Shown piece by piece: positions 1 to 64,000 of a stretch of DNA of 64,000 nt (positions within the stretch are counted from its first letter, which is position 1; each line of letters begins with the position of its first letter). Both the position numbers and the translations under genes were made by a program. The DNA is from Acidobacteriota bacterium (GTDB lineage: Bacteria; Acidobacteriota; Vicinamibacteria; Vicinamibacterales; CAVVIG01), in the NCBI GenBank assembly GCA_016195265.1, contig JACPZW010000062.1, forward strand, positions 9,904 through 73,903. The letters run 5' to 3'. The notes beneath the pieces were generated by a model. It was not told where the DNA came from, ran no database searches, and saw only the letters and a program-made list of their open reading frames with translations.

Positions 1-1
1 C

Positions 2-655
2 GTCCTCGGGCACCTGGTCGGCACGCTCGCGGACGCCGACATCCCGGTGATCGACGGTATCGTCGTGACGCCGGCCGAGGACGAGCTGAAAGCATTCTCG
101 GCCGCGGTCGCCTCGTCCGGCCGCGTCGCCTTGTTCCACATGATCGGCGTGACCCCGGAAGCGCCGACACTCGGCGCCGCCTTTCAGGGTCGCGCGCCAG
201 AGCGCGCGATCGACATCACGACCGCGGATCTTCGCGCGGCGCGCACGGCACTGACGACGGCGGACGGCCGCGAACTGGATATGGTGATTCTCGGCAGCCC
301 GCATTTCTCGCTGGCGGAGTTCGCGCAGCTCGCGCCGCTCGTCGCGGGCCGGCGCGCGCATCCGCGCGTGAAATTCCTGATTACGTCGAGCCGGCTCATG
401 AAAGAAGACGCCGCGCGCGCCGGCGTCCTTGCACCCATCGTGGACTTCGGCGCGCAGATCACGCTGGACACGTGCATCCTCGCGTCGCCGATGCTGCCGC
501 CGGAGGTGAGGACCTTGATGACCAACTCGGCGAAGTACGCGTACTACGCACCGAGCCTGCTGAACACGCGCGTGACGTTTGGAAGCCTGGACGACTGTGT
601 GCAGTCGGCGATCGAGGGTCGCGTGGTGCGCGACGAGCGTGTATGGAACGCGTGA
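2..655 (+). CDS. Aconitase X catalytic-domain protein (DUF521 family), 5' end outside the window
   Basis: The frame is open from the window edge to TGA at 653-655. The C-terminal region (HMIGVTPEAP, ILGSPHFS, ITSSR, DTC) looks like DUF521/AcnX large subunit. It overlaps the downstream DUF126 gene, as in two-subunit AcnX. Confidence 0.65.
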   Translation, partial: VLGHLVGTLADADIPVIDGIVVTPAEDELKAFSAAVASSGRVALFHMIGVTPEAPTLGAAFQGRAPERAIDITTADLRAARTALTTADGRELDMVILGSPHFSLAEFAQLAPLVAGRRAHPRVKFLITSSRLMKEDAARAGVLAPIVDFGAQITLDTCILASPMLPPEVRTLMTNSAKYAYYAPSLLNTRVTFGSLDDCVQSAIEGRVVRDERVWNA

Positions 656-1059
656 TCGCGGGCCGCGCGGTGGTCGCCGGCGAGGCCGAGGGGGAGGCGC
701 TCGTCACGCGCGATGCGCTGTCGTTCTGGGGCGGGTACGATTTCGAGAGCGGCGAGATCATCGACCGCCACCATCCGCTGGCCGGCGTCCGCGCGGCCGG
801 CCGGATCCTGGCGGTGCCGTTCAGCAAGGGATCGTCGACGACGACGGCCGTGCTGCTCGAGGCGGTGCGGGCGGGGACGGCGCCGGCCGCCATCATCACG
901 ACAGGTCCGGACTCGTTCTTCGCGCTCGCGTCGATCGTGGCCGAGCTGATGTACGCCCGATCGTTTCCCGTCGTTGCCCTCGATGCGGAGGATTTCGCGT
1001 TGCTCCAAACAGGCGAGCGGCTGTCGATCACACGCTCAGGAGAGATAAGAAGAGCGTAA
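643..1059 (+). CDS. Aconitase X swivel-domain protein (DUF126 family, small subunit)
   Basis: ATG at 643 overlaps the upstream stop. Recognisable sequence: GEAEGEALV...LSFWGG, PLAG..L..PFSKGSSTT, AIIT. Confidence 0.7.
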   Translation: MERVIAGRAVVAGEAEGEALVTRDALSFWGGYDFESGEIIDRHHPLAGVRAAGRILAVPFSKGSSTTTAVLLEAVRAGTAPAAIITTGPDSFFALASIVAELMYARSFPVVALDAEDFALLQTGERLSITRSGEIRRA

Positions 1060-1094
1060 CCACGGAGGACACCGAGGACACGGAGGGAAATTAG

Positions 1095-1307
1095 CCACAG
1101 AGACACCGAGGCACGGAGAAAAGAGGCTCCGCAGATCGTGTTCGACGCGGCGCCGCGAAGCGGCGTCTCAGGCGGACGACGGAGCGAAACGAACGACACC
1201 AGGTCAGCGTTTCAGGATCGTTCGTTTCGTTCCGTCGTTCGCCTGCTGCGCGGCCTGCCTGGCAGGCCGCCCGCGTCGAACATCTCTGTGCCTCCGTGCC
1301 TCTGTGG
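1095..1307. repeat. Nested inverted-repeat structure (three concentric arm pairs plus a 10+10 palindrome)
   Basis: Arm pairs: 1095-1120/1283-1307 (imperfect), 1140-1150/1271-1281 (perfect, 11 nt), 1171-1196/1219-1244 (24 of 26). A separate palindrome lies at 1250-1270. There is no credible ORF. Confidence 0.7.
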
Positions 1308-1406
1308 CTTGTTCCTCTTCGTTCTTCTTCGTGTCTTCGTGACTTCGTGGCCGTCGTCGTGGCTCATCAGCCAATGCGCCGCGCATTTGATACGATCTGA
1401 CCTCAC

Positions 1407-4013
1407 ATGCCGAAACACGCGGAGCTCGAGAAGCTGACCGGGATCGCCGCCCGCTTCGGCGCGTTCGTCGCCGAACGGCATCCGTTCGCACTGGCGGACG
1501 CGCTGGCGGCGTTCGAAGCGGTTGCGCCCGCGCGTGAGCCGCGCGACGAGGCGGGGATTGACGCGCTGCGCCCGGCGCTGCGGCGGGAACTGACGCGCCG
1601 GCTCCAGGCCCATCCGCTGCCGCCGGGTCTGCCGGACGCCACGCCGCGCATCACCGCGGCCAGGCGAATCGAACAGGCGCACGCCGAACTCCTCGACGCC
1701 TGCGATGGCTTCCTTCGTCGCGCCGCGATCTCGACGTCGCTGACGCGCGACGAGCGCCTCGAGATCCTCCGCGGCATGGTCCTGACGCGCGCGACGGACC
1801 TGCGGCTCAAGGCCTTCTTCCTCGGCGGCGAAGTCCGGTACGGCGCCACCGCGTTTCAAGGCAAGGGATTCCGGTCGCTCGGCCAGGAAGCCATCTACGG
1901 CGCGTGCGTGCGACTGCGCCGCGGAGAGAAGTACTGCGTGGCGACGGCGGGCGCGAGCCGATCAGGCGAGCGCCATCAACAATGGTCCGGGGACGTGATC
2001 GGGCCCATGATTCGCGATCTCGGCGCGGCGTACGCGATGCGGTCGGATGCCGCGACCGTCCGCATGATCCTCAACTCGCAGATGGCCAAGTCCGGCCCGC
2101 CGACCGACGGCAAGGACTTCGGCTACGGCGATCTCGACCACGGCATCCTGCTCCCGGCGTCGCCGCTGACCATCGCGACGCTGACGCTCGCGGGCATGGC
2201 GATGGCCTTCACGCGCGACATTCTTACTCCGGGGTCCCCACCCCGGTCGTCGGGCCGGCTCACGGTCTCGTTCATCGGCGAAGGCGGATCGTCGCTCGGG
2301 GAGTGGCACGAGGCGATCAACCTCTGCGCCGCGCGCAGGCTGCCGATGATTTTCTGCGTCCAGAACAATCAGACGGCGCTCTCGACGCCGGTCGCCGATC
2401 AGTCCGCCGCGCGCGTCTTCGCCGAAAAGGCCGCGGGGTACGGCGTGCCCGGCATCACGCTCGACGGCACCGATCCCGAATCGATCGCGGGCGCCTTCGG
2501 CTGGGCCGCCGAGCGCGCGCGCAGCGGACTCGGCCCGACGCTCATCGAGCTGGTCGCGATGCGTCTGTGCGGCCACGCGCACCACGACGACATGCTTTAT
2601 CTCGGCCGCGATCCGCACACGACGTGGGACGTGCCGCCCCTGCCGCCCGCTCTTGGTGAAAACGGCCCCGGCTACGCCAACCCTGAGCTCTACGAGTACT
2701 GGGCCGCGAAGGATCCGATCGCGCGCTACGCCGCGAAGCTGACCGCGGATGGACTGCTGAAAGCCGGCGAGCTCGATCGCATGAAACAGGAAGCCGAGGC
2801 GATCGTCGAGAAAGAAGCGCGCGCGATCATCGACGCGCCGTGGCCCGAGTCCGCGAATGCCGGCGCTGGCGTCTTCGCGAACGAACCGACGCGCGTGCAT
2901 GTCGAGGTTCTCGATCCGGAGATACGTTTAACCGCGGAAAGCGCAGATGAAGACGAGAAAAACGGCTCCGCGATCTCTGCGAGCTCCGCGGTTAAACGTG
3001 GGCAGGTCGACGTCGCGCCGCCGTTCGATCCGAAAGGCCGCACGTTTCTCGAAGCCGTGATGCTCGGCGTCGGCGACGCGCTGCGCGCCGACCCGCGCGT
3101 GTTCGTCTACGGCTAGGACGTCGGCGGCCGCTACGGCAACGCGTTCCTGCTCCTGCGCCCGCTGCTCGAGGAATTCGGCGACCGCCTGATCAACTCGCCG
3201 ATCGGCGAGAGCGGCGTGCTCGGCGTCTGCGTCGGCGCGGCCATCTGTGGCCAGCGGCCCATCGGCGAAATGCAGTTCAACGACTTCGTCGCAACGGGAT
3301 TCAATCAGCTCGTGAACAACGCGGCGAAGAACCGGTATCGCTGGGGCGGCGGGACGCCGATGGTCGTGCGCATGCCGTGGGGCGGGCTGCGCCACGCCGG
3401 GCCGTACCACTCGCAGAACACCGAGGCGTGGTTCTATCACACGCCCGGCCTCAAGATCGTCACGCCGTCCACGCCGCACGACGCGCGCGCGCTGATGGCC
3501 TCAGCCGTCGCCGATCCCGACCCGGTCCTGTATTACGAGCACATCGCGCTGTATCGCGATCCGCGCGTCAAGCAGGCGATCGCCGACGCGCCGCCCGCGC
3601 CGATTCCGATCGGCAAGGCCGCGCTGCGCCGCGCCGGCGACGACCTCGCGATCATTGCGTACGGCGCCTTCGTCCACGTCGGCATGCGCGTCGCGGCGAC
3701 GCTGGCGGCGGACGGGATCGACGCGAGCGTCCTCGATCTCCGCAGCCTCGCGCCGCTCGATCGTCCTGCGGTGCTCGCACTCGCGCGGCACTGCCACCGC
3801 GTCCTCATCATTCACGAGGACGCGCGCACCGGCGGTATCGGCGAGAGTCTCGCCGCGATCATCCAGGAAGAAGCCTTCGAATCCCTTGACGCACCCATCC
3901 GCATCGTCGGCGCGCTGGACACGCCGGTCCCGTATTCGCCCGCGCTCGAAGACGGCTATCTGCCGTCGGAGACGATGATCGAGCGCGCGGCCCGCCTGCT
4001 GATCGCGTACTGA
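1407..4013 (+). pseudogene. TPP-dependent 2-oxoacid dehydrogenase E1, fused alpha/beta subunits, interrupted by one in-frame TAG (3114-3116)
   Basis: ORFs 1407-3116 and 3216-4013 are in the same frame. Alpha-type motifs: FIGEGGSS..GEWHEA.N, CVQNNQTA. The beta N-terminus (FLEAV..GVGDAL..DPRVFVYG) lies before the TAG. The beta sequence continues directly after it (DVGGRYGNAF...SPIGESG...). Confidence 0.8.
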
Positions 4014-4025
4014 CGGCCCTTCCCA

Positions 4026-5324
4026 GTGAGCGCTGGCAAACACGCGGTCGGCTTCGACGCGGCGTGCGCGATGCTCGAGACCGCGATCGCCGGCGCGACG
4101 CGCCAGGAGATCGTCGAGCACGCGGCGTCCGCGGCGGACTTCCGTCACGCGCTCGTCCACCTGCGCGACGGTATGCGCGCGCACGCGTGGACGGCGGGCG
4201 CGCTTCCTCTGAACCTGACGTCCATCGTCAACAGGTACGACACGAAGACGCGGCAGGAAGGCTTTCACGTCCTCAACGACTGGGACGGTCTCGCCGATCA
4301 CGTCGTCAACGCCGACACCATTCCAGTCGACGTCCTGAACTTCCTGATCGCGAACCGCGGCCCTGGCAGCGACGTCGCGCCGGATCGCGTCGCGCTCGCC
4401 ATCCTGCTCGACTATTACTTCGTGCACATCCTCGCGCTGCTCTCGCTGCGCGTGTGGGACGAAGGGCGCGCCGACGAACAGCTCGACCGGCTGCAGTCGC
4501 TGCTCGGCGATCTGCAGGGGCCGAACGGCAGCGGCCAGCCGTTCGCGGCGGACGCCGAGTCCTTGATCCTGATCGCGACGTGCCACTACGAGCGCGAGGA
4601 GCGCGGGTACGATCTGCTGCTCGAGCGCGTGCAGACGCTGAATCACGCGCATCGCGTGAAGATCGCGCTCGGCCATGCGCCGAGCATGGGCAGCCATCTG
4701 CGCTTCGGCTTCGAGGCGACCTACGCCCGCGATACGACCAAGACCCGCGACGACAACGTCGCCGACTATCCGTGGCTGTGCTTCGCGCTGGCGACGCTCA
4801 TGCGCGAGTACGCGCGCATGCAGGACGCCGGCGTGCAGGGCGTCGAGCGCGATCGGGTCGTCGAAGCGCTGCTGAATGGATTGTCAGCCGATGCACGGGC
4901 GTTTGTCGGGGATCACCCGCCCGCGTCGCTGCTGACGTCCGAGGCCGATCGCGTGGCGTTTCGCGATCTGTTCCGGACACATCGGTCGGCGCTGCTGGAC
5001 GAGTTCGAGCGGTTCCGTCCGCAGGACGAGGGCTATTCGCCGCTCGCGTTCTTCTTCAACTTCTCGCACAACGTGCTCAAGGGCACGGTCGTGGATGCCT
5101 TACTGCGCGGCGAGCCGTGGCCGCTGACGCTGAACGATCTGCTGACCGGCGTGCCGGCCGGCGATCCGAAGAATGACGAACGGCGGGCGCTGGCCGAGAC
5201 GCTGATGGGCTACGCGCGCGCGCACCCGAGCCCGATCCGCGGCCGCATGATGCCCGTGATCGTCTATGATCCCGCGACCGGCCGGCAGTCGATGTCGGTC
5301 GCGATGGGAAAGATGAGGGAGTGA
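4026..5324 (+). CDS. Hypothetical protein, 432 aa, no family recognised
   Basis: Long ORF with ordinary amino-acid composition, unlike the Arg/Ala-rich shadow frames. GTG start lies 13 nt after the E1 stop. No transmembrane segments are evident. Confidence 0.6.
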   Translation: MSAGKHAVGFDAACAMLETAIAGATRQEIVEHAASAADFRHALVHLRDGMRAHAWTAGALPLNLTSIVNRYDTKTRQEGFHVLNDWDGLADHVVNADTIPVDVLNFLIANRGPGSDVAPDRVALAILLDYYFVHILALLSLRVWDEGRADEQLDRLQSLLGDLQGPNGSGQPFAADAESLILIATCHYEREERGYDLLLERVQTLNHAHRVKIALGHAPSMGSHLRFGFEATYARDTTKTRDDNVADYPWLCFALATLMREYARMQDAGVQGVERDRVVEALLNGLSADARAFVGDHPPASLLTSEADRVAFRDLFRTHRSALLDEFERFRPQDEGYSPLAFFFNFSHNVLKGTVVDALLRGEPWPLTLNDLLTGVPAGDPKNDERRALAETLMGYARAHPSPIRGRMMPVIVYDPATGRQSMSVAMGKMRE

Positions 5325-5584
5325 TGGCCGGCGCCGGCGCGGGCCTGGCCGGCGGATTCCGCCAGGAAGACAAGCCCGAGCGCGTCCTCTACATGAAGGT
5401 CGAGAACCTCGAGGCGGCCGTGAAGAAAGTCGTGGCCGCCGGCGGCCGCGTGCTCATCCCACCGACGCACGTTCCGAACGTCATCGACTTCGCGCTCTTC
5501 GAGGATCCGCAAGGCACCGCACCGGTGTCGTGTTGTAACGACTGGCCGTGCAATAAGACGCGTGCGCTCGCGGTCGCGGGCTAA
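5321..5584 (+). pseudogene. VOC/glyoxalase-fold C-terminal fragment
   Basis: VLYMKVENLEAAVKKVVAAGGRVLIPPTHVPNVIDFALFEDPQG resembles the last beta-alpha-beta-beta-beta module of a VOC protein. The N-terminal half is absent and the tail is non-homologous. Confidence 0.3.
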
Positions 5585-6063
5585 TATCGGCGTCGCGTGG
5601 CGACTTGCAGGGTGATAACATCCCGCGCGCGTACGTGATAGAGGATCAGTCAGTCGATCACGCGAGTCGTTGTTACGCGCGGGCCAAGTCAGCGGTCTAC
5701 TCCAGGTCAATACCAGGCGAACTGCGCGCCAACCCGAGAATGGAGCCGACGCGCCGCTAAAACGTGCCGGCGTGCGCCTTGTTCGCCACGGTTAGGCGTC
5801 GCGAACAAACAACCGGAGTGCTCATGAGCGCCGATTCAACGCATCCGCTCCGGATTTCATTCGTCGCAGGCGAAACTGAATCGGAGCGACTTTCTTGTGG
5901 TTGCTCCCCGTTGCGGGCCTCCTACGCTTGAAATCAATCTCGGAGGGCAAGCGCTCGAACGATGGCCCTCAGAATTGTTCGTTCCTGAGAACCTGGCGCA
6001 CGAGGCCGTAGACTATTTCCTAAAGTCGGGCAAACAGGATTCGTCGTTGCACTGCATGGTCCA

Positions 6064-7110
6064 GTGAAGATCGCAGCCGTCCAAGCGTGTCCGGTGTACA
6101 TGGATCGCGACGCGACGGTCGCCAAGGCCTGCGACCTCATCGCGCAGGCCGGCGCGGCGGGCGGCTCGCTCGCGGTCTTTCCCGAAGCCTTCGTCCCGGG
6201 ATATCCGGTCTGGTCCTGGTTCGTCCCCGCGGGCCAGACCCACGCGCTCCGCACGATGTACGCGGAGCTCGTCGCCAACGCCGTCACCGTTCCGAGCGCC
6301 GCGACCGATCGACTGTGCCAGGCCGCGAAGACGGCGGGCGTCACCGTCGCCATCGGCATCAACGAGCTGAACGCCGAGGCGAGCGGAACAACCGTTTACA
6401 ACACGTTGCTCTATATCCGGGCCGATGGCGCCATCCTCGGCAAACATCGCAAGCTGATCCCCACCGGCGGCGAACGCCTCGTGTGGGCCTGGGGCGACGG
6501 CAGCGATCTCGCCGTCTATCCGACGCTGGTCGGCCGCGTGGGCGGTCTGATTTGCTGGGAGAACTACATGCCGCTCGCGCGCTATGCGCTGTCGGCGTGG
6601 GGCGCGGAGATTCTCGCGGCGCCGACGTGGGACCGCGGCGAGCCGTGGCTCTCAACGATGCGACACTCGGCGAAGGAAATGCGGTGCTACGTCGTCGGCT
6701 GCTGCAGCGCGATGCGCAAAGACGATGTGCCCGATCGATTCGCGTTCAAGAAGGATTTCATGAGCGGCGTCGACGGATGGATCAATCCCGGCGACAGCGT
6801 GATCGTGAATCCAGACGGCAAAATCATCGCGGGCCCCGCGCGCGAGCAGGAGACGATCCTCTACGCGGACGTGGATCCCGCGATGATCTCCGGGCCTAGA
6901 GGGCAGCTCGATGTCGCAGGCCACTACGCCCGGCCCGACGTCTTCGAGCTGATCGTCCATCGCCAGCCGAAGCCGTTGATCTCGATGGTGTCGGGCCCGC
7001 AGGAGAGCGACACCAGGTCGCCGAAGGCACCGACGCTGGCGGAACTGAAAGAGGGCGTGCGGCGCGACGTCAAGAGACGCCGTGCGCGCTCGCGACCTCA
7101 GGCTCGATGA
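6064..7110 (+). CDS. Nitrilase / cyanide hydratase family carbon-nitrogen hydrolase
   Basis: Glu-Lys-Cys triad contexts FPEAF, HRKLIPT and CWENYMP. GTG start. Confidence 0.85.
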   Translation: MKIAAVQACPVYMDRDATVAKACDLIAQAGAAGGSLAVFPEAFVPGYPVWSWFVPAGQTHALRTMYAELVANAVTVPSAATDRLCQAAKTAGVTVAIGINELNAEASGTTVYNTLLYIRADGAILGKHRKLIPTGGERLVWAWGDGSDLAVYPTLVGRVGGLICWENYMPLARYALSAWGAEILAAPTWDRGEPWLSTMRHSAKEMRCYVVGCCSAMRKDDVPDRFAFKKDFMSGVDGWINPGDSVIVNPDGKIIAGPAREQETILYADVDPAMISGPRGQLDVAGHYARPDVFELIVHRQPKPLISMVSGPQESDTRSPKAPTLAELKEGVRRDVKRRRARSRPQAR

Positions 7111-7712
7111 TGTCGAAAGGCTCTGACGTGAAACTGCGGTGGGCGCTCGTGGTGATGGGGATGTGGCTGATGGGCACGATCGCCACGTCCGTCGTGGCCA
7201 CCGAAAACTTCTACACCGTCGACCGCATGTTGGCCGCGTCGACGAACGTCCAGTTCTCCAAAGACGTCCAGACGCTCGGCCATCCGCAGACGCGAGAGCT
7301 GCTGCGGTACCTTTCGTCGGAGCTCAATCGCCTGTACTTCAGGATCTGGAACGTCGCGCAGCTCGTCATCGGCGGACTCGTCCTCTGGTTGATTGCCGGG
7401 TCTACAAAGCAAGGCCCGGCCTACATATCCATTCGTAGGGCGGGTTCTTTTGGACCCGCCAGCCTCGTCATCGCGATGCTGGCGGTCGTCGTCGTGATGC
7501 TCGCGTATCTGACGCCGGCGATCGTCTCGCTCGGGCGCGAGCTCGATTTCGTCCCGCACGATCCCGCGCCGCCCGGGATGTCGCGCTTCTGGATTCTGCA
7601 CGCCGCCTACACGACGCTCGCCGATCGAGTACGTGAGTCCCCGCACTGTTCACGACCTTCAGGTAATGGCGCGCCTGAGGCCCGGCGTGACGTTCGCCGA
7701 CGCGCGGCGTGA
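7107..7712 (+). CDS. Multi-pass membrane protein, C-terminus probably non-native
   Basis: ATG overlaps the nitrilase stop. Hydrophobic segments are present. The last ~30 codons read through an ABC-permease relic in another frame. A REP doublet is inserted between transmembrane segments. Confidence 0.5.
   Translation: MMSKGSDVKLRWALVVMGMWLMGTIATSVVATENFYTVDRMLAASTNVQFSKDVQTLGHPQTRELLRYLSSELNRLYFRIWNVAQLVIGGLVLWLIAGSTKQGPAYISIRRAGSFGPASLVIAMLAVVVVMLAYLTPAIVSLGRELDFVPHDPAPPGMSRFWILHAAYTTLADRVRESPHCSRPSGNGAPEARRDVRRRAA
7397..7460. repeat. REP-like doublet (family A, degenerate) inside a CDS
   Basis: ...GGCCCGGCCTAC (7413-7424) faces GTAGGGCGGGTTCTTTTGGACCCGCC (7435-7460). It is read in frame as STKQGPAYISIRRAGSFGPA. 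Confidence 0.7.
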
Positions 7713-7943
7713 CATCGCGGCAGTCGGCGATCAACTGGCGAGAGAACAACACGACGATCAAGGTTGGAAGGCGGACGCGCGCACGCTCCGCGACCAGCAG
7801 GTGCCCTCCGACATCCGCCTGATCGTCATGACGATGATGGGCGCCGTGACGCTTGTGCTCCTGATTGCGTGTGCGAACGTGGCCAACCTGTTGTTGTCGC
7901 GCGCTACGTGCGTCAGCGCGAGATGGCGGTGCGCGCGGAGTAG
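7633..7943 (+). pseudogene. Relic of an FtsX/MacB-type (ADOP-like) ABC permease, internal fragment with a frameshift
   Basis: VMARLRPGVTFADARRDIAAVGDQLAREQ...GAVTLVLLIACANVANLLLSRA matches the region around the first FtsX domain. The expected RQREMAVRA continuation appears only after a frame change near 7902 and ends at TAG 7941-7943. There is no N-terminus or second half. Confidence 0.6.
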
Positions 7944-7995
7944 GCTGACAGCAGCGTGCTTTGCGTTCTCCGCGGTTAGACGTCATGATCGAGAT

Positions 7996-8658
7996 GTGCT
8001 TGCCGCAGTCATCTTCGACTTCGATGGCGTGATCCTCGACAGCGAAACGCCCGAGTACGAATCGCACAAGCAGGTCTTCGGGATGTTCGGCGTCCCGCTG
8101 TCGCTCGACGATTATCTGCGCCACGTCGGCCTCTACCACGTGGATCACGAGACGCAGTGGTTCATGCGGCTGTGCGCGCAGTCGCCGGCCCCGCCCGATC
8201 GCGAGACGTTCGACGCCGAGCGCAAGCGCGTCTTCAACGCGCTGGTGCCGGGCGAGCCGATGCGCGGCATCGTCGATCTGCTCGACGCACTGGCGGCCGC
8301 GCGCGTGCCGCTGGCGATCGCGTCCACGTCCACGTCGCGCTGGGTCGTGCCGGCGGCCGAGCGCCTCGGCATCCGCGCGCGATTCGCGACCGTCGTGACC
8401 GGAGACGATGTGGAGCGGCGCAAACCGGCGCCAGACGTGTATCTCGAGGCGGCCCGGCGGCTCGGCGTCGATCCCGCGCGGTCGATCGCGGTCGAGGACT
8501 CGGCGCCCGGCATCGCGTCGGCGCGCGCGGCCGGCATGAAGACCGTGGCGATTCCGCACTGGCTCACCGAGCGGCACGATCTGAGCGCCGCCGATCTCCG
8601 CGTGGCCCACGCCGGCGAGCTGACGCTCGAAAGATTGGCTAGACTAGTAGGTCTTTGA
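7996..8658 (+). CDS. HAD-superfamily hydrolase (beta-phosphoglucomutase/phosphatase-like)
   Basis: Motif I FDFDGVILDSE; later TSTS, KPAPD and EDSAPGI motifs. GTG at 7996 is the first plausible start after the permease relic, so the start is uncertain. Confidence 0.7.
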   Translation: MLAAVIFDFDGVILDSETPEYESHKQVFGMFGVPLSLDDYLRHVGLYHVDHETQWFMRLCAQSPAPPDRETFDAERKRVFNALVPGEPMRGIVDLLDALAAARVPLAIASTSTSRWVVPAAERLGIRARFATVVTGDDVERRKPAPDVYLEAARRLGVDPARSIAVEDSAPGIASARAAGMKTVAIPHWLTERHDLSAADLRVAHAGELTLERLARLVGL

Positions 8659-9602
8659 TGACGCGTGTCTTCAGTGCGATCGCCCTCGCGCTTTTCAGTC
8701 TCGGACCGTTTGCCCCGGCGAAGCCCCCGGTAGCGACGTCGCTCGCCCGGCAGTTCGCCGGCATCGCGAAGCCGGCCGGCGGACGTGTCGGCGCGGCGGC
8801 GATGCTCGTCGAAACCGGCGAGCGCGCGTCGCTGCGCGGCGACGAGCGCTTCCCGATGCAGAGCGTGTTCAAGCTGCCGGTCGCGCTCCACGTGCTGCAC
8901 GAAGCCGATGCGGGCCGCGTCCAGCTGTCGCGTGAGATCACGCTGACCAAGGCCGACCTGCGCGGCGCCGGCGGGATCGATCCCATCGCCGCGCGCTGGC
9001 CGGACGGCGTGACGCTGAGCGTCGAAGAATTGCTGCGCCGCATGGTGTCCAACAGCGACAACACGGCAGTCGACGCGCTGATGGCCGCGTCCGGCGGCCC
9101 GGCCGCCGTCACGCACCGCCTGATAGACCTGGGGATTCGCGCCATTCGCGTGGATCGCGGCGAGCGTGAGCTCGGCCTGGATCTGAGCGGCCCGACGCCG
9201 GCGAAACAGCGCGCGGCGTTCGCCCGCTACGCGCACGACCTGCGGGACACCGCGGCGCCGGACGCCGCGGTCGATCTGCTCGCGAAGATCGCGCGCAACG
9301 AAGATCAGCTCACGCCCGCGAGCCACGACCGGCTGCTGAAATGGATGATCGAGACCGAGACGCCGGCGTCGCGCGTCAAGGGCCAGTTGCCGGCCGGCAC
9401 GGTCGTGGCGCACAAAACGGGCACCGGACCGGACGTCGCCGGCATCAACTCGGTGACGAACGACATCGGCCTGATTACGCTGCCGAACGGCCGGCACGTC
9501 GCGGTCGCCGTGTTCGTGGCCACGTCGTCGAAGCCGCTCGCGGTACGCGAGGCGACGATCGCGCAAATCGCCAGGGCGGCCTACGATTATTGGTTAAAGT
9601 GA
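8655..9602 (+). CDS. Class A beta-lactamase
   Basis: Signal peptide, then SVFK (SxxK), SDN and KTG motifs in the right order and spacing. ATGA overlap with the upstream gene. Confidence 0.85.
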   Translation: MMTRVFSAIALALFSLGPFAPAKPPVATSLARQFAGIAKPAGGRVGAAAMLVETGERASLRGDERFPMQSVFKLPVALHVLHEADAGRVQLSREITLTKADLRGAGGIDPIAARWPDGVTLSVEELLRRMVSNSDNTAVDALMAASGGPAAVTHRLIDLGIRAIRVDRGERELGLDLSGPTPAKQRAAFARYAHDLRDTAAPDAAVDLLAKIARNEDQLTPASHDRLLKWMIETETPASRVKGQLPAGTVVAHKTGTGPDVAGINSVTNDIGLITLPNGRHVAVAVFVATSSKPLAVREATIAQIARAAYDYWLK

Positions 9603-9663
9603 AAACTTGAAAGAGAAAACTGAAAAGTGAAACTCAGCCCTTAGCCCCTTAGCCATCAGCCAT
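9601..9663. repeat. Low-complexity word repeats (AAAACTG-type, then CCCTTAGCC-type)
   Basis: GAAAACTTGAAAGAGAAAACTGAAAAGTGAAACTCAG followed by CCCTTAGCCCCTTAGCCATCAGCC. Related words recur at 10640-10702 and 54733-54845. Confidence 0.7.
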
Positions 9664-9668
9664 AAGTT

Positions 9669-10211
9669 ATGCATCCCCTCCCCTGGTACATCGCCGGCCC
9701 GCTCATCGGACTCGTCGTGCCCGCGTTGCTTCTCCTCGGCAACAAATCGTTCGGCATCTCGAGCAACTTTCGTCATCTCTGCGCGGCCATCGCGCCGTGC
9801 GGCCTCGAGTTCTTCGGCCACGACTGGAAGCGGACGGGGCTCTGGAATCTGGTGTTTCTCGCCGGCGTGTTCGCCGGCGCGACGCTCGCCGGATGGCTGG
9901 CGCCGCCGCCCGTCGCCATTGCGCCGCACACCGTGGAGACGCTGCGCGGGCTCGGATTACACTGGACCGGCGGTCTCGTGCCGCAGGAACTTTTCACGTG
10001 GGCGTCGCTGCTCACGCTGCGTGGGTTCGTCTGCGTCGTCGTCGGCGGATTTCTCGTCGGCTTCGGCACGGCGTACGCCGGCGGCTGCACGTCCGGCCAC
10101 GCGATCGCCGGGCTCGCGAATCTGGAGTTCGCGTCACTGCTCGCGGTGATCGGATTCTTCGCCGGCGGTCTGACGACAACCTTCGTCATCCTTCCGAGGC
10201 TGCTGGGATAG
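9669..10211 (+). CDS. YeeE/YedE family sulfur-compound transport membrane protein (first half-type)
   Basis: Multi-pass membrane protein with a GGCTSGH motif typical of YeeE/YedE. Confidence 0.75.
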   Translation: MHPLPWYIAGPLIGLVVPALLLLGNKSFGISSNFRHLCAAIAPCGLEFFGHDWKRTGLWNLVFLAGVFAGATLAGWLAPPPVAIAPHTVETLRGLGLHWTGGLVPQELFTWASLLTLRGFVCVVVGGFLVGFGTAYAGGCTSGHAIAGLANLEFASLLAVIGFFAGGLTTTFVILPRLLG

Positions 10212-10216
10212 ATAAC

Positions 10217-10633
10217 GTGTCGCTCATTCCGTACTTCCTCATCGGGTCTGCGTTCGGCGCCGTGCTGATGGAAGCGGAAGTCATCTCCTGGTTCCGGATT
10301 CAGGAGATGTTCCGCTTCGACGCGTTCCACATGTACGGGATCATCGGATCGGCGGTCGCGGTCGCCGGACTGTCGTTGTTGGCGATCGCCAAGCTCGGCC
10401 TCCGTGCGCCGGACGGATCGCCGCTCGCGCTCGCGCCCAAGAGGCTGGGCACTGGCGTCCGCTACCTCGCCGGCGGAACGATCTTCGGCCTTGGCTGGGC
10501 GCTGACTGGCGCGTGCCCCGGACCGCTCGTCGCGCTGATAGGCGGAGGCGTGCCGGTGATGGTGGTCGCGCTCGCGGGCGCGCTCGCGGGCACATGGCTC
10601 TACGGCCTTCTGCGTCCGCGCCTGCCGCACTAA
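10217..10633 (+). CDS. YeeE/YedE family membrane protein (second half-type)
   Basis: GTG lies 6 nt after the upstream stop. Contains the GACPGP motif and hydrophobic helices. Confidence 0.7.
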   Translation: MSLIPYFLIGSAFGAVLMEAEVISWFRIQEMFRFDAFHMYGIIGSAVAVAGLSLLAIAKLGLRAPDGSPLALAPKRLGTGVRYLAGGTIFGLGWALTGACPGPLVALIGGGVPVMVVALAGALAGTWLYGLLRPRLPH

Positions 10634-10639
10634 GATAGT

Positions 10640-10702
10640 CAAAACTGAAAACTGAAAACTGAGTACTGAAAACTCAGAACCCTGAACCCTGAACCCTGAA
10701 CC
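10640..10702. repeat. Tandem word repeats (AAAACTG copies, then GAACCCT x4)
   Basis: CAAAACTGAAAACTGAAAACTGAGTACTGAAAACTCAG followed by GAACCCTGAACCCTGAACCCTGAACC, running into the glnS ATG. Confidence 0.75.
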
Positions 10703-12396
<1,694 letters not shown>

Positions 12397-12400
<4 letters not shown>

Positions 12401-12450
12401 GGGCCGACCTTGGTCGGCCCCGCGACGGGCGGAGCAAGCTCCGCCCCTAC
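12397..12450. repeat. REP-like doublet, family B
   Basis: GTAGGGGCCGACCTTGGTCGGCCCC (12397-12421) and GGGCGGAGCAAGCTCCGCCCCTAC (12427-12450) lie in inverted orientation. The glnS TAG stop is the TAG of the first GTAG. Confidence 0.8.
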
Positions 12451-12535
12451 ACGTTTGTAACAACGCGATTGCCTTTTCGCGATCCATCCACCCGTAGCGT
12501 CTTCGCAAATCACCACGCGATCGCGTCTTGATCCA

Positions 12536-12564
12536 TTGACACCGCGACAAGCGGGCCATAAATT
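12536..12564 (+). promoter_or_regulatory. Candidate sigma70-type promoter
   Basis: TTGACA (12536-12541), a 17-nt spacer, then TAAATT (12559-12564). It lies ~23 nt upstream of the ATG at 12587, which is preceded by GGAG. Confidence 0.4.
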
Positions 12565-12586
12565 CGTCGCACACCCGGAGGTGCGC

Positions 12587-15500
12587 ATGTCCTGCCTGAA
12601 GCGGTTCGTCGCGGCGTTCAGTGTCTTCTCGCTCATGATTACGGCCTCGGTCGCCGGGGCCCAGACATTTCGCGGCGGAATTTCGGGACGAGTGACCGAT
12701 TCGACGGGCGCCGTGCTGCCCGGCGTGACCGTGACCGCGACCAACACCGCGACCGGCGTCGGCCGCACGACGACGACGTCCGACACCGGTGATTTCTCGC
12801 TGCCGGATCTCGCGCTCGGCGTCTACAAGGTGGAATTCACACTGCAGGGCTTCCAGACGCAGACGGCCACGCTCGAGGTGACGGTCTCGCGCATCTCGAC
12901 GCTCGACATGAAGCTGGGCCTGTCGAACGTCGCCGAGACGGTGACCGTGTCGGCCACGGCGATCACGCTGGACACCAAGTCCACGGCGCTCGCCAACGTC
13001 ATCAACCCGAAACAGGTGCAGGACCTGCCGCTCAACGGCCGCGACTTCACGCGCATGCTGCAGCTCTCACCCGGCGTCGCCGGGACGTCGGTGAACGGCG
13101 TGCGCACGCGCGGCAACAACTACCAGATTGACGGCGCCGACAACAACGACGCGTTCCAGAACGTGGCCGCGGTCAACCAGGGCGGCGTTTCCGGCATCGC
13201 GGGCACGCTGCTGCCGATCGAGGCGATCGATCAGTTCTCCGTGCAGTCGGGCGGCGAGGCCGAGAACGGCCGCAACGCCGGCTCCACGATCAACCTCGTC
13301 ATGAAGTCCGGGACGAACAGCGCCAAGGGCAGCGTGTACTACTTCAACCGTCATGAAGCGCTCGCCGCCAACTCGCCGGTCGCCGCGGCCGGCGCGCCGA
13401 AGCGCGAGATTCGCAACAACCAGTACGGTTTCTCGCTCGGCGGACCGATCGCTAGGAACAAGACGTTTTACTTTTCGACGCTCGAAGTCCAGAAGCTGAC
13501 CGCCGGCAACTCCCTCCCGGACACGGCGCCGTCACCGGCGTGGCAGGCGGGCGCCACGGCCCTCCTCAATCAGTTTGCCGTCCCCGTGAATCCCGTGGCG
13601 ACGAAGCTGCTCGCCCTCTGGCCCGCGGACAGCCTGATCGGGCCGGCCACCGCCCTGAATTTCGTGAGCGGCGATCAGAACACGTACAGCAGCTACAACG
13701 GCATCGTCAAAGTCGATCACAACTTCAACTCGGTCCACAGCATCTCCGCGCGGTACTTCGGCGGCGGCGGCGATCAGGTCGCGCAGGCCAATTCGCCCTA
13801 CCTCGCCTACTTCCAGGCGGTGCCGAGCCGCATGCACAACGTCTCGGTGGTGACGACGAGCGTCCTCACGTCGCATCTGGTGAACCAGCTGGTCGTCGGC
13901 TACAACTACTTCCTCCAGAAGTTCAATTCGTTCGACACGTCGGCCGATCCGCTGGCGATGGGGCTCAACACGGGCGTCAGCGACGACGCGACGCTGGTCG
14001 GGCCGCCGAACATCACCATCAGCGGCTTCGCCGCGGTGGGCGGCACGCAGCCGCTCGGGCGGATCGACAAGACGCTGCAGTTCACCGACTCAATGACGTA
14101 CGCGACCGGCGCGCACCAGATCAAGCTCGGCGGCGAGTTCCGCGTGGCCAAGCTGTTCATCTTCTACGACAGCAACAAGCGCGGCACGTTCACCTTCGAC
14201 GGCACCGTCGGCCCGTGGGCGGCGCTGCCGGCGGCGCAGGCGAGCTCCTCGCTCAAGGCGCTGGCGGACTTCATGTCCGGCCGCGTCGCGACGGGCAGCA
14301 TCGTGCGCGGCAACACGCATCACGACTACATCCAGAATTCGTGGGACGTCTACGCGCAGGACGTCTGGACGGCCACCCCGAAACTGACGCTCAACTTCGG
14401 TCTGCGCTACACGTATCCCGGCGTGCTCGGCGCCACCGACGGCCCGCTCACCACGTTCATTCCCAGCTAGGGGATGGTCTCGACCGACACGCTCTATCCC
14501 GCCGACAAGACGGACCTGTCGCCGCGCGCCGGGTTCACGTTCACGCCGACCGAGAGCCGCAAGACCGTCATTCGCGGCGGCTGGGGGCTCTTCTACGACA
14601 TGTTCGCGGTGAACTTCTTCACCGCGAACACGGGCTTCGCCAACGGCGGTGCGCTCGGCGTCGGCAACAATCCCGGCGGCGCCTCTCCCGTGTTTTCGAT
14701 CACGCAGACCAAGTTCAACCTCGTGAACGGCGCCCCGGTATTCGGTGCGACGCCGAATCCGCCGTACGGCGCGTTCGCCGTCAGCCAGGACCTGAAGCTG
14801 CCGTACGTGATCAACTTCAACGTCAACGTCCAGCAGCAGCTCGCCCCGACGATGATCGCGCAGATCGGCTACGTCGGCACGCGCGGCCATCGTCTCGGCC
14901 TGATGCGCGACATCAACGCGCCGGCGCCGCGGGTCGGCGGCGTGTCGCAGGCGGCGCGGCCCTACAACGCGCAGTACCCGACGCTCGCCGCGATCAACGA
15001 GCTCGATTCGATCGGCAGCTCCGAGTACAACTCGCTGCAGATGTCGCTGATTCAGAGCTCGTGGCACGGCATGTCCGGGCGGCTCAACTACACGCTGAGC
15101 CATGCGATGGACAACGGGTCGGAGGCGCGCAACACGCTGCCGATGAACTCGTCGGACATCGACGCGGACTGGGGCAACGCCGCGTTCGACATCCGCCACG
15201 TGATCAGCGCGGGCTTCACCTACTCGCTGCCGGCGCTCGGCAGGGGCCGGCTCGGCGACGGCTGGCAGTTCAACGTCATCTCGACGATTCAGAGCGGCTC
15301 GCCGTTCAACATCACGACCGGCGCCGACACCGACGGCACGGGCGATCGGCAGGACCGTCCAAACCTCGTCGGCGATCCGTTCGCCAACGTCGTGCAGCCG
15401 GCCACGGGCACATCCGTGCGGTGGTTCGATCCGGCGGCCTTCGCGGTGCCGGCGGCGGGCACCTACGGCAACCTCGCGCGGAACGCGTACTACGGACCCT

Positions 15501-15742
15501 GGTTCAAGACCGTGGATGTGTCGGTCTTCAAGACGACGAAGCTCGATGATCGGATGTCGTTGCAACTGCGCTGCGAGATCTTCAACGTGTTCAACATTGT
15601 CAACTGGGCGAATCCCGGCGCGTCGATGGCCAGCTCGACGACGTTCGGCTTGATGAGTAACACGCGCAACGCGACCAACGCGCCCGGCATCGGATCGGGC
15701 GAGCCGTTCAACGTGCAGCTCGCGGCGAAGTTATTGTTCTGA
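12587..15742 (+). pseudogene. TonB-dependent-receptor-like outer-membrane protein with an N-terminal carboxypeptidase-regulatory-like domain, split by one in-frame TAG (14468-14470)
   Basis: Signal peptide, then GRVTDSTGAVLPGVTVTATNTATG...GFQTQ. ORFs 12536-14470 and 14474-15742 share a frame and are separated only by TAG-GGG. The C-terminus ends in aromatic F, typical of a beta-barrel. Confidence 0.8.
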
Positions 15743-15745
15743 CAT

Positions 15746-15946
15746 GTAGGCCGGGTCCTTTGGTACGTAGGCCGGGTCCTTTTGGACCCGGCTGTCCGGC
15801 GGGTCCGAAAGGACCCGCCCTACGTACTGCTTTCGGCGGGTCCGGAAGGACCCGCCCTACGTACCACGTGCCAGTTCATCGGCCGCAACGGGCAGATCCT
15901 GCTGACGAACGCGAATGACGTGTAGGCTGGGTCCTTCGGCCCCGGC
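15746..15946. repeat. Cluster of five REP-like elements, family A
   Basis: Copies at 15746-15763 (truncated), 15765-15792, 15796-15825, 15835-15864 and 15922-15946. Each is GTAGG + CCGGGTCC-loop-GGACCCGG or its reverse complement. Confidence 0.85.
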
Positions 15947-15952
15947 ACAGCG

Positions 15953-16387
15953 TCACCCAACCAGCGGATTGATTGTCTTGAGGCCGGCGAACCGGCTGAA
16001 GTCCCGGTCGGCCGTCCACAGCTCTCTCACACCGTGATGCATGCAGAGCGCGGCCACGCGCGCGTCGTGTACCACGCCCCCCGTCGCTTTCGATCGCTCG
16101 AGCACGCCGCGGAGCGCGGCCCAGTAGCCGTCCGATTCCGCCAACGTCACAACGCTCGGCGATTCCAGCCACGCATCCACCTGATCGAGCGCCACCCGCA
16201 GAGGCGTTGGCGGGCGGTAGATCCGCGGGTGGGTCACGATCGCGAGGAACTCGTGCAGGCACGCCGCCGGGATGGCCCAATGCGCCGTGCCTTCGGCCAG
16301 TTCAGCCATGCGAGCAGACGCCCGCTCATGCCAGGGCGAGTCCTTGCGATGCGCGTATACCAGGACGTTGGTGTCCACTGCGATCAT
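15953..16387 (-). CDS. vapC: PIN-domain toxin, type II toxin-antitoxin system
   Basis: N-terminal DTNVLVY and further acidic PIN residues. 4-nt overlap with the upstream antitoxin gene. Confidence 0.85.
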   Translation of the reverse strand: MIAVDTNVLVYAHRKDSPWHERASARMAELAEGTAHWAIPAACLHEFLAIVTHPRIYRPPTPLRVALDQVDAWLESPSVVTLAESDGYWAALRGVLERSKATGGVVHDARVAALCMHHGVRELWTADRDFSRFAGLKTINPLVG

Positions 16388-16632
16388 CGACCGCCGCGTC
16401 CTTCGTAGGCGCGATCGCGAATCGCGTTCCAGTCATCGTGCGACAGATCGGCCGCCAGGCCCTTGCCGCCGAACGTGACGCGGCGGAGCTTGAAGCCGCC
16501 CCGTTGCGCGCGCTTGTCGACGACCTTCCTCAAACCTTCCTCGATAAGGGCCCGGACGGTCGTCCCTTCCTTCGCGGCAACCCGGCGGGCTGCGGTCAGC
16601 AGGGTATCGGCGATTTCCACTGTCGTCTTCAT
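16384..16632 (-). CDS. vapB: VapB-type antitoxin
   Basis: 82 aa. MKTTVEIADTLL...AKEGTTVRALIEEGLR is typical of antitoxins paired with PIN toxins. Confidence 0.75.
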   Translation of the reverse strand: MKTTVEIADTLLTAARRVAAKEGTTVRALIEEGLRKVVDKRAQRGGFKLRRVTFGGKGLAADLSHDDWNAIRDRAYEGRGGR

Positions 16633-16646
16633 ACATAAATATGTAT
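16631..16646. promoter_or_regulatory. 7-2-7 palindrome at the vapB start, candidate operator
   Basis: ATACATA-AA-TATGTAT has perfect arms. A second perfect palindrome, CATCATGATG, lies ~10 nt further upstream. Confidence 0.3.
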
Positions 16647-16732
16647 CACACTACCCATCATGATGTCTCATGAAAGTCTGCTCGGTTGAAAGCCCTCGCG
16701 CGAGGTCCGACATCCGCGCTACACTCCAGCGC

Positions 16733-17734
16733 ATGAAGACACGCTTGATTGCTCTCACTCTGGCGGCGGCGGTTGCGGCACCCGTCGCGTTCGCCCAGCA
16801 GACTGTCCGTTACGAGCCCGGCGACACAGATCTCAAGTACGTCTATGCAACCGTCCCTCCAGTGGCGACGCTGAAGCCGGGCGACACGCTCGAGACGAAG
16901 ACCGTGGACGCATTCGGCAACGTGATCCAGAAACCCGGCGACACGATGGCGATGGTGAAGGGCGACAACCCGCTGACGGGACCGTTCGCCGTCGCCGGCG
17001 CCGAGCCGGGCGACACGCTCGTCGTGAAGATTCTCGATCTCGTCGTGGACTCGCCGCGCGGCGTGGGCGCGCTCGCGCCTGGATTCGGCGCGCTGAACAC
17101 GACGTCCTACACGCCGATGCTGAACCCGAGTCTGCCCGAGCGCATCTGGTTCTACGACATCGACCGCGGCAAGAACCAGGCGACCTTCCACGCGCACGAC
17201 TCGAACTTCAGCGTGAACATCCCGATGCAGCCGTTTCTTGGCTGCATCGGCGTCGCGCCCGCGGGTGGCGAGGCCCGCAGCTCGATCGTCCCCGCCGAGT
17301 TCGGCGGCAACATGGACGCGCCGGAAGTGCGGCCGGGCTACACGCTCTACCTGCCGGTGAACGCGCCAGGCGCGCTGCTCTACATCGGCGACGGCCACGC
17401 GGCGCAGGGCGACGGCGAAGTCGCCGGCACGGCGATCGAAGTCCCGCTGCGCGTGCGGCTGCAGGTCGATCTGATCAAGGGCAAGAAAATCGCGTGGCCG
17501 CGGTTTGAGAACGAAGCGTCATTGATGGCGGTCGGCGCGTACCGTCCGCTCGACGATGCGCTGCGGATCGCGTTCACGGAGCTGGTGGGCTGGATTCACA
17601 GCGACTACAGATTGTCCGAACTCGACGCCTACGAGCTGTTGTCGAAGGTCGCGAAGATCCATCTCGTCGAGATGGTGGACCCGAATTACGTCGTCATCGC
17701 GGGGATCGATAAGAAATATCTGCCCGCGAGGTGA
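16733..17734 (+). CDS. Acetamidase/formamidase family protein, secreted
   Basis: Signal peptide MKTRLIALTLAAAVAAPVAFA, then GPFAVAGAEPGDTLVVKILD and GNMD motifs of the FmdA/AmdA family. Confidence 0.8.
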   Translation: MKTRLIALTLAAAVAAPVAFAQQTVRYEPGDTDLKYVYATVPPVATLKPGDTLETKTVDAFGNVIQKPGDTMAMVKGDNPLTGPFAVAGAEPGDTLVVKILDLVVDSPRGVGALAPGFGALNTTSYTPMLNPSLPERIWFYDIDRGKNQATFHAHDSNFSVNIPMQPFLGCIGVAPAGGEARSSIVPAEFGGNMDAPEVRPGYTLYLPVNAPGALLYIGDGHAAQGDGEVAGTAIEVPLRVRLQVDLIKGKKIAWPRFENEASLMAVGAYRPLDDALRIAFTELVGWIHSDYRLSELDAYELLSKVAKIHLVEMVDPNYVVIAGIDKKYLPAR

Positions 17735-17738
17735 GGAA

Positions 17739-17796
17739 GTAGGCCGGGTCCTTTCGGACCCGGCTGAACCGGCGGGTCCAAAAGGACCCGCCCTAC
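17739..17796. repeat. REP-like inverted doublet, family A
   Basis: GTAGGCCGGGTCCTTTCGGACCCGGC (17739-17764) and CCGGCGGGTCCAAAAGGACCCGCCCTAC (17769-17796) lie between convergent genes. Confidence 0.85.
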
Positions 17797-17799
17797 AAA

Positions 17800-20235
17800 T
17801 CACCGTTCGAAGCGCAGCTGCAGCCGGACGTGGCGGTCCTCGGAGTTGTAGAACGTGCCGAAGAACGGCGAGCCCGTGTTTGCCTGCACGTCGGCCGGCA
17901 GAAACGCGCTGAAGACGTTCGTCACGCGCACGCCCACCCAGGGTTTCCAACGGAAGACGTCCGCCCGGTACTGGAACCCGAGCTCCAGACGCGTGTAGGT
18001 CGGAAACCGGCGGTCGTTGCGGGCGCCGACGAAATCCAGCATCTCGTTGACGGCGGAGTACGGCACGCCGGTCCGCCAGTCCGCGGCGCCCAGCAACAGC
18101 CATCGCGGCGTCGCCAGAATGCGGCCCCGCACGAACAGCCGGTGCGGCACGTCCACGTTGAGCGGCGCGTACGCGTTCGCGCCGACGACGGGCGCCATCA
18201 CCGCATCAAAGAAGCTCGTCACGATGTTCAGATCGCCCTGCGCCGACGACCAGTCGTACAGCGCCTCGACGTCCGCGATCGTGCCGCGCGTGTAATGCGC
18301 GCCGATCTCGAGGTCGCGATAGCTCGACCCGCCGTCGCTCGACAGCCGCAGCTCGCCGGCGCTCGCGGTGACGGCCGGCTGCACGACGAACTCGCCTCGT
18401 CCATCGCGCTGGACGACGTTGGTGTGGAACGTCCACCGATCGCTGAACCGGTACTCGACGCCGGCGTCCCAGGCGCGGCTGCGCGGCGTCTCCAGTGCGG
18501 GCCCCGCCACGGGCGTGACGCGTACGGGTGACGCGATCGGCGTGACGCCGTTCGCCGCGAAACGCGCGTCCACCGCGCTCGTGAACGAACCGAACGCGCC
18601 GACGACCGAGGGCGTGCGGCCGTGAAAGAGACCAACGCCGCCGCGCAGCACGATGCTGCCAGAGCGATTCAGCAGCACGGCCGTGCCCATCCGCGGCGCG
18701 ACGTTGACCCGATCGACGATCCCGTCGCGATCGATTCTGGCGCCGAGCTCGACGTCCCACCGCGGCGTCAGCTCGAACCGGTCTTGCGCGAAGACGGCGA
18801 GATCGACGTTGCCGGTGGACTGGCGGCTCGGGCCCGCGTAGTCGAGCCGGCGCGCCAGCGTGCCGTCGGCGCGTTGGATCAGCACCGCGCGGCTGTCGCT
18901 CGCGCCGTCGTAGGCGGCGGCAATCACGTCGGCGCCGATCTTGAAGAGATGCGATCCCCACGGGCCGTCCTGCGGGACCGTCAGCAGCTCGACGAGCTGC
19001 ACCGATGTCGAGTCGCGCGCCTGCCGGTTGAAGAAATTCCCGAGCGTTGTCTCCGGCTGCAGGACCATCGGCGCGGCGCCCTGCGGCAGGACGTCGGTCC
19101 GCGACTGCAGGATCTGCACGGTCGTCTCGCTCGCGCGGTCGCCTGACCACAGCGTGCGCGCGGTGACCGCGGCGTGCGCGGCGAAGGCGTGCACGTCCAC
19201 GGTCGCGTCGGGGGACGTGAAGGTGCCGAGGTTCGTGGACGTCGATCGGTTGGGAAACACGCCGACGGTGGCGACGAGCGAGTGGCGCCGCGACAGAGTC
19301 GCGTCGGCGCGGCTGAACGCGCTGAAGAACGTCGACGTCCGCAGCTCCGACTCCGGGCGGCTCGGCACGTCGCTCGCGCTGTAGCGCAGCTGCCCGGTCT
19401 GCTCGAGGAAGAGCCGGTCCTTTATTAATGGCCCGCCGGTGGCGAACCGCGGTCCGAACGTGTCGATTCTGAACTTGAACAGCTCGCCGCGCGCGTTCCG
19501 GATCGTCGGGACGACGCGGTTGACCTGCGTGTGCCACTGGTCGGTGGCGCGCTTCGTCTGGATGACGACGACGCCCGACGCGAACCGCCCGTACTCGACG
19601 CCGTACGGGTTCGGCAGCACGGTGACCGAGTCGATCGCATCGTCAGGCAGCGCCACGTGCGCGATCGCGGATGACGGGTCGACCAGCGTGCCCGCGCCGA
19701 GCTGGACGCCCGTCTGGTTCGGACGTCCGCCCTTGATGTTCACGCCGCTCGAGGTCACGACGCTCGAAAACATCCGCACGGCGCTCTGAAATCCGGTGCC
19801 CGGCACGAACTGGTCGAGCTCCCGGCTGGCCATCGCGTCTTCCGGCGCGAGCGTGCCGCCGGTCGTCAGCACTTCGCTCGACGCGACGACGGCGATCGTT
19901 TCGGCGAGCGCGAGCTCGAGCGCAACGCGCGCGGTCCGTCCGCCGGCCACGACGACGGTCGCGTCCGCCGTTGCAAAGCCGCGTGCCGACGCCGTCACGC
20001 GATACGTGCCAGCAGGAAGGCCGCCGACGACGAAGCGGCCATCGCCGTCGCTGATCCGCCGCGCCACTACGCGGTCTGCGTCGTCGATCACGACGACTTC
20101 AGCGCGCGGAAGCGGAGTGCCGCCCTGCTGCATGGAGACGACGCCGCCTTCAATCGTACCCGTCGAGGCGGGTTGCTGAGTGCCCGCGAACGCAGGCGTC
20201 GAGGCGGTGAGCATCGCCAGAAGCAAGGCGGTCAT
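17800..20235 (-). CDS. TonB-dependent-receptor-like outer-membrane protein with a carboxypeptidase-regulatory-like domain
   Basis: Signal peptide, then GGLPAGTYRVTASARGF of a CarboxypepD_reg fold. Long beta-rich body with terminal ...LQLRFER. Confidence 0.75.
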   Translation of the reverse strand: MTALLLAMLTASTPAFAGTQQPASTGTIEGGVVSMQQGGTPLPRAEVVVIDDADRVVARRISDGDGRFVVGGLPAGTYRVTASARGFATADATVVVAGGRTARVALELALAETIAVVASSEVLTTGGTLAPEDAMASRELDQFVPGTGFQSAVRMFSSVVTSSGVNIKGGRPNQTGVQLGAGTLVDPSSAIAHVALPDDAIDSVTVLPNPYGVEYGRFASGVVVIQTKRATDQWHTQVNRVVPTIRNARGELFKFRIDTFGPRFATGGPLIKDRLFLEQTGQLRYSASDVPSRPESELRTSTFFSAFSRADATLSRRHSLVATVGVFPNRSTSTNLGTFTSPDATVDVHAFAAHAAVTARTLWSGDRASETTVQILQSRTDVLPQGAAPMVLQPETTLGNFFNRQARDSTSVQLVELLTVPQDGPWGSHLFKIGADVIAAAYDGASDSRAVLIQRADGTLARRLDYAGPSRQSTGNVDLAVFAQDRFELTPRWDVELGARIDRDGIVDRVNVAPRMGTAVLLNRSGSIVLRGGVGLFHGRTPSVVGAFGSFTSAVDARFAANGVTPIASPVRVTPVAGPALETPRSRAWDAGVEYRFSDRWTFHTNVVQRDGRGEFVVQPAVTASAGELRLSSDGGSSYRDLEIGAHYTRGTIADVEALYDWSSAQGDLNIVTSFFDAVMAPVVGANAYAPLNVDVPHRLFVRGRILATPRWLLLGAADWRTGVPYSAVNEMLDFVGARNDRRFPTYTRLELGFQYRADVFRWKPWVGVRVTNVFSAFLPADVQANTGSPFFGTFYNSEDRHVRLQLRFER

Positions 20236-20278
20236 GGGTGACGGGAGCCGCGATTATAGAGGAAGTAGAATCTGTGCG

Positions 20279-21276
<998 letters not shown>

Positions 21277-21280
<4 letters not shown>

Positions 21281-22278
21281 AAAACGTCACGACGACCGCG
21301 GCCGCCGCGAGCGCCCTCGACCCCGCGCTGCTCGCCCGCATCGCCGACCTCGAGCTGGTCGCGCGAATCATCGTCGAAGGTCTCGTCTCCGGCCTGCATC
21401 GCAGTCCGTTTCACGGCTACAGCGCCGAGTTCAGCCAGTACCGGCACTACCGGCCCGGCGACGATCTCAAGTACGTCGACTGGAAGCTGGCGGCGCGGAC
21501 CGATCGCTTCTACACGAAACAGTTCCGCGAGACGACGAACATGGCGGCGACGCTCGTCGTGGACACGAGCGCATCGATGGACTTTCCGTACGTAGGCCGG
21601 GTCCTTTCGGACCCGGCACGACTCACAAAGTTTCGCTATGCCGTTCTCGCCTCCGCCGCGCTCGCACATTTGATCTCGAGGCAGGGCGACGCCGTCGGAC
21701 TCGTCGCCGCCGGCGGACGTTTCATCCCGCCGCGCACCGGGCGCCAGCACCTGCGCGGGCTGCTCGCCGCGCTGGGCGATCTTGGCGGGTCCAGACCGCC
21801 TTCGCCAAGGCTACGGTGGTCCGCCGAAGCTTTACGCGGAGGCGGAAGGACCCGCCCCACGGAATCCGGCCCCCTCGCGTGGGACGGCACGGAGACCATC
21901 CGCCGCGCGGCCGATCGCATGACCCGCCGCGGCCTGCTGCTCGTGCTCTCGGACTTCTACGACGACGAGGAACGCGCGTTCGCGGAGTTGCGGCGGGCGG
22001 CGCGGATGGGACACGAGGTCGTGCTGTTCCAGATCCTGAGCCGTGACGAGATCGAGTTTCCCTACAAGAGCGATTTCGAGTTCACGGATCTCGAGACCGG
22101 ACGGTCGGTCGCCGTCAACGCCGCCGTCGCCCGACGCAAGTACAGAGATGAAGTGGCGGCGTTTCTCGAACGCTGGCGCAGCCGCGCCGGCGCAGAGGGC
22201 TTTCAGTATTCGCTGATCGTCACGGACACGCCAATTGAGCGCTCGCTTCGAAGTGTTCTGCTCGCACGGGGAAATTAG
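21277..22278 (+). CDS. DUF58 domain protein (MoxR partner)
   Basis: GTGA overlap with moxR. Contains YRPGDDLKYVDWKLAARTDRFYTKQFRE. Carries two repeat-derived in-frame inserts. Confidence 0.8.
21588..21617. repeat. REP-like element, family A, inside a CDS
   Basis: TACGTAGGCCGGGTCCTTTCGGACCCGGC is read as YVGRVLSDPA. Confidence 0.8.
21784..21856. repeat. Palindromic element, family D, inside a CDS
   Basis: GGCGGGTCC...GGCTACGGTGGTCCGCCGAAGC...GGACCCGCC. A related copy in reverse orientation lies at 56416-56458. Confidence 0.6.
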
Positions 22279-22358
22279 GAATCGAGAATTGAGAATTAGG
22301 AATTATGCATTGCAACCGTTCTTTCATTCTTGATTCTGAATTCTTAATTCTCAATTTC
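22271..22358. terminator. AT-rich word hairpin (GAGAATT/AATTCTC words)
   Basis: Left arm 22271-22304 and right arm 22326-22358 are reverse-complementary word arrays. The DUF58 TAG stop lies inside the left arm. Confidence 0.5.
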
Positions 22359-22366
22359 CGTTAGTC

Positions 22367-23635
22367 ATGACGTTTCTCTATCCCACGGCTTTCTTTGCGG
22401 TCTTCCTCGTCACTGTCCCCGTCCTGATTCATTTGCTCGTGCACCGGCGGGCCGAACGGCTGGTGTTCCCGACGCTCCGCTTTATCCAGCCGGCGCGCCT
22501 CGCGTCGATGCGGCGGCGGATGCTGGACGACGTGCCGCTGCTCGCCGTGCGCGTGGCCATTCTTGGCGCGGCGATCGCCGCGCTGGCGGCGCCGCTCCTG
22601 ATCACGTCCGCGCGCGAGCGCGCCTGGAACGCGCGCGTGGTGCGCGAGACCGTCGCCGGTGCCGACCTGCGCGACGGTCTGCGGCGGGCCGTCGCCGCGC
22701 TCGGCCATGCTCCGCCGGCGCGGCGGGAAATTGTCGTCGCGTCGGCGTTCCCGATCGGATCGCTGACGCCCGCGGACATCGCCGCTGTACCGACGTCGAT
22801 CGGCCTTCGCTTCGAACGGATCGGCGCGCTGCCCGAGACGCGTTCGACCGCCGATACGCGTGTGCTGGCCGACGGCGGCGCGGTCCTGTCGAGGCAACTG
22901 ACGCTCGCCGGCGCGCGCACGAGCGTGCGCGAAGCTCGGGCCGCCGAGCGCGAGCCGTTCCCAATTGAGGTGGACGCGCCACCCGGCGCGAAGCCCGCCC
23001 TCGACGCGGCGATCGCCGCCGTTTTGTCGCAGCGCGTGTGGGCGCCGCCAGCCGGCCGGCGGGCGAGGCTGGTGATCGCCGGAAGGCCAACGCCACCCGT
23101 CACACCGGCGAACGCGCCGTGGATGGCGGATGCCATCGCGCGGATGTCGCGCGATTCTGACCTGCGGACGGCGGCGTCGCACACGACAGGCATCTCGCTC
23201 GACGCGCGTTTCGTGGCCCCCCCGTGGCAAGTGGTCGCCGTGTCTGACGACGTAGGGGCGGAGCTTGCTCCGCCCGCGCCCTTGATCGTCGTGGCGGCCT
23301 CGGGGTCCGACCTGCTTGTCGTCAGCGCGGCAAGCCCGCTCGACATCGTCACGCCGGTGCTGCTGCGATCGATCGTCAACAGCCTCGCCGTCCTGCCAGA
23401 TCTGCGGCAGGCCGAAGTCGTGACGATTTCGGATTCGCAGCTTCGCGCGTGGTCGCGTCCCGCACCTCCACCGGCCGCGCCGCGGCTGGACTCGCCCTCG
23501 CTGGAAGACGTCAGCGACGATCGCCCGTGGTTCTGGGCTGCCACGCTCGCGCTTCTCGCCCTCGAGGGGTGGATGCGACGCGCACGCGCGACGGACGTGA
23601 ACGGCGGCGCCGGGGACGTGGCTCGTGTCGCCTGA
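22367..23635 (+). CDS. BatA-N-terminal-domain (TIGR02226-like) membrane protein
   Basis: N-terminal MTFLYPTAFFAVFLVTVPVLIHLL...FPTLRFI is characteristic of the aerotolerance-operon double-transmembrane domain. Confidence 0.7.
   Translation: MTFLYPTAFFAVFLVTVPVLIHLLVHRRAERLVFPTLRFIQPARLASMRRRMLDDVPLLAVRVAILGAAIAALAAPLLITSARERAWNARVVRETVAGADLRDGLRRAVAALGHAPPARREIVVASAFPIGSLTPADIAAVPTSIGLRFERIGALPETRSTADTRVLADGGAVLSRQLTLAGARTSVREARAAEREPFPIEVDAPPGAKPALDAAIAAVLSQRVWAPPAGRRARLVIAGRPTPPVTPANAPWMADAIARMSRDSDLRTAASHTTGISLDARFVAPPWQVVAVSDDVGAELAPPAPLIVVAASGSDLLVVSAASPLDIVTPVLLRSIVNSLAVLPDLRQAEVVTISDSQLRAWSRPAPPPAAPRLDSPSLEDVSDDRPWFWAATLALLALEGWMRRARATDVNGGAGDVARVA
23252..23275. repeat. REP-like element, family B, inside a CDS
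   Basis: GTAGGGGCGGAGCTTGCTCCGCCC is read as VGAELAPP. Confidence 0.75.
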
Positions 23636-25679
23636 CGAGCGCCTCATCCGCGACACGATCGACGCCGCACGGCGCCGCGCGGGTGTGCTTGCCGCAGCCG
23701 AGGCGGCCGCCTGGGGAGCGGCGGTCGCGGCGATCTGGCCCATCGGCGGCGCATTGGTTGCGCTGGCCCTCGCGTTCTGGCGATCGCGATCGGTTGGACG
23801 CCCTGCCGTCGTCCGCGCGCTCGAGCGCACTCATCCTGACGCCCGCAACCTGTTGATCACCGCCGACGAGCTGGCGAGCGGTGTGATCGGTAGGCCGGGT
23901 CCTTTCGGACCCGGCAACCTCTCCAACGTCAAGCCGGAGATCCGCGACCGTGTGTTCGCCGACGCCGCCGCGCGGGCGCGGCAGGTCGATCTCCGTCGCG
24001 CGTTCCCGTTCACGCCGCTCGTGCGCTCCGTGGCGGTCGCGTCCGTGGTGTGGATCGTGGTGGCCGCGCGAAGGCCGATATCGCGCGTGACGCTTTTCGA
24101 TCAGTCGGCGTCCTCAGCGTTCACGACAGTCGCGCCCGGTGCGCTGCGCGTGACGACGACGATTCAACCGCCGGCGTACACCGGATTGGCAGGGACGACC
24201 CTGGTCGATCCGGCGCAGCTTCAGGCGATCGAAGGCAGCACGCTCACGATCTCTATTGAGTCGCCTGCGGCCACGCTCGCGTTGGAGCAGGACGGCGCCT
24301 CGCGCCCGCTCGCGCGCGCGTCCAATGGCCGATTCGCCGATCGCGTGGCGCTGACGAAGACGGGCTATCTCCTCATCACGGGCGACGATGGCGCGCGCCG
24401 GCTCATTCCGGTCGTCGTCTCGCCGGACGCGCTGCCGGCGGTGAAGCTGACGGCGCCCGGCCGCGATCTGCGATACGCGTCTGGAAATCCGAGCCTCACG
24501 AACATTGCCATGGAGGCGCGCGCGACGGACGACTTCGGTCTGCGGACGCTGGCGCTGCGCTACACGAAAGTGTCGGGTTCAGGCGAGCAGTTCGACTTCG
24601 AGGAAGGCGAGCTGCCGCTCCGTGTGACGCGGACGAACGCGCGCGACTGGACGGGCAGCGTCTCGCGATCGCTCGCGGACCTGAATCTGAAAGACGGCGA
24701 CATGCTCGTCTACCGCGCGGTCGCGTCGGACGCGCGGCCCGGCGACGGCAGCGCCAGCTCGGACGCGTTCTTCATCGAGATCTCGAAGCTCGGCGCGGCA
24801 GCCGGTGATGCGTTCACGCTGCCGGAAGAGGAAACGAAGTACGCGCTCAGCCAGCAGATGCTGATCATGAAGACCGAACGCCTGACGAATCAGCGCTCCG
24901 CGATGACGTCCGGCGATTTCGGCGAGGCCGCGCGGAATCTGGCCGTCGAGCAGCGGATGATTCGCGCGGAGTTCGTGTTTATGCTCGGCGGTGAGGTCGA
25001 AGACGAGGACGTCGAGGCCGCGCGGTCGAACGAGCTGCAGGAGGGCCGGCTGCAGAATCGCGGGCAGCGCGACCTTCGCGCGGCGACCGTGGCGATGAGT
25101 CAGGCCGAGAAGCTGCTGACCGGCGCCAACACGACGGACGCGCTGACGGCCGAGCGCGCGGCCGTCTCGGCGCTGCAGCGGGCGTTCTCGAAGGACCGCT
25201 ACATCCTGAGAGCGCTCGGCGCCAGGAGTCAGCTCGATCAGACGCGGCGGCTGACCGGCAACTTGTCGCAGGCCGCGGACTGGCGTCGCGTCCCGCCGGA
25301 TCCGGCGACGGACCGGCGTCTCGCGCAGACCGGGGATCTGCTGCGCGGGATCGCCGAGTTGGCTGCGGCGGCGGACGCGCGCGATTGGCGATCGCGCGCC
25401 CTCGTGCTGGCGGAGCAGGCGCTGCGCATCGATCCGGCGTCGGCATCGCTGCGGCAGATTGCGACGGACCTGCAGCGCGCGGCAGACGCGGCCGACGCCG
25501 CCCGCTCGAGCGCGCTCGCATCGGCTGCGACCGCGGCCGCCGACGAGGCGCGCCGGGCGCACGCCGGCGGCACGCTCGCGACGCCCATTGTCGCGCCGGC
25601 GCTGAGCGGCGCCTTCGCCGATGCGCTGAATCCCGCGGCGTCCGGCTCCAGCCGGACCGCTCCGAGCGTGAAGCGATGA
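23625..25679 (+). CDS. Large membrane-anchored hypothetical protein of the Bat-like operon
   Basis: 684 aa. It overlaps both neighbours (translational coupling) and has N-terminal transmembrane segments. Confidence 0.6.
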   Translation: MSPDERLIRDTIDAARRRAGVLAAAEAAAWGAAVAAIWPIGGALVALALAFWRSRSVGRPAVVRALERTHPDARNLLITADELASGVIGRPGPFGPGNLSNVKPEIRDRVFADAAARARQVDLRRAFPFTPLVRSVAVASVVWIVVAARRPISRVTLFDQSASSAFTTVAPGALRVTTTIQPPAYTGLAGTTLVDPAQLQAIEGSTLTISIESPAATLALEQDGASRPLARASNGRFADRVALTKTGYLLITGDDGARRLIPVVVSPDALPAVKLTAPGRDLRYASGNPSLTNIAMEARATDDFGLRTLALRYTKVSGSGEQFDFEEGELPLRVTRTNARDWTGSVSRSLADLNLKDGDMLVYRAVASDARPGDGSASSDAFFIEISKLGAAAGDAFTLPEEETKYALSQQMLIMKTERLTNQRSAMTSGDFGEAARNLAVEQRMIRAEFVFMLGGEVEDEDVEAARSNELQEGRLQNRGQRDLRAATVAMSQAEKLLTGANTTDALTAERAAVSALQRAFSKDRYILRALGARSQLDQTRRLTGNLSQAADWRRVPPDPATDRRLAQTGDLLRGIAELAAAADARDWRSRALVLAEQALRIDPASASLRQIATDLQRAADAADAARSSALASAATAAADEARRAHAGGTLATPIVAPALSGAFADALNPAASGSSRTAPSVKR
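23889..23915. repeat. REP-like element, family A, inside a CDS
   Basis: GGTAGGCCGGGTCCTTTCGGACCCGGC is read as GRPGPFGPG. Confidence 0.8.
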
Positions 25680-27745
25680 CTCGTCTGGTTCCGCGCGCGA
25701 TTGCCATCGCCATCGCCGTCGCCGGCCTGGTCGATCCCGCGATCACTCTGTCCGGCTCAACACGCGCGCGCCTGGCGATTGTCCAGCTGGATCCGGCGGG
25801 TCCAAAAGGACCCGCCCTACATGCCACCGCTGACCCGGCGGGTCCAAAAGGACCCGCCCTACATGCCACTGCTGACCCGGCGGGTTCAAAAGGACCCGCC
25901 CTACATGCCACCGCTGACCCGGCGGGTCCAGGTGATGCCGCCACTCGAGCCCGAGATCGGCTCTCGCGTGACCTTAGCTCGTCGTTCGAGATCGTTCCGC
26001 AGATCACGTCGGATGCGGCAGCCGCGATCGTGGTCGGCGACCGGTATCCACGCGAGTCCGTTCCCGATGCGCTGCGCGTCGCGACCGTGACGACGGCACC
26101 GGCGGCCATCGGCGTGCCCTTTGTCAAGATTGTCAGGATCGACGCGCCGCCTGAGGTTCCGCCTGGCACCGCGATCCATATCGTGGCCGAGATCGAGGGC
26201 TCCGGCGTCGCCGGCCGGACAAGCGACGTGCGCGTCTCGATCGCCGGGATTGACATGGGCCGCGCGTCGCACGTGTGGACGGCGGCGCGCGAGCGATGGC
26301 GCGCATCATTCGACGCCGTTCCGGTCGGCGATCCGCCGTACGTCGTCCGCGTTGCTGGCGACGACGTCCGCGCGGTGGTGGTCGACGCACGCCGCCGGCC
26401 CTTGCGCGTCGAGGTCTACGAGCCGCGGCCGTCGTGGGCGTCCACGTTCGTGCGCCGGGCGCTCGAGGCCGACCCGCGCTTTCAGGTCGCGAGCGTCAGC
26501 GTGACGTCGCGCGGGATCGCGTCCCGCGCGGGTGACGCCGTGTCGCTCGCCGATCCCCGGCTCGACGCCTCCGACGTCGTCGTGATCGGCGGCCTGGATC
26601 GGCTGACCGCCGCGGACGCCCGGGCCCTCGATCGCGTCATGCGTGAGCGCGGCGGCGCTGTCGTGCTCCTTCCGGATGCGCGCCTCGACGCCGGTCCGGC
26701 GCGCGATCTGATCCCCGTCGAGTTGAAGGAGCGATTGCTGGAGCGCCCGACGAAGCTCGCGACGAGGGCGCCGTCGCCCCCGTTCGAGGCGTCGGAGTTG
26801 TTGGTTCCAGATCCGCGGTACGTAGGGCGGGTCCTTTCGGACGCGCCTGATCAGGATCCGCGATACGTAGGGCGGGTCCTTTCGGACCCGCCTGATCAGC
26901 CGGGTCCGAAAGGACCCGGCCTACAAATCGGGACTCTTTTGGACCCGCCTGATCAGCCGGGTCCGAAAGGACCCGGCCTACAAATCGGGACTCGACTGCC
27001 GGGTCCGAAAGGACCCGGCCTACTCGACACGATCGCGAGCACTCGACCCGCCCAGCAGATCATTGCGAGCACGACCGGCGACGATGCCGCGCCGGTCGTC
27101 GTGTCGGTCCCGCGCGGCTACGGGCGGCTCGTGTGGTCCGGCGCGATGGACGCGTGGCGCTTCCGCGCGAACGACGATGGCGCGTTCGATCGGTTCTGGC
27201 AGTCGACGATTGCCGGGCTTGCGCTGCAGGCGCCCGCGCCGATCGATGTGCGCGTCGAGCCTTCGTTTCTCGAGCCGCGCGAGACCGGCGACGTCATCGT
27301 CCGCCTCCGATCGCGCCCCGTGGGCGACGCCCCGCCTGTCAGCGCGGCGGTTGACGGCACACCGATCCGGCTGCGGCCCGATCCTGAAGCCGGCGTTTTC
27401 AGAAGCACGTTCATCGCGCGCGACACGCCCGGCCTTTCGCGCGTCGACGTTCGCGTCGACGGCACGAGTCCGCAGTCCGCGTCCGCGACAATCGTCGTCG
27501 AGAACGACGCGCATCGCGTCGATCCCGGACTACGCGCGGCGCTCTCGATGCTCGCGACGTCGCACGGCGGCATCGACGTCACGCCCGATCGCATCGACGC
27601 GATCGAGCGGTGGGCAAGCGCGACGGTCGCCGCCCCGACGACAACCGTCCGCCGATATCCGATGCGGTCGGCCTGGTGGATCGCTCCGTTCGCCGCCTGT
27701 TTGGCGGGTGAGTGGTGGATGCGCCGCCGCGCTGGACAGCGCTGA
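25676..27745 (+). CDS. Large hypothetical protein with N- and C-terminal membrane anchors, last gene of the Bat-like operon
   Basis: ATGA overlap with the upstream gene. Transmembrane segments at both ends. Contains two REP arrays read in frame. Confidence 0.6.
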   Translation: MTRLVPRAIAIAIAVAGLVDPAITLSGSTRARLAIVQLDPAGPKGPALHATADPAGPKGPALHATADPAGSKGPALHATADPAGPGDAATRARDRLSRDLSSSFEIVPQITSDAAAAIVVGDRYPRESVPDALRVATVTTAPAAIGVPFVKIVRIDAPPEVPPGTAIHIVAEIEGSGVAGRTSDVRVSIAGIDMGRASHVWTAARERWRASFDAVPVGDPPYVVRVAGDDVRAVVVDARRRPLRVEVYEPRPSWASTFVRRALEADPRFQVASVSVTSRGIASRAGDAVSLADPRLDASDVVVIGGLDRLTAADARALDRVMRERGGAVVLLPDARLDAGPARDLIPVELKERLLERPTKLATRAPSPPFEASELLVPDPRYVGRVLSDAPDQDPRYVGRVLSDPPDQPGPKGPGLQIGTLLDPPDQPGPKGPGLQIGTRLPGPKGPGLLDTIASTRPAQQIIASTTGDDAAPVVVSVPRGYGRLVWSGAMDAWRFRANDDGAFDRFWQSTIAGLALQAPAPIDVRVEPSFLEPRETGDVIVRLRSRPVGDAPPVSAAVDGTPIRLRPDPEAGVFRSTFIARDTPGLSRVDVRVDGTSPQSASATIVVENDAHRVDPGLRAALSMLATSHGGIDVTPDRIDAIERWASATVAAPTTTVRRYPMRSAWWIAPFAACLAGEWWMRRRAGQR
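25793..25929. repeat. Three tandem 42-bp units, each containing a family A REP, plus a partial fourth
   Basis: CCGGCGGGTCCAAAAGGACCCGCCCTACATGCCACCGCTGAC occurs three times, with 1-2 substitutions in the second and third units. It is read as DPAGPKGPALHATA x3. Confidence 0.9.
26819..27023. repeat. Array of five full and one partial family A REP copies in both orientations, inside a CDS
   Basis: Forward copies at 26819-26847 and 26865-92. Reverse copies at 26899-26936, 26956-26993 and 26999-27023. Read as YVGRVLSD.. and QPGPKGPGLQIG.. Confidence 0.9.
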
Positions 27746-27748
27746 AGC

Positions 27749-27841
27749 AACTACCCAACTACCCAACTACCTAATTACCCACTTACTCAGTTCGATCGGT
27801 GTGATTGATTGGGTAGTTGAGTAAGTGGGTAATTGGGTAAT
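27749..27841. terminator. Word hairpin (TTACCCA/TGGGTAA words) between convergent genes
   Basis: Left arm 27749-27789 and right arm 27806-27841 are reverse-complementary arrays of 7-8-nt words. Confidence 0.55.
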
Positions 27842-27852
27842 GGCTCCGGCGC

Positions 27853-28824
27853 TCAGAAGCCGTAGAGCCGTGCCGGATTGTCCACCAGGATCGTCCTGCG
27901 CTGCGCGGCGTCCGGCACCCAGGTCGGAAGCAGGTTGAACACTCTGCCGTCGTCGATTTGCCGGAGCGGCGTGATGTCTGTGACCTTGCCGCCAATCACC
28001 CGAGCACCCGGATGCGGCCAGTTCGTCCCCCAGACGAGACGCTCCGGATTCGCCGCGAGGAGCGCTTTCGCAAGCGGCGCGACATCCGGGTAGTCCGGCG
28101 CCTGCGTCGATGAAAGATACGGCGCGGAAATCTTGACGTACGCGTGACCCGTGCGAACGAGATTCACCAGCGTCGCGAAGCCGGGTTGCTGAATGCCGAG
28201 CGACGCCTGCGCGCCGCCGAAGTGATCGAACACCACGCGAACGGCAGCGCCGGCGACGAGGTCGCTGATGGCCTCGATCACGCTCAGCCGCGTATAGATT
28301 TGAATGTGCCAGCCGCGAGCTTTCATCCGCTCCGCCGCGCGTTGGAAACGCTGCCGGGCAATGGCGGGATCCGTGACGCCCGTGGTTTCCAAATTGAGAC
28401 GGATCCCTCGAATGCCCGCGCGAGACATTCCATCCAGCATCGGGTCGGTGGTGCTGTCGTCGATGACGGCGACGCCACGGGCGCTCGAGCCGAGCTGCCT
28501 GAGCGCATCGAGCGTGCAGGCGTTGTCGGTGCCGTACACGCTGGGCTGAACGATGACCACGCGGCTCGTGCGCAGCGCTCGATGCAGGGCGCGGATTTCG
28601 GCGACCGACGCCGGCTCCGGCGTGTACGTGCGATCGGGTGCGAACGGAAAGCGCGCCGAACTTCCGAAGATGTGCGTGTGGCAATCGCACGCGCCCGGCG
28701 GCACGTCGAAGCTGACCTGTGTCGCCGGTTGTGACGCCTTGGCGAACGCCGACGCGGCGCGTCCTGCGAACGCCGCCGCGCCGGCCGCTGCCGCCCCGAC
28801 GAGCACATTGCGCCGCGATATCAT
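27853..28824 (-). CDS. Amidohydrolase-2 family metal-dependent hydrolase with a Tat signal
   Basis: SRRNVLVG twin-arginine motif and CDCHTHIF metal-binding motif. ATG at 28824 is preceded by GGAGG; an alternative ATG lies at 28863. Confidence 0.75.
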   Translation of the reverse strand: MISRRNVLVGAAAAGAAAFAGRAASAFAKASQPATQVSFDVPPGACDCHTHIFGSSARFPFAPDRTYTPEPASVAEIRALHRALRTSRVVIVQPSVYGTDNACTLDALRQLGSSARGVAVIDDSTTDPMLDGMSRAGIRGIRLNLETTGVTDPAIARQRFQRAAERMKARGWHIQIYTRLSVIEAISDLVAGAAVRVVFDHFGGAQASLGIQQPGFATLVNLVRTGHAYVKISAPYLSSTQAPDYPDVAPLAKALLAANPERLVWGTNWPHPGARVIGGKVTDITPLRQIDDGRVFNLLPTWVPDAAQRRTILVDNPARLYGF

Positions 28825-28894
28825 CGCCGGCCTCCGGTTCGCGCGGGATCCTAACACGCGCAAACGACTGCCAATCGGCGCCGAGCGTCTGATC

Positions 28895-28947
28895 CATTAC
28901 CCAATTACCCAATTACCCAACTACCCACTTACCCAATTCAACCGATA
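28895..28947. repeat. One-armed TTACCCA word array
   Basis: CATTACCCAATTACCCAATTACCCAACTACCCACTTACCCAATTC has no local complementary arm. It is followed by the AT-rich ATATATATAAAAGG before the ATG at 28959. Confidence 0.7.
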
Positions 28948-28958
28948 TATATAAAAGG

Positions 28959-30590
28959 ATGCTCTTCAGGCCTCTTCCCCGGGCCGTCACCCGGCCGGTT
29001 TCCATCCTGATCCTCGTCGGTTGGGTCGCCGTCCTGGCCGTGCTCGTCAACCGGTCGTACATCCAGGCCTCGTCCGCGACCCTTGCGACCGACCTCGCGC
29101 GGTACGGCTCAGGCGCGCAGTGGCACGGCGTGTACTACCGCGGCGAGAAGATCGGCTTCACGGTCAGCCAGACGCTGCAGAAGGATGACGGCTTCGAGCT
29201 GGAAGAAGACGGCCGGCTGCAGATGGCGATGCTCGGCGCGACGACGGCCGCGACGATTCACACGGTCGCGCGCGTCGATGCGAATTTCGCGCTGCACAGC
29301 TTCGAGTTCTCGCTCGATCCGGGCACGGGCCCGGTCACGGTTCGCGGTCAGGTGAACGATCGCCGCCTCACGCTCAGCACGACGACGCCGAGCGGCACGC
29401 GGATGGAGGAACGCGATCTGCCGGAGCCGCCGGCGCTGTCGCTGAATCTGTCGCGCAAGCTCGCGAACGGCGGACTCGTGACCGGCGCGCGCTACGAATG
29501 GTCCGTCTTCGATCCGGCCACGCTGCGCAACGCGCCCGTCATCGTCCGCGTCGGCAAGCGCGAGTTCGTGCCGGGCGTGAACACGCCGATTCCCGCCGCC
29601 CACGTCGAGATGGAATACGCCGGCCTGAGCACGACGTCGTGGGTGACGGACACCGGGGAAGTCCTGCGCGAAGAAAGCCCGATGGGGATGATCACGGTCC
29701 GCGAGACGCCCGAGGCCGCGAGAGCGATGGCCGTCTCGCGGCGCACGCAGGTGGACATGCTGCGCGCGGCGGCGATCGTGCCGATTGGGGCGCGGCGGAT
29801 CGACGAGCCGCGCGACGTTCGGCGGATCCGCCTGCAGTTGTCGAACGCGGATCTCTCCGGCTTTGCCTTGAACGGCGTCGGGCAGACGTTCTCGAGTACG
29901 GACTCGATCGTCGAGATCCGAGATCCGCAGGGTCTCAAGGCCGAGCGCGCCGATCCCGACGCGGCGAAGTACCTCGCGCCGGAAGCGTTCATCGAGAGCG
30001 ACGCGCCGGAAATCATCGCCGAATCGGAAATCGCCGCGCGCGGCGCGACGGACGTCAGAGATCGCGCGGAGAAGATCACGCGGTACGTCAACGCGATTCT
30101 GGACAAGAAGCCGACGGTCAGCCTGCCGTCGGCGCGTGAAGTCCTGCGGACGCGCGTCGGCGACTGCAACGAGCACACGGCGCTCTACGTCGCCATGGCG
30201 CGCGCGCAGAAGATCCCCGCGCGGATCGCCGTCGGCATGGTCTACATCCACGGCGCGTACTACTACCACGCGTGGCCCGAGGTGTACATCGACGAGGGAT
30301 CGAATCGCGGACTGTGGCTGCCGGTCGATCCGACGCTGAACCAGTTTCCGGCCGACGGCACGCACCTGCGGCTCGCGCGCGGCGGCCTCGACAAGCAGAC
30401 GATCATCCTGCCGCTCATCGGGAAGCTGCGGATGCGCGTGATGGGTCTCGAGATGGCGCCCAATTCGACGCCGATCCTCGTCGGCAAGCCGCCGGCGGAT
30501 CTCGGTCCGCTGGCGATTCCCATTCCCAAACGCGAGTCGTGCTGCCTCTGCAAACCGGCACCACCCGAGCGTCCGGTGCGAGGCCGATGA
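28959..30590 (+). CDS. Transglutaminase-like domain membrane protein
   Basis: N-terminal transmembrane segment. The core GDCNEHTALYVAMARA...HAWPEVY supplies the Cys-His-Asp type motif. Confidence 0.75.
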   Translation: MLFRPLPRAVTRPVSILILVGWVAVLAVLVNRSYIQASSATLATDLARYGSGAQWHGVYYRGEKIGFTVSQTLQKDDGFELEEDGRLQMAMLGATTAATIHTVARVDANFALHSFEFSLDPGTGPVTVRGQVNDRRLTLSTTTPSGTRMEERDLPEPPALSLNLSRKLANGGLVTGARYEWSVFDPATLRNAPVIVRVGKREFVPGVNTPIPAAHVEMEYAGLSTTSWVTDTGEVLREESPMGMITVRETPEAARAMAVSRRTQVDMLRAAAIVPIGARRIDEPRDVRRIRLQLSNADLSGFALNGVGQTFSSTDSIVEIRDPQGLKAERADPDAAKYLAPEAFIESDAPEIIAESEIAARGATDVRDRAEKITRYVNAILDKKPTVSLPSAREVLRTRVGDCNEHTALYVAMARAQKIPARIAVGMVYIHGAYYYHAWPEVYIDEGSNRGLWLPVDPTLNQFPADGTHLRLARGGLDKQTIILPLIGKLRMRVMGLEMAPNSTPILVGKPPADLGPLAIPIPKRESCCLCKPAPPERPVRGR

Positions 30591-31348
30591 TCTCTCTGCA
30601 GCATCTCGTCAAAACCTACGGCGCGTTCACCGCGGTCGACGACGTCAGCCTCGACGTCGCGCCCGGAGAAATCCACGGTTTCCTCGGGCCGAACGGCGCG
30701 GGCAAGACGACGACGCTCCGCATGATTGCCGGTCTGCTGAAGCCGACATCCGGCCGCATCGTCGTGAACGAGCACGATCTCGCGGCCGAGCCGGAGGCGG
30801 CGAAGGCGTCGCTCGGGTTCATTCCGGATCGGCCGTTCATCTACGAGAAGCTGACGGCCGGCGAGTTCCTGCGTTTTCACGCCGGGCTCTACGGCATCGA
30901 CGGCAACGGCGTCGGCGAGCGCGTGTACGAGATGCTGGATCTCTTCGAGCTCGGCCGCTGGGAGAACGAGCTCGTCGAGGCCTTCTCGCACGGCATGAAG
31001 CAGCGGCTCGTGATGAGCGCGGCGTTTCTCCATCGGCCGCAGTCGGTCGTCGTCGACGAGCCGATGGTCGGACTCGATCCGCGCGGCGCGCGGCTTATCA
31101 AAGATGTGTTCCGCAGAATGAGCCAGAAAGGCGTCGCGATTCTGATGAGCACGCACACGCTCGAGGTCGCGCAGGAGATGTGCGATCGCATCAGCATCAT
31201 TTTGAAAGGCAGGATCATCGCACGCGGGACCGTCGATGAGCTCCGCGCGCTGGCCGGCGGCGGCCCTGGCGGCGACGTCCACTTGACCGAAGTCTTCCTG
31301 AAGTTGACCGGCGGATCGGGCCTGCAGGAGATCGACGAGGTCATTTGA
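30587..31348 (+). CDS. ABC transporter ATP-binding protein
   Basis: Walker A GPNGAGKTT, signature-like HGMKQRL, Walker B VVVDEP. ATGA overlap with the upstream gene. Confidence 0.9.
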   Translation: MISLQHLVKTYGAFTAVDDVSLDVAPGEIHGFLGPNGAGKTTTLRMIAGLLKPTSGRIVVNEHDLAAEPEAAKASLGFIPDRPFIYEKLTAGEFLRFHAGLYGIDGNGVGERVYEMLDLFELGRWENELVEAFSHGMKQRLVMSAAFLHRPQSVVVDEPMVGLDPRGARLIKDVFRRMSQKGVAILMSTHTLEVAQEMCDRISIILKGRIIARGTVDELRALAGGGPGGDVHLTEVFLKLTGGSGLQEIDEVI

Positions 31349-31353
31349 TGAAG

Positions 31354-31382
31354 GTGACTGGTGGCTGGTGGCTGGTGGCTGG
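31354..31382. repeat. GGTGGCT word array
   Basis: GTGACTGGTGGCTGGTGGCTGGTGGCTGG. Related words lie inside a CDS at 56367-56416. Confidence 0.7.
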
Positions 31383-31400
31383 ACGGTCGATTCTCGACGC

Positions 31401-33101
31401 ATGACTCACGATTTCACTTTTCTGCTCCGTCCCCATTTCCTTTCCGCGCGCAACCGCGCCGAGCGGCGCGAGCGTGGCGACCTCACGCGCGGCTTCCTGT
31501 TCGGCGGCATCGGCGTCGCTGTCTTTGTCGCGCTATTCCAGGGCGCATCGTGGCTGACGGGCCAGCTGGAGGATTACGCGGAGCTGGGCGACTACCTGCT
31601 GCGGATGGGATTGTCGTGGCTGTTCCTGACGTTCTTGTCGTTCCTCGCGTTCAGCGGCGTCGTGACCGCGCTGTCTACGTTCTTTCTGGCCGACGATCTG
31701 CGGCTGCTGCTCGCGGCGCCGGTCGCGGTGCGCCGGGTCTTTCACGCGCGGTTTCTGCGCACCCTCGTCCAGGCGTCGTGGATGGTCGTGATCTTTCTCG
31801 CGCCGGTGCTCGTGGGGATCGGCTGGGCGCGGTGCGCGGGGCCGTCGTTCTACGCGATGGCGATATTCACGGTCGCGCCGTTCGCCGTCATCCCGGTCGC
31901 GGCCGGCTCGGCGGTCACGCTGCTGCTCGTCAATACGTTTCCGGCGAGGCGGGCGCGCGATCTCCTGATGCTCATGGGCCTGCTGTTCGCGGCGAGCATC
32001 GTGATCCTGCTGCGCTTCATCCGGCCGGAGCAGCTGCTGCGCGTCGAGTCGCTGCCGGACTTGACGGGCTTCTTCGCGACGCTGCAGTCGCCCATCACGC
32101 CGATGCTGCCGTCGTTCTGGGCGGGGGAGATGCTGTTCTCGACGCTGCGCGGCGAACGCGACCTGCTGCACACGGCGGCGCTCTGGTCCACGGCGGTCGG
32201 GTCGGTGGTGCTGCTGCGGATGGCGGGGGAGCGGTGGTACTTCACCGGTTACAGCCGATCGCAGGAGGCGTCGAAAGCGCGGTTCAATCAGCTGCGGATG
32301 CTCGACGCCGGCGTGCGCGCGCTGCCGATGTCGACCGTGCGTCGGCAGCTATTGATAAAGGATCTGAAGATCTTCCTGCGCGACGTCGGTCAGTGGTCGC
32401 AGCTGCTGCTCCTGCTCGCGCTGGTGCTCGTCTACCTCTATAACTTCCGTGTCCTGGATCTCGACAAGATTCCGTACATGAGCGTGTTCATCAAGAACAC
32501 GTACGCGTTCGTGAATCTCGGGATGGCGGGCTTCGTGATGGCGACCGTCGCCGTGCGCTTCGTGTTTCCCGCCGTGTCCGCCGAGGGCGCGGCGTTCTGG
32601 ATTATCCGGACCGCGCCGATCTCGCTCCGCGACTTCCTGTGGTCGAAGTTCTGGACCGGCTTCGTGCCCGTGTTCGTCCTGACGGAGGGCTTGACGATCG
32701 TCGCGAATGAGTTCCTCGGCGTCGATCCGTTCATGAAAGGAACGGCGGCGATCGCGATCGTGTTCATGAGCCTCGCGCTCGTCGGCCTCGCGACCGGATT
32801 GGGCGCACGTTATCCACGGTTCGGTGCGGACGCGACGCAAGCCGCGGGATCCTACGGCGGCGTGGCGTTCATGGTCCAGGCCGTGCTGTTCATCATCGTG
32901 ACGATCGCGCTGCTCGGCTGGCCGTCGTCGGTCTACGTGCTCGCGCAGTTTCGTCACCTGCCGCTCAGCGGGTCACAGCTGTTCCTCATGGCGCTCTGCT
33001 TCGGTGGAGTGATAACCGTCAGCTTGACAATCTGGCTCACGTCGATGCGGTCAGGAGTCAGAGCGCTTGAGCAGATGAGTGAGGAGAGGCGAATCGGGTA
33101 G
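31401..33101 (+). CDS. Multi-pass membrane protein, probable permease partner of the ABC ATPase
   Basis: About 12 hydrophobic segments. Start taken at ATG 31401 because GTG 31368 lies inside the word array. The TAG stop lies inside the next word hairpin. Confidence 0.6.
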   Translation: MTHDFTFLLRPHFLSARNRAERRERGDLTRGFLFGGIGVAVFVALFQGASWLTGQLEDYAELGDYLLRMGLSWLFLTFLSFLAFSGVVTALSTFFLADDLRLLLAAPVAVRRVFHARFLRTLVQASWMVVIFLAPVLVGIGWARCAGPSFYAMAIFTVAPFAVIPVAAGSAVTLLLVNTFPARRARDLLMLMGLLFAASIVILLRFIRPEQLLRVESLPDLTGFFATLQSPITPMLPSFWAGEMLFSTLRGERDLLHTAALWSTAVGSVVLLRMAGERWYFTGYSRSQEASKARFNQLRMLDAGVRALPMSTVRRQLLIKDLKIFLRDVGQWSQLLLLLALVLVYLYNFRVLDLDKIPYMSVFIKNTYAFVNLGMAGFVMATVAVRFVFPAVSAEGAAFWIIRTAPISLRDFLWSKFWTGFVPVFVLTEGLTIVANEFLGVDPFMKGTAAIAIVFMSLALVGLATGLGARYPRFGADATQAAGSYGGVAFMVQAVLFIIVTIALLGWPSSVYVLAQFRHLPLSGSQLFLMALCFGGVITVSLTIWLTSMRSGVRALEQMSEERRIG

Positions 33102-33142
33102 TTGAGTGATTGGGTAACTGGGTAAATTACCCAACTATTCAC
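33096..33142. terminator. Word hairpin (TGGGTAA/TTACCCA)
   Basis: GGGTAGTTGAGTGATTGGGTAACTGGGTAA followed by ATTACCCAACTATTCAC. Confidence 0.5.
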
Positions 33143-33161
33143 GTCCCCAATTCGTCTAAGG

Positions 33162-33204
33162 TTGACATGCTACACCTGTAGCAGTAAGATGCTGCGCCTG
33201 TAGC
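33162..33204 (+). promoter_or_regulatory. Promoter with two BlaI/MecI-type operator dyads
   Basis: TTGACA (33162-33167), a 17-nt spacer, TAAGAT (33185-33190). GCTACAccTGTAGC (33169-33182) is a perfect dyad inside the spacer. GCTGCGccTGTAGC (33191-33204) is a second, imperfect copy. Confidence 0.6.
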
Positions 33205-33212
33205 ACCTGAAC

Positions 33213-33605
33213 ATGCGCACACCGCCTGCCCATAAACTGACGCGCCGCGAGCGCGAGATCATGAACGCGCTCTTCGCGCTGGCGAACCGCGCGACCGTGG
33301 AGGACATCCGCGCGCGACTCTCGGATCCGCCCAGCTACTCGGCCGTCCGCGCGATGCTCGTCCGCCTCGAGACCAAAGGCTACCTCCGGCACCAGGAGGA
33401 TGGCGTCCGCTACGTCTACTCGGCCACCACGTCGCACACCGCCGCCAGACGCGCCGCCCTCCGGCAGTACCTCCGCGTGTTCTTCGACGGATCCCTCGGC
33501 CAAATGATGACCGCGCTCGTCAGACAAGAAGCGTGGACCGACGAAGAGCTTGACAGGCTTCGCACCGAAATCGACCGTGCACGAAAGGGAAGGAAACAGT
33601 CATGA
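33213..33605 (+). CDS. BlaI/MecI/CopY-family transcriptional repressor
   Basis: Winged-helix region REREIMNALF...TVEDI...SYSAVRAMLVRLETKGYL. 4-nt overlap with the downstream sensor gene. Confidence 0.85.
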   Translation: MRTPPAHKLTRREREIMNALFALANRATVEDIRARLSDPPSYSAVRAMLVRLETKGYLRHQEDGVRYVYSATTSHTAARRAALRQYLRVFFDGSLGQMMTALVRQEAWTDEELDRLRTEIDRARKGRKQS

Positions 33606-35464
33606 CGGATATGTTGGCAAGGATGGCTCTGGCGGTCAGCAACTCAGACGAGCTGTCCCTCATTGTGAAGGCGACCATCGTGCTGGCGCTGACGCTCGTC
33701 GCGGCCGTGGCCGCGCGGCGCGCGCGCGCGTCCGTGCGTCATGTGCTGCTGACGTCGGCCTTCGGCGTCCTGCTGACCCTGCCGGCCATCGCGATGCTCC
33801 TGCCGCCCCTCGCCGTCACCGTTGCGTCGGCTCCCGCCGCCGCTCACCGGGAAGTACGCGTGAAAGCGATACGCGGAAACGACCTCGTGTACTACTCGAA
33901 CGTCGTCGAGGATGTGTCCGCGCCGTCGCTCGCGGGCCCCTCGCCGCGGCTCTCGGCGCTCCTGCGCGTCGCGTGGACTGCGGGCGCGTTCCTCTTCCTT
34001 GCGCCTGTGGGCGTGGCACTCTGGCGGCTGCGAAGGCTCCGCCGCCGCGCCGCGCCGTGGCTGCCGGCGACGCCGGTCGCGCGCATGATCGCGCGGCACG
34101 CCGGCGTCCTTCGGCCGATCGACGTTCTTCTCAGCGAGACGATCGCGACGCCGTTGACGTGCGGATGCGTGCGGCCCGCAATCGTGATGCCCGTCGACGC
34201 GCAGTCGTGGTCGGACACCGACGTCAGGCGCGCGCTGGTCCACGAGCTCGAGCACGTCCGCCGCGCCGACTGGCCGGTCCAGCTCGCCGCGCGCAGCGTC
34301 TGCGCGCTCTACTGGTTCCACCCGCTCGCGTGGATCGCGTGGCGGCACCTGTGCCTCGAGTCGGAGCGTGCGTGCGACGATGCGGTGCTCAGGAGCGCCG
34401 AGAGCGCGGACTACGCGGAACAGCTGGTCACGCTCGCCGCGCGCGTTTCACATTACTCGTTCCAGCCGGCGCTCTCGATGGCGGGCCGCAGCGATTTGGC
34501 CGCGCGCGTCAGAGCGCTGCTCGACGGCCGTCAGGCCCGCGGGCGCGCGGGACTCCTGAGAGCCGTGAGCGTCGCCGGCCTCGTCGGTCTGCTCGCGCTG
34601 ACGATTTCGCCGCTGCGGGCCGTTGGACGATCGCAGACGCAGACGCCGGCCGCTGGTCCCACCTTTGAAGTCGCGTCGGTCAAGCCGAACAACTCGGGCG
34701 ACGGCCGCGTGCAGATCATGAATCAGCCGGGCGGCCGCTTCACGGCGACCAACGTCACGCTGCGCCTGCTGATTCGTCAGGCGTATCAGCTCCAGGATTC
34801 CCAGATCGTCGGCGGACCCAGCTGGCTCAACGACGATCACTACGACATCGTCGCGAAGGCTGATGGATCGCAGCTGGAGACCCCGTCTGTCGCGCAGGCG
34901 CGAGGCGGCGGCCCGACGCCGGTGCAGATGATGATCCGCGCGATGCTCGCGGAGCGCTTCAATCTCGTCGTCCACAACGAATCGCGAGAGATGCCGATCT
35001 ACGCGCTGATCCTCGCGCGGAGCGACGGCAAGCTCGGGCCGGAGATGAAGAAGTCCGAGATCGATTGCACCGCGGTTGCCGCCCGGGGCCGCGGTCCGGG
35101 CGGGCCGCCGCCGGGTGGGCCGTCCGGGCCGGGGCAGCCGATGCCGTGCGGGATCAGAATCGGCATGGGCACGTTGACGATGGGCGGCGCGAGCCTCACG
35201 CAGTTCGCGAACAGCCTGGGGATGTTCGTCGGCCGCCTCGTGTTCGACCGGACCGGCCTCACAGGCGGGTGGGATCTCAACCTGACGTGGACGCCGGACA
35301 ACATGCCGCAGCGGCCGCCGGGCGCGCCGGATGGCCCGATCGATCCGAACGGTCCGTCGATCTTCACGGCGATCCAGGAGCAGCTCGGGCTGAAGCTCGA
35401 TTCGCAGCGAGGGCCCGTCGACGTCCTCGTCATCGACAAGGCCGAGCATCCGACCCCGGACTGA
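33602..35464 (+). CDS. BlaR1-type M56 peptidase sensor fused to a TIGR03435-like C-terminal domain
   Basis: HELEHVRRAD zinc motif after N-terminal transmembrane segments. The C-terminal FEVASVKPN...GGRFTATNVTLRLLIRQAY...IVGGPSWL is typical of the soil-associated TIGR03435 family. Confidence 0.8.
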   Translation: MTDMLARMALAVSNSDELSLIVKATIVLALTLVAAVAARRARASVRHVLLTSAFGVLLTLPAIAMLLPPLAVTVASAPAAAHREVRVKAIRGNDLVYYSNVVEDVSAPSLAGPSPRLSALLRVAWTAGAFLFLAPVGVALWRLRRLRRRAAPWLPATPVARMIARHAGVLRPIDVLLSETIATPLTCGCVRPAIVMPVDAQSWSDTDVRRALVHELEHVRRADWPVQLAARSVCALYWFHPLAWIAWRHLCLESERACDDAVLRSAESADYAEQLVTLAARVSHYSFQPALSMAGRSDLAARVRALLDGRQARGRAGLLRAVSVAGLVGLLALTISPLRAVGRSQTQTPAAGPTFEVASVKPNNSGDGRVQIMNQPGGRFTATNVTLRLLIRQAYQLQDSQIVGGPSWLNDDHYDIVAKADGSQLETPSVAQARGGGPTPVQMMIRAMLAERFNLVVHNESREMPIYALILARSDGKLGPEMKKSEIDCTAVAARGRGPGGPPPGGPSGPGQPMPCGIRIGMGTLTMGGASLTQFANSLGMFVGRLVFDRTGLTGGWDLNLTWTPDNMPQRPPGAPDGPIDPNGPSIFTAIQEQLGLKLDSQRGPVDVLVIDKAEHPTPD

Positions 35465-35517
35465 AGACAGACGGCAGACGACGATCAACGCAGAACTCGC
35501 GGAAACGCAGAGAAGGA

Positions 35518-38500
35518 ATGCCACCACGGAGGATACGGAGGACACGGAGAGCGATAGTTGGTGATCCCACGCTCGACGGGTCGAGTCTCTCGGCGCATTC
35601 TGCGGTTTCTGCGTGGTACGTCGTCCGTGCGCTCGTCCTGCCCGTGCTGATCATTGCGCTCTGGTCGCAGACGGGATTCGCGGCGGCCGATCAGTACGGG
35701 CGCGTGACGTTCGCGGATCTGCCGGTGCCGGGTGCATCGGTCACCGCCACGCAGGGCGCGACGAAGCGCGTGACGGTCACGGATCAACAGGGTGTCTATC
35801 ATTTCGCGAATCTCGATGACGGCGTGTGGACGATCAAGGTCGAAATGCTGGGCTTCGCGAGCGCGAGCCGGGACGTCACGATCCCGTCAAGCGCGCCGCC
35901 TCCGACCTTCGCGCTGACATTACGCAGCTTCAGCGAGATCACGGCCGGGATCACGCCGGTCGACGTTTCACCGCCGGCACCGCCCACCGGGACGAACGCT
36001 TCAGCGCAGGCAACGCCGGGCGCGGGTAGTACGCCTGCCCCGGCCGGCGCCCAGGGCGGCTTTCAGCGCGCCGCCGTCAGCGCGACGTCGGGCGGGACCG
36101 CGGTCACGGGAGATTCGGGCGGATCCGATGCGAACGCCGCCGACGCAGCCGATGGATTCCTGATCAACGGCAGCGTGAACAACGGCGCCTCGTCGCCGTT
36201 CGCGCAGCTCGCGGCCTTCGGCAACAACCGCCGCGGCGCGCGCGCGCTTTACAACGGCGGCGTCGGCATCACGCTCGGTAGCTCGGCGTTCGACACGCGC
36301 CCGTTCTCGTTCACGGGCCAGCCGGCCCCGAAGTCCGTCTACAGCGACGCACAGATTGTCGCCAGCTTCGCCGGTCCAGTCCGCATTCCGAAAGTGTTCA
36401 AGAACGCGCCGAATCTTTTTCTCGGCTACCAGCACACGGCGAATCACAACGCGACGGCGCAGTCGGCGCTGATGCCGTCGGCGCTCGAGCGGAGCGGCGA
36501 TTTCTCGCAGAGTGTCGACGCAACGGGGCGAGCGATCAAGATCGTCGATCCGACGACGGGGCAGCCGTTTCGAGGCGGCGTGATTCCGGCGGAGCGCATC
36601 AGCCCGCAGGCGGCGTCGCTCCTCGGTTACTACCCGGCGCCGAACGTGGACGGCGCAAGCCGCTACAACTATCAAACGCCCGTGCTCCTGACCACGCATC
36701 AGGACGCGATGCAGTCGCGGGTGACCGAAGCCATCGACCAGAAGAATCAGCTGTTCGGCAACGTGGCGTTCCAGCGCACGGCGACCGACAACGCGAACGT
36801 GTTCGGGTTCGTGGATTCGAATCGCGTGTCGGGCCTCGACGCCGCGATCAACTGGTCGCATCGCTTCAGCCAGTTCTTCTCGCTGCGCACGCGCTACCAG
36901 TACACGGGGCTGGCGACGAACGTCACGCCGAACTTCGCCGGCCTCGTCGACATCGCCGGCGCGGCGGGCATCGCCGGCACCAACCAGGATCCGGTGAACT
37001 GGGGCCCGCCGAATCTGATCTTCTCGAGCGGCGTCGCCGGCTTCAGCAGCGCGCAGTACGCATCAAATCAGGACGCGACGCACGGCTGGATGGCGGAGGG
37101 CCAGTGGGGCCGCGGCCGGCATAACCTCACGCTCGGCGGCGACATCAAGATCCGCCGGCTGGACGTCTTCTCGCAGCAGGACGCGCGCGGCACGTTCGGC
37201 TTCAACGGCGCGGCCACGGGATCCGATCTCGCCGACTTCCTGCTCGGCCTTCCGCACACGAGCGCGATCGCATTCGGGAACGCGAACAAGAACTTCCGCG
37301 GCATCTCGCCTGACGCGTACATCACAGACGACTGGCGGGTCAGCCCGACGTTCACGGCGAACATCGGCGTGCGATGGGAATACGAGTCGCCGCTGACCGA
37401 GCAGCTCGGCCGGCTCGTGAACCTCGACGTCGCGCCGGACTTCACGTCGGCGGGCGCCGTGCTCGCGTCGAATCCCGTCGGCCCTGTGGGCAATGTCACG
37501 GGGCAGCGCTACCCCGACGCGCTCATCCGCGGCGACACACGCGGGTTCGAACCGCGCGTCGGCGTCTCCTGGCGACCGGTGCCGGGATCGTCGCTCGTGA
37601 TTCGCGCCGGCTACGGCGTCTATCGCAACACGTCGGTTTACCAGTCGATCGCGATGCTGCTCGCGCAGCAGCCGCCGCTCTCGAAGACGCTCAGCGTCGA
37701 GAGCAGCGCGAAGAATCCGCTGACGCTCGCGAACGGCTTCAGCGCGACCCCGAACGTCGCGAATACGTTCGCGGTTGATCCGGACTTCCGCGTCGGCTAC
37801 GCGCAGAACTGGCAGGTGCTCGCGCAGCGCGATCTGCCCGCCTCGCTCACGATCACCGCGACGTATCTCGGAACCGCGGGCAGTCACCTGATGCAGGAGT
37901 TCCTGCCGAACACGAATCCGATTGGCGCGGCGAATCCGTGCCCGAACTGCCCCGCGGGATTCGCGTACCTGACGTCGAACGGCGCCTCGAATCGTCAGTC
38001 AGGACAGCTGCAGCTTCGCCGCCGGCTGCGGAACGGCCTGACGGCGATGATCCAGTACACGTTATCCAAAGCGACAGACGATGCGCCCGCGGCGTTCACC
38101 GGGGCAAGTCTGAACGGCGCCTCGATCGCCCAGGACTGGCGGAATCTCGGGGCGGAGCAGGGACCGTCGAGCTTCGATCAGCGGCACGTGTTCACCGCAC
38201 AGTTTCAGTACACGTCCGGCGCCGGCATGGGCGGCGGCGCGCTGATGGACGGCGCGAAGGGATCGCTGCTGAAAGGCTGGACGATCACGACGCAGATGAC
38301 CGCCGGCAGCGGTCTGCCATTGACGCCGATCTATCTGACGTCGGTCGCCGGCACCGGCGTGACGGGGACGATTCGCGCGAGCGAGACCGGCCCGTCGTCG
38401 TCGATGCCCGACGGCTTCTACGCGAATCCGTCCGCGTTCTCGGCGCCGTCGCCGGGGCAGTGGGGCACGGCCGGGCGCAATTCGATCCGCGGGCCCGCGC

Positions 38501-38703
38501 AGTTCTCGCTGAACGGCAGCGTCGGCCGGTCGTTTCTCTGGGGCGATCGTTTCACGGCGGACTGGAGGATCGACGCGACGAACGTGCTGAATCGTGTGAC
38601 GTACTCGATGGTGAACACAATCGTCGGCAGTCCGCAGTTCGGGTTGCCGAATCAGGCGAACGCGATGCGGAAGCTGCAGAGCAGTCTGCGCGTCCGGTTC
38701 TGA
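35518..38703 (+). CDS. TonB-dependent-receptor-like outer-membrane protein with a carboxypeptidase-regulatory-like domain
   Basis: GRVTFADLPVPGASVTATQG...DGVWTIKVEMLGF, a long beta-rich body and a terminal LRVRF. The start at 35518 lies in a CACGGAGG word array and is uncertain. Confidence 0.7.
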   Translation: MPPRRIRRTRRAIVGDPTLDGSSLSAHSAVSAWYVVRALVLPVLIIALWSQTGFAAADQYGRVTFADLPVPGASVTATQGATKRVTVTDQQGVYHFANLDDGVWTIKVEMLGFASASRDVTIPSSAPPPTFALTLRSFSEITAGITPVDVSPPAPPTGTNASAQATPGAGSTPAPAGAQGGFQRAAVSATSGGTAVTGDSGGSDANAADAADGFLINGSVNNGASSPFAQLAAFGNNRRGARALYNGGVGITLGSSAFDTRPFSFTGQPAPKSVYSDAQIVASFAGPVRIPKVFKNAPNLFLGYQHTANHNATAQSALMPSALERSGDFSQSVDATGRAIKIVDPTTGQPFRGGVIPAERISPQAASLLGYYPAPNVDGASRYNYQTPVLLTTHQDAMQSRVTEAIDQKNQLFGNVAFQRTATDNANVFGFVDSNRVSGLDAAINWSHRFSQFFSLRTRYQYTGLATNVTPNFAGLVDIAGAAGIAGTNQDPVNWGPPNLIFSSGVAGFSSAQYASNQDATHGWMAEGQWGRGRHNLTLGGDIKIRRLDVFSQQDARGTFGFNGAATGSDLADFLLGLPHTSAIAFGNANKNFRGISPDAYITDDWRVSPTFTANIGVRWEYESPLTEQLGRLVNLDVAPDFTSAGAVLASNPVGPVGNVTGQRYPDALIRGDTRGFEPRVGVSWRPVPGSSLVIRAGYGVYRNTSVYQSIAMLLAQQPPLSKTLSVESSAKNPLTLANGFSATPNVANTFAVDPDFRVGYAQNWQVLAQRDLPASLTITATYLGTAGSHLMQEFLPNTNPIGAANPCPNCPAGFAYLTSNGASNRQSGQLQLRRRLRNGLTAMIQYTLSKATDDAPAAFTGASLNGASIAQDWRNLGAEQGPSSFDQRHVFTAQFQYTSGAGMGGGALMDGAKGSLLKGWTITTQMTAGSGLPLTPIYLTSVAGTGVTGTIRASETGPSSSMPDGFYANPSAFSAPSPGQWGTAGRNSIRGPAQFSLNGSVGRSFLWGDRFTADWRIDATNVLNRVTYSMVNTIVGSPQFGLPNQANAMRKLQSSLRVRF

Positions 38704-38722
38704 AGGCAGGCGAAGAAAAGAA

Positions 38723-40888
38723 ATGAAACCACGGAGGACACGGGGGGCACGGAGGAGGATGGGTACGTTCACGGTTGTGAGCGCTGCCATTGCCGCGACG
38801 CTCTGCGCGGTGTCGACGATGTCCACGGCGCGTCTTGCCGCGCAGCAGATGCCGCCCGCGCGGCCGGCGTTCCGCAGCGGCGCGCAGCTGATCGTCGAGA
38901 CGGTGACCGTCAAGGACAAGGACGGCAAGGTCGTCGAGGGATTGACAGCGAAGGACTTCAACGTCACCGAAGACGGCGTGCCGCAGGCGATCAGCTTTGT
39001 CGAGTTCCAGAAGGTGGAAAGCGCTCCGGGCGGAGCAGGCTCCGCCGCTACGGCAGAGGCCGTAGGGGCCGACCTTGGTCGGCCCCCGACGACGCCGGGC
39101 GCACCGCCGGCAGTTGCGTACCAGATCTCCACACCGCCACCCGGCGACACCCGCTATCGGGATCGCCGGCTCATCGTTTTGTACTTCGATCTCACCGCGA
39201 TGCCGCCGCCTGACCTGACGCGCGCGTACGCGGCGGCGCGGCGGTTCATCAAAGATCAGCTGCAGCCGCAGGACTTGATCGCGATCATGACGTTCCAGGG
39301 CGGCGCGGTGAAAGTGAAGCACGACTTCACCAACGATCGCCAGCAGCTCGAAGAAGTCTTTCTGCGCCTCATCTACGGCGACGACCTCGACGGCGACGGC
39401 ATCCCCGACGTCACGCCGGATTCGGGAACGGCGTTCGGCCAGGACGATGCCGAGTTCAACATCCTGAACACCGACCGTCAGCTGTCCGCGCTCCAGACGG
39501 CCGTGACGATGCTCCGGCCGTTGCCGGAGCAGAAGTCGCTCGTGTATTTCGCGAGCGGCCTGCGGCTGAACGGCGTGGACAACCAGGCGCAGCTGCGCGC
39601 GACGACGAACGCGGCGATCCGCGCGAACGTGTCGATCTTTCCCGTGGACGCGCGCGGGCTGGTCGCGCAGGCGCCGCTCGGCGACGCCACCGTCGCATCG
39701 CCCGGCGGCCTCGCGATGTTCACCGGCACCGCCGCCGCCGGCATTCAGACGAACTTCCAGCGCTCGCAGGACACGCTCTACAGCCTCGCGAAGGACACGG
39801 GCGGGAAGGCGCTGTTCGACAACAACGACTTGTCACTGGGAATTGTTCAGGCCGCGGAGTCGGTCAGCAGCTACTACATCGTCGGCTACTACAGCACGCA
39901 CACGGCGCGCGACGGCAAGTTCCGCCGCGTCAGGGTCACGCTGACCGGCGGGCTATCGGCCGAGCTGACGTTCCGTCAGGGCTATTTCGCCGACAAGGAG
40001 TTCGCCAGGTTCACGGCGGCGGACAAGGAGCGCCAGCTCGAAGAAGCGCTGATGCTCGAGAATCCGGTCACCGAGATCACTATCGCGATGGAGCTGAACT
40101 ACTTCCAGCTCGACCGCGCGGAGTACTTCGTGCCGGTCGCCGTCAAGATTCCCGGCAGCGAGCTCGCGCTCGCCAGGCGCGGCGGCGCGGCGCGGACCGT
40201 GATCGACTTCATCGGTGAAGTGAAAGACGACTACGGGATCACGATCCAGAACGTGCGGGACAAGCTCGACATCAAGTTGAGCGACGACACGGCGGCGCAA
40301 CTTGCGAAGCGCCCCATTCAGTACGAAACCGGCTTCACGCTGCTGCCGGGCAAGTACGTGATCAAGTTTCTCGCGCGCGACGCGGAGACCGGACGCATCG
40401 GGACGTACCAGTCGGCGTTCACGATTCCGAATCTGAATCGTGAGCTGAAGCGCGTGCCGATCAGCTCCGTCGTCCTGAGCAGCCAGCGCGTGCCGATGTC
40501 AGGCGCGCTGTACTCGGTGAAGAAGGGCGCGGCGCCATCGGTCGATCCGCTCGTATCCGACGGCTCGAAGCTGATTCCAAGCGTAACGCGCGTCTTCAGC
40601 ACGAGCCGCGATCTCTACGTCTTCCTGCAGGCGTACGAGCGCACCGAGCCCGCGATGCCGCCGCTCGTCGCGTTCGTCAGCTTCTATCGCGGCGACGTGA
40701 AGGCGTTCGAGACGGCGCCGCTCGCCGTGACCGGGAATTTCGATCCGAAGACGAGAGCGGTCCCGCTGCGATTCAGCGTTCCGCTGAGCGGTTTTCCACC
40801 AGGCCGATACGAGTGCCAGGTCACCGTGTTGAATCCCAACGGCCAGAAGGTCGCGTTCTGGCGTGCGGACATCGCGCTTGTCCCGTGA
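38723..40888 (+). CDS. VWFA-related Acidobacterial-domain (TIGR03436-like) protein
   Basis: FRSGAQLIVETVTVKDKDGKVVEGLTAKDFNVTEDGVPQAISF followed by a VWA-like region. Alternative start at 38759. Confidence 0.75.
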   Translation: MKPRRTRGARRRMGTFTVVSAAIAATLCAVSTMSTARLAAQQMPPARPAFRSGAQLIVETVTVKDKDGKVVEGLTAKDFNVTEDGVPQAISFVEFQKVESAPGGAGSAATAEAVGADLGRPPTTPGAPPAVAYQISTPPPGDTRYRDRRLIVLYFDLTAMPPPDLTRAYAAARRFIKDQLQPQDLIAIMTFQGGAVKVKHDFTNDRQQLEEVFLRLIYGDDLDGDGIPDVTPDSGTAFGQDDAEFNILNTDRQLSALQTAVTMLRPLPEQKSLVYFASGLRLNGVDNQAQLRATTNAAIRANVSIFPVDARGLVAQAPLGDATVASPGGLAMFTGTAAAGIQTNFQRSQDTLYSLAKDTGGKALFDNNDLSLGIVQAAESVSSYYIVGYYSTHTARDGKFRRVRVTLTGGLSAELTFRQGYFADKEFARFTAADKERQLEEALMLENPVTEITIAMELNYFQLDRAEYFVPVAVKIPGSELALARRGGAARTVIDFIGEVKDDYGITIQNVRDKLDIKLSDDTAAQLAKRPIQYETGFTLLPGKYVIKFLARDAETGRIGTYQSAFTIPNLNRELKRVPISSVVLSSQRVPMSGALYSVKKGAAPSVDPLVSDGSKLIPSVTRVFSTSRDLYVFLQAYERTEPAMPPLVAFVSFYRGDVKAFETAPLAVTGNFDPKTRAVPLRFSVPLSGFPPGRYECQVTVLNPNGQKVAFWRADIALVP
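39028..39086. repeat. REP-like doublet, family B, inside a CDS
   Basis: GGGCGGAGCAGGCTCCGCCGCTAC (39028-39051) and GTAGGGGCCGACCTTGGTCGGCCCC (39062-39086) are read as [19 protein letters not shown]. Confidence 0.8.
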
Positions 40889-40985
40889 TGCATGCGCGCT
40901 CGCTTCGGCGACGTCGCTGCCGACGGCACGTTCTCCATAGCGGGCGTGCCGCCACGCGACTACACGCTCGCGCCTCGTCCCGACG

Positions 40986-42371
40986 CTAACCGCTGACGTA
41001 CCCCAGGGTCCGCAAGCGTTCGCGCAGCCGCCGCAGCGTGTCATCGGTGACGTGCGACGGCCGCCGCAGCAGGCCGGCCAGTCTGCGCCATGCTTCGCGC
41101 GCTTCCGCGAAGCGCGGATCGCCGGCGGGAATCACCGTGTCGCCGTCGCCCACGGTCACGAGTACGTCATCCGCCGCCACGGCTGCTGTTGGATCCGCGG
41201 CCCATCGCGTGAAGAACTTCATCCGCGGGAAGCGGAGCGCTACGCGCACCGGGTCTCGGTCCTGATTGAAGACCGGCGCGAACGGCGACGCGCTGCGCGG
41301 ATCGAAGACGACCTGCCTGTCCTCCCGGCGGATCAGGGCGTTGCCCATCATCCACGCCGGGATCGGGATTCCGGCGAGCGCGAGAATTGACGGTGCGACG
41401 TCGATCGATCGCGTAATGCCGGTGACCTGCTCCGGGCGGACGTGACTGCCGTAGCTGACGATCAGGGGGATATGGATCTCCGCGTCCGGGAGATTCCCGA
41501 TGCCGCCCCCGTGTCCCGCATACCCGGCCTCGTACAGCTGTTCGCCGTGGTCCGCGGTCACGATGACGACGGTGTTCTCGAGGCGACCGAGCCGGCCAAG
41601 CGTTTCCATCAAGCGACCGACCGAGCGATCGGCCTCGTGCAGATCCTCATCGTACAGGTCGACGACGTACTGGCGTTCCACCGCGCCCTTGAGCTGTGCG
41701 GCCTGCTCCGGCGCCGCGCCGTTCGCAAACGAGGCGCGGAAACGCCGATCGACGAAAACGGGCGCCTCGCTTCGCAGCGGATGCGGGAAATGCGTGTCCA
41801 TCGCGTGGAGGTACGCGAAGAACGGCGTCTGCTGCGCGGCGATCCACGGTTCAAACTTGTCGAGGATGTCGTCGAGATTCGCCTTGTCGCCCTCGGCCTT
41901 CAGCGAGGCGACGTTGGAGTAGTGGTCGAAGACGCGCGTGACCGAAGACAGTCGGGGATGAAAGTACGGATGGCCTGCGAACAACGCGGTCTGGTAGCCT
42001 CCTTCGACGAGGACGCTTGGAAGCGAGCCCCGCGCGTTGTCACTGGGCAGCTCTGGGCCTTCCGGCGCGGAGATCAGCGCGTGGGGACGCAGCGTGCTCA
42101 TCAAGAGCTGCGAGACGGCCGAAACCGTGCCGTTGCTGCCGCTGTAGTGCTGCGTGAACAGCAGACCTGTCGCCGCCAGCCGATCGAGATTCGGGGTCGT
42201 CTGGCGCCGGTAGCCCATCGCCGACAGGTGATCGGCGCGGCAGGCGTCGAGCACGACGAGCACGATGGAGGGTCGAACCCCCCGGGGTTGGATCGGCGGC
42301 CCCGGCGCGGCAGGCGCCACCGTCAACAGCCCCACGATTAGGACGCAGAACCAGCTTCGTACTGTATGCAC
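40986..42371 (-). CDS. Sulfatase-family (alkaline-phosphatase superfamily) hydrolase
   Basis: Signal peptide, VLDACRADH near the N-terminus, TADHGE further on. Confidence 0.75.
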   Translation of the reverse strand: MHTVRSWFCVLIVGLLTVAPAAPGPPIQPRGVRPSIVLVVLDACRADHLSAMGYRRQTTPNLDRLAATGLLFTQHYSGSNGTVSAVSQLLMSTLRPHALISAPEGPELPSDNARGSLPSVLVEGGYQTALFAGHPYFHPRLSSVTRVFDHYSNVASLKAEGDKANLDDILDKFEPWIAAQQTPFFAYLHAMDTHFPHPLRSEAPVFVDRRFRASFANGAAPEQAAQLKGAVERQYVVDLYDEDLHEADRSVGRLMETLGRLGRLENTVVIVTADHGEQLYEAGYAGHGGGIGNLPDAEIHIPLIVSYGSHVRPEQVTGITRSIDVAPSILALAGIPIPAWMMGNALIRREDRQVVFDPRSASPFAPVFNQDRDPVRVALRFPRMKFFTRWAADPTAAVAADDVLVTVGDGDTVIPAGDPRFAEAREAWRRLAGLLRRPSHVTDDTLRRLRERLRTLGYVSG

Positions 42372-42528
42372 GCGGTGCCCCCCAGCAAGAAGTTAGACCG
42401 TCGTCGTGCGACGAAGTCACATCCTAACCTCCTACACGAAACCTAACGAAGCTATTCTGTGATGAAAGCGTGCAGCGGGCCGTAAGGGTGCCGTTGCGAT
42501 AAGGATTTAGCGTTGATTTAGCGTGGAT

Positions 42529-44025
42529 TCAGTTGAGGTACTTCACGAAGATCACTTCGTTCTGCTTTTCGTTGTAGACGAGCTCATCGACCTTCGCCCG
42601 AACGAGCAGGATGCCGAAGCCGCCCGGGCGCAGACCTTTCTCTTCGCGAATCCTCACGTGCTCGATCGGATCCTCGGGGTGCGCGATCGCGGCATGGTCG
42701 AGATCCTTCAACTGGAAGCCCGGGCCGGGATCCGCGATACGGTAGATGAGGACGCGGTTCGTGCGCACGCACGAGACGCGCACTTTCCGGGTGGGATCCA
42801 GCTGGCCGCCCCACTCGACGGCGTTCAGCAGCAGCTCGCGAAACGCGTCGCTCACGGTATCAATCACGTCGGCCGGCAGGTCCGCGCCGAGCCGGGCGAC
42901 CACGGGCTGAATCTGTTCCGCGGCTTCGCGCGTGCAGGGGATGAGCAGCTCGACCCAGTCGGGCCGCGCCGAAATCACTTCGATCGCCGCCGGCGCGTCG
43001 GACGCCTGCAGCGCGTCCCGGGCCACGTTCAGCAGGTTGCGCACCTCCAGTTCACTGACGAGCCTGGCGAGGCGCGACGCGTCCTCCGCCTGCGCCTGGC
43101 GCGCCGCCACCAGGTCGCGTGAGTAGCGCGCGATCGTCGCCTGCGCGTCTTTGCGCTCCGTGATGTCGCGCGCCGCGGCGTAGATCGTCTGCTCGCTCGG
43201 GTACGGCACGGCGGCCCACTCCAGCCAGCGATACGCGCCATCTTTGGCGCGGTAGCGATTCTCGAATGCGAGCACCTGGCCGCCGCCGCTGAGCTTGTCC
43301 GCCTCGGTCGTCGTCTGGGCCCGGTCGTCCGGGTGCACGAACTCCAGGTAGGGCCGCGCGAGCAGCTCGTCGCTCGTGTAGCCGAGCACCCGTTCCCAGG
43401 CCGGATTCAGCCGCTTGAAGTAGCCGTCGAATCCGGCCACGCACAGCAGGTCGAGCGACAGCGTGAAGAACCGATCCAGTTCTTCTTCGACGCGCCGGCG
43501 CTCGATGAACGCGCCGACTTGCGCGCCGACCCTGGTCAGCATCCCGAGCAGGTATTCGTCGGGCTCGCGGATGTCGCGGCTGAAGAATTCCATGACGCCG
43601 ACGACATTCCCTCGAATCAGGAGCGGCAGCGCAAACGCGCCGTGCAGCCCTCCGCGCCTGGCGCCCCCCGCACGGGGGAAGTTCGCATCTTCGACCACGT
43701 CAGGCACCCACGCGGGCTCGCCGCTGGCCCAGACGCGTCCGGGCAGGCCGACGCCCCGCGTGAACGTGATGCGCCGGCTGGTCGCCTCGAATTCGGCCAG
43801 GTCGATGGCTGGCCGATGCCAGGTGTCCTTGCAGCGCAGGACACCAGCGCTGGCGTCCACGTGCCACAACCCGCCGTGGTCCCAGCCGAGCGTTTCGCAG
43901 ATGGCGCGCAGGACGCGCCCCCCCGCCTCGGCCAACGTCGTCGATTCGGCGAGCGCCCGCGCCGCCACGTATTCGACGGTCAGGCGTCGCTCGGCGTGCG
44001 CCGCACGAGGGGCATCCAGCGGCAC
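42529..44025 (-). CDS. GAF-PAS sensor protein with a C-terminal HATPase_c-like (RsbW-type) domain
   Basis: GAF-like N-terminus, then PAS (NPAWERVLGYTSDELL...YRAKDGAYRWLEW...ARDITERK). C-terminal ELLLNAVEWGG...DPGPGF. No HisKA H-box was seen. Confidence 0.7.
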   Translation of the reverse strand: MPLDAPRAAHAERRLTVEYVAARALAESTTLAEAGGRVLRAICETLGWDHGGLWHVDASAGVLRCKDTWHRPAIDLAEFEATSRRITFTRGVGLPGRVWASGEPAWVPDVVEDANFPRAGGARRGGLHGAFALPLLIRGNVVGVMEFFSRDIREPDEYLLGMLTRVGAQVGAFIERRRVEEELDRFFTLSLDLLCVAGFDGYFKRLNPAWERVLGYTSDELLARPYLEFVHPDDRAQTTTEADKLSGGGQVLAFENRYRAKDGAYRWLEWAAVPYPSEQTIYAAARDITERKDAQATIARYSRDLVAARQAQAEDASRLARLVSELEVRNLLNVARDALQASDAPAAIEVISARPDWVELLIPCTREAAEQIQPVVARLGADLPADVIDTVSDAFRELLLNAVEWGGQLDPTRKVRVSCVRTNRVLIYRIADPGPGFQLKDLDHAAIAHPEDPIEHVRIREEKGLRPGGFGILLVRAKVDELVYNEKQNEVIFVKYLN

Positions 44026-44156
44026 GGGTCAGGCGGGAGTGCGTTCCATGAGATCAAGCCGAATTATAGAACCGCGGCGATCCCGACACGAGCTTGACCG
44101 AGGCTTCACAGAAGCTTGACAATCAGCCGGCAACCGCCCCCTTACACTTCCGGGCG

Positions 44157-45629
44157 ATGTGGAACCCAGTGGATATCCACGGAAGCCGGAGAGTTCTCCT
44201 CCTCTTCGCGCTCATGGTCCTGCTCCCGGCGGGGATCTTCAGCGTCCTGATCATCCGCGCCGTGCGCAGCGACCGGGTGCAGGCCGCACAGGAGAGGGCC
44301 GATCGCCAGCGGCAGATCGTCCGGCTGTTCGAGGAAGACCTGAGCCGCTGGCTGTTCTCCACGCAGCCGGACGCGGCGGTCGCGACAGCCTTGTTCAGCT
44401 TCCGGCTCGAAGGCGACCGCATCGTCTTTCCCGAGTTCGATCTGGCGCTGCCGGTCAACGCGTCGCCCCCGCGGCCTCCGGCGCCGACGCCGCTGTCCGA
44501 GCGTCCCACCGCGCAGGTGATCACCGATTTCTATTACCCGCGGATTCTGGTGTATCTCCGGGATTTCAAGTCGGGCGCCCAGTACTTTCTCCGGCTCAAA
44601 TCGCTCATCGTGCTGCTGCCCGGCGGCGCTCAGGGGTACGCGCTCGATGCGCAACAGGTCATCGATCGCGCGAACGGGCGGCTCGCAGAACTGTGCGCGG
44701 GAACGAGTTTCAAGGGCTCGCTCTGGATCGGCGATGTCCGTGACAAGGAGTCCGCGTCGGCGACCGGGGCGTTTGCGCTCAAAGGATTCTCATTCTTCCA
44801 AGTCGTGTTCTACGACGCCGGCGTGGCGAGCCCGACAGACTTCCGGCAGTACGCGTTCGCCTACTCGATGGCGTTCCTCGTGCTCGTGGCCATCCTCGGC
44901 AGCGTTCTGGTGTATCGCACGGTGTCGCAGGAGGCGCGGCTCTCCCAGTTGCGGACCGATTTCGTGTCCGCGGTCTCGCATGAGTTCCGGTCGCCCCTCA
45001 GTTCCATGCTGGCCCTGCTGGAGCGGCTGGAATCGGCGCGGATCCGCGATCCGGAAAAGCTCGCCGAGTACCATGACGTGATCCGTCGCGACGCGCGCCG
45101 CCTCAGCGCGCTGGTGACGCGCCTGCTGGATTTCGCTCAGATCGAAAATGGGAAGATGCGCTATGCGCTCGAGCGCGTGGAGCTGGTGGCGATCACGCGC
45201 GAGGCGCTGGAGGCGTGCCGCTACTCGGCTCGCGAGGCACGCGTCCGGCTCTGCGGCGCGGACGCGGCGCCGCTGTGGGTCCGTGCCGACCGAACGGCGC
45301 TGCGGCACTGCGTCCAGAACTTGATCGAGAACGCGATCAAGTATTCACCGCCGGACTCGCCGATCGCTGTAACGTGCTCCTCAGCCAACGGTTCGAACAT
45401 TGTGGAAGTGCAGGACCGCGGGATCGGCATCCCGCGCGCGGAACAGGAGAAGATCTTCGAGAAGTTCTATCGCGGCCACCACGCGGCCGGCCTGAACGTA
45501 CAGGGCGTCGGCATCGGGCTGGCGCTCGTCAAGCACGTGGCGGAAAGCCACGGCGGGTCTGTGTCGGTCGAGAGCGAGCCGGGCGACGGCAGCCGGTTCC
45601 GGCTGCATCTCCCGAACGCGGAGGGCTGA
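44157..45629 (+). CDS. Sensor histidine kinase
   Basis: Two transmembrane segments, H-box VSAVSHEFRSPL, N/G boxes (NLIENAIKYS, DRGIGI, GVGIGLAL). Confidence 0.85.
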   Translation: MWNPVDIHGSRRVLLLFALMVLLPAGIFSVLIIRAVRSDRVQAAQERADRQRQIVRLFEEDLSRWLFSTQPDAAVATALFSFRLEGDRIVFPEFDLALPVNASPPRPPAPTPLSERPTAQVITDFYYPRILVYLRDFKSGAQYFLRLKSLIVLLPGGAQGYALDAQQVIDRANGRLAELCAGTSFKGSLWIGDVRDKESASATGAFALKGFSFFQVVFYDAGVASPTDFRQYAFAYSMAFLVLVAILGSVLVYRTVSQEARLSQLRTDFVSAVSHEFRSPLSSMLALLERLESARIRDPEKLAEYHDVIRRDARRLSALVTRLLDFAQIENGKMRYALERVELVAITREALEACRYSAREARVRLCGADAAPLWVRADRTALRHCVQNLIENAIKYSPPDSPIAVTCSSANGSNIVEVQDRGIGIPRAEQEKIFEKFYRGHHAAGLNVQGVGIGLALVKHVAESHGGSVSVESEPGDGSRFRLHLPNAEG

Positions 45630-45632
45630 GCC

Positions 45633-46328
45633 ATGTCGACGAGGATCCTTGTGGTCGAGGACGAGCCCGGCATCCGCCTTGCGCTCAAAGATGAGCTCGA
45701 GTTCGAGGGCTTCGACGTCGAGCTGGCTGAGGACGGCGCGACCGGGCTGGCTGCGGTTCTGCGGTCCGAGCCGGCGCTCATCGTGCTCGACTTGATGCTG
45801 CCGGGACGAAACGGCTTCCAGATTTGCCAGGAGCTTCGACACCGCGGCATTCGAACGCCGATCATCGTGCTGACGGCGCGCAACGAAGAGGTCGACAAGG
45901 TCCGCGGTCTCGCCCTTGGCGCCGACGATTACGTGACGAAGCCGTTCAGCCTCGCAGAACTTGTGGCGCGCATTCGGGCGGTGTTGCGACGCTCGCAGAC
46001 ACACGACGACCGCGACGTGGTCGAAGTGCCGCCGATCAAGCTCGACTTGCGCAAACACTGCGCCTTCAAGCGTGATGTCGCGCTGCAGCTCACGGATACG
46101 GAATTCCGGATGCTCGCGCTGCTGCTCACGCGGCCCGGAGAGGTGATCACGCGCGACGAGTTCCTGAAGCAGATCTGGGGCGAGGACGTCTACGTGACGC
46201 ATCGGACCGTCGACACACACGTGGCCGCGCTGCGAAAGAAGATCGAAGACGATGTCGAGCACCCCGCCTGCATTCAGAGTGTGAGAAACGTGGGCTACCG
46301 GTTCAACGAAAACGTCACGGGGTCTTAA
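45633..46328 (+). CDS. OmpR-family response regulator
   Basis: Receiver domain (ILVVEDE, LDLMLPG, TA..) plus a winged-helix output (TDTEFRMLALL..., VRNVGYRF). Confidence 0.9.
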   Translation: MSTRILVVEDEPGIRLALKDELEFEGFDVELAEDGATGLAAVLRSEPALIVLDLMLPGRNGFQICQELRHRGIRTPIIVLTARNEEVDKVRGLALGADDYVTKPFSLAELVARIRAVLRRSQTHDDRDVVEVPPIKLDLRKHCAFKRDVALQLTDTEFRMLALLLTRPGEVITRDEFLKQIWGEDVYVTHRTVDTHVAALRKKIEDDVEHPACIQSVRNVGYRFNENVTGS

Positions 46329-46388
46329 CGCTCCCCTCAAGCACTTCACACAGCGCTCGCCTACTGTGCCTCGTAGAGGAGGCACACC

Positions 46389-47555
46389 ATGCGTCTGACC
46401 AGCTGGTTTCTTTTGTTCAGTCTCGTGATCCTCGGTCCGAGACCTGCGGTCGCACAGTCTTCTGTGGTTCGCCTGCAGGCCGTGAACGTCCCCGTGGACA
46501 GCGGTCTGCTGGCGTCGCTGTTGCCGGATTTCGAGAAGGCCACCGGATTTCGGGTGGACGTGATCAAGTCGGGAGACCTGGTGTACGACATGGCAAGGCA
46601 GGGCGCCGCGGACCTGGTCCTGTCACATTACGGCCATGCCGGCATGGACGATTTCATGGCGGACGGCCTTGGGTTCTGGCCCCGCGCTGTCTTTGCCAAT
46701 CAGTCTGTGCTTCTCGGTCCCTCGAGGGATCCTGCGGGTGTCCGCGGCATGCAGGATGCCGTTCAAGCGTTTCGGCGTATCGCCGAGACCAGGTCATTGT
46801 TCCTGGTGAACAATGCGGCCACCGAGAAATATCTGGGACAAGTGTTGTGGCAGGCGGCCGGGCGGCCGGATCCGGCTGGCTGGTATTCCGATACGGGATT
46901 GAGAGACCAGACGGTCATTCAGTCTGCGGAGAGACTGGAGGCCTATGTTCTTTGGGGAATCATTCCTTTTCTCAAGTTCAGAGAGAGCACAAATTCCCGT
47001 CTCGAAATGATCGCCGCGGAAGATCCGTTGATGCAGCGGCTGATGATGACCGTGGTCGTGAATCCGGACAAGGTTGCGGGCGTGAATGTCGCAGGCGCAG
47101 TCGCGCTCCAAAGGTACCTTGATTCGTCGGCGACCCAGGGGCGGATTCGTGCCTTTCGCTATCCTGGTGTGAGCCAGCAGCTGTTTTGGCCGTCCGGACG
47201 CGACAACATTGGGACATTTCTTTCGGACGTCAGCCCGTTAACGACCACTGCGGACCTGGCAGTCAACAGCGTCGTCTTCAGTCCGGCAACGCTCCGGACC
47301 GGTTCCGTCACGACAACATTTGCCGGCGCCAACCTGTCCGCACAAACCTATTTTGATGTCAGGTTTCGGCGGCCCGGAGGCACGGCCGACGAAGTGGTCG
47401 AGAATTGGCAACGAGGTGAGACGGGAACGCATGACATATCGGTCGGCACTGCGACCGGTACGTGGAGAATCACGGGCGTGCGAGCCCATCGTGATCCGAA
47501 CGATCACAGCGGCACGATCATTCCGGCTGCGGCCAGCGCGACCTTGCTGCCTTGA
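46389..47555 (+). CDS. Secreted periplasmic-binding-protein-like protein with an extra C-terminal domain
   Basis: Signal peptide. The N-terminal ~270 aa resemble tungstate/anion-binding PBP-like proteins (tentative). The ~110-aa Thr/Gly-rich C-terminal extension was not recognised. Visibly more A/T-rich than its neighbours. Confidence 0.5.
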   Translation: MRLTSWFLLFSLVILGPRPAVAQSSVVRLQAVNVPVDSGLLASLLPDFEKATGFRVDVIKSGDLVYDMARQGAADLVLSHYGHAGMDDFMADGLGFWPRAVFANQSVLLGPSRDPAGVRGMQDAVQAFRRIAETRSLFLVNNAATEKYLGQVLWQAAGRPDPAGWYSDTGLRDQTVIQSAERLEAYVLWGIIPFLKFRESTNSRLEMIAAEDPLMQRLMMTVVVNPDKVAGVNVAGAVALQRYLDSSATQGRIRAFRYPGVSQQLFWPSGRDNIGTFLSDVSPLTTTADLAVNSVVFSPATLRTGSVTTTFAGANLSAQTYFDVRFRRPGGTADEVVENWQRGETGTHDISVGTATGTWRITGVRAHRDPNDHSGTIIPAAASATLLP

Positions 47556-47674
47556 CTCGGAGTTCGTCAGTCGGCCGGCGCCCGCCGGCGCCGGCGCCGG
47601 ATGCCGCCTTCGTCCGGTGATGATCGGACGGGTCTCGGCCTGCGTAGTTTCCGAGACCTGTCCCCGACTCTTCG

Positions 47675-48385
47675 TCAACTCATCGCGTAGACGATCACGT
47701 TCACGGCGAACTTCGTGTTGTCCTCGCGCAGGAAGCGCTTGTTCCGCCAGTCGTAGTCCCACTCGCAGCCGTAATCCTTGTTGCTGTAGAGCACGGCGAG
47801 CCGGCCGCGGCGCTCGATCCCTTTCAGGTACTCGTGGACCAGGTTGTCGCCCCAGCCGTTCAGTTCGTGCGACGTCTGGGGCGGGCCGCCCGCGAACGTG
47901 AAGAAGCTTTTGAACAATGGATGCGACGAGGGCAGCCTCTCGAGCGGCGCGTCCGGGAACGTCGCGCGCATCTCCTGCTCGAACGACTTCGCGTAGAGAC
48001 CGTTGACGTCGTGGTTGCAGTCGTCTGAAAAGAGCAGCCCGCCCGCGTCGGCGAAGCGGCGCAGGTTCTCGCGTTCGGCCGCGCTGAAGCGGACCAGCGT
48101 GTGGCCCGTCATGAAGACGAACGGAAAGGACAGCAGCTCGGTCGAGGATGCCGCGATGACGACCTCTTCCTTGTAGATCGGGATCGACGTGTACTGAACG
48201 ACGGAGTCGAGCACGTTGGCGGCGACCTTGGGGTTGTAGTCCCAGTCGCCGGACTCATAGCGCAGACGCGCGAAGACGAACTCCGACGCGCGCGGCTTTC
48301 CTGAGCGTTGGGCAGGGTCCGACTGAAGCCGGATGCCGCTACCGAGCGCCGCAAATTGCAGAAACCGTCGTCGCGTCCAATTCAC
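47675..48385 (-). CDS. DUF4159 domain protein with a Tat-like signal
   Basis: RRRFLQF, then FVFARLRYESGDWDYNPKVAANVL...FPFVFMTGH...LFSDDCNHD. Confidence 0.8.
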   Translation of the reverse strand: MNWTRRRFLQFAALGSGIRLQSDPAQRSGKPRASEFVFARLRYESGDWDYNPKVAANVLDSVVQYTSIPIYKEEVVIAASSTELLSFPFVFMTGHTLVRFSAAERENLRRFADAGGLLFSDDCNHDVNGLYAKSFEQEMRATFPDAPLERLPSSHPLFKSFFTFAGGPPQTSHELNGWGDNLVHEYLKGIERRGRLAVLYSNKDYGCEWDYDWRNKRFLREDNTKFAVNVIVYAMS

Positions 48386-48479
48386 CCCGTCACTCCATCC
48401 ACCCCGTCATTTCATCTACCCAGTCATGCCATCTTCCTAGTCGCTCCGTCCACCCTTCGTTGTACAATTCCCGTTCCCC

Positions 48480-49076
48480 GTGGAGTATCACATCACGCAA
48501 TACGATCTCGAGCAAGGCGCGCTCGAGATCCAGTACATCGAAGAGTTCTTCGGCGAGTTTCCCCGAAAAAAGACCGCCGCGGAAATCGTCCAGCGTCTCT
48601 CGGGTCGCCGCCATCTGATTCTGCTCGCCACCGCGCCGCTCGCCGACGATGATGGCGCCATCGTGCCCGTGTCGTTCAAGGTCGCCCACGAAATCACGCT
48701 GGGTGAGACTGAGCCGAAACTCGCGGACATCGTGCACCGGCTCAGCGACAACATCCAGTTTCCCGGCCGGCGCATCCTTTATACCTGGATCGGCGGCACG
48801 CGCCGCGACTGGCGCGGCCGGGGCTTCTTCCGCGCGCTGACCGAGCAGCAGGAGAGCTGGGCGATCGAACAGGGCTTCGACGAGATCGTCGTCAAGACGA
48901 AGAACAAGTTCTACGAGATGCGCGGGACGCTCGACCACCTGCGGTTCGAAGTCGTCAAGTACGAGCGCAACAACGCCGACAACGCCGAGTCCAAGGTCTA
49001 CCTCAGCAAGAAGCTCCTGCCGGAGATGGTGCGACGGCACCGAAGTGCGAGGTCGGTCGTGGAAATTAGGAATTAA
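48480..49076 (+). CDS. GNAT-family N-acetyltransferase
   Basis: WRGRGFFRAL acetyl-CoA-binding motif in a ~200-aa protein. GTG start. The last codons (EIRN-stop) lie in a GAAATTAGGAAT word. Confidence 0.65.
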   Translation: MEYHITQYDLEQGALEIQYIEEFFGEFPRKKTAAEIVQRLSGRRHLILLATAPLADDDGAIVPVSFKVAHEITLGETEPKLADIVHRLSDNIQFPGRRILYTWIGGTRRDWRGRGFFRALTEQQESWAIEQGFDEIVVKTKNKFYEMRGTLDHLRFEVVKYERNNADNAESKVYLSKKLLPEMVRRHRSARSVVEIRN

Positions 49077-49081
49077 TTCCC

Positions 49082-49582
49082 ATGCCTCCGACAACTCCCT
49101 ACTCCTCCGACCTCAGCAACCGCGACCCGCTTCTCGCCATGCGCGAGTCGTCGGCCCGCTACCGCGCGATTGCCGGCAACTGGTCGCCGGCGCAGTTCGA
49201 GCGCAGCTACGCGCCAGGCAAATGGACGGCGCGACAGGTGCTGATCCATCTCGCGCAGACCGAGCTCGCGCTCGGCACGCGCGCGCGGATGGCGCTCGCG
49301 ACGCCGAATTACGTCGCGCAGGCATTCGATCAGGATGCGTGGGTCGCGCTCGAGCGCGGCCTCAGCGGCCGCGACGCGCTCGACGTGTTCCTCGCGCTCG
49401 TGGCGATGAACCGGTCGCTCTTCGAATCGCTCTCGCCGGCTGAGCGCGCGACGCCGCTCGCGCATCCCGAGTACGGCGCGCTGTCGGTCGACTGGATCGT
49501 CCATCAGCTCGCGGGGCACGAGATCCATCACCTCACGCAGATCGAAGCCATCGACGCAAGGTGCTGCCCCGTGACACCCTGA
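49082..49582 (+). CDS. DinB-family protein
   Basis: WTARQVLIHLAQTE and HQLAGHEIHHLTQI histidine motifs. Confidence 0.8.
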   Translation: MPPTTPYSSDLSNRDPLLAMRESSARYRAIAGNWSPAQFERSYAPGKWTARQVLIHLAQTELALGTRARMALATPNYVAQAFDQDAWVALERGLSGRDALDVFLALVAMNRSLFESLSPAERATPLAHPEYGALSVDWIVHQLAGHEIHHLTQIEAIDARCCPVTP

Positions 49583-49659
49583 CTTTCCTGATCTCCCCCG
49601 ACTTACACGATCTACCCAGCGTTACCTGACCTGCCCCGGCTTGCCCGACTCACCCTCTT

Positions 49660-52600
49660 CTAGAACGAGAACCGCAGTCCGATCTGCCCGACGCGCTGTT
49701 CCGGACGCCGAAAATCGCCGGAGTAGCTCGTCGGCTGCAGCAGAGTCGTGTCTGCGGCACCACTCGACGGCACAACCACGCGGGTGCGGAAGCCGCTCGG
49801 GTTGATGTCGTTGAACAGGTTGAAGATCTCGCCAATCGCTTCGACGCGGGCGCGTCCGCCGAGGTTGAACACCTTCGACACACGCACGTTTGTCTGTTGC
49901 TGCGGCATGCCGCGGCCGCAGTTGACGGTCTCGCAGGCGCCAAGTTCCTTGAACGTGATCACGCCCTTGTCGGCGTCGAAGGTGTCCACGCCGTACGCCT
50001 TCGTCGGGATCTCCGTCGCGTCGCCGTCGAGGTTCAGGTCGCGGCCATCCACCAGCGCGACCGGCAGCGCCGAGCGGAACATGTAGATCGGCGCCACCTT
50101 GACGCCGCCCGGCAGCTCGAAGACCGCCGACAGCGACACGCGATGCCGCGCATCGGTGTCCGTCGTGGGACCGTTCTGCCGCGGATCGTCGAACGGGTTG
50201 TTCGGGTCCTGGATGTTCGCCGCGTTGAGCTGATCAACCGCCGAGCCGATGGTGCTCTTGGAGCGCGCCAGTGTGTACGAGGCAATAAAGTCCACGCCCT
50301 TCGACAGCCGCCGCCGCGCCGCAAAGATCAGGGCATCGTACGTGCTCTCTCCGACGCTCGCTGCCGGGCGGTTGCCGGTGGTGTTCGGATTGAGCGCCGT
50401 CGGCAGCAGCGCCGAGATCCGGCGCGTCGTCGTGCCCGGAATGCGCTGATTCACGCGCGGACGCGTGTTGAGGTCCCGGCCCATGGAGTCGACGAAGTCG
50501 ATGCTCAGGACGGTGTCCGACGTCAGCTCGTGCGACCAGCCGACGTTGGTCTGAATCTGATACGGCTGCTGGAGCTTCGGATCCACCCACTGGCCGAAGA
50601 GGGGATACGTGCCCGGCACCACGACCGCCTGATTCTGGCTCTGGATGTTGCTCAGCGGCTGGCCGACCGTGAAGAACGTGCCGTTCGGATTCCTGATCCC
50701 GGCCGCCTGGTTCACGTTGAACACGTTGCCGAAGCCCGACCCGCTGCTGTCGGCCGCCGCGAAGAGGACGTTCGAGTTCGTGTACCCGAAGTCCGTGTAC
50801 ACGCCCCAGCCGCCGCGGATGATGTCCTTGCCGTTGCCGTTGACGTCCAGCACGGCGCCGACACGCGGCTGAATGTTGTTCTTGTCGATCTGCGGATCCG
50901 ACGCGAAGTCATTCATGAGCGCGGCCACAGGGGCCGGCAATGAGTTGAACTTTCCGGCGATCGCCGCGTTCTTGATGAGCAGGTAGTTCGGGTTCTTCGA
51001 CTCATCGATGTTGCTGAGGCCGTCGACGATGTCGTATCGCACGCCGAAGTTGACGGTCAGCCGGTCGCTCACGCGCCAGTCGTCCTGGAAGTACGTGGCG
51101 AACTGCTTGGTCGGGATGTTCGCCGCCGCGTCGCCGTCGCTGATCGACACGGTGCTGATCGGCCCGGCCAGATCGTTGGTCAGGTGTGTGTAGAACACGG
51201 CGCCCTTGCCGGTGTTGAACGTAATAAACAAGTGCGGCTCGTTGATGAAGTTCGCGCCCACCTTGAAGTCGTGGCCGAGGCCGCCGTGGCCCGTCACGTG
51301 CCAGGAGAAGTCGTCGCGGAACTGGTACTTCCGCTGCTCGGTCGTCTGCGGCGTGTTGCCGTTGGCGCCGATGCTCACGCCGTTCGGGAAGCTCTCGGAC
51401 GGCGCGGAGCTGCGCGACGCGATGTTGTTGGAGAAATCCGCGTACTGGAAGATGAACTCGTTCAGCTTCGCGCCGCCCAGAACCCAGTTGTGGTTCAGGT
51501 TGATGGAATTGAGCGTGTTGACGGAGTCGCCCCAGTTGTCGAACGTGCTCTTGGGCCCCGCGCCGTACGGGGCCGAATTGCTGTTGCGGCCGTAACGGAC
51601 CGACAGGTACTGCGCGGCGTTGAGGTTCGCGGTCATCTTGGCCGTCACCAGGTTCTCGCGGTACGGCACCTCGAAGACACCGTTCTTGCTGGGGAAGAGG
51701 CCCGCCGTGTCGACAATCTGCGTCGTGTCCTGCTGTGTGCGCTCCGCCGCGACGAAGAAGTGCGCCGTGTCCTTCGCGATCGGACCGCCGAAGCTGCCGC
51801 CGAACTGGTTGCGGCGGTAGTCGCCCTTGGTTGGTGACGCGGTCGTGCCGAGGACCGAGAGCGTCTCGGTCTCGCTCAACGCGTTCATCGACTTGTCGCG
51901 GAAGAACTCGAAGAAGCTGCCGGAGGGCGTGTTCGTACCCGACTTGGTGACGACGCTGAGCACGCCGCCATTGCTGCGCCCGTACTCCGCCTTGAAGCGC
52001 TGCGTCAGGAAGTTGAACTCCTGGATCGCTTCGAGCGGGAACATCTGCAGCAGCCCGCCGACCGTGTCGTCATTGTTGTCGCCGCCGTCAATCTGGTAGT
52101 TGACGTTGCGGCCGTTGCCACCGTTGATCTGCGGCGAGTACTGCGTGCTCTTGGTCGGGTCGGTGTGGAACGCGAGGCCGACGCCGGGAATCGTCGCGGC
52201 GAGGTTCGCGAACTGACGGCCGTTGAGCGGCAGGCTCTCGATCCGCTTCGGATCGACGATGCCGCCGACCGACGAGTTCGTCGTCTCGATGAGCGGCGAC
52301 GCGCCGGTCACGTTGATCGTCTCGGCGACGGCGGCGACTCTCAGGCTGAAGTCGATCGCCTGGACCTGCCCGACGTTGACGTCGACGTCACGCTTGGTGA
52401 CCGTGGCGAAGCCCGACAGCGTCGCCGTCACTTCATAGATGCCAACCGGCAGCGCGTTCAATCGGTAGAGGCCGGCCGCGTCGCTGACTTCTGTGCGCGA
52501 AAACCCGGTGGCCGCGTTCTTGGCCGTAATCGTCGCGCCAGGCACCGCCGCGCCTTGCTGGTCGAGCACGCGCCCGGTGATGTTGCCCGAGGTCTGCTGC

Positions 52601-52662
52601 GCGATCGCCGGCGCGCAGCCGAGCAGGAACAGCAGGACTGTCCCCAGGAATTGCCGTCTCAT
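49660..52662 (-). CDS. TonB-dependent-receptor-like outer-membrane protein with a carboxypeptidase-regulatory-like domain
   Basis: Signal peptide, GRVLDQQGAAVPGATITAKNAATG...GIYEVTATLSGF, plug-like region, and a 1000-aa beta-rich body ending LRFSF. Confidence 0.8.
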   Translation of the reverse strand: MRRQFLGTVLLFLLGCAPAIAQQTSGNITGRVLDQQGAAVPGATITAKNAATGFSRTEVSDAAGLYRLNALPVGIYEVTATLSGFATVTKRDVDVNVGQVQAIDFSLRVAAVAETINVTGASPLIETTNSSVGGIVDPKRIESLPLNGRQFANLAATIPGVGLAFHTDPTKSTQYSPQINGGNGRNVNYQIDGGDNNDDTVGGLLQMFPLEAIQEFNFLTQRFKAEYGRSNGGVLSVVTKSGTNTPSGSFFEFFRDKSMNALSETETLSVLGTTASPTKGDYRRNQFGGSFGGPIAKDTAHFFVAAERTQQDTTQIVDTAGLFPSKNGVFEVPYRENLVTAKMTANLNAAQYLSVRYGRNSNSAPYGAGPKSTFDNWGDSVNTLNSINLNHNWVLGGAKLNEFIFQYADFSNNIASRSSAPSESFPNGVSIGANGNTPQTTEQRKYQFRDDFSWHVTGHGGLGHDFKVGANFINEPHLFITFNTGKGAVFYTHLTNDLAGPISTVSISDGDAAANIPTKQFATYFQDDWRVSDRLTVNFGVRYDIVDGLSNIDESKNPNYLLIKNAAIAGKFNSLPAPVAALMNDFASDPQIDKNNIQPRVGAVLDVNGNGKDIIRGGWGVYTDFGYTNSNVLFAAADSSGSGFGNVFNVNQAAGIRNPNGTFFTVGQPLSNIQSQNQAVVVPGTYPLFGQWVDPKLQQPYQIQTNVGWSHELTSDTVLSIDFVDSMGRDLNTRPRVNQRIPGTTTRRISALLPTALNPNTTGNRPAASVGESTYDALIFAARRRLSKGVDFIASYTLARSKSTIGSAVDQLNAANIQDPNNPFDDPRQNGPTTDTDARHRVSLSAVFELPGGVKVAPIYMFRSALPVALVDGRDLNLDGDATEIPTKAYGVDTFDADKGVITFKELGACETVNCGRGMPQQQTNVRVSKVFNLGGRARVEAIGEIFNLFNDINPSGFRTRVVVPSSGAADTTLLQPTSYSGDFRRPEQRVGQIGLRFSF

Positions 52663-52836
52663 CTATGCCTCCAAAAAGTAAGGAAACCAATGGCCACGCA
52701 CCGTCCAGATACCGGACGGTGACCAGGACCGAAACGTCACAGTTTATGACGATTGATGTGATCGAGGGAACCCTTTTCTTTACGGACAATTAAGGGTAAA
52801 TTTCTGCGCCGACCTGCGCCCGGCGTCAGACGGAAG

Positions 52837-54846
52837 TTACTGAACCGCCTTGAGTAGGCGTTCCACTTCCGGCCGCTGTGCGGCGTTGGGGGGCAGTCGC
52901 CGGAGGAGCTCCCGCGCGGCGGCGGCCGCCTCTGAACGTTTGTTCAATTTTGCGTAGACCAGGGCGAGGTTGAACCGCGCTTCGTCCATTCCCGGATCGG
53001 CCGCCAGGGCCGCTTCCAGCGAGGCGGTCGCCCCGGGCAGGTCGCCCCGCGCCGCCTTCAGGATGCCGAAGTTGGCCGAGACAATCGGGTCGTCCGGTGC
53101 CCGCCGGCGCGCTTCCTCGAGCGACTGTTGCGCGCCGTTCAGATCCTGCCGCCGGCCCTGGCACGTCGCGAGCCCGACGTGCGCGTCGGCGCCGGGGAGC
53201 CCGGTCGCGATCGCTTTCTGAAACTCCGGCTCGGCGCGCGCGCAGTCGCCGACCTCTAGTCGCGCGTACGCGAGCCGCAGGTGCGCCTGGCCGTTCTTCG
53301 GGTCGTCTCGCACCAGGCCGTCGAGCGCGGCGAGGAGCGCTGCGCCCGTGAGTTCACCCGACGTGACTTGAGCGATGCGGGCCGCCATCTCGCGCCGATC
53401 CTTCGGATCGGGGCGCGACATTGCGGATTGAGGATTGCGGAGTGCGGATTGGGAGTCGCCGCCGGAACTGTAGCCGAGGGCACGCAGGCGCTCCGACGCG
53501 TCAGTGTCTACTCCGGGGGCCCCTGCCCCGCTGACGCGCCCCGCGGGAGCGCCTGCGCCCCGCTCCGCTTGCATCCCCTGAAACAGCGACGGGGGGGACG
53601 CCGGCGAGAACTTTCCTACGCGCTGATCGAGCCCGCGCGCCACCGTACTCTGCGCCGCGATGACGTTGGTCTGCTCGCCGGCGTCGTGCTCAACGTCGTA
53701 CAGCTCGGCGCTCGGCGCGGCGATGTACTTCCACGCTCCCGACCGCAGCGCGCGCAGCGGCGCCCAGCCGAATTCCACGAGCGGCGCGAACGACTCGGCG
53801 TACAGCTCGCGCGCCCGCAGCGGCGTGCCCGCGAGCGCCGGCGCCAGATCGATCCCGTCCACATCGCTCATCGTCTGGCCCAACGCGCGCATCGCGGTCG
53901 GCGCCAGGTCGGCGAGCGTGACCGGATCCGTGACGCGGGCGGCGGCCCGAACGCCGGGACCGTTCATGAGCAGCGGCACGCGCAGCGTCGTGTCGTAGAC
54001 GAAGATGCTGTGCGCGAACTCGCCGTGCTCGCCGAACGCTTCGCCGTGATCGCCGGCGGCGATGACGAGCGTCCGGTCGCGCACGGGCGCGAGCGCCGCC
54101 AGCAGCCTGCCGATCTCGCGATCCGCCGTCGCGATCTCCGCGTCGTAGCGATCGCCGGTCGATCCGCCCGACGCGGGATCGCCGTACGGCGCGTGCGGCT
54201 CGAAGAGGTGGACCCAGAGGAAGAACGGGTGCTGGGTGCCGGGTGCCAGGTGCTGGTCGCTGGTCAGCCAGCCGATCGCTTCATCGATGACTTGCGAAGC
54301 CGGGCGTTCGTTCGCGAGGCGGCCGTCGGACCCGCGCGGCATGCGGTCGCTGTAGACGTCGAAGCCGCGCGCGAGCCCGAACTGGTGGTCGAGCGGAAAT
54401 GCCGCGACGACCGCCGCGGTCTTGAATCGGGCGGCGTGCAACTGCGTCGCGAGCGTCGGCACCGACTCGGTCACCGGCAGACCGTTGTCGCGCGCGCCGT
54501 GGCCGGGTGGGTAGCGCCCCGTGAGGATCGTCGCGTGCGAGGGCAGCGTGATGGGCGCGGCCGCGTACGCGCGCTCGAACAGCACGCCGCCGCGCGCGAG
54601 CGCATCGAGCGCCGGCGTGCGGGCGCGCGTCCAGCCGTAGGCGCCGACGCGATCCGCCCGGAGCGTGTCGATCGTGATCAGGACGAGGTTGCGCGCGCGC
54701 GGCTGCGGTTGCGGCGGGCGCGCGCATCCCGCGAGGGCTAAGGGCTGAAGGCTGAGGGCTAATAGGGCTACTAGGGCTAAGGGCTGAAGGCTGAGGGCAC
54801 AGAACTTCAGCGCAGACCTCAGCCCTACGCCCTCAGCCCTATTCAT
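52837..54846 (-). CDS. Sulfatase-family hydrolase fused to C-terminal TPR repeats, lipoprotein
   Basis: ATGA overlap with the upstream paralog fixes the start at 54846. Lipobox LALAGC, TIDTLRADRVG, GDHGE, then TPR-like repeats. Confidence 0.75.
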   Translation of the reverse strand: MNRAEGVGLRSALKFCALSLQPLALVALLALSLQPLALAGCARPPQPQPRARNLVLITIDTLRADRVGAYGWTRARTPALDALARGGVLFERAYAAAPITLPSHATILTGRYPPGHGARDNGLPVTESVPTLATQLHAARFKTAAVVAAFPLDHQFGLARGFDVYSDRMPRGSDGRLANERPASQVIDEAIGWLTSDQHLAPGTQHPFFLWVHLFEPHAPYGDPASGGSTGDRYDAEIATADREIGRLLAALAPVRDRTLVIAAGDHGEAFGEHGEFAHSIFVYDTTLRVPLLMNGPGVRAAARVTDPVTLADLAPTAMRALGQTMSDVDGIDLAPALAGTPLRARELYAESFAPLVEFGWAPLRALRSGAWKYIAAPSAELYDVEHDAGEQTNVIAAQSTVARGLDQRVGKFSPASPPSLFQGMQAERGAGAPAGRVSGAGAPGVDTDASERLRALGYSSGGDSQSALRNPQSAMSRPDPKDRREMAARIAQVTSGELTGAALLAALDGLVRDDPKNGQAHLRLAYARLEVGDCARAEPEFQKAIATGLPGADAHVGLATCQGRRQDLNGAQQSLEEARRRAPDDPIVSANFGILKAARGDLPGATASLEAALAADPGMDEARFNLALVYAKLNKRSEAAAAARELLRRLPPNAAQRPEVERLLKAVQ
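54733..54845. repeat. Word array/hairpin (AGGGCT/AGCCCT words) coinciding with a signal-peptide coding region
   Basis: GGGCTAAGGGCTGAAGGCTGAGGGC is duplicated (54735-54759, 54774-54798). A complementary arm lies at 54818-54845. Confidence 0.8.
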
Positions 54847-57161
54847 CGCGCCGCTCCCAGCCCTGCAAGCAACTTCATCGCAGCGTCTCTTTCCTTCGGG
54901 TGCCGACCGGGGGCGTTGAGCACCGCTCGATACGCTTCTGCGGCGCGTTTTCCATCGCCGCTCTGTTGCCGCGCGATCCCGAGATTGAGCCGCGCCTCGA
55001 CGAGATCGGGCGCTGCCGCGAGCGCGCGCTCGAACCACGGCGCAGCGTCGGACGCGCGGCCGCTCTCGACGAGCAGCACGCCGAGGCCGTTGGCGGCGTC
55101 GGCGGCGCCCGCATCGACATCCAGCGCGCGGCGATACGCCTGCTCGGCGCCCGGCCGATCGCCCATCGCGCGGCGCGCGTTGCCGAGGTTGGTCCAGTAT
55201 GGCGCGTTGTTGGGATCGAGCGCCGTCGCGCGTTCGAATTCGGCGGCGGCGTCGCGCGAACGATTCTCGTCGGCGGCCAGCAGGCCGAGACCGTTGTGCG
55301 CCAGCGCGCTGCCGGGCGCGAGCGCCAGCGCCGCCTGCTCGGCGCGGGCGGCTTCGTCGCGCAATGCGCGCGCGGCGGATCCCGTCGCCGTGTTCGACGC
55401 CTCGCGCACGGCGGCCGCGAGGTCGTGCAGCAGCGTGCCGTCGGTCGGCCAGCGACGCGCGGCCGCGCGGTAGACGTCCACGGCCGCCGTCGTCGGGTCC
55501 GCATCCTTCAGCGCCCGCGCGTAGGTCGTCGTGAATACCGGTGCGTCGGGGAATTCGCGCGCGAGCTGCTGGAGATCGCCGACGGCCGACGACCGCCGCG
55601 CGTTGAGCGCCGCGAGCGCGTCTTCGAAGCGCGTCCACGCGTTCATCCGTGTCGCGGGATTGGGCGCGCCCGCGGCCGGCGGCGCCTGCGGCGAGCTCGC
55701 GACGTACCCGAGCGAGCGCAGGCGTTCGGCGGTCTCGGCCGACACGGCGTGTGCGGCAGACGCCGGTGTGTGCAACAAAGCGAGGCGCCCGGTCATCGCG
55801 CTGATCACGCTCGCGGTGCTCGCTGGGGCCGCGACGCCCGCCCGCGCGCCGGCCAGGTCATGTTGTTCCTGCGGATCGTTCTGGAGATCGTAAAGCTCGG
55901 CGGCGGCGCCGCTGCGGATCGTCATCCACCGCCCGTCGGTCAGCGCCTGCAACGGGCTCCATCCGGCCACGCTCGGATACTCGGTTTCGCTATACAGATC
56001 GGGCCCGGTCGTGGTGTCCGCCTTCAGGCGGACCAGATGGAGTAGATCGCGTCCCTTCATCTCGACGGGCGGCCTGACGCCGGCGGCGCGGAGAATCGTC
56101 GGCGCGATGTCCACGAGGCTGACGGCTTCGTCGTGCCGTTCGGCGCGTTGTCCTGGCGCGGAGACGATGAGCGGCACGCGCAGCGTCGAGTCGTAGAGCA
56201 ACATGCCGTGCGTGCGCTCGCCGTGGTCGCCCAGACCCTCGCCGTGATCGCCGGCGACGACGACCAGCGTGCGATCGATGACGCGCCGTGCGCGCAGCCA
56301 GTCGAAGACGCGCGCGATCTGCGAGTCGGTGTAGGCGATTTCGCCGTCGTACCGGATCGCATTGTCGGTGGCCGGTGGCTGGGGACTGGAGACCAGTGGC
56401 TGGTGACCGGTGGCTGCCGCCTTCGCGCCTCCGGCGCTTCGGCGAGCCTGGCCGTAGCTCGCTGGCGTTGTCGACGGGCGGAGGCCGGGTGACCGGGATC
56501 GCGCTGCGCGGGCGCGTTCCACGAACTCCGCCGGCGCGGCGTACGGAGCATGGGGATCGTAGAGGTGGATCCAGACGAAGAACGGTGGGTCGGGTACAGC
56601 AGGAAGGGCGGGTGAGGCGGGTGGGGAGAGACGGCCATTGAGCCAGGCGAGGGCGCTGTCGACGACCGCCGATGCCGGGCGCTCGGCTTCGAGACGCTCG
56701 GTCGCGTTCGGATCGCGCGGGATGCGGTCGTCGTACGCGTCGAAGCCTTGCGCGAGACCGAAGCGCCGGTCGAGGACGAACGCGCCGACGAACGCCGCGG
56801 TCTGATAGCCGTGGTCCTTCAGCAGTCGCGCGATCGTGGGGTGCGCGCCGGCGAGCGCGTCCGTGCCGTTGACGCGGACGCCGTGCGCGGGCGGCAGCAG
56901 CCCAGTGAGGATGGATGTATGCGACGGCAGCGTGAGCGGCACGGCCGATCGCGCGCTGGCGAAACGGGCGCTGGCCTCCGCGAGGCGATCGAGCGCCGGC
57001 GTCAATCCGGCGCCGAGACGATCGGCGCGGAACGTGTCGATCGTGATGAGCAGAACATTCGGATGAGGCCGCAACGTGTCCGGAGCCTTGCCACACGCCA
57101 TCGCGAGGCAGGATGGCAGGAGGACCGCAAGGCAGCACGCGCGCCGGCCGCTCCACGTCAT
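54843..57161 (-). CDS. Sulfatase-family hydrolase fused to C-terminal TPR repeats, lipoprotein (paralog)
   Basis: ATGA overlap with the upstream M20 gene fixes the start at 57161. Lipobox LAMAC, TIDTFRADRLG, GDHGE, TPR repeats. It carries a repeat-derived insert that the paralog lacks. Confidence 0.75.
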   Translation of the reverse strand: MTWSGRRACCLAVLLPSCLAMACGKAPDTLRPHPNVLLITIDTFRADRLGAGLTPALDRLAEASARFASARSAVPLTLPSHTSILTGLLPPAHGVRVNGTDALAGAHPTIARLLKDHGYQTAAFVGAFVLDRRFGLAQGFDAYDDRIPRDPNATERLEAERPASAVVDSALAWLNGRLSPPASPALPAVPDPPFFVWIHLYDPHAPYAAPAEFVERARAARSRSPGLRPSTTPASYGQARRSAGGAKAAATGHQPLVSSPQPPATDNAIRYDGEIAYTDSQIARVFDWLRARRVIDRTLVVVAGDHGEGLGDHGERTHGMLLYDSTLRVPLIVSAPGQRAERHDEAVSLVDIAPTILRAAGVRPPVEMKGRDLLHLVRLKADTTTGPDLYSETEYPSVAGWSPLQALTDGRWMTIRSGAAAELYDLQNDPQEQHDLAGARAGVAAPASTASVISAMTGRLALLHTPASAAHAVSAETAERLRSLGYVASSPQAPPAAGAPNPATRMNAWTRFEDALAALNARRSSAVGDLQQLAREFPDAPVFTTTYARALKDADPTTAAVDVYRAAARRWPTDGTLLHDLAAAVREASNTATGSAARALRDEAARAEQAALALAPGSALAHNGLGLLAADENRSRDAAAEFERATALDPNNAPYWTNLGNARRAMGDRPGAEQAYRRALDVDAGAADAANGLGVLLVESGRASDAAPWFERALAAAPDLVEARLNLGIARQQSGDGKRAAEAYRAVLNAPGRHPKERDAAMKLLAGLGAAR
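56367..56458. repeat. Composite insert inside a CDS: GGTGGCT word array plus a family D palindromic element
   Basis: Words at 56367-56416. GCCGCCTTCGCGCCTCCGGCGCTTCGGCGAGCCTGGCCGTAGC at 56416-56458 is related to 21809-21856 in reverse orientation. Confidence 0.65.
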
Positions 57162-58573
57162 TTCGGTTCCAGCGTCGCCCGCAGCGCGTCGAACAGCACC
57201 TGCGCCGCTTCGGCGACGGCATCGAGCGGCACGCGTTCGGCGTCGCCGTGCATCTGCGAGACGACGTCCGCTGGCACGATCGCGGGGAAGATGCCGTAGC
57301 TCTTCACGCCCTTCGGACGGAAGGCGTTCGAATCGGTGCCGTACGGAATCAGCATCGGCGTCACGACCGCATCGGGATGACGCCGGATGATCGCCGCTTC
57401 CAGATTGCGGTACAGCGCGGAATCCTGCGACGTGACGATCGGATCGTCGGATTCGTTGACGACGTCGATCTTCAGCGGCGGATCGCCGAGCCGCCGCCGG
57501 ACGTCCGCAATCCACTGATCGCGCGTGGTGCCCGGCAGCACCCGGCAGTCGAGGCCCGCTTCAGCGACCGAGGGGATGACATTGATCTTCGGCGGATCGC
57601 CGACGCCCGACTTGAACCACGTCAGCGAAATCGTCGATCGCTGGATGGCGTTGGTGAACTTGTTCTGCGCGAGCGTGCCGACGCGCGTCCGCATGATCTC
57701 GACGATGCTGTCTTTCGCCGGCACGGTGCGGGCGCCCGGCGGTTCGGCGAGCAGCCGCTGCAGCGCGTTGACGAGATGATCGTTCGCGTTCTGCTCGATC
57801 GGCTGGCTGCCATGGCCGGCGACGCCCTCGGCGCGTATCTTGAGCCAGACGATCTTCTTTTCCGCGACGGAGATGCCGTAGACGAGCTTGCCCGGCGCGA
57901 ACATCTCGCGGCTGCCGAACCCGCCTTCGTCGATCACGTACTCGGGATCGAGCTCGGCGTAGTGATTCGCGATCATCCATCGCGCGCCGGTGGCGCCGCC
58001 GACCTCCTCGTCCGGCTCGGCGAGCAGAATCACGTCGCGCGCGAGCGGCACACGCTGCCGTTTCAGCATCAGGAACGCCATCAGCTGCGAGACGGCCTGG
58101 CCCTTCATGTCGAACGCGCCGCGGCCCCACAGCGCGTTGTCGCGAACCACCGGCGCGAACGGATCCGTCTTCCACTGCGCGCGGTCGGCCGGCACGACGT
58201 CCATGTGATGCAGCAGCACGAGGGCCTTGCCCGCGGGCGGGGAGACGGTCGCCTTGAGGCGGCCGTAGACGATGGCCTTGCCCGGCTCGGACTCGTAGCG
58301 CGTGACCCGGATGCCCTCGCGTTCCAGCACGCCGGCGAGAAAGTCGGCGGCCGCCCGGGTGTCGCCAGGGGGATTCGAGGTGTCGATGCGGACGTACTCC
58401 TGCAGCAGGCGCGTCACTTCGTCGGGCGCCTGTGCGAAGAGATTAATCACGGAGGACACAGAGGACACGGAGGAAGAAATGAATAGGGAAGAAGCCAATA
58501 CGAAAGCCGGAACGGGGGCGATCACATTTCCTATCCTCCGTGCCCTTCGTGGTTCATTTCGCTCTTTGGTCAT
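57158..58573 (-). CDS. M20-family metallopeptidase, secreted
   Basis: HHMDVVPAD and GRGAFDMKG motifs. Start set by the ATGA overlap with the upstream gene. The N-terminal hydrophobic region is encoded by a word hairpin. Confidence 0.8.
   Translation of the reverse strand: MTKERNEPRRARRIGNVIAPVPAFVLASSLFISSSVSSVSSVINLFAQAPDEVTRLLQEYVRIDTSNPPGDTRAAADFLAGVLEREGIRVTRYESEPGKAIVYGRLKATVSPPAGKALVLLHHMDVVPADRAQWKTDPFAPVVRDNALWGRGAFDMKGQAVSQLMAFLMLKRQRVPLARDVILLAEPDEEVGGATGARWMIANHYAELDPEYVIDEGGFGSREMFAPGKLVYGISVAEKKIVWLKIRAEGVAGHGSQPIEQNANDHLVNALQRLLAEPPGARTVPAKDSIVEIMRTRVGTLAQNKFTNAIQRSTISLTWFKSGVGDPPKINVIPSVAEAGLDCRVLPGTTRDQWIADVRRRLGDPPLKIDVVNESDDPIVTSQDSALYRNLEAAIIRRHPDAVVTPMLIPYGTDSNAFRPKGVKSYGIFPAIVPADVVSQMHGDAERVPLDAVAEAAQVLFDALRATLEPK
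58448..58552. repeat. CACGGAGG-family word hairpin inside the 5' end of a CDS
   Basis: Left arm 58448-58483 and right arm 58522-58552 are largely complementary. Related words lie at 1061-1120, 1283-1307, 35524-35550 and 38729-38758. Confidence 0.7.
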
Positions 58574-59064
58574 AGCGCCTCGAACACACCAGTCTCTCGA
58601 TTTTTCCGCACTCGATCCCACACGAAGCAGCGTCCGTTCATCGCAATGTAGACGCCCGGCGGCAGCGCCTGCACGAACGACAGGGCGCTCCCGAGGTTGA
58701 ACAATCCATCCGAACTGCCGAACGCGTACGGCACCATCGCGCCGGTCAGGGCGATCGTCTTCGTGCCGAGCGCCGGGACCGCGGTCGCAATCGCGGCCGC
58801 GGTCTCCACCATCGTATCGGTGCCGTGCGTGACGACGATGCGCGGCTCCGCGGAGTCGCGGCAGTGCTGCACGATGCGCGCGCGATCGGCGGCCGTCATG
58901 TCGAGGCTGTCGATCATCATCAGCGTCGCGATCGCGACGTCCACCCGCGATCGCCCGAGCCGCAGCATTTCGTGCAGGTGCGTGCCGCCGAAGACCAGCG
59001 CTCCGGTGAGTTCGTTGTACTGCTTATCGAAGGTGCCGCCGGTGACGAAGACGCGAATGGACAT
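58570..59064 (-). CDS. Short asparaginase-domain protein
   Basis: 164 aa with the VTGGTFD and THGTDT motifs of the L-asparaginase N-terminal domain. Confidence 0.7.
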   Translation of the reverse strand: MSIRVFVTGGTFDKQYNELTGALVFGGTHLHEMLRLGRSRVDVAIATLMMIDSLDMTAADRARIVQHCRDSAEPRIVVTHGTDTMVETAAAIATAVPALGTKTIALTGAMVPYAFGSSDGLFNLGSALSFVQALPPGVYIAMNGRCFVWDRVRKNRETGVFEAL

Positions 59065-59074
59065 CTAGTCAACG

Positions 59075-60769
59075 TCACGCGCGGCGATGGATCAAGCGCG
59101 GTGCGGCGATCAGCGCGCCGCCGTAGAGCGCGAGCGCGATGAAGAGCGTCGCCGGGCGCGATCGCGGCAGATCCTCGGCGAGCAGCTTGAGGCCGCCGAT
59201 CACCAGGACCGGGTAGAGCAGCCACGTCGATTCGTGGAAGCGCTCGTAGCGACCGGTCCAGGCGAGGAAGACGGCGGCGCCCGCGAGGACCGTCGTGCGC
59301 ACGGTCGCCACGACGCCCGCGTCGGCGCCGGCGCCGGGCACGCCGGACACCTCCGGCGTCAGCAGCGCGACCAGCGTCCCGCCGGCGGCCCAGACGCACG
59401 CGATGGCGACGATCAGTCTCGGCAGCCGCGCGTACGCGCGATCGCCGGGTGAGGGCAGCAGCCAGCACACGGCCGAGGTCGCCAGCACGATCGCGGCGGC
59501 GGCGGTCACGGGCGGCCAGGCGTCCGCGACCGAGCCGGCCAGCGCGTAGCCCGCCGACGTCAGCAGGCCCGAGATCGCGCCGGCCGCGACGAGGTAGATC
59601 GCGCCGTGAATCGCGAGCGACACGCGATCCACCTGCCGCGCGCCCCACGTGGAGACGAGCGCGAGCGCGGCGCACGCGGCGGCGAGCGCGGCGTCGCCAA
59701 GCAGCAGCCGGCTGCTCACGAGGATCAGGATGAGACCGAGCGCCGTGTAGAAATGGAAATTGCGGCGCAGTCCCTGGCGCCGCGCGATGAAGACGAACGC
59801 CACCGCATAGCAGCCGGCGCCGAACGCGAGATTGATGAGCGCCAGCGTCGCGACGCCGGATCCGGTGGACTGTGCGACGTAGACCGCGCCGCCGAATCCG
59901 GCGCCCAGCACGCCGATCGTCTGCACGATCTCGAATCCGATCACGTCACGTCCGCGAAACAGCGTCCGCACGACGATGCTGGCGAGATACCCGTTCAGCA
60001 GCAGCATCTGCACGCCGAGCACGCGCAGCGGCGATTCAGCCCACGCGCCGTTCGACACGCGCAGCGTCAGCGCGTACACCGCGACGTCGGCGACCAGCGC
60101 GACCGGCCACCGGAGCCAGACCCAGCCCAGTGCGTAGCCCAGCCACAGTGTCGCGACGCCGAGGAGCGTCAGAAACACCGCGAACGGCACAACGACGGCG
60201 GTCGAGGTGATCAGGGCGAGCGCGATCGGCAGCGCCGCGCCGACAACGATCCACGCGATCGCCTGCAGCCGCCGGTGAATGGCGACGGCGAGCGCGACCG
60301 CGGTGACGAGCGTCAGCGCCGCGGCCGTGGCGTCCGGTCCGAGGAACTTGAACCGGACGGTGGCTTCCCAGAGCAGCGGGAACGCGATGATCGCGAACAC
60401 GACGCCGTGGAACGCGGCGTTGAGAGGATGCCGTCCGGCGCGGTCGGCGAACACGAGCCACGACAGTGCGTACGCCAGGCCGAGCGCGATGCCGGCCGCC
60501 TGCGGAAGGATGGCGGAATCGGTCAGCGCGCGCAGCAGGTACGCGCCGCCGAGCGCGACGAATGTGCGGCCGATGAACGACAGGAGGGTGACGAACTCGT
60601 CGCGCGCGATCGGCGACCGGGAGTCGTCGTCGATGACCGCCGGCTCGACTGCGCTCGATGCGCGGATGCTCCGCTCGCGTTCGAGGACAGCGATGCGCTG
60701 TTCGAGGGCCCGTTGCGAGCCCTCAAGCTCGCGGATGGCGGATTCAGCGCGCGCGAGCCGATCGTCCAT
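59075..60769 (-). CDS. DUF2339-like polytopic membrane protein with an N-terminal coiled coil
   Basis: N-terminal AESAIRELEGSQRALEQRIAVLERE, followed by more than 12 hydrophobic segments. Confidence 0.6.
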   Translation of the reverse strand: MDDRLARAESAIRELEGSQRALEQRIAVLERERSIRASSAVEPAVIDDDSRSPIARDEFVTLLSFIGRTFVALGGAYLLRALTDSAILPQAAGIALGLAYALSWLVFADRAGRHPLNAAFHGVVFAIIAFPLLWEATVRFKFLGPDATAAALTLVTAVALAVAIHRRLQAIAWIVVGAALPIALALITSTAVVVPFAVFLTLLGVATLWLGYALGWVWLRWPVALVADVAVYALTLRVSNGAWAESPLRVLGVQMLLLNGYLASIVVRTLFRGRDVIGFEIVQTIGVLGAGFGGAVYVAQSTGSGVATLALINLAFGAGCYAVAFVFIARRQGLRRNFHFYTALGLILILVSSRLLLGDAALAAACAALALVSTWGARQVDRVSLAIHGAIYLVAAGAISGLLTSAGYALAGSVADAWPPVTAAAAIVLATSAVCWLLPSPGDRAYARLPRLIVAIACVWAAGGTLVALLTPEVSGVPGAGADAGVVATVRTTVLAGAAVFLAWTGRYERFHESTWLLYPVLVIGGLKLLAEDLPRSRPATLFIALALYGGALIAAPRLIHRRA

Positions 60770-60774
60770 ATAGA

Positions 60775-60892
60775 AGATTTGAGGATTTTGGGATTTGAGG
60801 ATGTGAGGATTTGAAGAAGGGAAGAATCCAGCGACTCTGCACCATTTCAGATCCTCACATCCTCAGATCCTCACATCCTCATATCCTCAAAT
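60775..60892. terminator. Word hairpin (GAGGAT/ATCCTC words)
   Basis: Left arm 60775-60813 and right arm 60846-60892. The stop codon of the cytochrome gene lies in the right arm. Confidence 0.55.
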
Positions 60893-62236
60893 TCGGTGTC
60901 GTTGATCGATGTGCCTGACTTTCAGGGCGAGAGCCACGACAACGATCAGAATCGCGCCGAGCGATATCGCGAGGCCGCCGCGGCGGAACTTCAGCTCGCC
61001 CATGCCCTTCTGTCCGGCGGCATCGACGCCGGCGACGATCGTCGTGCCTTCCTTGATGATCGGCGCGACCAGCGCCGGCTCGAACGCGTGCATCTCGGTG
61101 CGGGCCAGGGTCAGCTTCGTGTTCGCCTCGCGCAGCGCGAGTTCCTGATCGCTGACTTCGATCCCCGCGTTCTTGACGCGGGCGATCAGCGCGTGCGACT
61201 GCTCAATGGCGGTCTTAAGCTGCTCGAACTGCGTGCGCATCGTCTCGGCGGCGGCGGCGCCCTTGTCGCCCTTGTCCTCGGCTGTGTGGCACGGCTGGCA
61301 GATGCCCTTGCCGGTGACGCCGAGCATCGCGTCCGACGGCCTCTGGACCCCGTGATTGCTGTGACACTCGACGCAGCCCTTGTCGAAGATCTGCTTGTGC
61401 ACGCTCGTCGCGAACTTCTCCGCGAAGACGGCGTGGCACGAGCCGCACACGTTCGCGATCGCGCCGACGCCCGGCGGCACGGCGCCGTGGTTGCCGTGGC
61501 AGTCGTTGCACGTCGGCGCCGACAGATCGTTGCCCTTCGTCAGCGCGTTGTAGTGCACGCTCGTCTGGTAGTCGGCCAGCTGATGCGTGGGCAGCGGCGA
61601 GCCATCAGGCAGCTTGTAGCCCGCCATCCGCGTCGCGTCCGCGTGGCAGCTCGCGCACGTCGTCGCGACGCTGGTGGGGAACACGGGCGACTTCGCGTCC
61701 GACACGAGCCGGATGCCGTGCGCGCCGTGGCAGCTGGCGCACGTCGCGACGTTGGTGTCGCCCGACGCGAGACGCTTGCCGTGTGTGCTGGTCGCGTACT
61801 CGGCCGCCTGGTCGACGCGCTGCTTGGGCGCGTAGCGGCGCATCAGCTCGGCGTCGCTGTGGCAGCGCGCGCACGCGGCGATGACCTGCGATCCGGCCGG
61901 CTTGCCTTTGTAGCCCTTCGCGGCGTCGTGCGCCTGCGCCTTGACGGTCGCGGCCGGATTGCCGCCGTGGCAGTCCACGCACGCGAAGCCTCTCTCACGG
62001 TGGACGTCCTGCTGCGCGAAGAGCGCGGCGGGCGTGGCGAGGCGCGCGTCCTGCTGCGTCGTGTGGCACGTCAGGCACGAATTCGCCGCAGGCGCGCTCT
62101 GCGCGGCCGCCGGCGTGACGAAGAACAGTACAGAAAAGAAGCAACCGCAGAGCTCGCTGAGAACGCGGAGCTGTGAGCGGTACACATCTCGTCTGCGCCC
62201 TCTGCGATCTCCGCGGTCGCTTTCGATGAAGGACAT
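60887..62236 (-). CDS. Nonaheme c-type cytochrome with a C-terminal membrane anchor
   Basis: Nine CxxCH motifs (CLTCH, CVDCH, CARCH, CASCH x2, CNDCH, CGSCH, CVECH, CQPCH), an N-terminal hydrophobic segment and a C-terminal transmembrane segment. Confidence 0.85.
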   Translation of the reverse strand: MSFIESDRGDRRGRRRDVYRSQLRVLSELCGCFFSVLFFVTPAAAQSAPAANSCLTCHTTQQDARLATPAALFAQQDVHRERGFACVDCHGGNPAATVKAQAHDAAKGYKGKPAGSQVIAACARCHSDAELMRRYAPKQRVDQAAEYATSTHGKRLASGDTNVATCASCHGAHGIRLVSDAKSPVFPTSVATTCASCHADATRMAGYKLPDGSPLPTHQLADYQTSVHYNALTKGNDLSAPTCNDCHGNHGAVPPGVGAIANVCGSCHAVFAEKFATSVHKQIFDKGCVECHSNHGVQRPSDAMLGVTGKGICQPCHTAEDKGDKGAAAAETMRTQFEQLKTAIEQSHALIARVKNAGIEVSDQELALREANTKLTLARTEMHAFEPALVAPIIKEGTTIVAGVDAAGQKGMGELKFRRGGLAISLGAILIVVVALALKVRHIDQRHRI

Positions 62237-62242
62237 GGCGGC

Positions 62243-63325
62243 CTACTTCGCGTACTGACCGATGATGGTGAACGTCACGAGATATACGAGCCCCAGCACG
62301 GCGAGCACGGTGAACGCCGGGCTGCGCTCGCCTTTGAGCGCTTTCCGATCCAGAAACGGCACGACGACCAGCACCATCGCCACGATGCCGAATGCGACGA
62401 CGCCGAGCTGCTCGCCTTCGAAACCCATGATGTGGCTCGGGATCAGTTTCAGCGTGTAGAACACGGCGAGGAAGTACCACTCGGGCCGGATGCCGGGCGG
62501 CACGACGGCGAATGGATCCGCCTTGCTGCCGAGCTCCCACGGATAAAACGCCGCGAGCGCGGCGAGGATCGCCAGCAGCACGTACCACGCGAGCACGTCG
62601 CGCATGATGTAGTTCGGGAAGAACGGCATCTGCGGCAGCGTCTCGCCGGGCTTGAGCTTCTTCTCGACCGACAGCGGCACGCTCATGCCCTGGCGCTGCA
62701 CGAGCAGCAGATGTCCGGCGACGAGCGCCGTCGCCATCGCCGGCAGAATCGCCACGTGCAGGCCGTAGAAGCGCGACAGCGTCGCGCCGGTGACGTCGTC
62801 GCCGCCGCGCAGCAGCCGCAGCATGAAGTGGCCCACGACCGGCACCGCGCCGGCGCTGCCCGTGCCCACCTTCGTCGCGAAGAACGACAGCTCGTTCCAC
62901 GGCAAGAGATACCCGCTGAAGCCGAAGCCCAGCATCAGGAACAGCAGCAGGATGCCGCTCAGCCACGTCAGCTCGCGTGGCTTGCGGTACGACTTGAGCA
63001 GGAACACGCTGAAGAAATGCGCGAAGGCCAGCGCGATCAGCAGATTCGCCGACCAGCTGTGGATGTTGCGGATCAGCCAGCCGAACTCGACCTTCGTGAC
63101 GATGAACTGAACGCTCTCGTAGGCTTCCGCGGCGCTCGGCCGGTAATAAAGGAGGAGGAGGATGCCGGTCGCGACCTGGACGCCGAACAGGAACAGCGTC
63201 ATGCCGCCGAGGTAGTACCAGACCTTCTGCGTGTGGACCGGCACGCCCTTCTCGGCGACGAAGTGCCGGATCTCGCTCAGGTCGACGCGTTCGTCCAGCC
63301 AGTCGATGGTCTTTTGCAGCATCAC
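62243..63325 (-). CDS. Cytochrome b (b6 plus subunit-IV-like regions in one polypeptide)
   Basis: [33 protein letters not shown] and AFAHFF heme-ligand contexts. 360 aa. Confidence 0.9.
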
Positions 63326-63329
63326 GCTT

Positions 63330-63442
63330 GTCGGCAGCCCTGAAGGCCTGCGCTACCTCTCGCTGTCGGCAGCCCTGAAGGGCTGCGCTACCTCCCGCGC
63401 AATCAGCCGGCTCTCGCCGTAGCGCAGGCCTTCAGGCCTGCC
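63330..63442. repeat. Three REP-like elements, family C
   Basis: GTCGGCAGCCCTGAAGGCCTGCGCTACCTC (63330-63358) has a near-identical copy at 63365-63393. An inverted copy, GTAGCGCAGGCCTTCAGGCCTGCC, lies at 63419-63442. Confidence 0.8.
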
Positions 63443-63881
63443 GCGACACCACGATCTCCGCGTCGGCGCCGTCACCGCGCACGTTCACCGCGAACTTCTC
63501 GAGGCCGCGCGGCGGCGGGCCGGACACCACGTTGCCGCCCAGGTCGTAGGTGCCGTTGTGGCACGCGCACCAGAGCTGCGACGTGTCCGCCTTGAATTGC
63601 ACCGTGCAGTCCAGGTGGGTGCAGACGGCGCTGAACGCGCGCAGTTCGCCCTCGGCCGTGCGCACGACGATCCCCGGCCTGTTGCCGAACTTGAAGACCT
63701 TCCCCGAGTTCGGCTTCAGCTCGGCGGCCCTGGCCGCGACCGCGCTCGCGGTCTCCGGCTCGCCGCTGACCGGCGGCACGAGGTACCGCGCCACCGGGTA
63801 CGCCATGGCCGCCGCGGTGGAGACGAACCCCACCGCGAGCAGGCCGTCGAGAAACGCGCGGCGGTCGAAGTCCGCCGTCAT
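63432..63881 (-). CDS. Rieske [2Fe-2S] protein with a Tat signal
   Basis: RRAFLDG, CTHLDC and CACHNG cluster-binding boxes. Confidence 0.9.
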   Translation of the reverse strand: MTADFDRRAFLDGLLAVGFVSTAAAMAYPVARYLVPPVSGEPETASAVAARAAELKPNSGKVFKFGNRPGIVVRTAEGELRAFSAVCTHLDCTVQFKADTSQLWCACHNGTYDLGGNVVSGPPPRGLEKFAVNVRGDGADAEIVVSRQA

Positions 63882-64000
63882 TTGAGGGTTTCGAGATAGG
63901 CGACCAGCGCGTCGAGCTGTTCCGGCGTCAGCTTCTGATCCTTCATGGCCGGGGTCCGCGTCGCCTTGGTCTTCGCCCGCATCTCCTCGGGGTTGGTGAG
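63878..64000 (-). CDS. C-terminal end of a probable class I c-type cytochrome, 5' end outside the window
   Basis: Reverse frame reads ...PAMKDQKLTPEQLDALVAYLETLK-stop, overlapping the Rieske ATG (ATGA). No heme motif falls within the visible part. Confidence 0.4.
   Translation of the reverse strand, partial: LTNPEEMRAKTKATRTPAMKDQKLTPEQLDALVAYLETLK

Follow-up and report, generated by a model that had tools for sequence, protein, structure and literature searches.

A tandem array of 42-bp units lies near the 5' end of a conserved membrane protein gene in the window (the whole 64-kb stretch of DNA analysed, from an uncultured groundwater Acidobacteriota bacterium), and it very likely originated by local tandem amplification of a GTAG-type REP element, a short palindromic and "selfish" repeat, already residing in the gene. 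The anatomy of the array, the single copy that relatives have at the site and the one-copy allele of a related strain were directly observed.

Structure of the array and of its host gene

Tandem Repeats Finder (TRF), applied to the 64-kb window, detected 3.3 direct tandem copies of a 42-bp unit (period 42, 95% matches, 0 indels, score 262), with the same consensus as the three head-to-tail units and partial fourth described in the initial annotation. Each unit was formed by a tail-first REP (GGCGGGTCC-AAAA-GGACCCGCC-CTAC) and a spacer of 14–16 nt, and the GTAG-type hairpin present in every one of them agreed with the earlier claim of a REP-containing repeat. Unit 1 spans positions 25793-25834. 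Unit 2 (25835-25876) carries the single change C25870T, which is synonymous (ACC>ACT), and unit 3 (25877-25918) the single change C25886T, by which CCA becomes TCA (Pro>Ser) and one stem pair is lost; the partial unit 4 comprises 25919-25930. The near-identity of the units had therefore been correctly noted, but the one to two substitutions attributed to units 2 and 3 were exactly one in each. In the frame of the gene (ATG at 25676), residues 40-85 read DPAGPKGPALHATA / DPAGPKGPALHATA / DPAGSKGPALHATA / DPAG, which is the 14-residue protein repeat that had been placed straight after the N-terminal membrane anchor. The 48-aa peptide of the array, queried against 5.8 billion proteins, gave no match at E<=0.01, since the query was too short and compositionally biased.

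The host gene is the final gene of a MoxR/DUF58/BatA-like/DUF4175 operon, and its ATG overlaps the stop codon of the DUF4175 gene (ATGA). The protein had 375 homologs, usually of 565–600 aa, and its alignment contained more than 130 invariant columns, those before the array including R7, I13, A14, D20, P21, G27 and R32 (19 aligned homologs). The 39 residues N-terminal to the array constitute a TM anchor, which was conserved in 19/19 aligned homologs, and a conserved domain lies directly downstream of the array. Hence, given the ATGA overlap and the conserved parts at both sides, an alternative start was discarded, and the in-frame translation of the array is, as judged from the sequence, the sole way to connect the conserved parts of the protein.

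In the AF2 model, pLDDT was below 50 at residues 20-93 and 384-458, which contain both REP clusters of the protein; the array-bearing segment is accordingly modelled as disordered, with a shallow alignment (19 sequences) behind the model and low-pLDDT segments that exceed the REP inserts in length. A fold search with the host protein yielded weak matches only (TM ~0.2), to OST48/Wbp1-like and GH42 C-terminal-like domains. Compared with the one-copy state, the array adds 28 residues to this floppy linker.

Table 1. Coordinates of the array, its host operon genes and the REP loci of the window.
Feature	Position	Strand	Evidence
Tandem REP array, 3.3 x 42 bp	25793..25930	+	TRF, unit-by-unit comparison, exact k-mer contigs X1-X3
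Host gene, 689 aa, N- and C-terminal TM helices	25676..27745	+	Homologs, invariant columns, AF2 model
DUF4175 gene, upstream, translationally coupled to the host gene	23625..25679	+	
Possible degenerate leftover of an older fourth unit; GGTG ATGCCGCCACTCGAG vs ...ATGCCACCGCTGAC; hairpin 3' arm absent	25931..25965	+	Direct reading
Second in-frame REP cluster, 5 hairpins including tail-to-tail inverted doublets; residues 379-452	26810..27030	+	
Single in-frame REP, DUF4175 gene (GRPGPFGPG)	23890..23915	+	
Single in-frame REP, DUF58 gene (YVGRVLSDP)	21592..21617	+	
Composite in-frame REP, DUF58 gene; arms parted by a 50-nt palindromic loop element (GGSRPPSPRLRWSAEALRGGGRTRPTES)	21784..21860	+	
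Head-to-head REP doublet, first copy decayed, in ORF 7107-7712, putative membrane protein (...GPAYISIRRAGSFGPA...)	7396..7460	+	
Intergenic REP cluster of 3 hairpins and a partial copy, spaced by 27 and 37 nt	15744..15866	.	
Intergenic tail-to-tail REP doublet, between convergent genes	17739..17796	.	

REP elements across the window

A total of 16 REP hairpins were located at 7 loci of the window, against 0.32 expected by chance, and all of them (16/16) had GTAGG before or CCTAC after the hairpin. The element has 26 nt and consists of a 9-bp GC stem (GGCGGGTCC/GGACCCGCC), a T-rich loop of 4 nt and a CTAC tail. Both orientations were present, and the copies stood alone, in tail-to-tail or head-to-head pairs or in clusters, with inverted doublets at 15774/15801, 17746/17774 and 26874/26902. 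In the source metagenomes, REP words were ~160–370 times deeper than the single-copy flanks.

Of the 16 hairpins, 11 were inside ORFs: three confirmed genes of the operon held ten, and one lay in a putative ORF (7107-7712), which is probably a fourth gene with an in-frame REP. The majority of the family in the window was thus intragenic and not extragenic as in GTAG-type REPs, but this does not exclude its membership, because the literature accepts intragenic members. At least five in-frame sites were counted across three to four genes of the window. The REP repeat in one protein had been recognized before, while this wider context had been missed. The REP core is free of stops in five of the six frames, four of which were observed in use, and the predicted peptides include DPAGPKGPALHATA, VGRVLSDPPDQPGPK and GRPGPFGPG. 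The tandem periods inside the host gene were 42, 45 and 57 bp, all multiples of 3; the spacings in the intergenic clusters were 27, 28 and 37 nt. Since the family is dispersed, the array was regarded as a by-product of REPs in coding DNA and not as a protein-specific feature.

The second REP cluster of the host gene contains tandem duplications with periods of 45 and 57 bp, and its site has 0–3 REPs in the orthologs versus five in the window. The contigs over this cluster were swamped by REP copies from other places, and their joints were uninterpretable. The single insertion in the DUF4175 gene was present in the L080 ortholog and absent in those of L077 and L079, and the single REP of the DUF58 gene corresponded to a 9-aa insertion with respect to the L076 ortholog. 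The 50-nt loop insert of the composite DUF58 element recurred, reverse-complemented, in a REP loop of the L076 DUF4175 gene.

RAYT genes (Y1/HUH transposases) are typically flanked by their cognate REPs. The stretch bounded by the two intergenic clusters (15.8–17.8 kb) was considered as a location for such a gene, but none was seen in it, the genes there encoding VapC, VapB and an acetamidase-like protein. A RAYT gene in another part of the genome, of which the 64-kb window is a small fraction, may be responsible for mobilising the REP family.

Copy number among orthologs and strains

Each of the seven closest orthologs (P0002-P0008) contained exactly one hairpin at this site, beginning 122 nt into the gene, with a variable loop (AAAA, AATA, AGAA, GAAC, GAGT or TCAA). 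P0009 and all the more distant homologs had no REP at the site. Hence, the recent expansion proposed in the initial annotation was supported, because all seven close orthologs hold one copy at the same site; the distant homologs, in which conservation of the repeat would have spoken against it, carry none. No tandem arrays were detected by TRF in the L076 operon and, therefore, the amplification is not shared with it.

The REP stem was decaying in P0007 and P0008, and one stem pair was altered on both sides in P0005 and P0008. In comparison with the window, 32/40 third-codon positions of the stem were conserved versus 105/197 in the flanks, a difference that reached significance only when the window was one member of each pair, a set of comparisons lacking independence, and did not do so in an all-pairs test; no claim of selection on the hairpin is therefore made. 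A search for the orthologous-site pattern in a metagenome contig collection that does not include these samples gave 0 matches, although L076 was expected, and a protein-based scan of the same collection retrieved only already-known, distant or fragmentary loci.

A k-mer contig covering 25837-25930 was recovered with 0 differences in three independent groundwater runs (X1, X2 and X3) and contained the two SNPs specific to single units as well as the join with partial unit 4, while the junction between units 1 and 2 (25817-25861/63) was found in X1, X2 and X4. These contigs prove at least three units and are compatible with additional copies of the unit-1 type. Since exact contigs with unit-specific SNPs were obtained in independent runs, the triplication is not an assembly artefact.

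A 168-bp contig of a related groundwater strain in run X6 joined 25802 to 25887, so that precisely two units (84 bp) were missing, and both of its unique flanks matched the window (0/55 and 8/109 differences). The site is therefore length-variable, as had been anticipated, and the amplification is recent and varies with the strain, given the single-copy orthologs and this allele two units shorter. The one-copy allele of X6 kept the segment 25931-25965, a weak candidate for the remainder of an older fourth unit. In strain X5, unit-2- and unit-3-specific words were almost missing, and the contigs left the layout of its array unsettled.

The earlier reading of the site as a contingency locus was not supported: the 42-bp period is a multiple of 3, so that changes in copy number cannot act as an on/off switch for the gene. 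Lying within the CDS, the array alters neither the frame nor the spacing of a promoter, changes expected of phase-variable loci. Its features are those of an in-frame VNTR in a linker, with near-identical 3n-bp units, predicted to be translated, and a strain-dependent copy number.

Origin of the array and comparison with known systems

According to the proposed amplification, a single in-frame REP would have been fixed in the variable juxtamembrane linker in the ancestor of a small Acidobacteriota clade, with a protein identity of at least 74% among its members. In the window's own lineage, the 42-bp block (REP and a 14–16-nt spacer) would then have been duplicated, from ~1.3 to 3.3 copies. 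The likeliest mechanism would be slipped-strand mispairing or unequal recombination at the short direct repeats CCGGCGGGTCCA, and hairpin extrusion may have aided the duplication. Only frame-preserving events would survive in the host gene, because indels of other lengths would wreck a conserved gene. The resulting tether, longer than in the one-copy state by 28 residues, is probably neutral or nearly so, and the low-confidence segment of the model probably tolerates the insertion. The hairpin itself might be under constraint, with a function beyond neutrality.

Other explanations were weighed against this amplification. The array could be an adaptive, contingency-like module, in which frequent copy-number change tunes how far the extracytoplasmic or cytoplasmic domains of the protein reach from the membrane and variability is selected. 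The coexistence of one-unit and three-unit alleles among related strains is consistent with this, as are the variation of the second REP cluster of the host gene, from 0 to 5 REPs across orthologs, and the near-identity of the units, which favours slippage. Nevertheless, the idea appears improbable: with just three copies and a 3n period there is no switching, no alternative-length contig was found in the four samples with the window strain (X1-X4), from which contigs drop rare variants, and the site has long been stable, since the seven orthologs are all single-copy. Moreover, similar indels from the same REP family occur in unrelated genes, as would be expected of a by-product more than of a dedicated mechanism. 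It is similarly doubtful that the REP family is "coding-compatible", preferring to persist in genes and generating linker-length variation in envelope-associated proteins (MoxR/BatA-type operon); if this were true, the loop-nested composite REPs would add further linker variation.

There is even less reason to read the hairpins as a functional RNA or DNA element that, from the 5' end of the distal cistron, shields the mRNA of the upstream genes against 3' exonucleases or slows distal translation, and whose effect triplication would strengthen. The array did fold far more stably than shuffled controls, as RNA (-85.6 kcal/mol, z -6.6) and as DNA (-45.2 kcal/mol, z -5.5), the hint of stem conservation and the stem change on both sides point in the same direction, and passages of PMC3733652 mention that E. 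coli REPs stabilise upstream mRNA and argue that many REPs act as RNA. However, these hairpins lie within a translated region and would be unwound by ribosomes, the stem decays in two of the orthologs and is missing in P0009 and the distant ones, and the all-pairs conservation was not significant. In addition, a scan of 25500-28000 found neither a terminator nor a promoter within the array and no terminator-like T-tract after its hairpins, and the entire window had 0 Rfam matches at the gathering threshold. An artefact, either of annotation (a true start downstream of the array, leaving the REPs extragenic) or of assembly (a mis-assembled triplication), is very improbable and already largely refuted. 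Passages of Di Nocera et al. (PMC3733652) do caution that REPs at the N-termini of ORFs are in many cases extragenic, owing to mis-called starts, short-read assemblers often miscount tandem repeats, and the exact 689-aa protein was absent from a public gene-position index; yet the anchor is conserved in all the aligned homologs, the start is coupled, and the unit-specific SNPs allowed contigs from independent runs to span units 2, 3 and partial 4 and the junction of units 1 and 2.

Amplification of an intragenic REP is a kind of event already described, in the form of intragenic in-frame GTAG REPs and REP clusters (Di Nocera, 2013) and of the RPEs of Rickettsia. Nothing shows a new mechanism behind the array, nor that it is a programmed contingency switch. 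The case is a clean and datable one of REP/REPIN repeats reshaping proteins, with a linker insertion that was inherited across species and tandem-amplified in one strain. It adds uncultured groundwater Acidobacteriota to the hosts of intragenic GTAG-REPs and indicates that several genes of one operon can bear REPs at once. It also carries two warnings for annotation: AGPKGPAL, VGRVLSDP, RPGPFGPG and GSxRTRPT are translated repeats and not domains in these genomes, and short-read assemblies may miscount such repeats.

GTAG-type REP/REPIN elements are RAYT-associated repetitive extragenic palindromes (Nunvar, 2010, PMC2817692; Bertels and Rainey, 2011, PMC3116915; Di Nocera, 2013, PMC3733652), with a conserved GTAG (GTRG) tetranucleotide at one end of an imperfect, GC-rich palindrome whose stem has 5–13 bp and whose loop is short. 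According to the last of these papers, intragenic GTAG REPs occur singly, as dimers and as clusters encoding 43–82 aa, and neutrality was suggested for them where they fall in flexible linkers or loops. The host lineage, an uncultured one of Acidobacteriota, is absent from the passages of PMC3733652. The elements of the window resemble this family in their GTAG head, 9-bp GC-rich stem, 4-nt loop, high copy number, dispersion, occurrence in both orientations, doublets and clusters, and in having sub-variants with complementary stem changes (GGGC/GCCC vs GGCC). They differ from it in the predominance of hairpins in ORFs, against the usual extragenic bias, and the units of the array all point the same way at a constant 42-bp period, unlike the alternation of BIMEs.

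To our knowledge, RPEs are confined to Rickettsia and have no sequence relation to the REP of the window. Both are in-frame palindromic insertions in many unrelated, apparently functional genes, adding short stretches of peptide at tolerated sites and with variable presence in orthologs. RPEs (Ogata et al., 2000; refs 13 and 14 of PMC3733652) appear in passages of that paper with RPE-1 as a "longer" palindromic insertion and with the intragenic REPs of R. conorii (RPE-4/6) as of the CGTC type. In contrast, the element of the window has 26 nt and a GTAG tag and belongs to an Acidobacteriota genome; it behaves like an RPE without being a member, and it shows tandem amplification of one intragenic copy.

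Classical contingency loci, of the Moxon simple-sequence type, have units of 1–8 nt by which the reading frame or the spacing of the promoter is shifted, and they vary in clonal populations, and in-frame variation of repeat number is found in envelope proteins such as the streptococcal alpha C protein. Unlike such loci, the array has three units, causes no frame shift and derives from a genome-wide, putatively mobile palindrome; like them, it consists of near-identical 3n units in an envelope-associated protein, with a copy number that depends on the strain.

The tandem array and its host gene

A tandem array of a 42-bp unit, built on a small GTAG-type palindromic repeat (REP), was detected at 25793-25930 (Tandem Repeats Finder: period 42, 3.3 copies, 95% matches, zero indels, score 262). 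The initial annotation had described this array as a REP-containing unit read as a 14-residue protein repeat; its position and quoted consensus were confirmed and its identification was largely right. Each unit contains a hairpin, GGCGGGTCC-AAAA-GGACCCGCC, with a 9-bp GC stem and a 4-nt loop; the CTAC behind it is the reverse complement of the GTAG head. The sole difference from unit 1 was C25870T in unit 2, which is synonymous, and C25886T in unit 3, which changes Pro to Ser and removes one stem pair. A 12-nt partial unit, CCGGCGGGTCCA, follows unit 3. The array is translated as residues 40-85 (DPAGPKGPALHATA, DPAGPKGPALHATA, DPAGSKGPALHATA, DPAG), and its folding energy was predicted at -85.6 kcal/mol (z -6.6) for RNA and -45.2 kcal/mol (z -5.5) for DNA.

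The host gene, encoding 689 aa, starts at an ATG overlapping the upstream DUF4175 stop (ATGA) and is the last of an operon (MoxR-type AAA ATPase, DUF58, BatA-like double-TM protein, DUF4175, host gene) whose order was kept in relatives. The database search returned 375 homologs from MAGs of Acidobacteriota and Vicinamibacterales, typically 565-600 aa long. When 19 sequences were aligned, the 39 residues preceding the array formed a conserved hydrophobic anchor (invariant R7, I13, A14, D20, P21, G27 and R32), and a conserved block, RDRL..SSFEIVPQITSDAAAA, started directly after it. The array is thus located inside a real gene and must be translated to connect anchor and block. An AlphaFold2 model from the same alignment (mean pLDDT 61.9, pTM 0.58) predicted a TM helix at either terminus, with beta-sandwich domains and one alpha/beta domain besides; pLDDT was below 50 at residues 20-93 and 384-458, where both REP clusters of the protein fall. 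The fold search gave weak matches only (TM about 0.2; OST48/Wbp1-like and GH42 C-terminal-like).

Because GC is high, spurious long ORFs are numerous on either strand throughout the window; one of them, 24979-26256 (-), reads through the array. At 21064-21280, about 215 nt of the longest DUF58 ORF (404 aa) lie within the end of the MoxR gene. In DUF58 orthologs, which have 301-322 aa, the start coincides with the MoxR stop; the true start of the window's DUF58 gene therefore probably lies near 21277.

One unit in orthologs and in a related strain

A single 'AGPxGPAL' was present at the array position in all seven closest orthologs (P0002-P0008; 74-79% identity, alignment A1); the next ortholog, P0009 (66%), and every more distant homolog carried an unrelated short linker. 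At the DNA level, the distance from the gene start to the hairpin was 122 nt in the window and in the related loci L003, L076 and L077; the other orthologs had the hairpin at the aligned position. Loops varied (AAAA, AATA, AGAA, GAAC, GAGT, TCAA), and in P0005 and P0008 both sides of one stem pair were changed (GGGCCC...GGGCCC), also synonymously; the stem was partly decayed in P0007 and P0008. The exact hairpin was found in none of 74 other loci from GTDB species representatives, and the REP family is therefore limited to a narrow clade. The insertion is thus old and common to a clade of species, and the triplication is private to the window lineage, which bears out the recent expansion proposed from the sequence. 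In P0002 (L076 10001-11872), a 21-nt insertion, CTGCGTACCGGAGGCAATCGG ('LRTGGNR'), lies directly 3' of the REP tail at this site, another frame-preserving indel adjoining a REP.

Among groundwater metagenome runs, X1-X4 (79-98% of sampled words) and X8 matched the window, and two runs of a second study, X5 and X6, matched it less well. These runs were represented by k=31 contigs, which break in the array, give no copy count and drop rare variants. The array was confirmed by contigs: the piece 25837-25930 was found with no differences in X1, X2 and X3, and 25817-25861/63 in X1, X2 and X4. A 168-bp contig of X6 joined 25748-25802 (no differences) directly to 25887-25995 (8 differences), skipping exactly 84 bp, or two units, and including both unique gene flanks. 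This is an allele with one unit (plus the partial unit) in a related strain, the state expected of the precursor. The X5 strain differed by a few SNPs in the flanks; it almost lacked the words particular to units 2 and 3 (depth 1.5-9 versus about 18), and its contigs diverged within the array. No alternative joint was found in the X1-X4 contigs, from which rare variants are dropped. Of the suggested contingency or length-variation site, length variation was partly borne out, between strains; the 'contingency locus' label was not earned, because a frame shift is impossible, there are only three units and the variation observed is between strains.

The REP family and other in-frame copies

The 64-kb window contained 16 matches to the core GGGTCC-N4-GGACCC (at most one mismatch), compared with 0.32 expected from shuffled sequence, and all 16 copies had the GTAG(G) head. 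They occurred in either orientation as singletons, doublets and clusters, in agreement with the GTAG-type REP/REPIN anatomy published in PMC3733652. An Rfam search gave no match for the REP. In metagenomes containing the window genome, REP word depth was about 160-370x that of single-copy flanks, which fits hundreds of copies, possibly spread over several community members.

Positions of the array units, operon genes, REP copies and neighbouring elements
Feature	Position	Remarks
Unit 1	25793-25834	
Unit 2	25835-25876	
Unit 3	25877-25918	
Partial unit 4	25919-25930	
Host gene	25676-27745 (+)	
Second REP cluster of host gene	26810-27030	Five hairpins, residues 379-452
MoxR-type AAA ATPase	20180-21280	First of the operon genes
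DUF58 gene		In-frame REP YVGRVLSDP; absent in L076
DUF4175 gene		In-frame REP GRPGPFGPG; present in L080, absent in L077 and L079
Putative multi-TM protein ORF	7107-7712 (+)	Head-to-head REP doublet 7396-7460, apparently in-frame
REP singletons	21599, 23897	
Tail-to-tail inverted REP doublets	15774/15801, 17746/17774, 26874/26902	
Head-to-head REP doublet	about 7400/7442	First copy decayed
Composite REP	21784-21860	
AT-rich palindrome	27746-27850	
VapC (PIN)/VapB-like pair	15953-16632 (-)	
Acetamidase/formamidase-like gene	16670-17734 (+)	
REP clusters flanking these genes	15744-15866, 17739-17796	

Ten of the 16 hairpins fell within confirmed coding sequence and one more within the putative multi-TM ORF, which probably carries the doublet. 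The core is stop-free in five of six frames, four of which were seen in use (AGPKGPAL, VGRVLSDP, RPGPFGPG, GGS..RTRPT). The second cluster of the host gene contained 45-bp and 57-bp tandem duplications (98% identical); orthologs, P0009, L086 and L088 among them, had 0-3 REPs there. All three tandem periods of the host gene (42, 45 and 57 bp) were multiples of 3, against spacings of 27, 28 and 37 nt in intergenic clusters, which marks the reading frame as under purifying selection.

In a composite 'long-form' REP (-55.9 kcal/mol), a 50-nt palindromic element with core GCCAAGGCTACGGTGGTCCGCCGAAGC occupied the loop and separated the two arms. This insert recurred reverse-complemented, about 88% identical, in the loop of an oppositely oriented REP in another gene, DUF4175, of the relative L076 (8167-8240). 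Both copies are translated in-frame, adding 17-18 aa. Either a nested element has inserted into REP loops, or the family has a second member of greater length.

After the host-gene stop, the convergent intergenic space held an imperfect palindrome of about 100 nt, unlike the REP family, with arms of 8-bp tandem repeats (CAACTACC x4.2 and ATTGGGTA x4.2; predicted hairpin -44.7 kcal/mol), which may be a bidirectional terminator or other small repeat element. Additionally, the REP-flanked block of a VapC/VapB-like toxin-antitoxin pair and an acetamidase/formamidase-like gene may be an inserted cassette; it was absent in syntenic L076 and L077, where a Ser/Thr kinase gene adjoins a TonB-dependent receptor gene.

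Origin, effect and precedents

The most likely history of the array comprises three steps, of which we infer the last two. A single REP was fixed in a tolerant linker. A partial second copy, CCGGCGGGTCCA, possibly what is left of an older unit that lost its 3' arm, would then have arisen downstream and created 12-nt direct repeats 42 bp apart. From these repeats, the recent expansion would have come about through slipped-strand mispairing or unequal recombination, which hairpin extrusion would have favoured.

The result is a Pro/Gly/Ala-rich tether longer by 28 residues, a change that is probably neutral. Less probably, the hairpins act on mRNA stability or on translation. Pairings with the window, which are non-independent, showed third positions more conserved in the stem than in flanking sequence (32/40 versus 105/197, Fisher p=0.0016), but over all pairs the difference (71% versus 65%) was not significant.

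Rickettsia RPEs are the classic case of in-frame palindrome insertion. For GTAG REPs, Di Nocera et al. (2013; PMC3733652) report, from several species, copies that lie wholly within ORFs; over half of these intragenic copies are dimers or groups encoding 20-30 aa, and clusters in Thauera and R. conorii encode 43-82 aa. Neutrality is proposed there from their location in flexible linkers or loops. The array (46 aa) and the second cluster (74 aa) are within this precedent. What is new is the host lineage of intragenic REPs, their density within one operon, the persistence of one of them orthologously across species, and the survival of a one-copy allele beside a dated tandem amplification.

Follow-up and report, generated by a model that had tools for sequence, protein, structure and literature searches.

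How does a mosaic of short palindromes in two orientations come to lie within a protein-coding gene without closing its reading frame? The question is raised by a gene in a stretch of 64,000 nucleotides (hereafter the window) whose source organism is described as an uncultured acidobacterium from soil or groundwater. The original prediction placed five full and one partial REP copies, in both orientations and within one ORF, at positions 26819-27023. The composition of the mosaic, the integrity of its host gene and the state of the same site in orthologs were analysed to address its origin.

Composition and extent of the REP mosaic

Pattern searches located seven copies of a GTAG-tagged REP palindrome of 26 nt, five of them full and two partial, at 26810-27066 of the window. 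The identity of the copies, their two orientations and their location in one ORF thus stand, but the number of partial copies and the limits given for the array do not. The real array is longer, and runs from a duplicated unit of 45 nt that starts at 26810 to a decayed right end with a duplicated flank. Its corrected extent, based on sequence, pattern searches and ortholog comparison, is 26810..27066 on the + strand (257 nt). BLAST alignments of orthologs stop at ~26805/26850 and restart at 27060.

The 26-nt REP unit has a 9-bp stem and a 4-nt loop. Head-left units follow the consensus GTAGG[G/C]CGGGTCC-NNNN-GGACCCG[C/G]C and head-right units its reverse complement, ending in CCTAC; every full unit begins with GTAGG or ends with CCTAC. 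The GTAG head is on the left in two of the full units and on the right in three. All array elements are given on the + strand. Unit 1 (26822-26847, from the pattern search) is a head-left unit of the x=G type with one stem mismatch (GGACGC). Unit 2 (26867-26892), also head-left and of the x=G type, lies in the second copy of a 45-nt tandem repeat (26810-26854 / 26855-26899, 96% identity). It forms a tail-to-tail dimer with unit 3 (26899-26924; head-right, x=C type), the two being joined over the palindromic tail CTGATCAG. A half unit at 26936-26949, consisting of the loop and right arm of a head-left unit, opens the second copy of a 57-nt tandem duplication (26879-26935 / 26936-26992, 98% identity). 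Unit 4 (26956-26981) and unit 5 (26998-27023, 42 nt past unit 4) are head-right, and the sequences of units 3, 4 and 5 are mutually identical. At 27045-27056 a head-right unit of the x=G type survives as a decayed right end (GACCCGCCCAGC), which is flanked by two copies of the conserved right flank, ATCGCGAGCAC at 27032-27042 and ATTGCGAGCAC at 27062-27072.

One of the six frames over 26810-27066 is free of stops, and it is the gene's own, which bears out the earlier claim that the copies keep the frame. Spacings between units of the same orientation are multiples of three in 7/7 cases inside the host gene versus 3/14 elsewhere. The mosaic codes for most of an 86-aa linker (PDPRYVGRVLSD...PAQQII), ~75 residues above the usual 11; the peptide VGRVLSDP is encoded by one orientation and GPKGP by the other.

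The array lies within an uninterrupted gene

The host gene (25676..27745, + strand) encodes a conserved membrane-anchored protein of 689 aa, as assessed from homologs, alignments A1 and A4, synteny and an AF2 model. It stands last in a MoxR-DUF58-BatA-DUF4175 operon, where its start codon and the DUF4175 stop codon overlap (ATGA), and the synteny around it is kept in orthologous loci L001-L006. At E <= 1e-5, 375 homologs were obtained, most of them 565-600 aa long and aligned on both sides of the array; more than 100 are continuous through the array site. Residues invariant in the family alignment, which includes the window protein by construction, are all found in the window protein. Since homologs cross the site and one frame is open, the array is inside one uninterrupted coding gene, as had been proposed. 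A gene split at the array, named beforehand in the original prediction as the observation to weigh against it, was looked for and is not seen. This split, an internal start and a terminator were ruled out by the continuous homologs and by promoter and terminator scans, in which no promoter-like site was found and terminator-like sites were at chance level.

Searches of the host protein against Pfam and NCBIfam gave no match. A fold search with the same protein returned weak multi-domain similarity only, with a TM-score of at most ~0.34 over the whole chain; the weak matches were an oligosaccharyltransferase-complex subunit and Ig-like/CARDB domains. In the AF2 model (mean pLDDT 81, pTM 0.71), pLDDT below 50 is restricted to residues 44-79 and 386-456. 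These are the segments encoded by this mosaic (site 2) and by a second REP array in the gene (site 1); their flanks exceed 90, and both are predicted to sit between well-modelled strands. The array-encoded segment is thus predicted to be a Pro/Gly-rich, disordered surface loop.

REP family and its distribution

The core GGGTCC-N4-GGACCC (<=2 mismatches) occurs 16 times in the 64-kb window, against 0.09 expected from shuffles; ten of the 16 cores and one composite element are located in genes of one operon. In a related genome (L053), a Y1_Tnp, RAYT-like gene at 191-664(-) (PF01797, E 4e-12) carries the HVH and Y-x-x-x-N-P motifs. Arrays of the window's REP lie on both sides of it, and the one next to it has a period of 41 nt. 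No RAYT gene was found in the window or in the loci other than L053. Given the 26-nt palindrome, the GTAG head, the excess of cores and the RAYT-flanking arrays in L053, the copies are REPs in both orientations, as the original prediction had it. More than 100 REP stretches in GTDB genomes were present among the matches listed, almost throughout from Vicinamibacterales or Acidobacteriota, and in the source metagenomes the REP core reaches ~300x the depth of unique flanks as a whole-community count. The array copies are GTAG-type REP elements of a family widespread in Vicinamibacterales genomes.

Of the 210 cores in the full set of loci, 177 are apparently non-coding according to a heuristic classifier based on ORFs and GC3, the strict form of which misses known intragenic copies, and the intragenic fraction of 7-16% is therefore rough. 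The window's REP is found in frame in a DnaE-type polymerase (L077), biotin carboxylase, Ser/Thr kinase, peptidase M13 and glycosyltransferases. The in-frame array is one case of a lineage-wide habit that is known already from other bacteria.

The site-1 array of the host gene (25795..25932, +) has three head-right units (25795-25820, 25837-25862 and 25879-25904) and a half unit (25921-25932) with a period of 42 nt, and codes for (D)PAGPKGPALHATA repeats. The linker is expanded here (58 aa versus 13-14 aa); elsewhere site 1 has a single unit in orthologs and none in distant homologs. Upstream in the operon, the DUF4175 gene carries a single in-frame unit coding for GRPGPFGPG (23890..23915, +). 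The DUF58 gene carries another, coding for YVGRVLSDPA right after a DTSASM motif (21592..21617, +), as well as an in-frame composite REP with normal arms and a 55-nt palindromic loop (21784..21856, +). Two unstranded features served for comparison: a cluster without a coding-like open frame, made of a dimer and one more unit at a spacing of 37 nt (15767..15860), and a tail-to-tail dimer between two convergent ORFs (17739..17796). Tail-to-tail dimers are thus present at 15767-15823 and 17739-17796, and also in L005 at the orthologous site.

State of the site in orthologs

Linker length at site 2, read from alignment A4, is 11 aa with few exceptions among ~110 more distant homologs; P0002-P0009 have 14-48 aa and the window protein has 86 aa. 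A clean dimer is present at this site in L005 and L117 and a trimmed one in L002, whereas L001 has three units and a partial unit. In L006 the outer ends alone remain, and L003, L007 and L008 have decayed copies. The right boundary CTAC-ANNNC-ATCGC is common to L001-L003, L005-L008 and L117. Three forms of the dimer occur: (G,C), a (C,G) form that is exactly the reverse complement of the first, and a (C,C) form that is perfectly palindromic. The orthologs vary in copy number and in the orientation of the dimer, and one of them has an internal deletion; these differences give indirect support to the suggestion in the original prediction that the segment may undergo recombination. A metagenome scan for further orthologs yielded six loci, two of them ending at the array.

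The head-right unit is identical at 26/26 positions in the window, L002 and L005, the host genes of which differ at 16-22% of aligned positions. At four-fold sites orthologs differ at ~39% on average.

Origin of the array

A REP dimer was probably lodged in a surface linker, amplified locally in frame and kept as coding sequence. This reading draws on the REP identity of the units, the real and uninterrupted gene, the insertion relative to homologs, the periodicity in multiples of three, the loop modelled at low confidence and the differences between orthologs. REP elements are short palindromes considered to be moved by a RAYT transposase, and a tail-to-tail dimer (REPIN) would have entered the short linker in an ancestor of a Vicinamibacterales subclade. 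The element could be retained as coding sequence because it has at least one stop-free frame in each orientation and because the site tolerates extra residues. In the window lineage the dimer would then have been multiplied by tandem duplications of 45, 57 and 42 nt, with duplication of the right flank as well, possibly by slippage or by a hairpin-mediated process. As the gene must stay intact, only length changes in multiples of three would survive, and the outcome would be the 257-nt mosaic coding for a Pro/Gly-rich loop. The order of these events is the one we infer, and the array would be mainly a tolerated passenger and not an adaptation.

Counter to the passenger view, conservation of the intragenic REP units exceeds what would be expected of a neutral passenger. 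Judged from the alignments, this high conservation points to selection on the palindrome, to gene conversion, or to replacement by fresh copies. Moreover, dimer orientation differs among orthologs, which suggests that a single insertion with simple duplication is not the whole history. The absence of a RAYT gene from the window and the short-read basis of the exact copy number also count against the proposed origin. The intragenic dimer could instead be an active or actively maintained element that, at a single orthologous site, flips orientation, is homogenised and varies in copy number, a proposal we regard as improbable yet worth stating. Such a dimer would always be translatable because its frame is open in both orientations. 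If this were true, a live REPIN lineage could reside in coding sequence, and new disordered protein segments would regularly arise from REP turnover in Acidobacteriota. A literature search on orientation flips of REPINs or on REPs of Vicinamibacteria found nothing relevant.

Predicted hairpins and possible selection on the palindromes

As RNA, the array is predicted to form a hairpin of ~100 bp (MFE -159.5 kcal/mol, z -13.4), and its DNA fold has a z of -12.7. The very stable predicted RNA fold agrees with the earlier expectation that long or alternative hairpins can form within the coding region. The loops of the head-right units are GAAA, which would be GNRA-type in the mRNA. None of the RNA runs searched contained the locus. 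Against Rfam nothing scored above the gathering threshold; the best hit was BjrC174 with 34.9 bits (gathering 45), and the rest were generic hairpins. At site 1, the rare A/T-ending codons GGT, CCA and GGA are retained by 5, 5 and 6 of seven orthologs, with a background of 13% A/T at four-fold sites, and L006 has a compensatory change, GGGCCC/GGGCCC. As a test of whether synonymous sites there are under selection for the hairpin, this is suggestive, though drawn from too few sites and lineages.

Selection at the level of the nucleic acid could thus keep the palindromes, the coding-compatible frame being the price of residing in a gene. The RNA hairpin might pause ribosomes or shield the operon mRNA from decay, or the DNA might be bound by RAYT, gyrase or other proteins that recognise REPs. 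The stability of both folds, the GAAA loops, the retained rare codons and compensatory change at site 1, and the slower divergence of the REP units than of the surrounding gene would all be expected from such selection. However, the units are decayed or deleted in L003, L006, L007, L008 and L115 while the gene is kept, and copy number varies between 0 and more than 5, which argues that no fixed structure is required. The array is also within the last gene of the operon, whereas known REP stabilisers act between genes, and equal conservation would result if the many genomic copies served as donors in gene conversion. Taken with these observations, selection of this kind is unlikely to account for the array.

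Alternatively, the REP peptide could be an adaptive flexible linker of variable length, in which changes of copy number, as at a contingency locus, would adjust how far the two flanking domains reach or how they are spaced. Both linkers of the protein are expanded (58 aa vs 13-14, and 86 aa vs 11), the two expanded segments are Pro/Gly-rich and predicted to be disordered, and neighbouring operon genes have in-frame REPs too. The near-invariant length of 11 aa in the ~110 distant homologs nevertheless argues against a need for length variation, and REPs in frame in unrelated enzymes fit opportunistic, merely tolerated insertion. Length polymorphism within populations was not seen in the short contigs, which break in repeats. 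An adaptive role as a linker therefore appears quite improbable.

Assembly support for the array

The exact copy number rests on short-read assembly, and no single read or contig spans the array; the runs were read as k=31-style contigs, which break in the repeat. In four independent groundwater runs, Logan contigs match exactly over 26300-26890, 26907-26965, 26955-27022 and 27000-27500, each covering part of the array at a depth similar to that of the unique flanks. Exact contigs across the 26907-26965 junction come from three runs at genome-like depth. The depth of the junctions fits a single traversal, which indicates two copies of the 57-nt unit. Joints seen in the contigs derive mostly from other REP loci.

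That the copy number and order are an assembly artefact and the true locus holds a simpler REP dimer could be argued from the length of the array (257 nt, probably exceeding a typical short read), the breaking of Logan contigs within it, the ~300x depth of the REP core and one contig at flank-like depth in run X5, from a related strain, that joins 26847 to 26954; this is very unlikely, as all array-specific junctions are exact in three or four independent runs at flank-like depth, the reading frame would seldom survive in an artefact, and in independently assembled orthologs this site carries between one and three and a half REP units.

Two warnings follow, one for annotation and one for assembly: REP arrays in high-GC metagenome-assembled genomes (MAGs) can be genuine coding sequence, and genes with such arrays break short-read contigs.

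Comparison with known systems

In Rickettsia, a protein that hosts a palindromic element (RPE) stays functional and the insert is at surface positions; RPE-1 is of the order of 100-150 bp, A+T-rich and usually present in single copies, and is not known to have a RAYT. The occurrence of RPEs in frame in conserved protein genes was reportedly described by Ogata et al. in 2000 (cited in PMC3733652). The array resembles RPE in being a mobile palindromic repeat in frame in a conserved gene, with the insert at a predicted surface loop. It differs in its units, which are 26 nt, G+C-rich, tandem and in both orientations, and the sequences are unrelated.

The BIMEs (bacterial interspersed mosaic elements) of E. 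coli are mosaics of REP units. REP doublets of Pseudomonas (REPINs) are said to form hairpins, in work by Bertels and Rainey of 2011. Both kinds are described as extragenic. With these systems the array shares the mosaic of REP units in alternating orientation, the short conserved linkers, the dimer as apparent basic unit, a cognate RAYT (here in the related genome L053) and long persistence at orthologous sites. The window cluster, in contrast, is within the coding sequence of a protein gene, and its spacings are held to multiples of three.

A close parallel is the survey of GTAG-tagged REPs by Di Nocera, De Gregorio & Rocco (2013, BMC Genomics 14:522; PMC3733652), in which a minority of the elements are in-frame parts of real genes. 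Of the intragenic inserts, over half were dimers or groups, adding 20-30 aa, with clusters of 43-82 aa; some ORFs were hit twice, and the inserts were suggested to occupy flexible linkers or loops (PMC3733652). With intragenic clusters of up to 82 aa published, the type of event seen here is already known. The REPs of that survey and those of the window are alike in the short G+C-rich palindrome, the GTAG head, the tail-to-tail and head-to-head dimers and clusters, and RAYT genes flanked by repeats; the DnaE-type polymerase with REPs (L077) is like its DnaE/DnaE2 cases. Neither the present REP sequence nor its host lineage, Vicinamibacterales of the Acidobacteriota, was matched here to a family of that survey, and in-frame REP 'decoration' of proteins is now extended to uncultured members of this order. 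The array is among the largest of its kind: the bulk of an 86-aa linker comes from it, which equals or slightly exceeds the largest cluster reported (82 aa), and a second array is present in the same protein. The present case further differs in its ortholog series, in which one site is seen as a dimer, expanded, trimmed and decayed. This unusually clear series starts with an 11-aa linker, passes to a REP dimer and ends in either expansion or decay, and it shows a route from small mobile palindromes to new disordered protein loops.

Composition and folding of the site 2 array

The array at site 2 (26810-27066) lies in a window of 67% G+C and its repeat unit is a GTAG-tagged REP. Two 26-nt units, GTAGGGCGGGTCC-TTTC-GGAC(G/C)CGCC (26822-26847 and 26867-26892), and three mutually identical units that are nearly their reverse complement, GCCGGGTCC-GAAA-GGACCCGGCCTAC (26899-26924, 26956-26981 and 26998-27023), are accompanied by a half unit (26936-26949) and a decayed right end (27045-27056), all given on the plus strand. 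The units are connected by the palindromic tail CTGATCAG. Three tandem duplications were recognized: 45 nt (26810-26854/26855-26899, 96% identity), 57 nt (26879-26935/26936-26992, 98% identity) and a 42-nt step from unit 4 to unit 5. Only one of the six frames across the array is free of stops, namely that of the long ORF itself. Thus, the original prediction of REP copies in both orientations inside one unbroken frame was correct, and the array is ~50 nt longer than the 200 bp proposed. The same ORF carries a second array at site 1 (25795-25932), with three and a half units at a period of 42 nt.

As RNA, the segment 26800-27040 was predicted to fold back on itself almost without interruption as a single hairpin of ~100 bp (-159.5 kcal/mol, z -13.4 against shuffles at -98.2 +/- 4.6), which bears out the suggestion that long hairpins can form within the coding region. 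The fold z-score of the segment as DNA was -12.7. Local hairpins of single units would be the obvious co-transcriptional alternative. Such structures may affect translation or mRNA stability, as originally proposed; a search for the locus in RNA runs gave no run containing it. Comparison of the array with Rfam gave no family above threshold.

The array lies within a single gene

The host gene (25676-27745, plus strand, 689 aa) overlaps the preceding gene by ATGA at its start and is the last of a conserved operon, after MoxR-type AAA, DUF58, BatA and DUF4175 genes. Its product has 375 homologs at E <= 1e-5, mostly of 565-600 aa among the matches listed, and their alignments reach across both sides of the array. 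In a 119-sequence alignment, the linker between the SELLV strand and the next conserved strand is 11 aa long in nearly all of the ~110 distant homologs, 14-48 aa in the eight closest ones and 86 aa in the window. With this alignment, AlphaFold2 gave a mean pLDDT of 81.3 and a pTM of 0.71; only the two REP arrays (residues 44-79 and 386-456) had pLDDT below 50, and the elements bordering each array were modelled at pLDDT > 90. A gene split at the array, named in the original prediction as the finding that would speak against it, was rejected on the basis of the homologs aligned on both flanks, a search of the host gene that yielded no promoter-like sites, and terminator-like matches at chance level. 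The uninterrupted ORF is a real, single gene.

In orthologous loci, the REP-bearing gene is immediately followed by an oppositely oriented gene of 267-272 aa with no Pfam match (L001 11886-12692, L002 11781-12599, L003 11715-12518, L005 2033-2836). The window at 27745-27853 lacks this gene and has only an inverted repeat of heptamers. These A+T-richer (A/T)TTACCC runs form a long inverted repeat at 27755-27842, where the REP-bearing gene and an amidohydrolase gene converge, and recur at 28895-28935 in the divergent region ahead of a transglutaminase-like gene. They probably belong to a further intergenic repeat family or act as a bidirectional terminator.

Support for the assembly

Five public groundwater runs contained at least 40% of the sampled words of the locus, all as short contigs breaking in the repeat. 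Contigs with exact matches, found in three or four independent runs, covered 26300-26890, the duplication junction 26907-26965, 26955-27022 and 27000-27500. Depth at the array junctions was ~4-13, as in the unique flanks; the generic REP core reached ~3700. These contigs support each junction specific to the array, at a depth consistent with the assembly passing through it once. Since the contigs are short and none crosses the whole array, the copy number is well supported rather than proven. In X5, a groundwater run of another study with a ~95%-identical strain, a single contig of flank-like depth links 26847 to 26954 with GGA between; this join may represent a shorter array allele or derive from a different REP locus.

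The REP family and its other copies

The window contains 16 REP hairpin cores, against 0.09 expected from shuffles. Ten are intragenic, every one within the single operon: in-frame REPs occur in the DUF58 gene immediately past the DTSASM motif (21592-21617) and in the DUF4175 gene (23890-23915), and the last gene carries them at site 1 and site 2. REP dimers at 15767-15860 and 17739-17796 have no coding-like frame through them. A single unit at 7435-7460 is inside an ORF that may be coding (7107-7712, 201 aa, no Pfam match), flanked by genes for a CN-hydrolase and a HAD-hydrolase.

Composite elements, in which normal REP arms GGCGGGTCC...GGACCCGCC enclose a 55-nt loop that is itself palindromic, were seen in the DUF58 gene of the window (21784-21856), in the DUF4175 gene of L001 (8168-8240) and in L013 and L075. 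In the window the loop encodes ...SPRLRWSAEAL..., and the 51 additional nt extend the protein in frame by 17 aa. At these four loci, two of them intragenic, the REP loops seem to harbour a second small element. REPs with 28-nt loops were found in L065 and L097.

Among the matches listed from species-representative genomes, the exact unit pattern occurs in more than 100 stretches, nearly all in Vicinamibacterales or Acidobacteriota MAGs. A search of the 64-kb window for a REP-associated transposase (RAYT) gene found none. In L053, a locus of a related genome, a 157-aa gene (191-664 of region 1-930, minus strand) has arrays of the window's REP on either side, and its product matches PF01797 (IS200-like Y1 transposase domain, E 4e-12) with HVH and Y-x-x-x-N-P motifs. 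In one of these arrays, three head-left units (GTAG at left) are repeated in tandem every 41 nt and are followed by one head-right unit (the reverse complement). Such an arrangement is typical for a RAYT gene and its REPs, and the gene is a candidate for the source transposase of the family.

In other Vicinamibacterales genes with Pfam assignments, in-frame REPs of this family were found in a DnaE-type polymerase (L077 1266-1359, where HHH_6 contains three units), a biotin carboxylase (L079 2875-2890), two paralogous Ser/Thr kinases at equal position (L088 2615-2630 and 5433-5448), a peptidase M13 (a dimer, L091 1213-1289) and glycosyltransferases (L101 1222-1237 and 3447-3462). A spermidine-synthase-domain protein also carries one (L015 1784-1799).

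Probable insertion and expansion at site 2

The DNA following SELLV was compared in nine orthologous or partial loci. L005 and L117 carry a clean tail-to-tail REP dimer, L002 a trimmed dimer that is a single perfect 49-nt palindrome, and L001 a partial unit plus three units; L006 retains only the outer ends (GTAGGCCG...CCGGCCTAC) around an internal deletion, and L003, L007, L008 and L119 have decayed copies. The right boundary CTAC-ANNNC-ATCGC is common to all nine. In the simplest reading, a REP dimer would have been inserted into the linker in an ancestor of the subclade and retained as coding sequence, with later expansion in the window and L001 and trimming or decay in the other loci. Same-orientation spacings in the host gene are multiples of three in 7 of 7 cases (42, 42, 45, 57, 42; L001 42), a count that supports selection for an intact frame but, since the spacings are not independent events, is no formal test. 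Elsewhere 3 of 14 are multiples of three, and the array adjoining the RAYT-like gene has a period of 41 nt. Quite probably, a surface linker accommodated a REP dimer, which was then amplified locally under reading-frame constraint and encodes a disordered loop.

Orientation changes and slow divergence of the units

The two units of the dimer differ at one stem position, where one has G and the other C, making the dimer asymmetric. The (G,C) dimer is present in the window, L005 and L117, its exact reverse complement (C,G) in L001, L007, L008 and L119, and a (C,C) form in L002 and L006. A neighbour-joining tree built from ungapped codons is star-like and places L005, L007/L119 and L002 together in one subclade, within which the orientation must have changed one or more times. 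The window retains a decayed (C,G)-type right end adjoining the conserved flank. The change may have come about by in-situ inversion between the GTAGG and CCTAC heads, by excision and re-insertion through a RAYT, or by repeated insertion at a hotspot; the (C,C) forms may come from template-switch correction.

The head-right unit is identical at 26 of 26 positions among the window, L002 and L005, the host genes of which differ at 16-22% of aligned codon positions; four-fold sites of the orthologs differ by ~39% on average. About 4-6 differences per pair were expected in this unit and none was observed. The palindrome at site 1 contains rare A/T-ending codons, which 5-6 of 7 orthologs retain, and L006 has a compensatory GGGCCC/GGGCCC change. 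The slow divergence could reflect selection acting on the hairpin, gene conversion by REP copies elsewhere in the genome, or fresh copies replacing old ones; any one of these would suffice. A plain dead passenger explains neither the slow divergence nor the orientation of the asymmetric dimers. That the array is an intragenic REPIN (REP dimer) actively maintained and flipping seems rather unlikely, and the tolerated, frame-constrained insertion is preferred.

Comparison with known systems

The RPEs of Rickettsia are the classic case of in-frame insertion. The site 2 array is real and inside a genuine gene, and it shows nearly every testable defining feature both of such an in-frame palindromic insertion and of a GTAG REP cluster. 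GTAG-tagged REP families are associated with RAYTs and form head-to-head dimers, tail-to-tail dimers and clusters (Di Nocera et al. 2013, PMC3733652). More than half of their inserts within real genes are dimers or groups encoding 20-30 aa, some ORFs are hit twice, and clusters encoding 43-82 aa occur in Thauera and Rickettsia conorii; flexible linkers or loops were suggested as the position of the inserts (PMC3733652). The in-frame REPs in other Vicinamibacterales genes follow the same published pattern. Relative to these cases, the new points are the host phylum, the array size together with a second array in one protein, and the ortholog series, which adds orientation changes and unexpectedly slow unit divergence.
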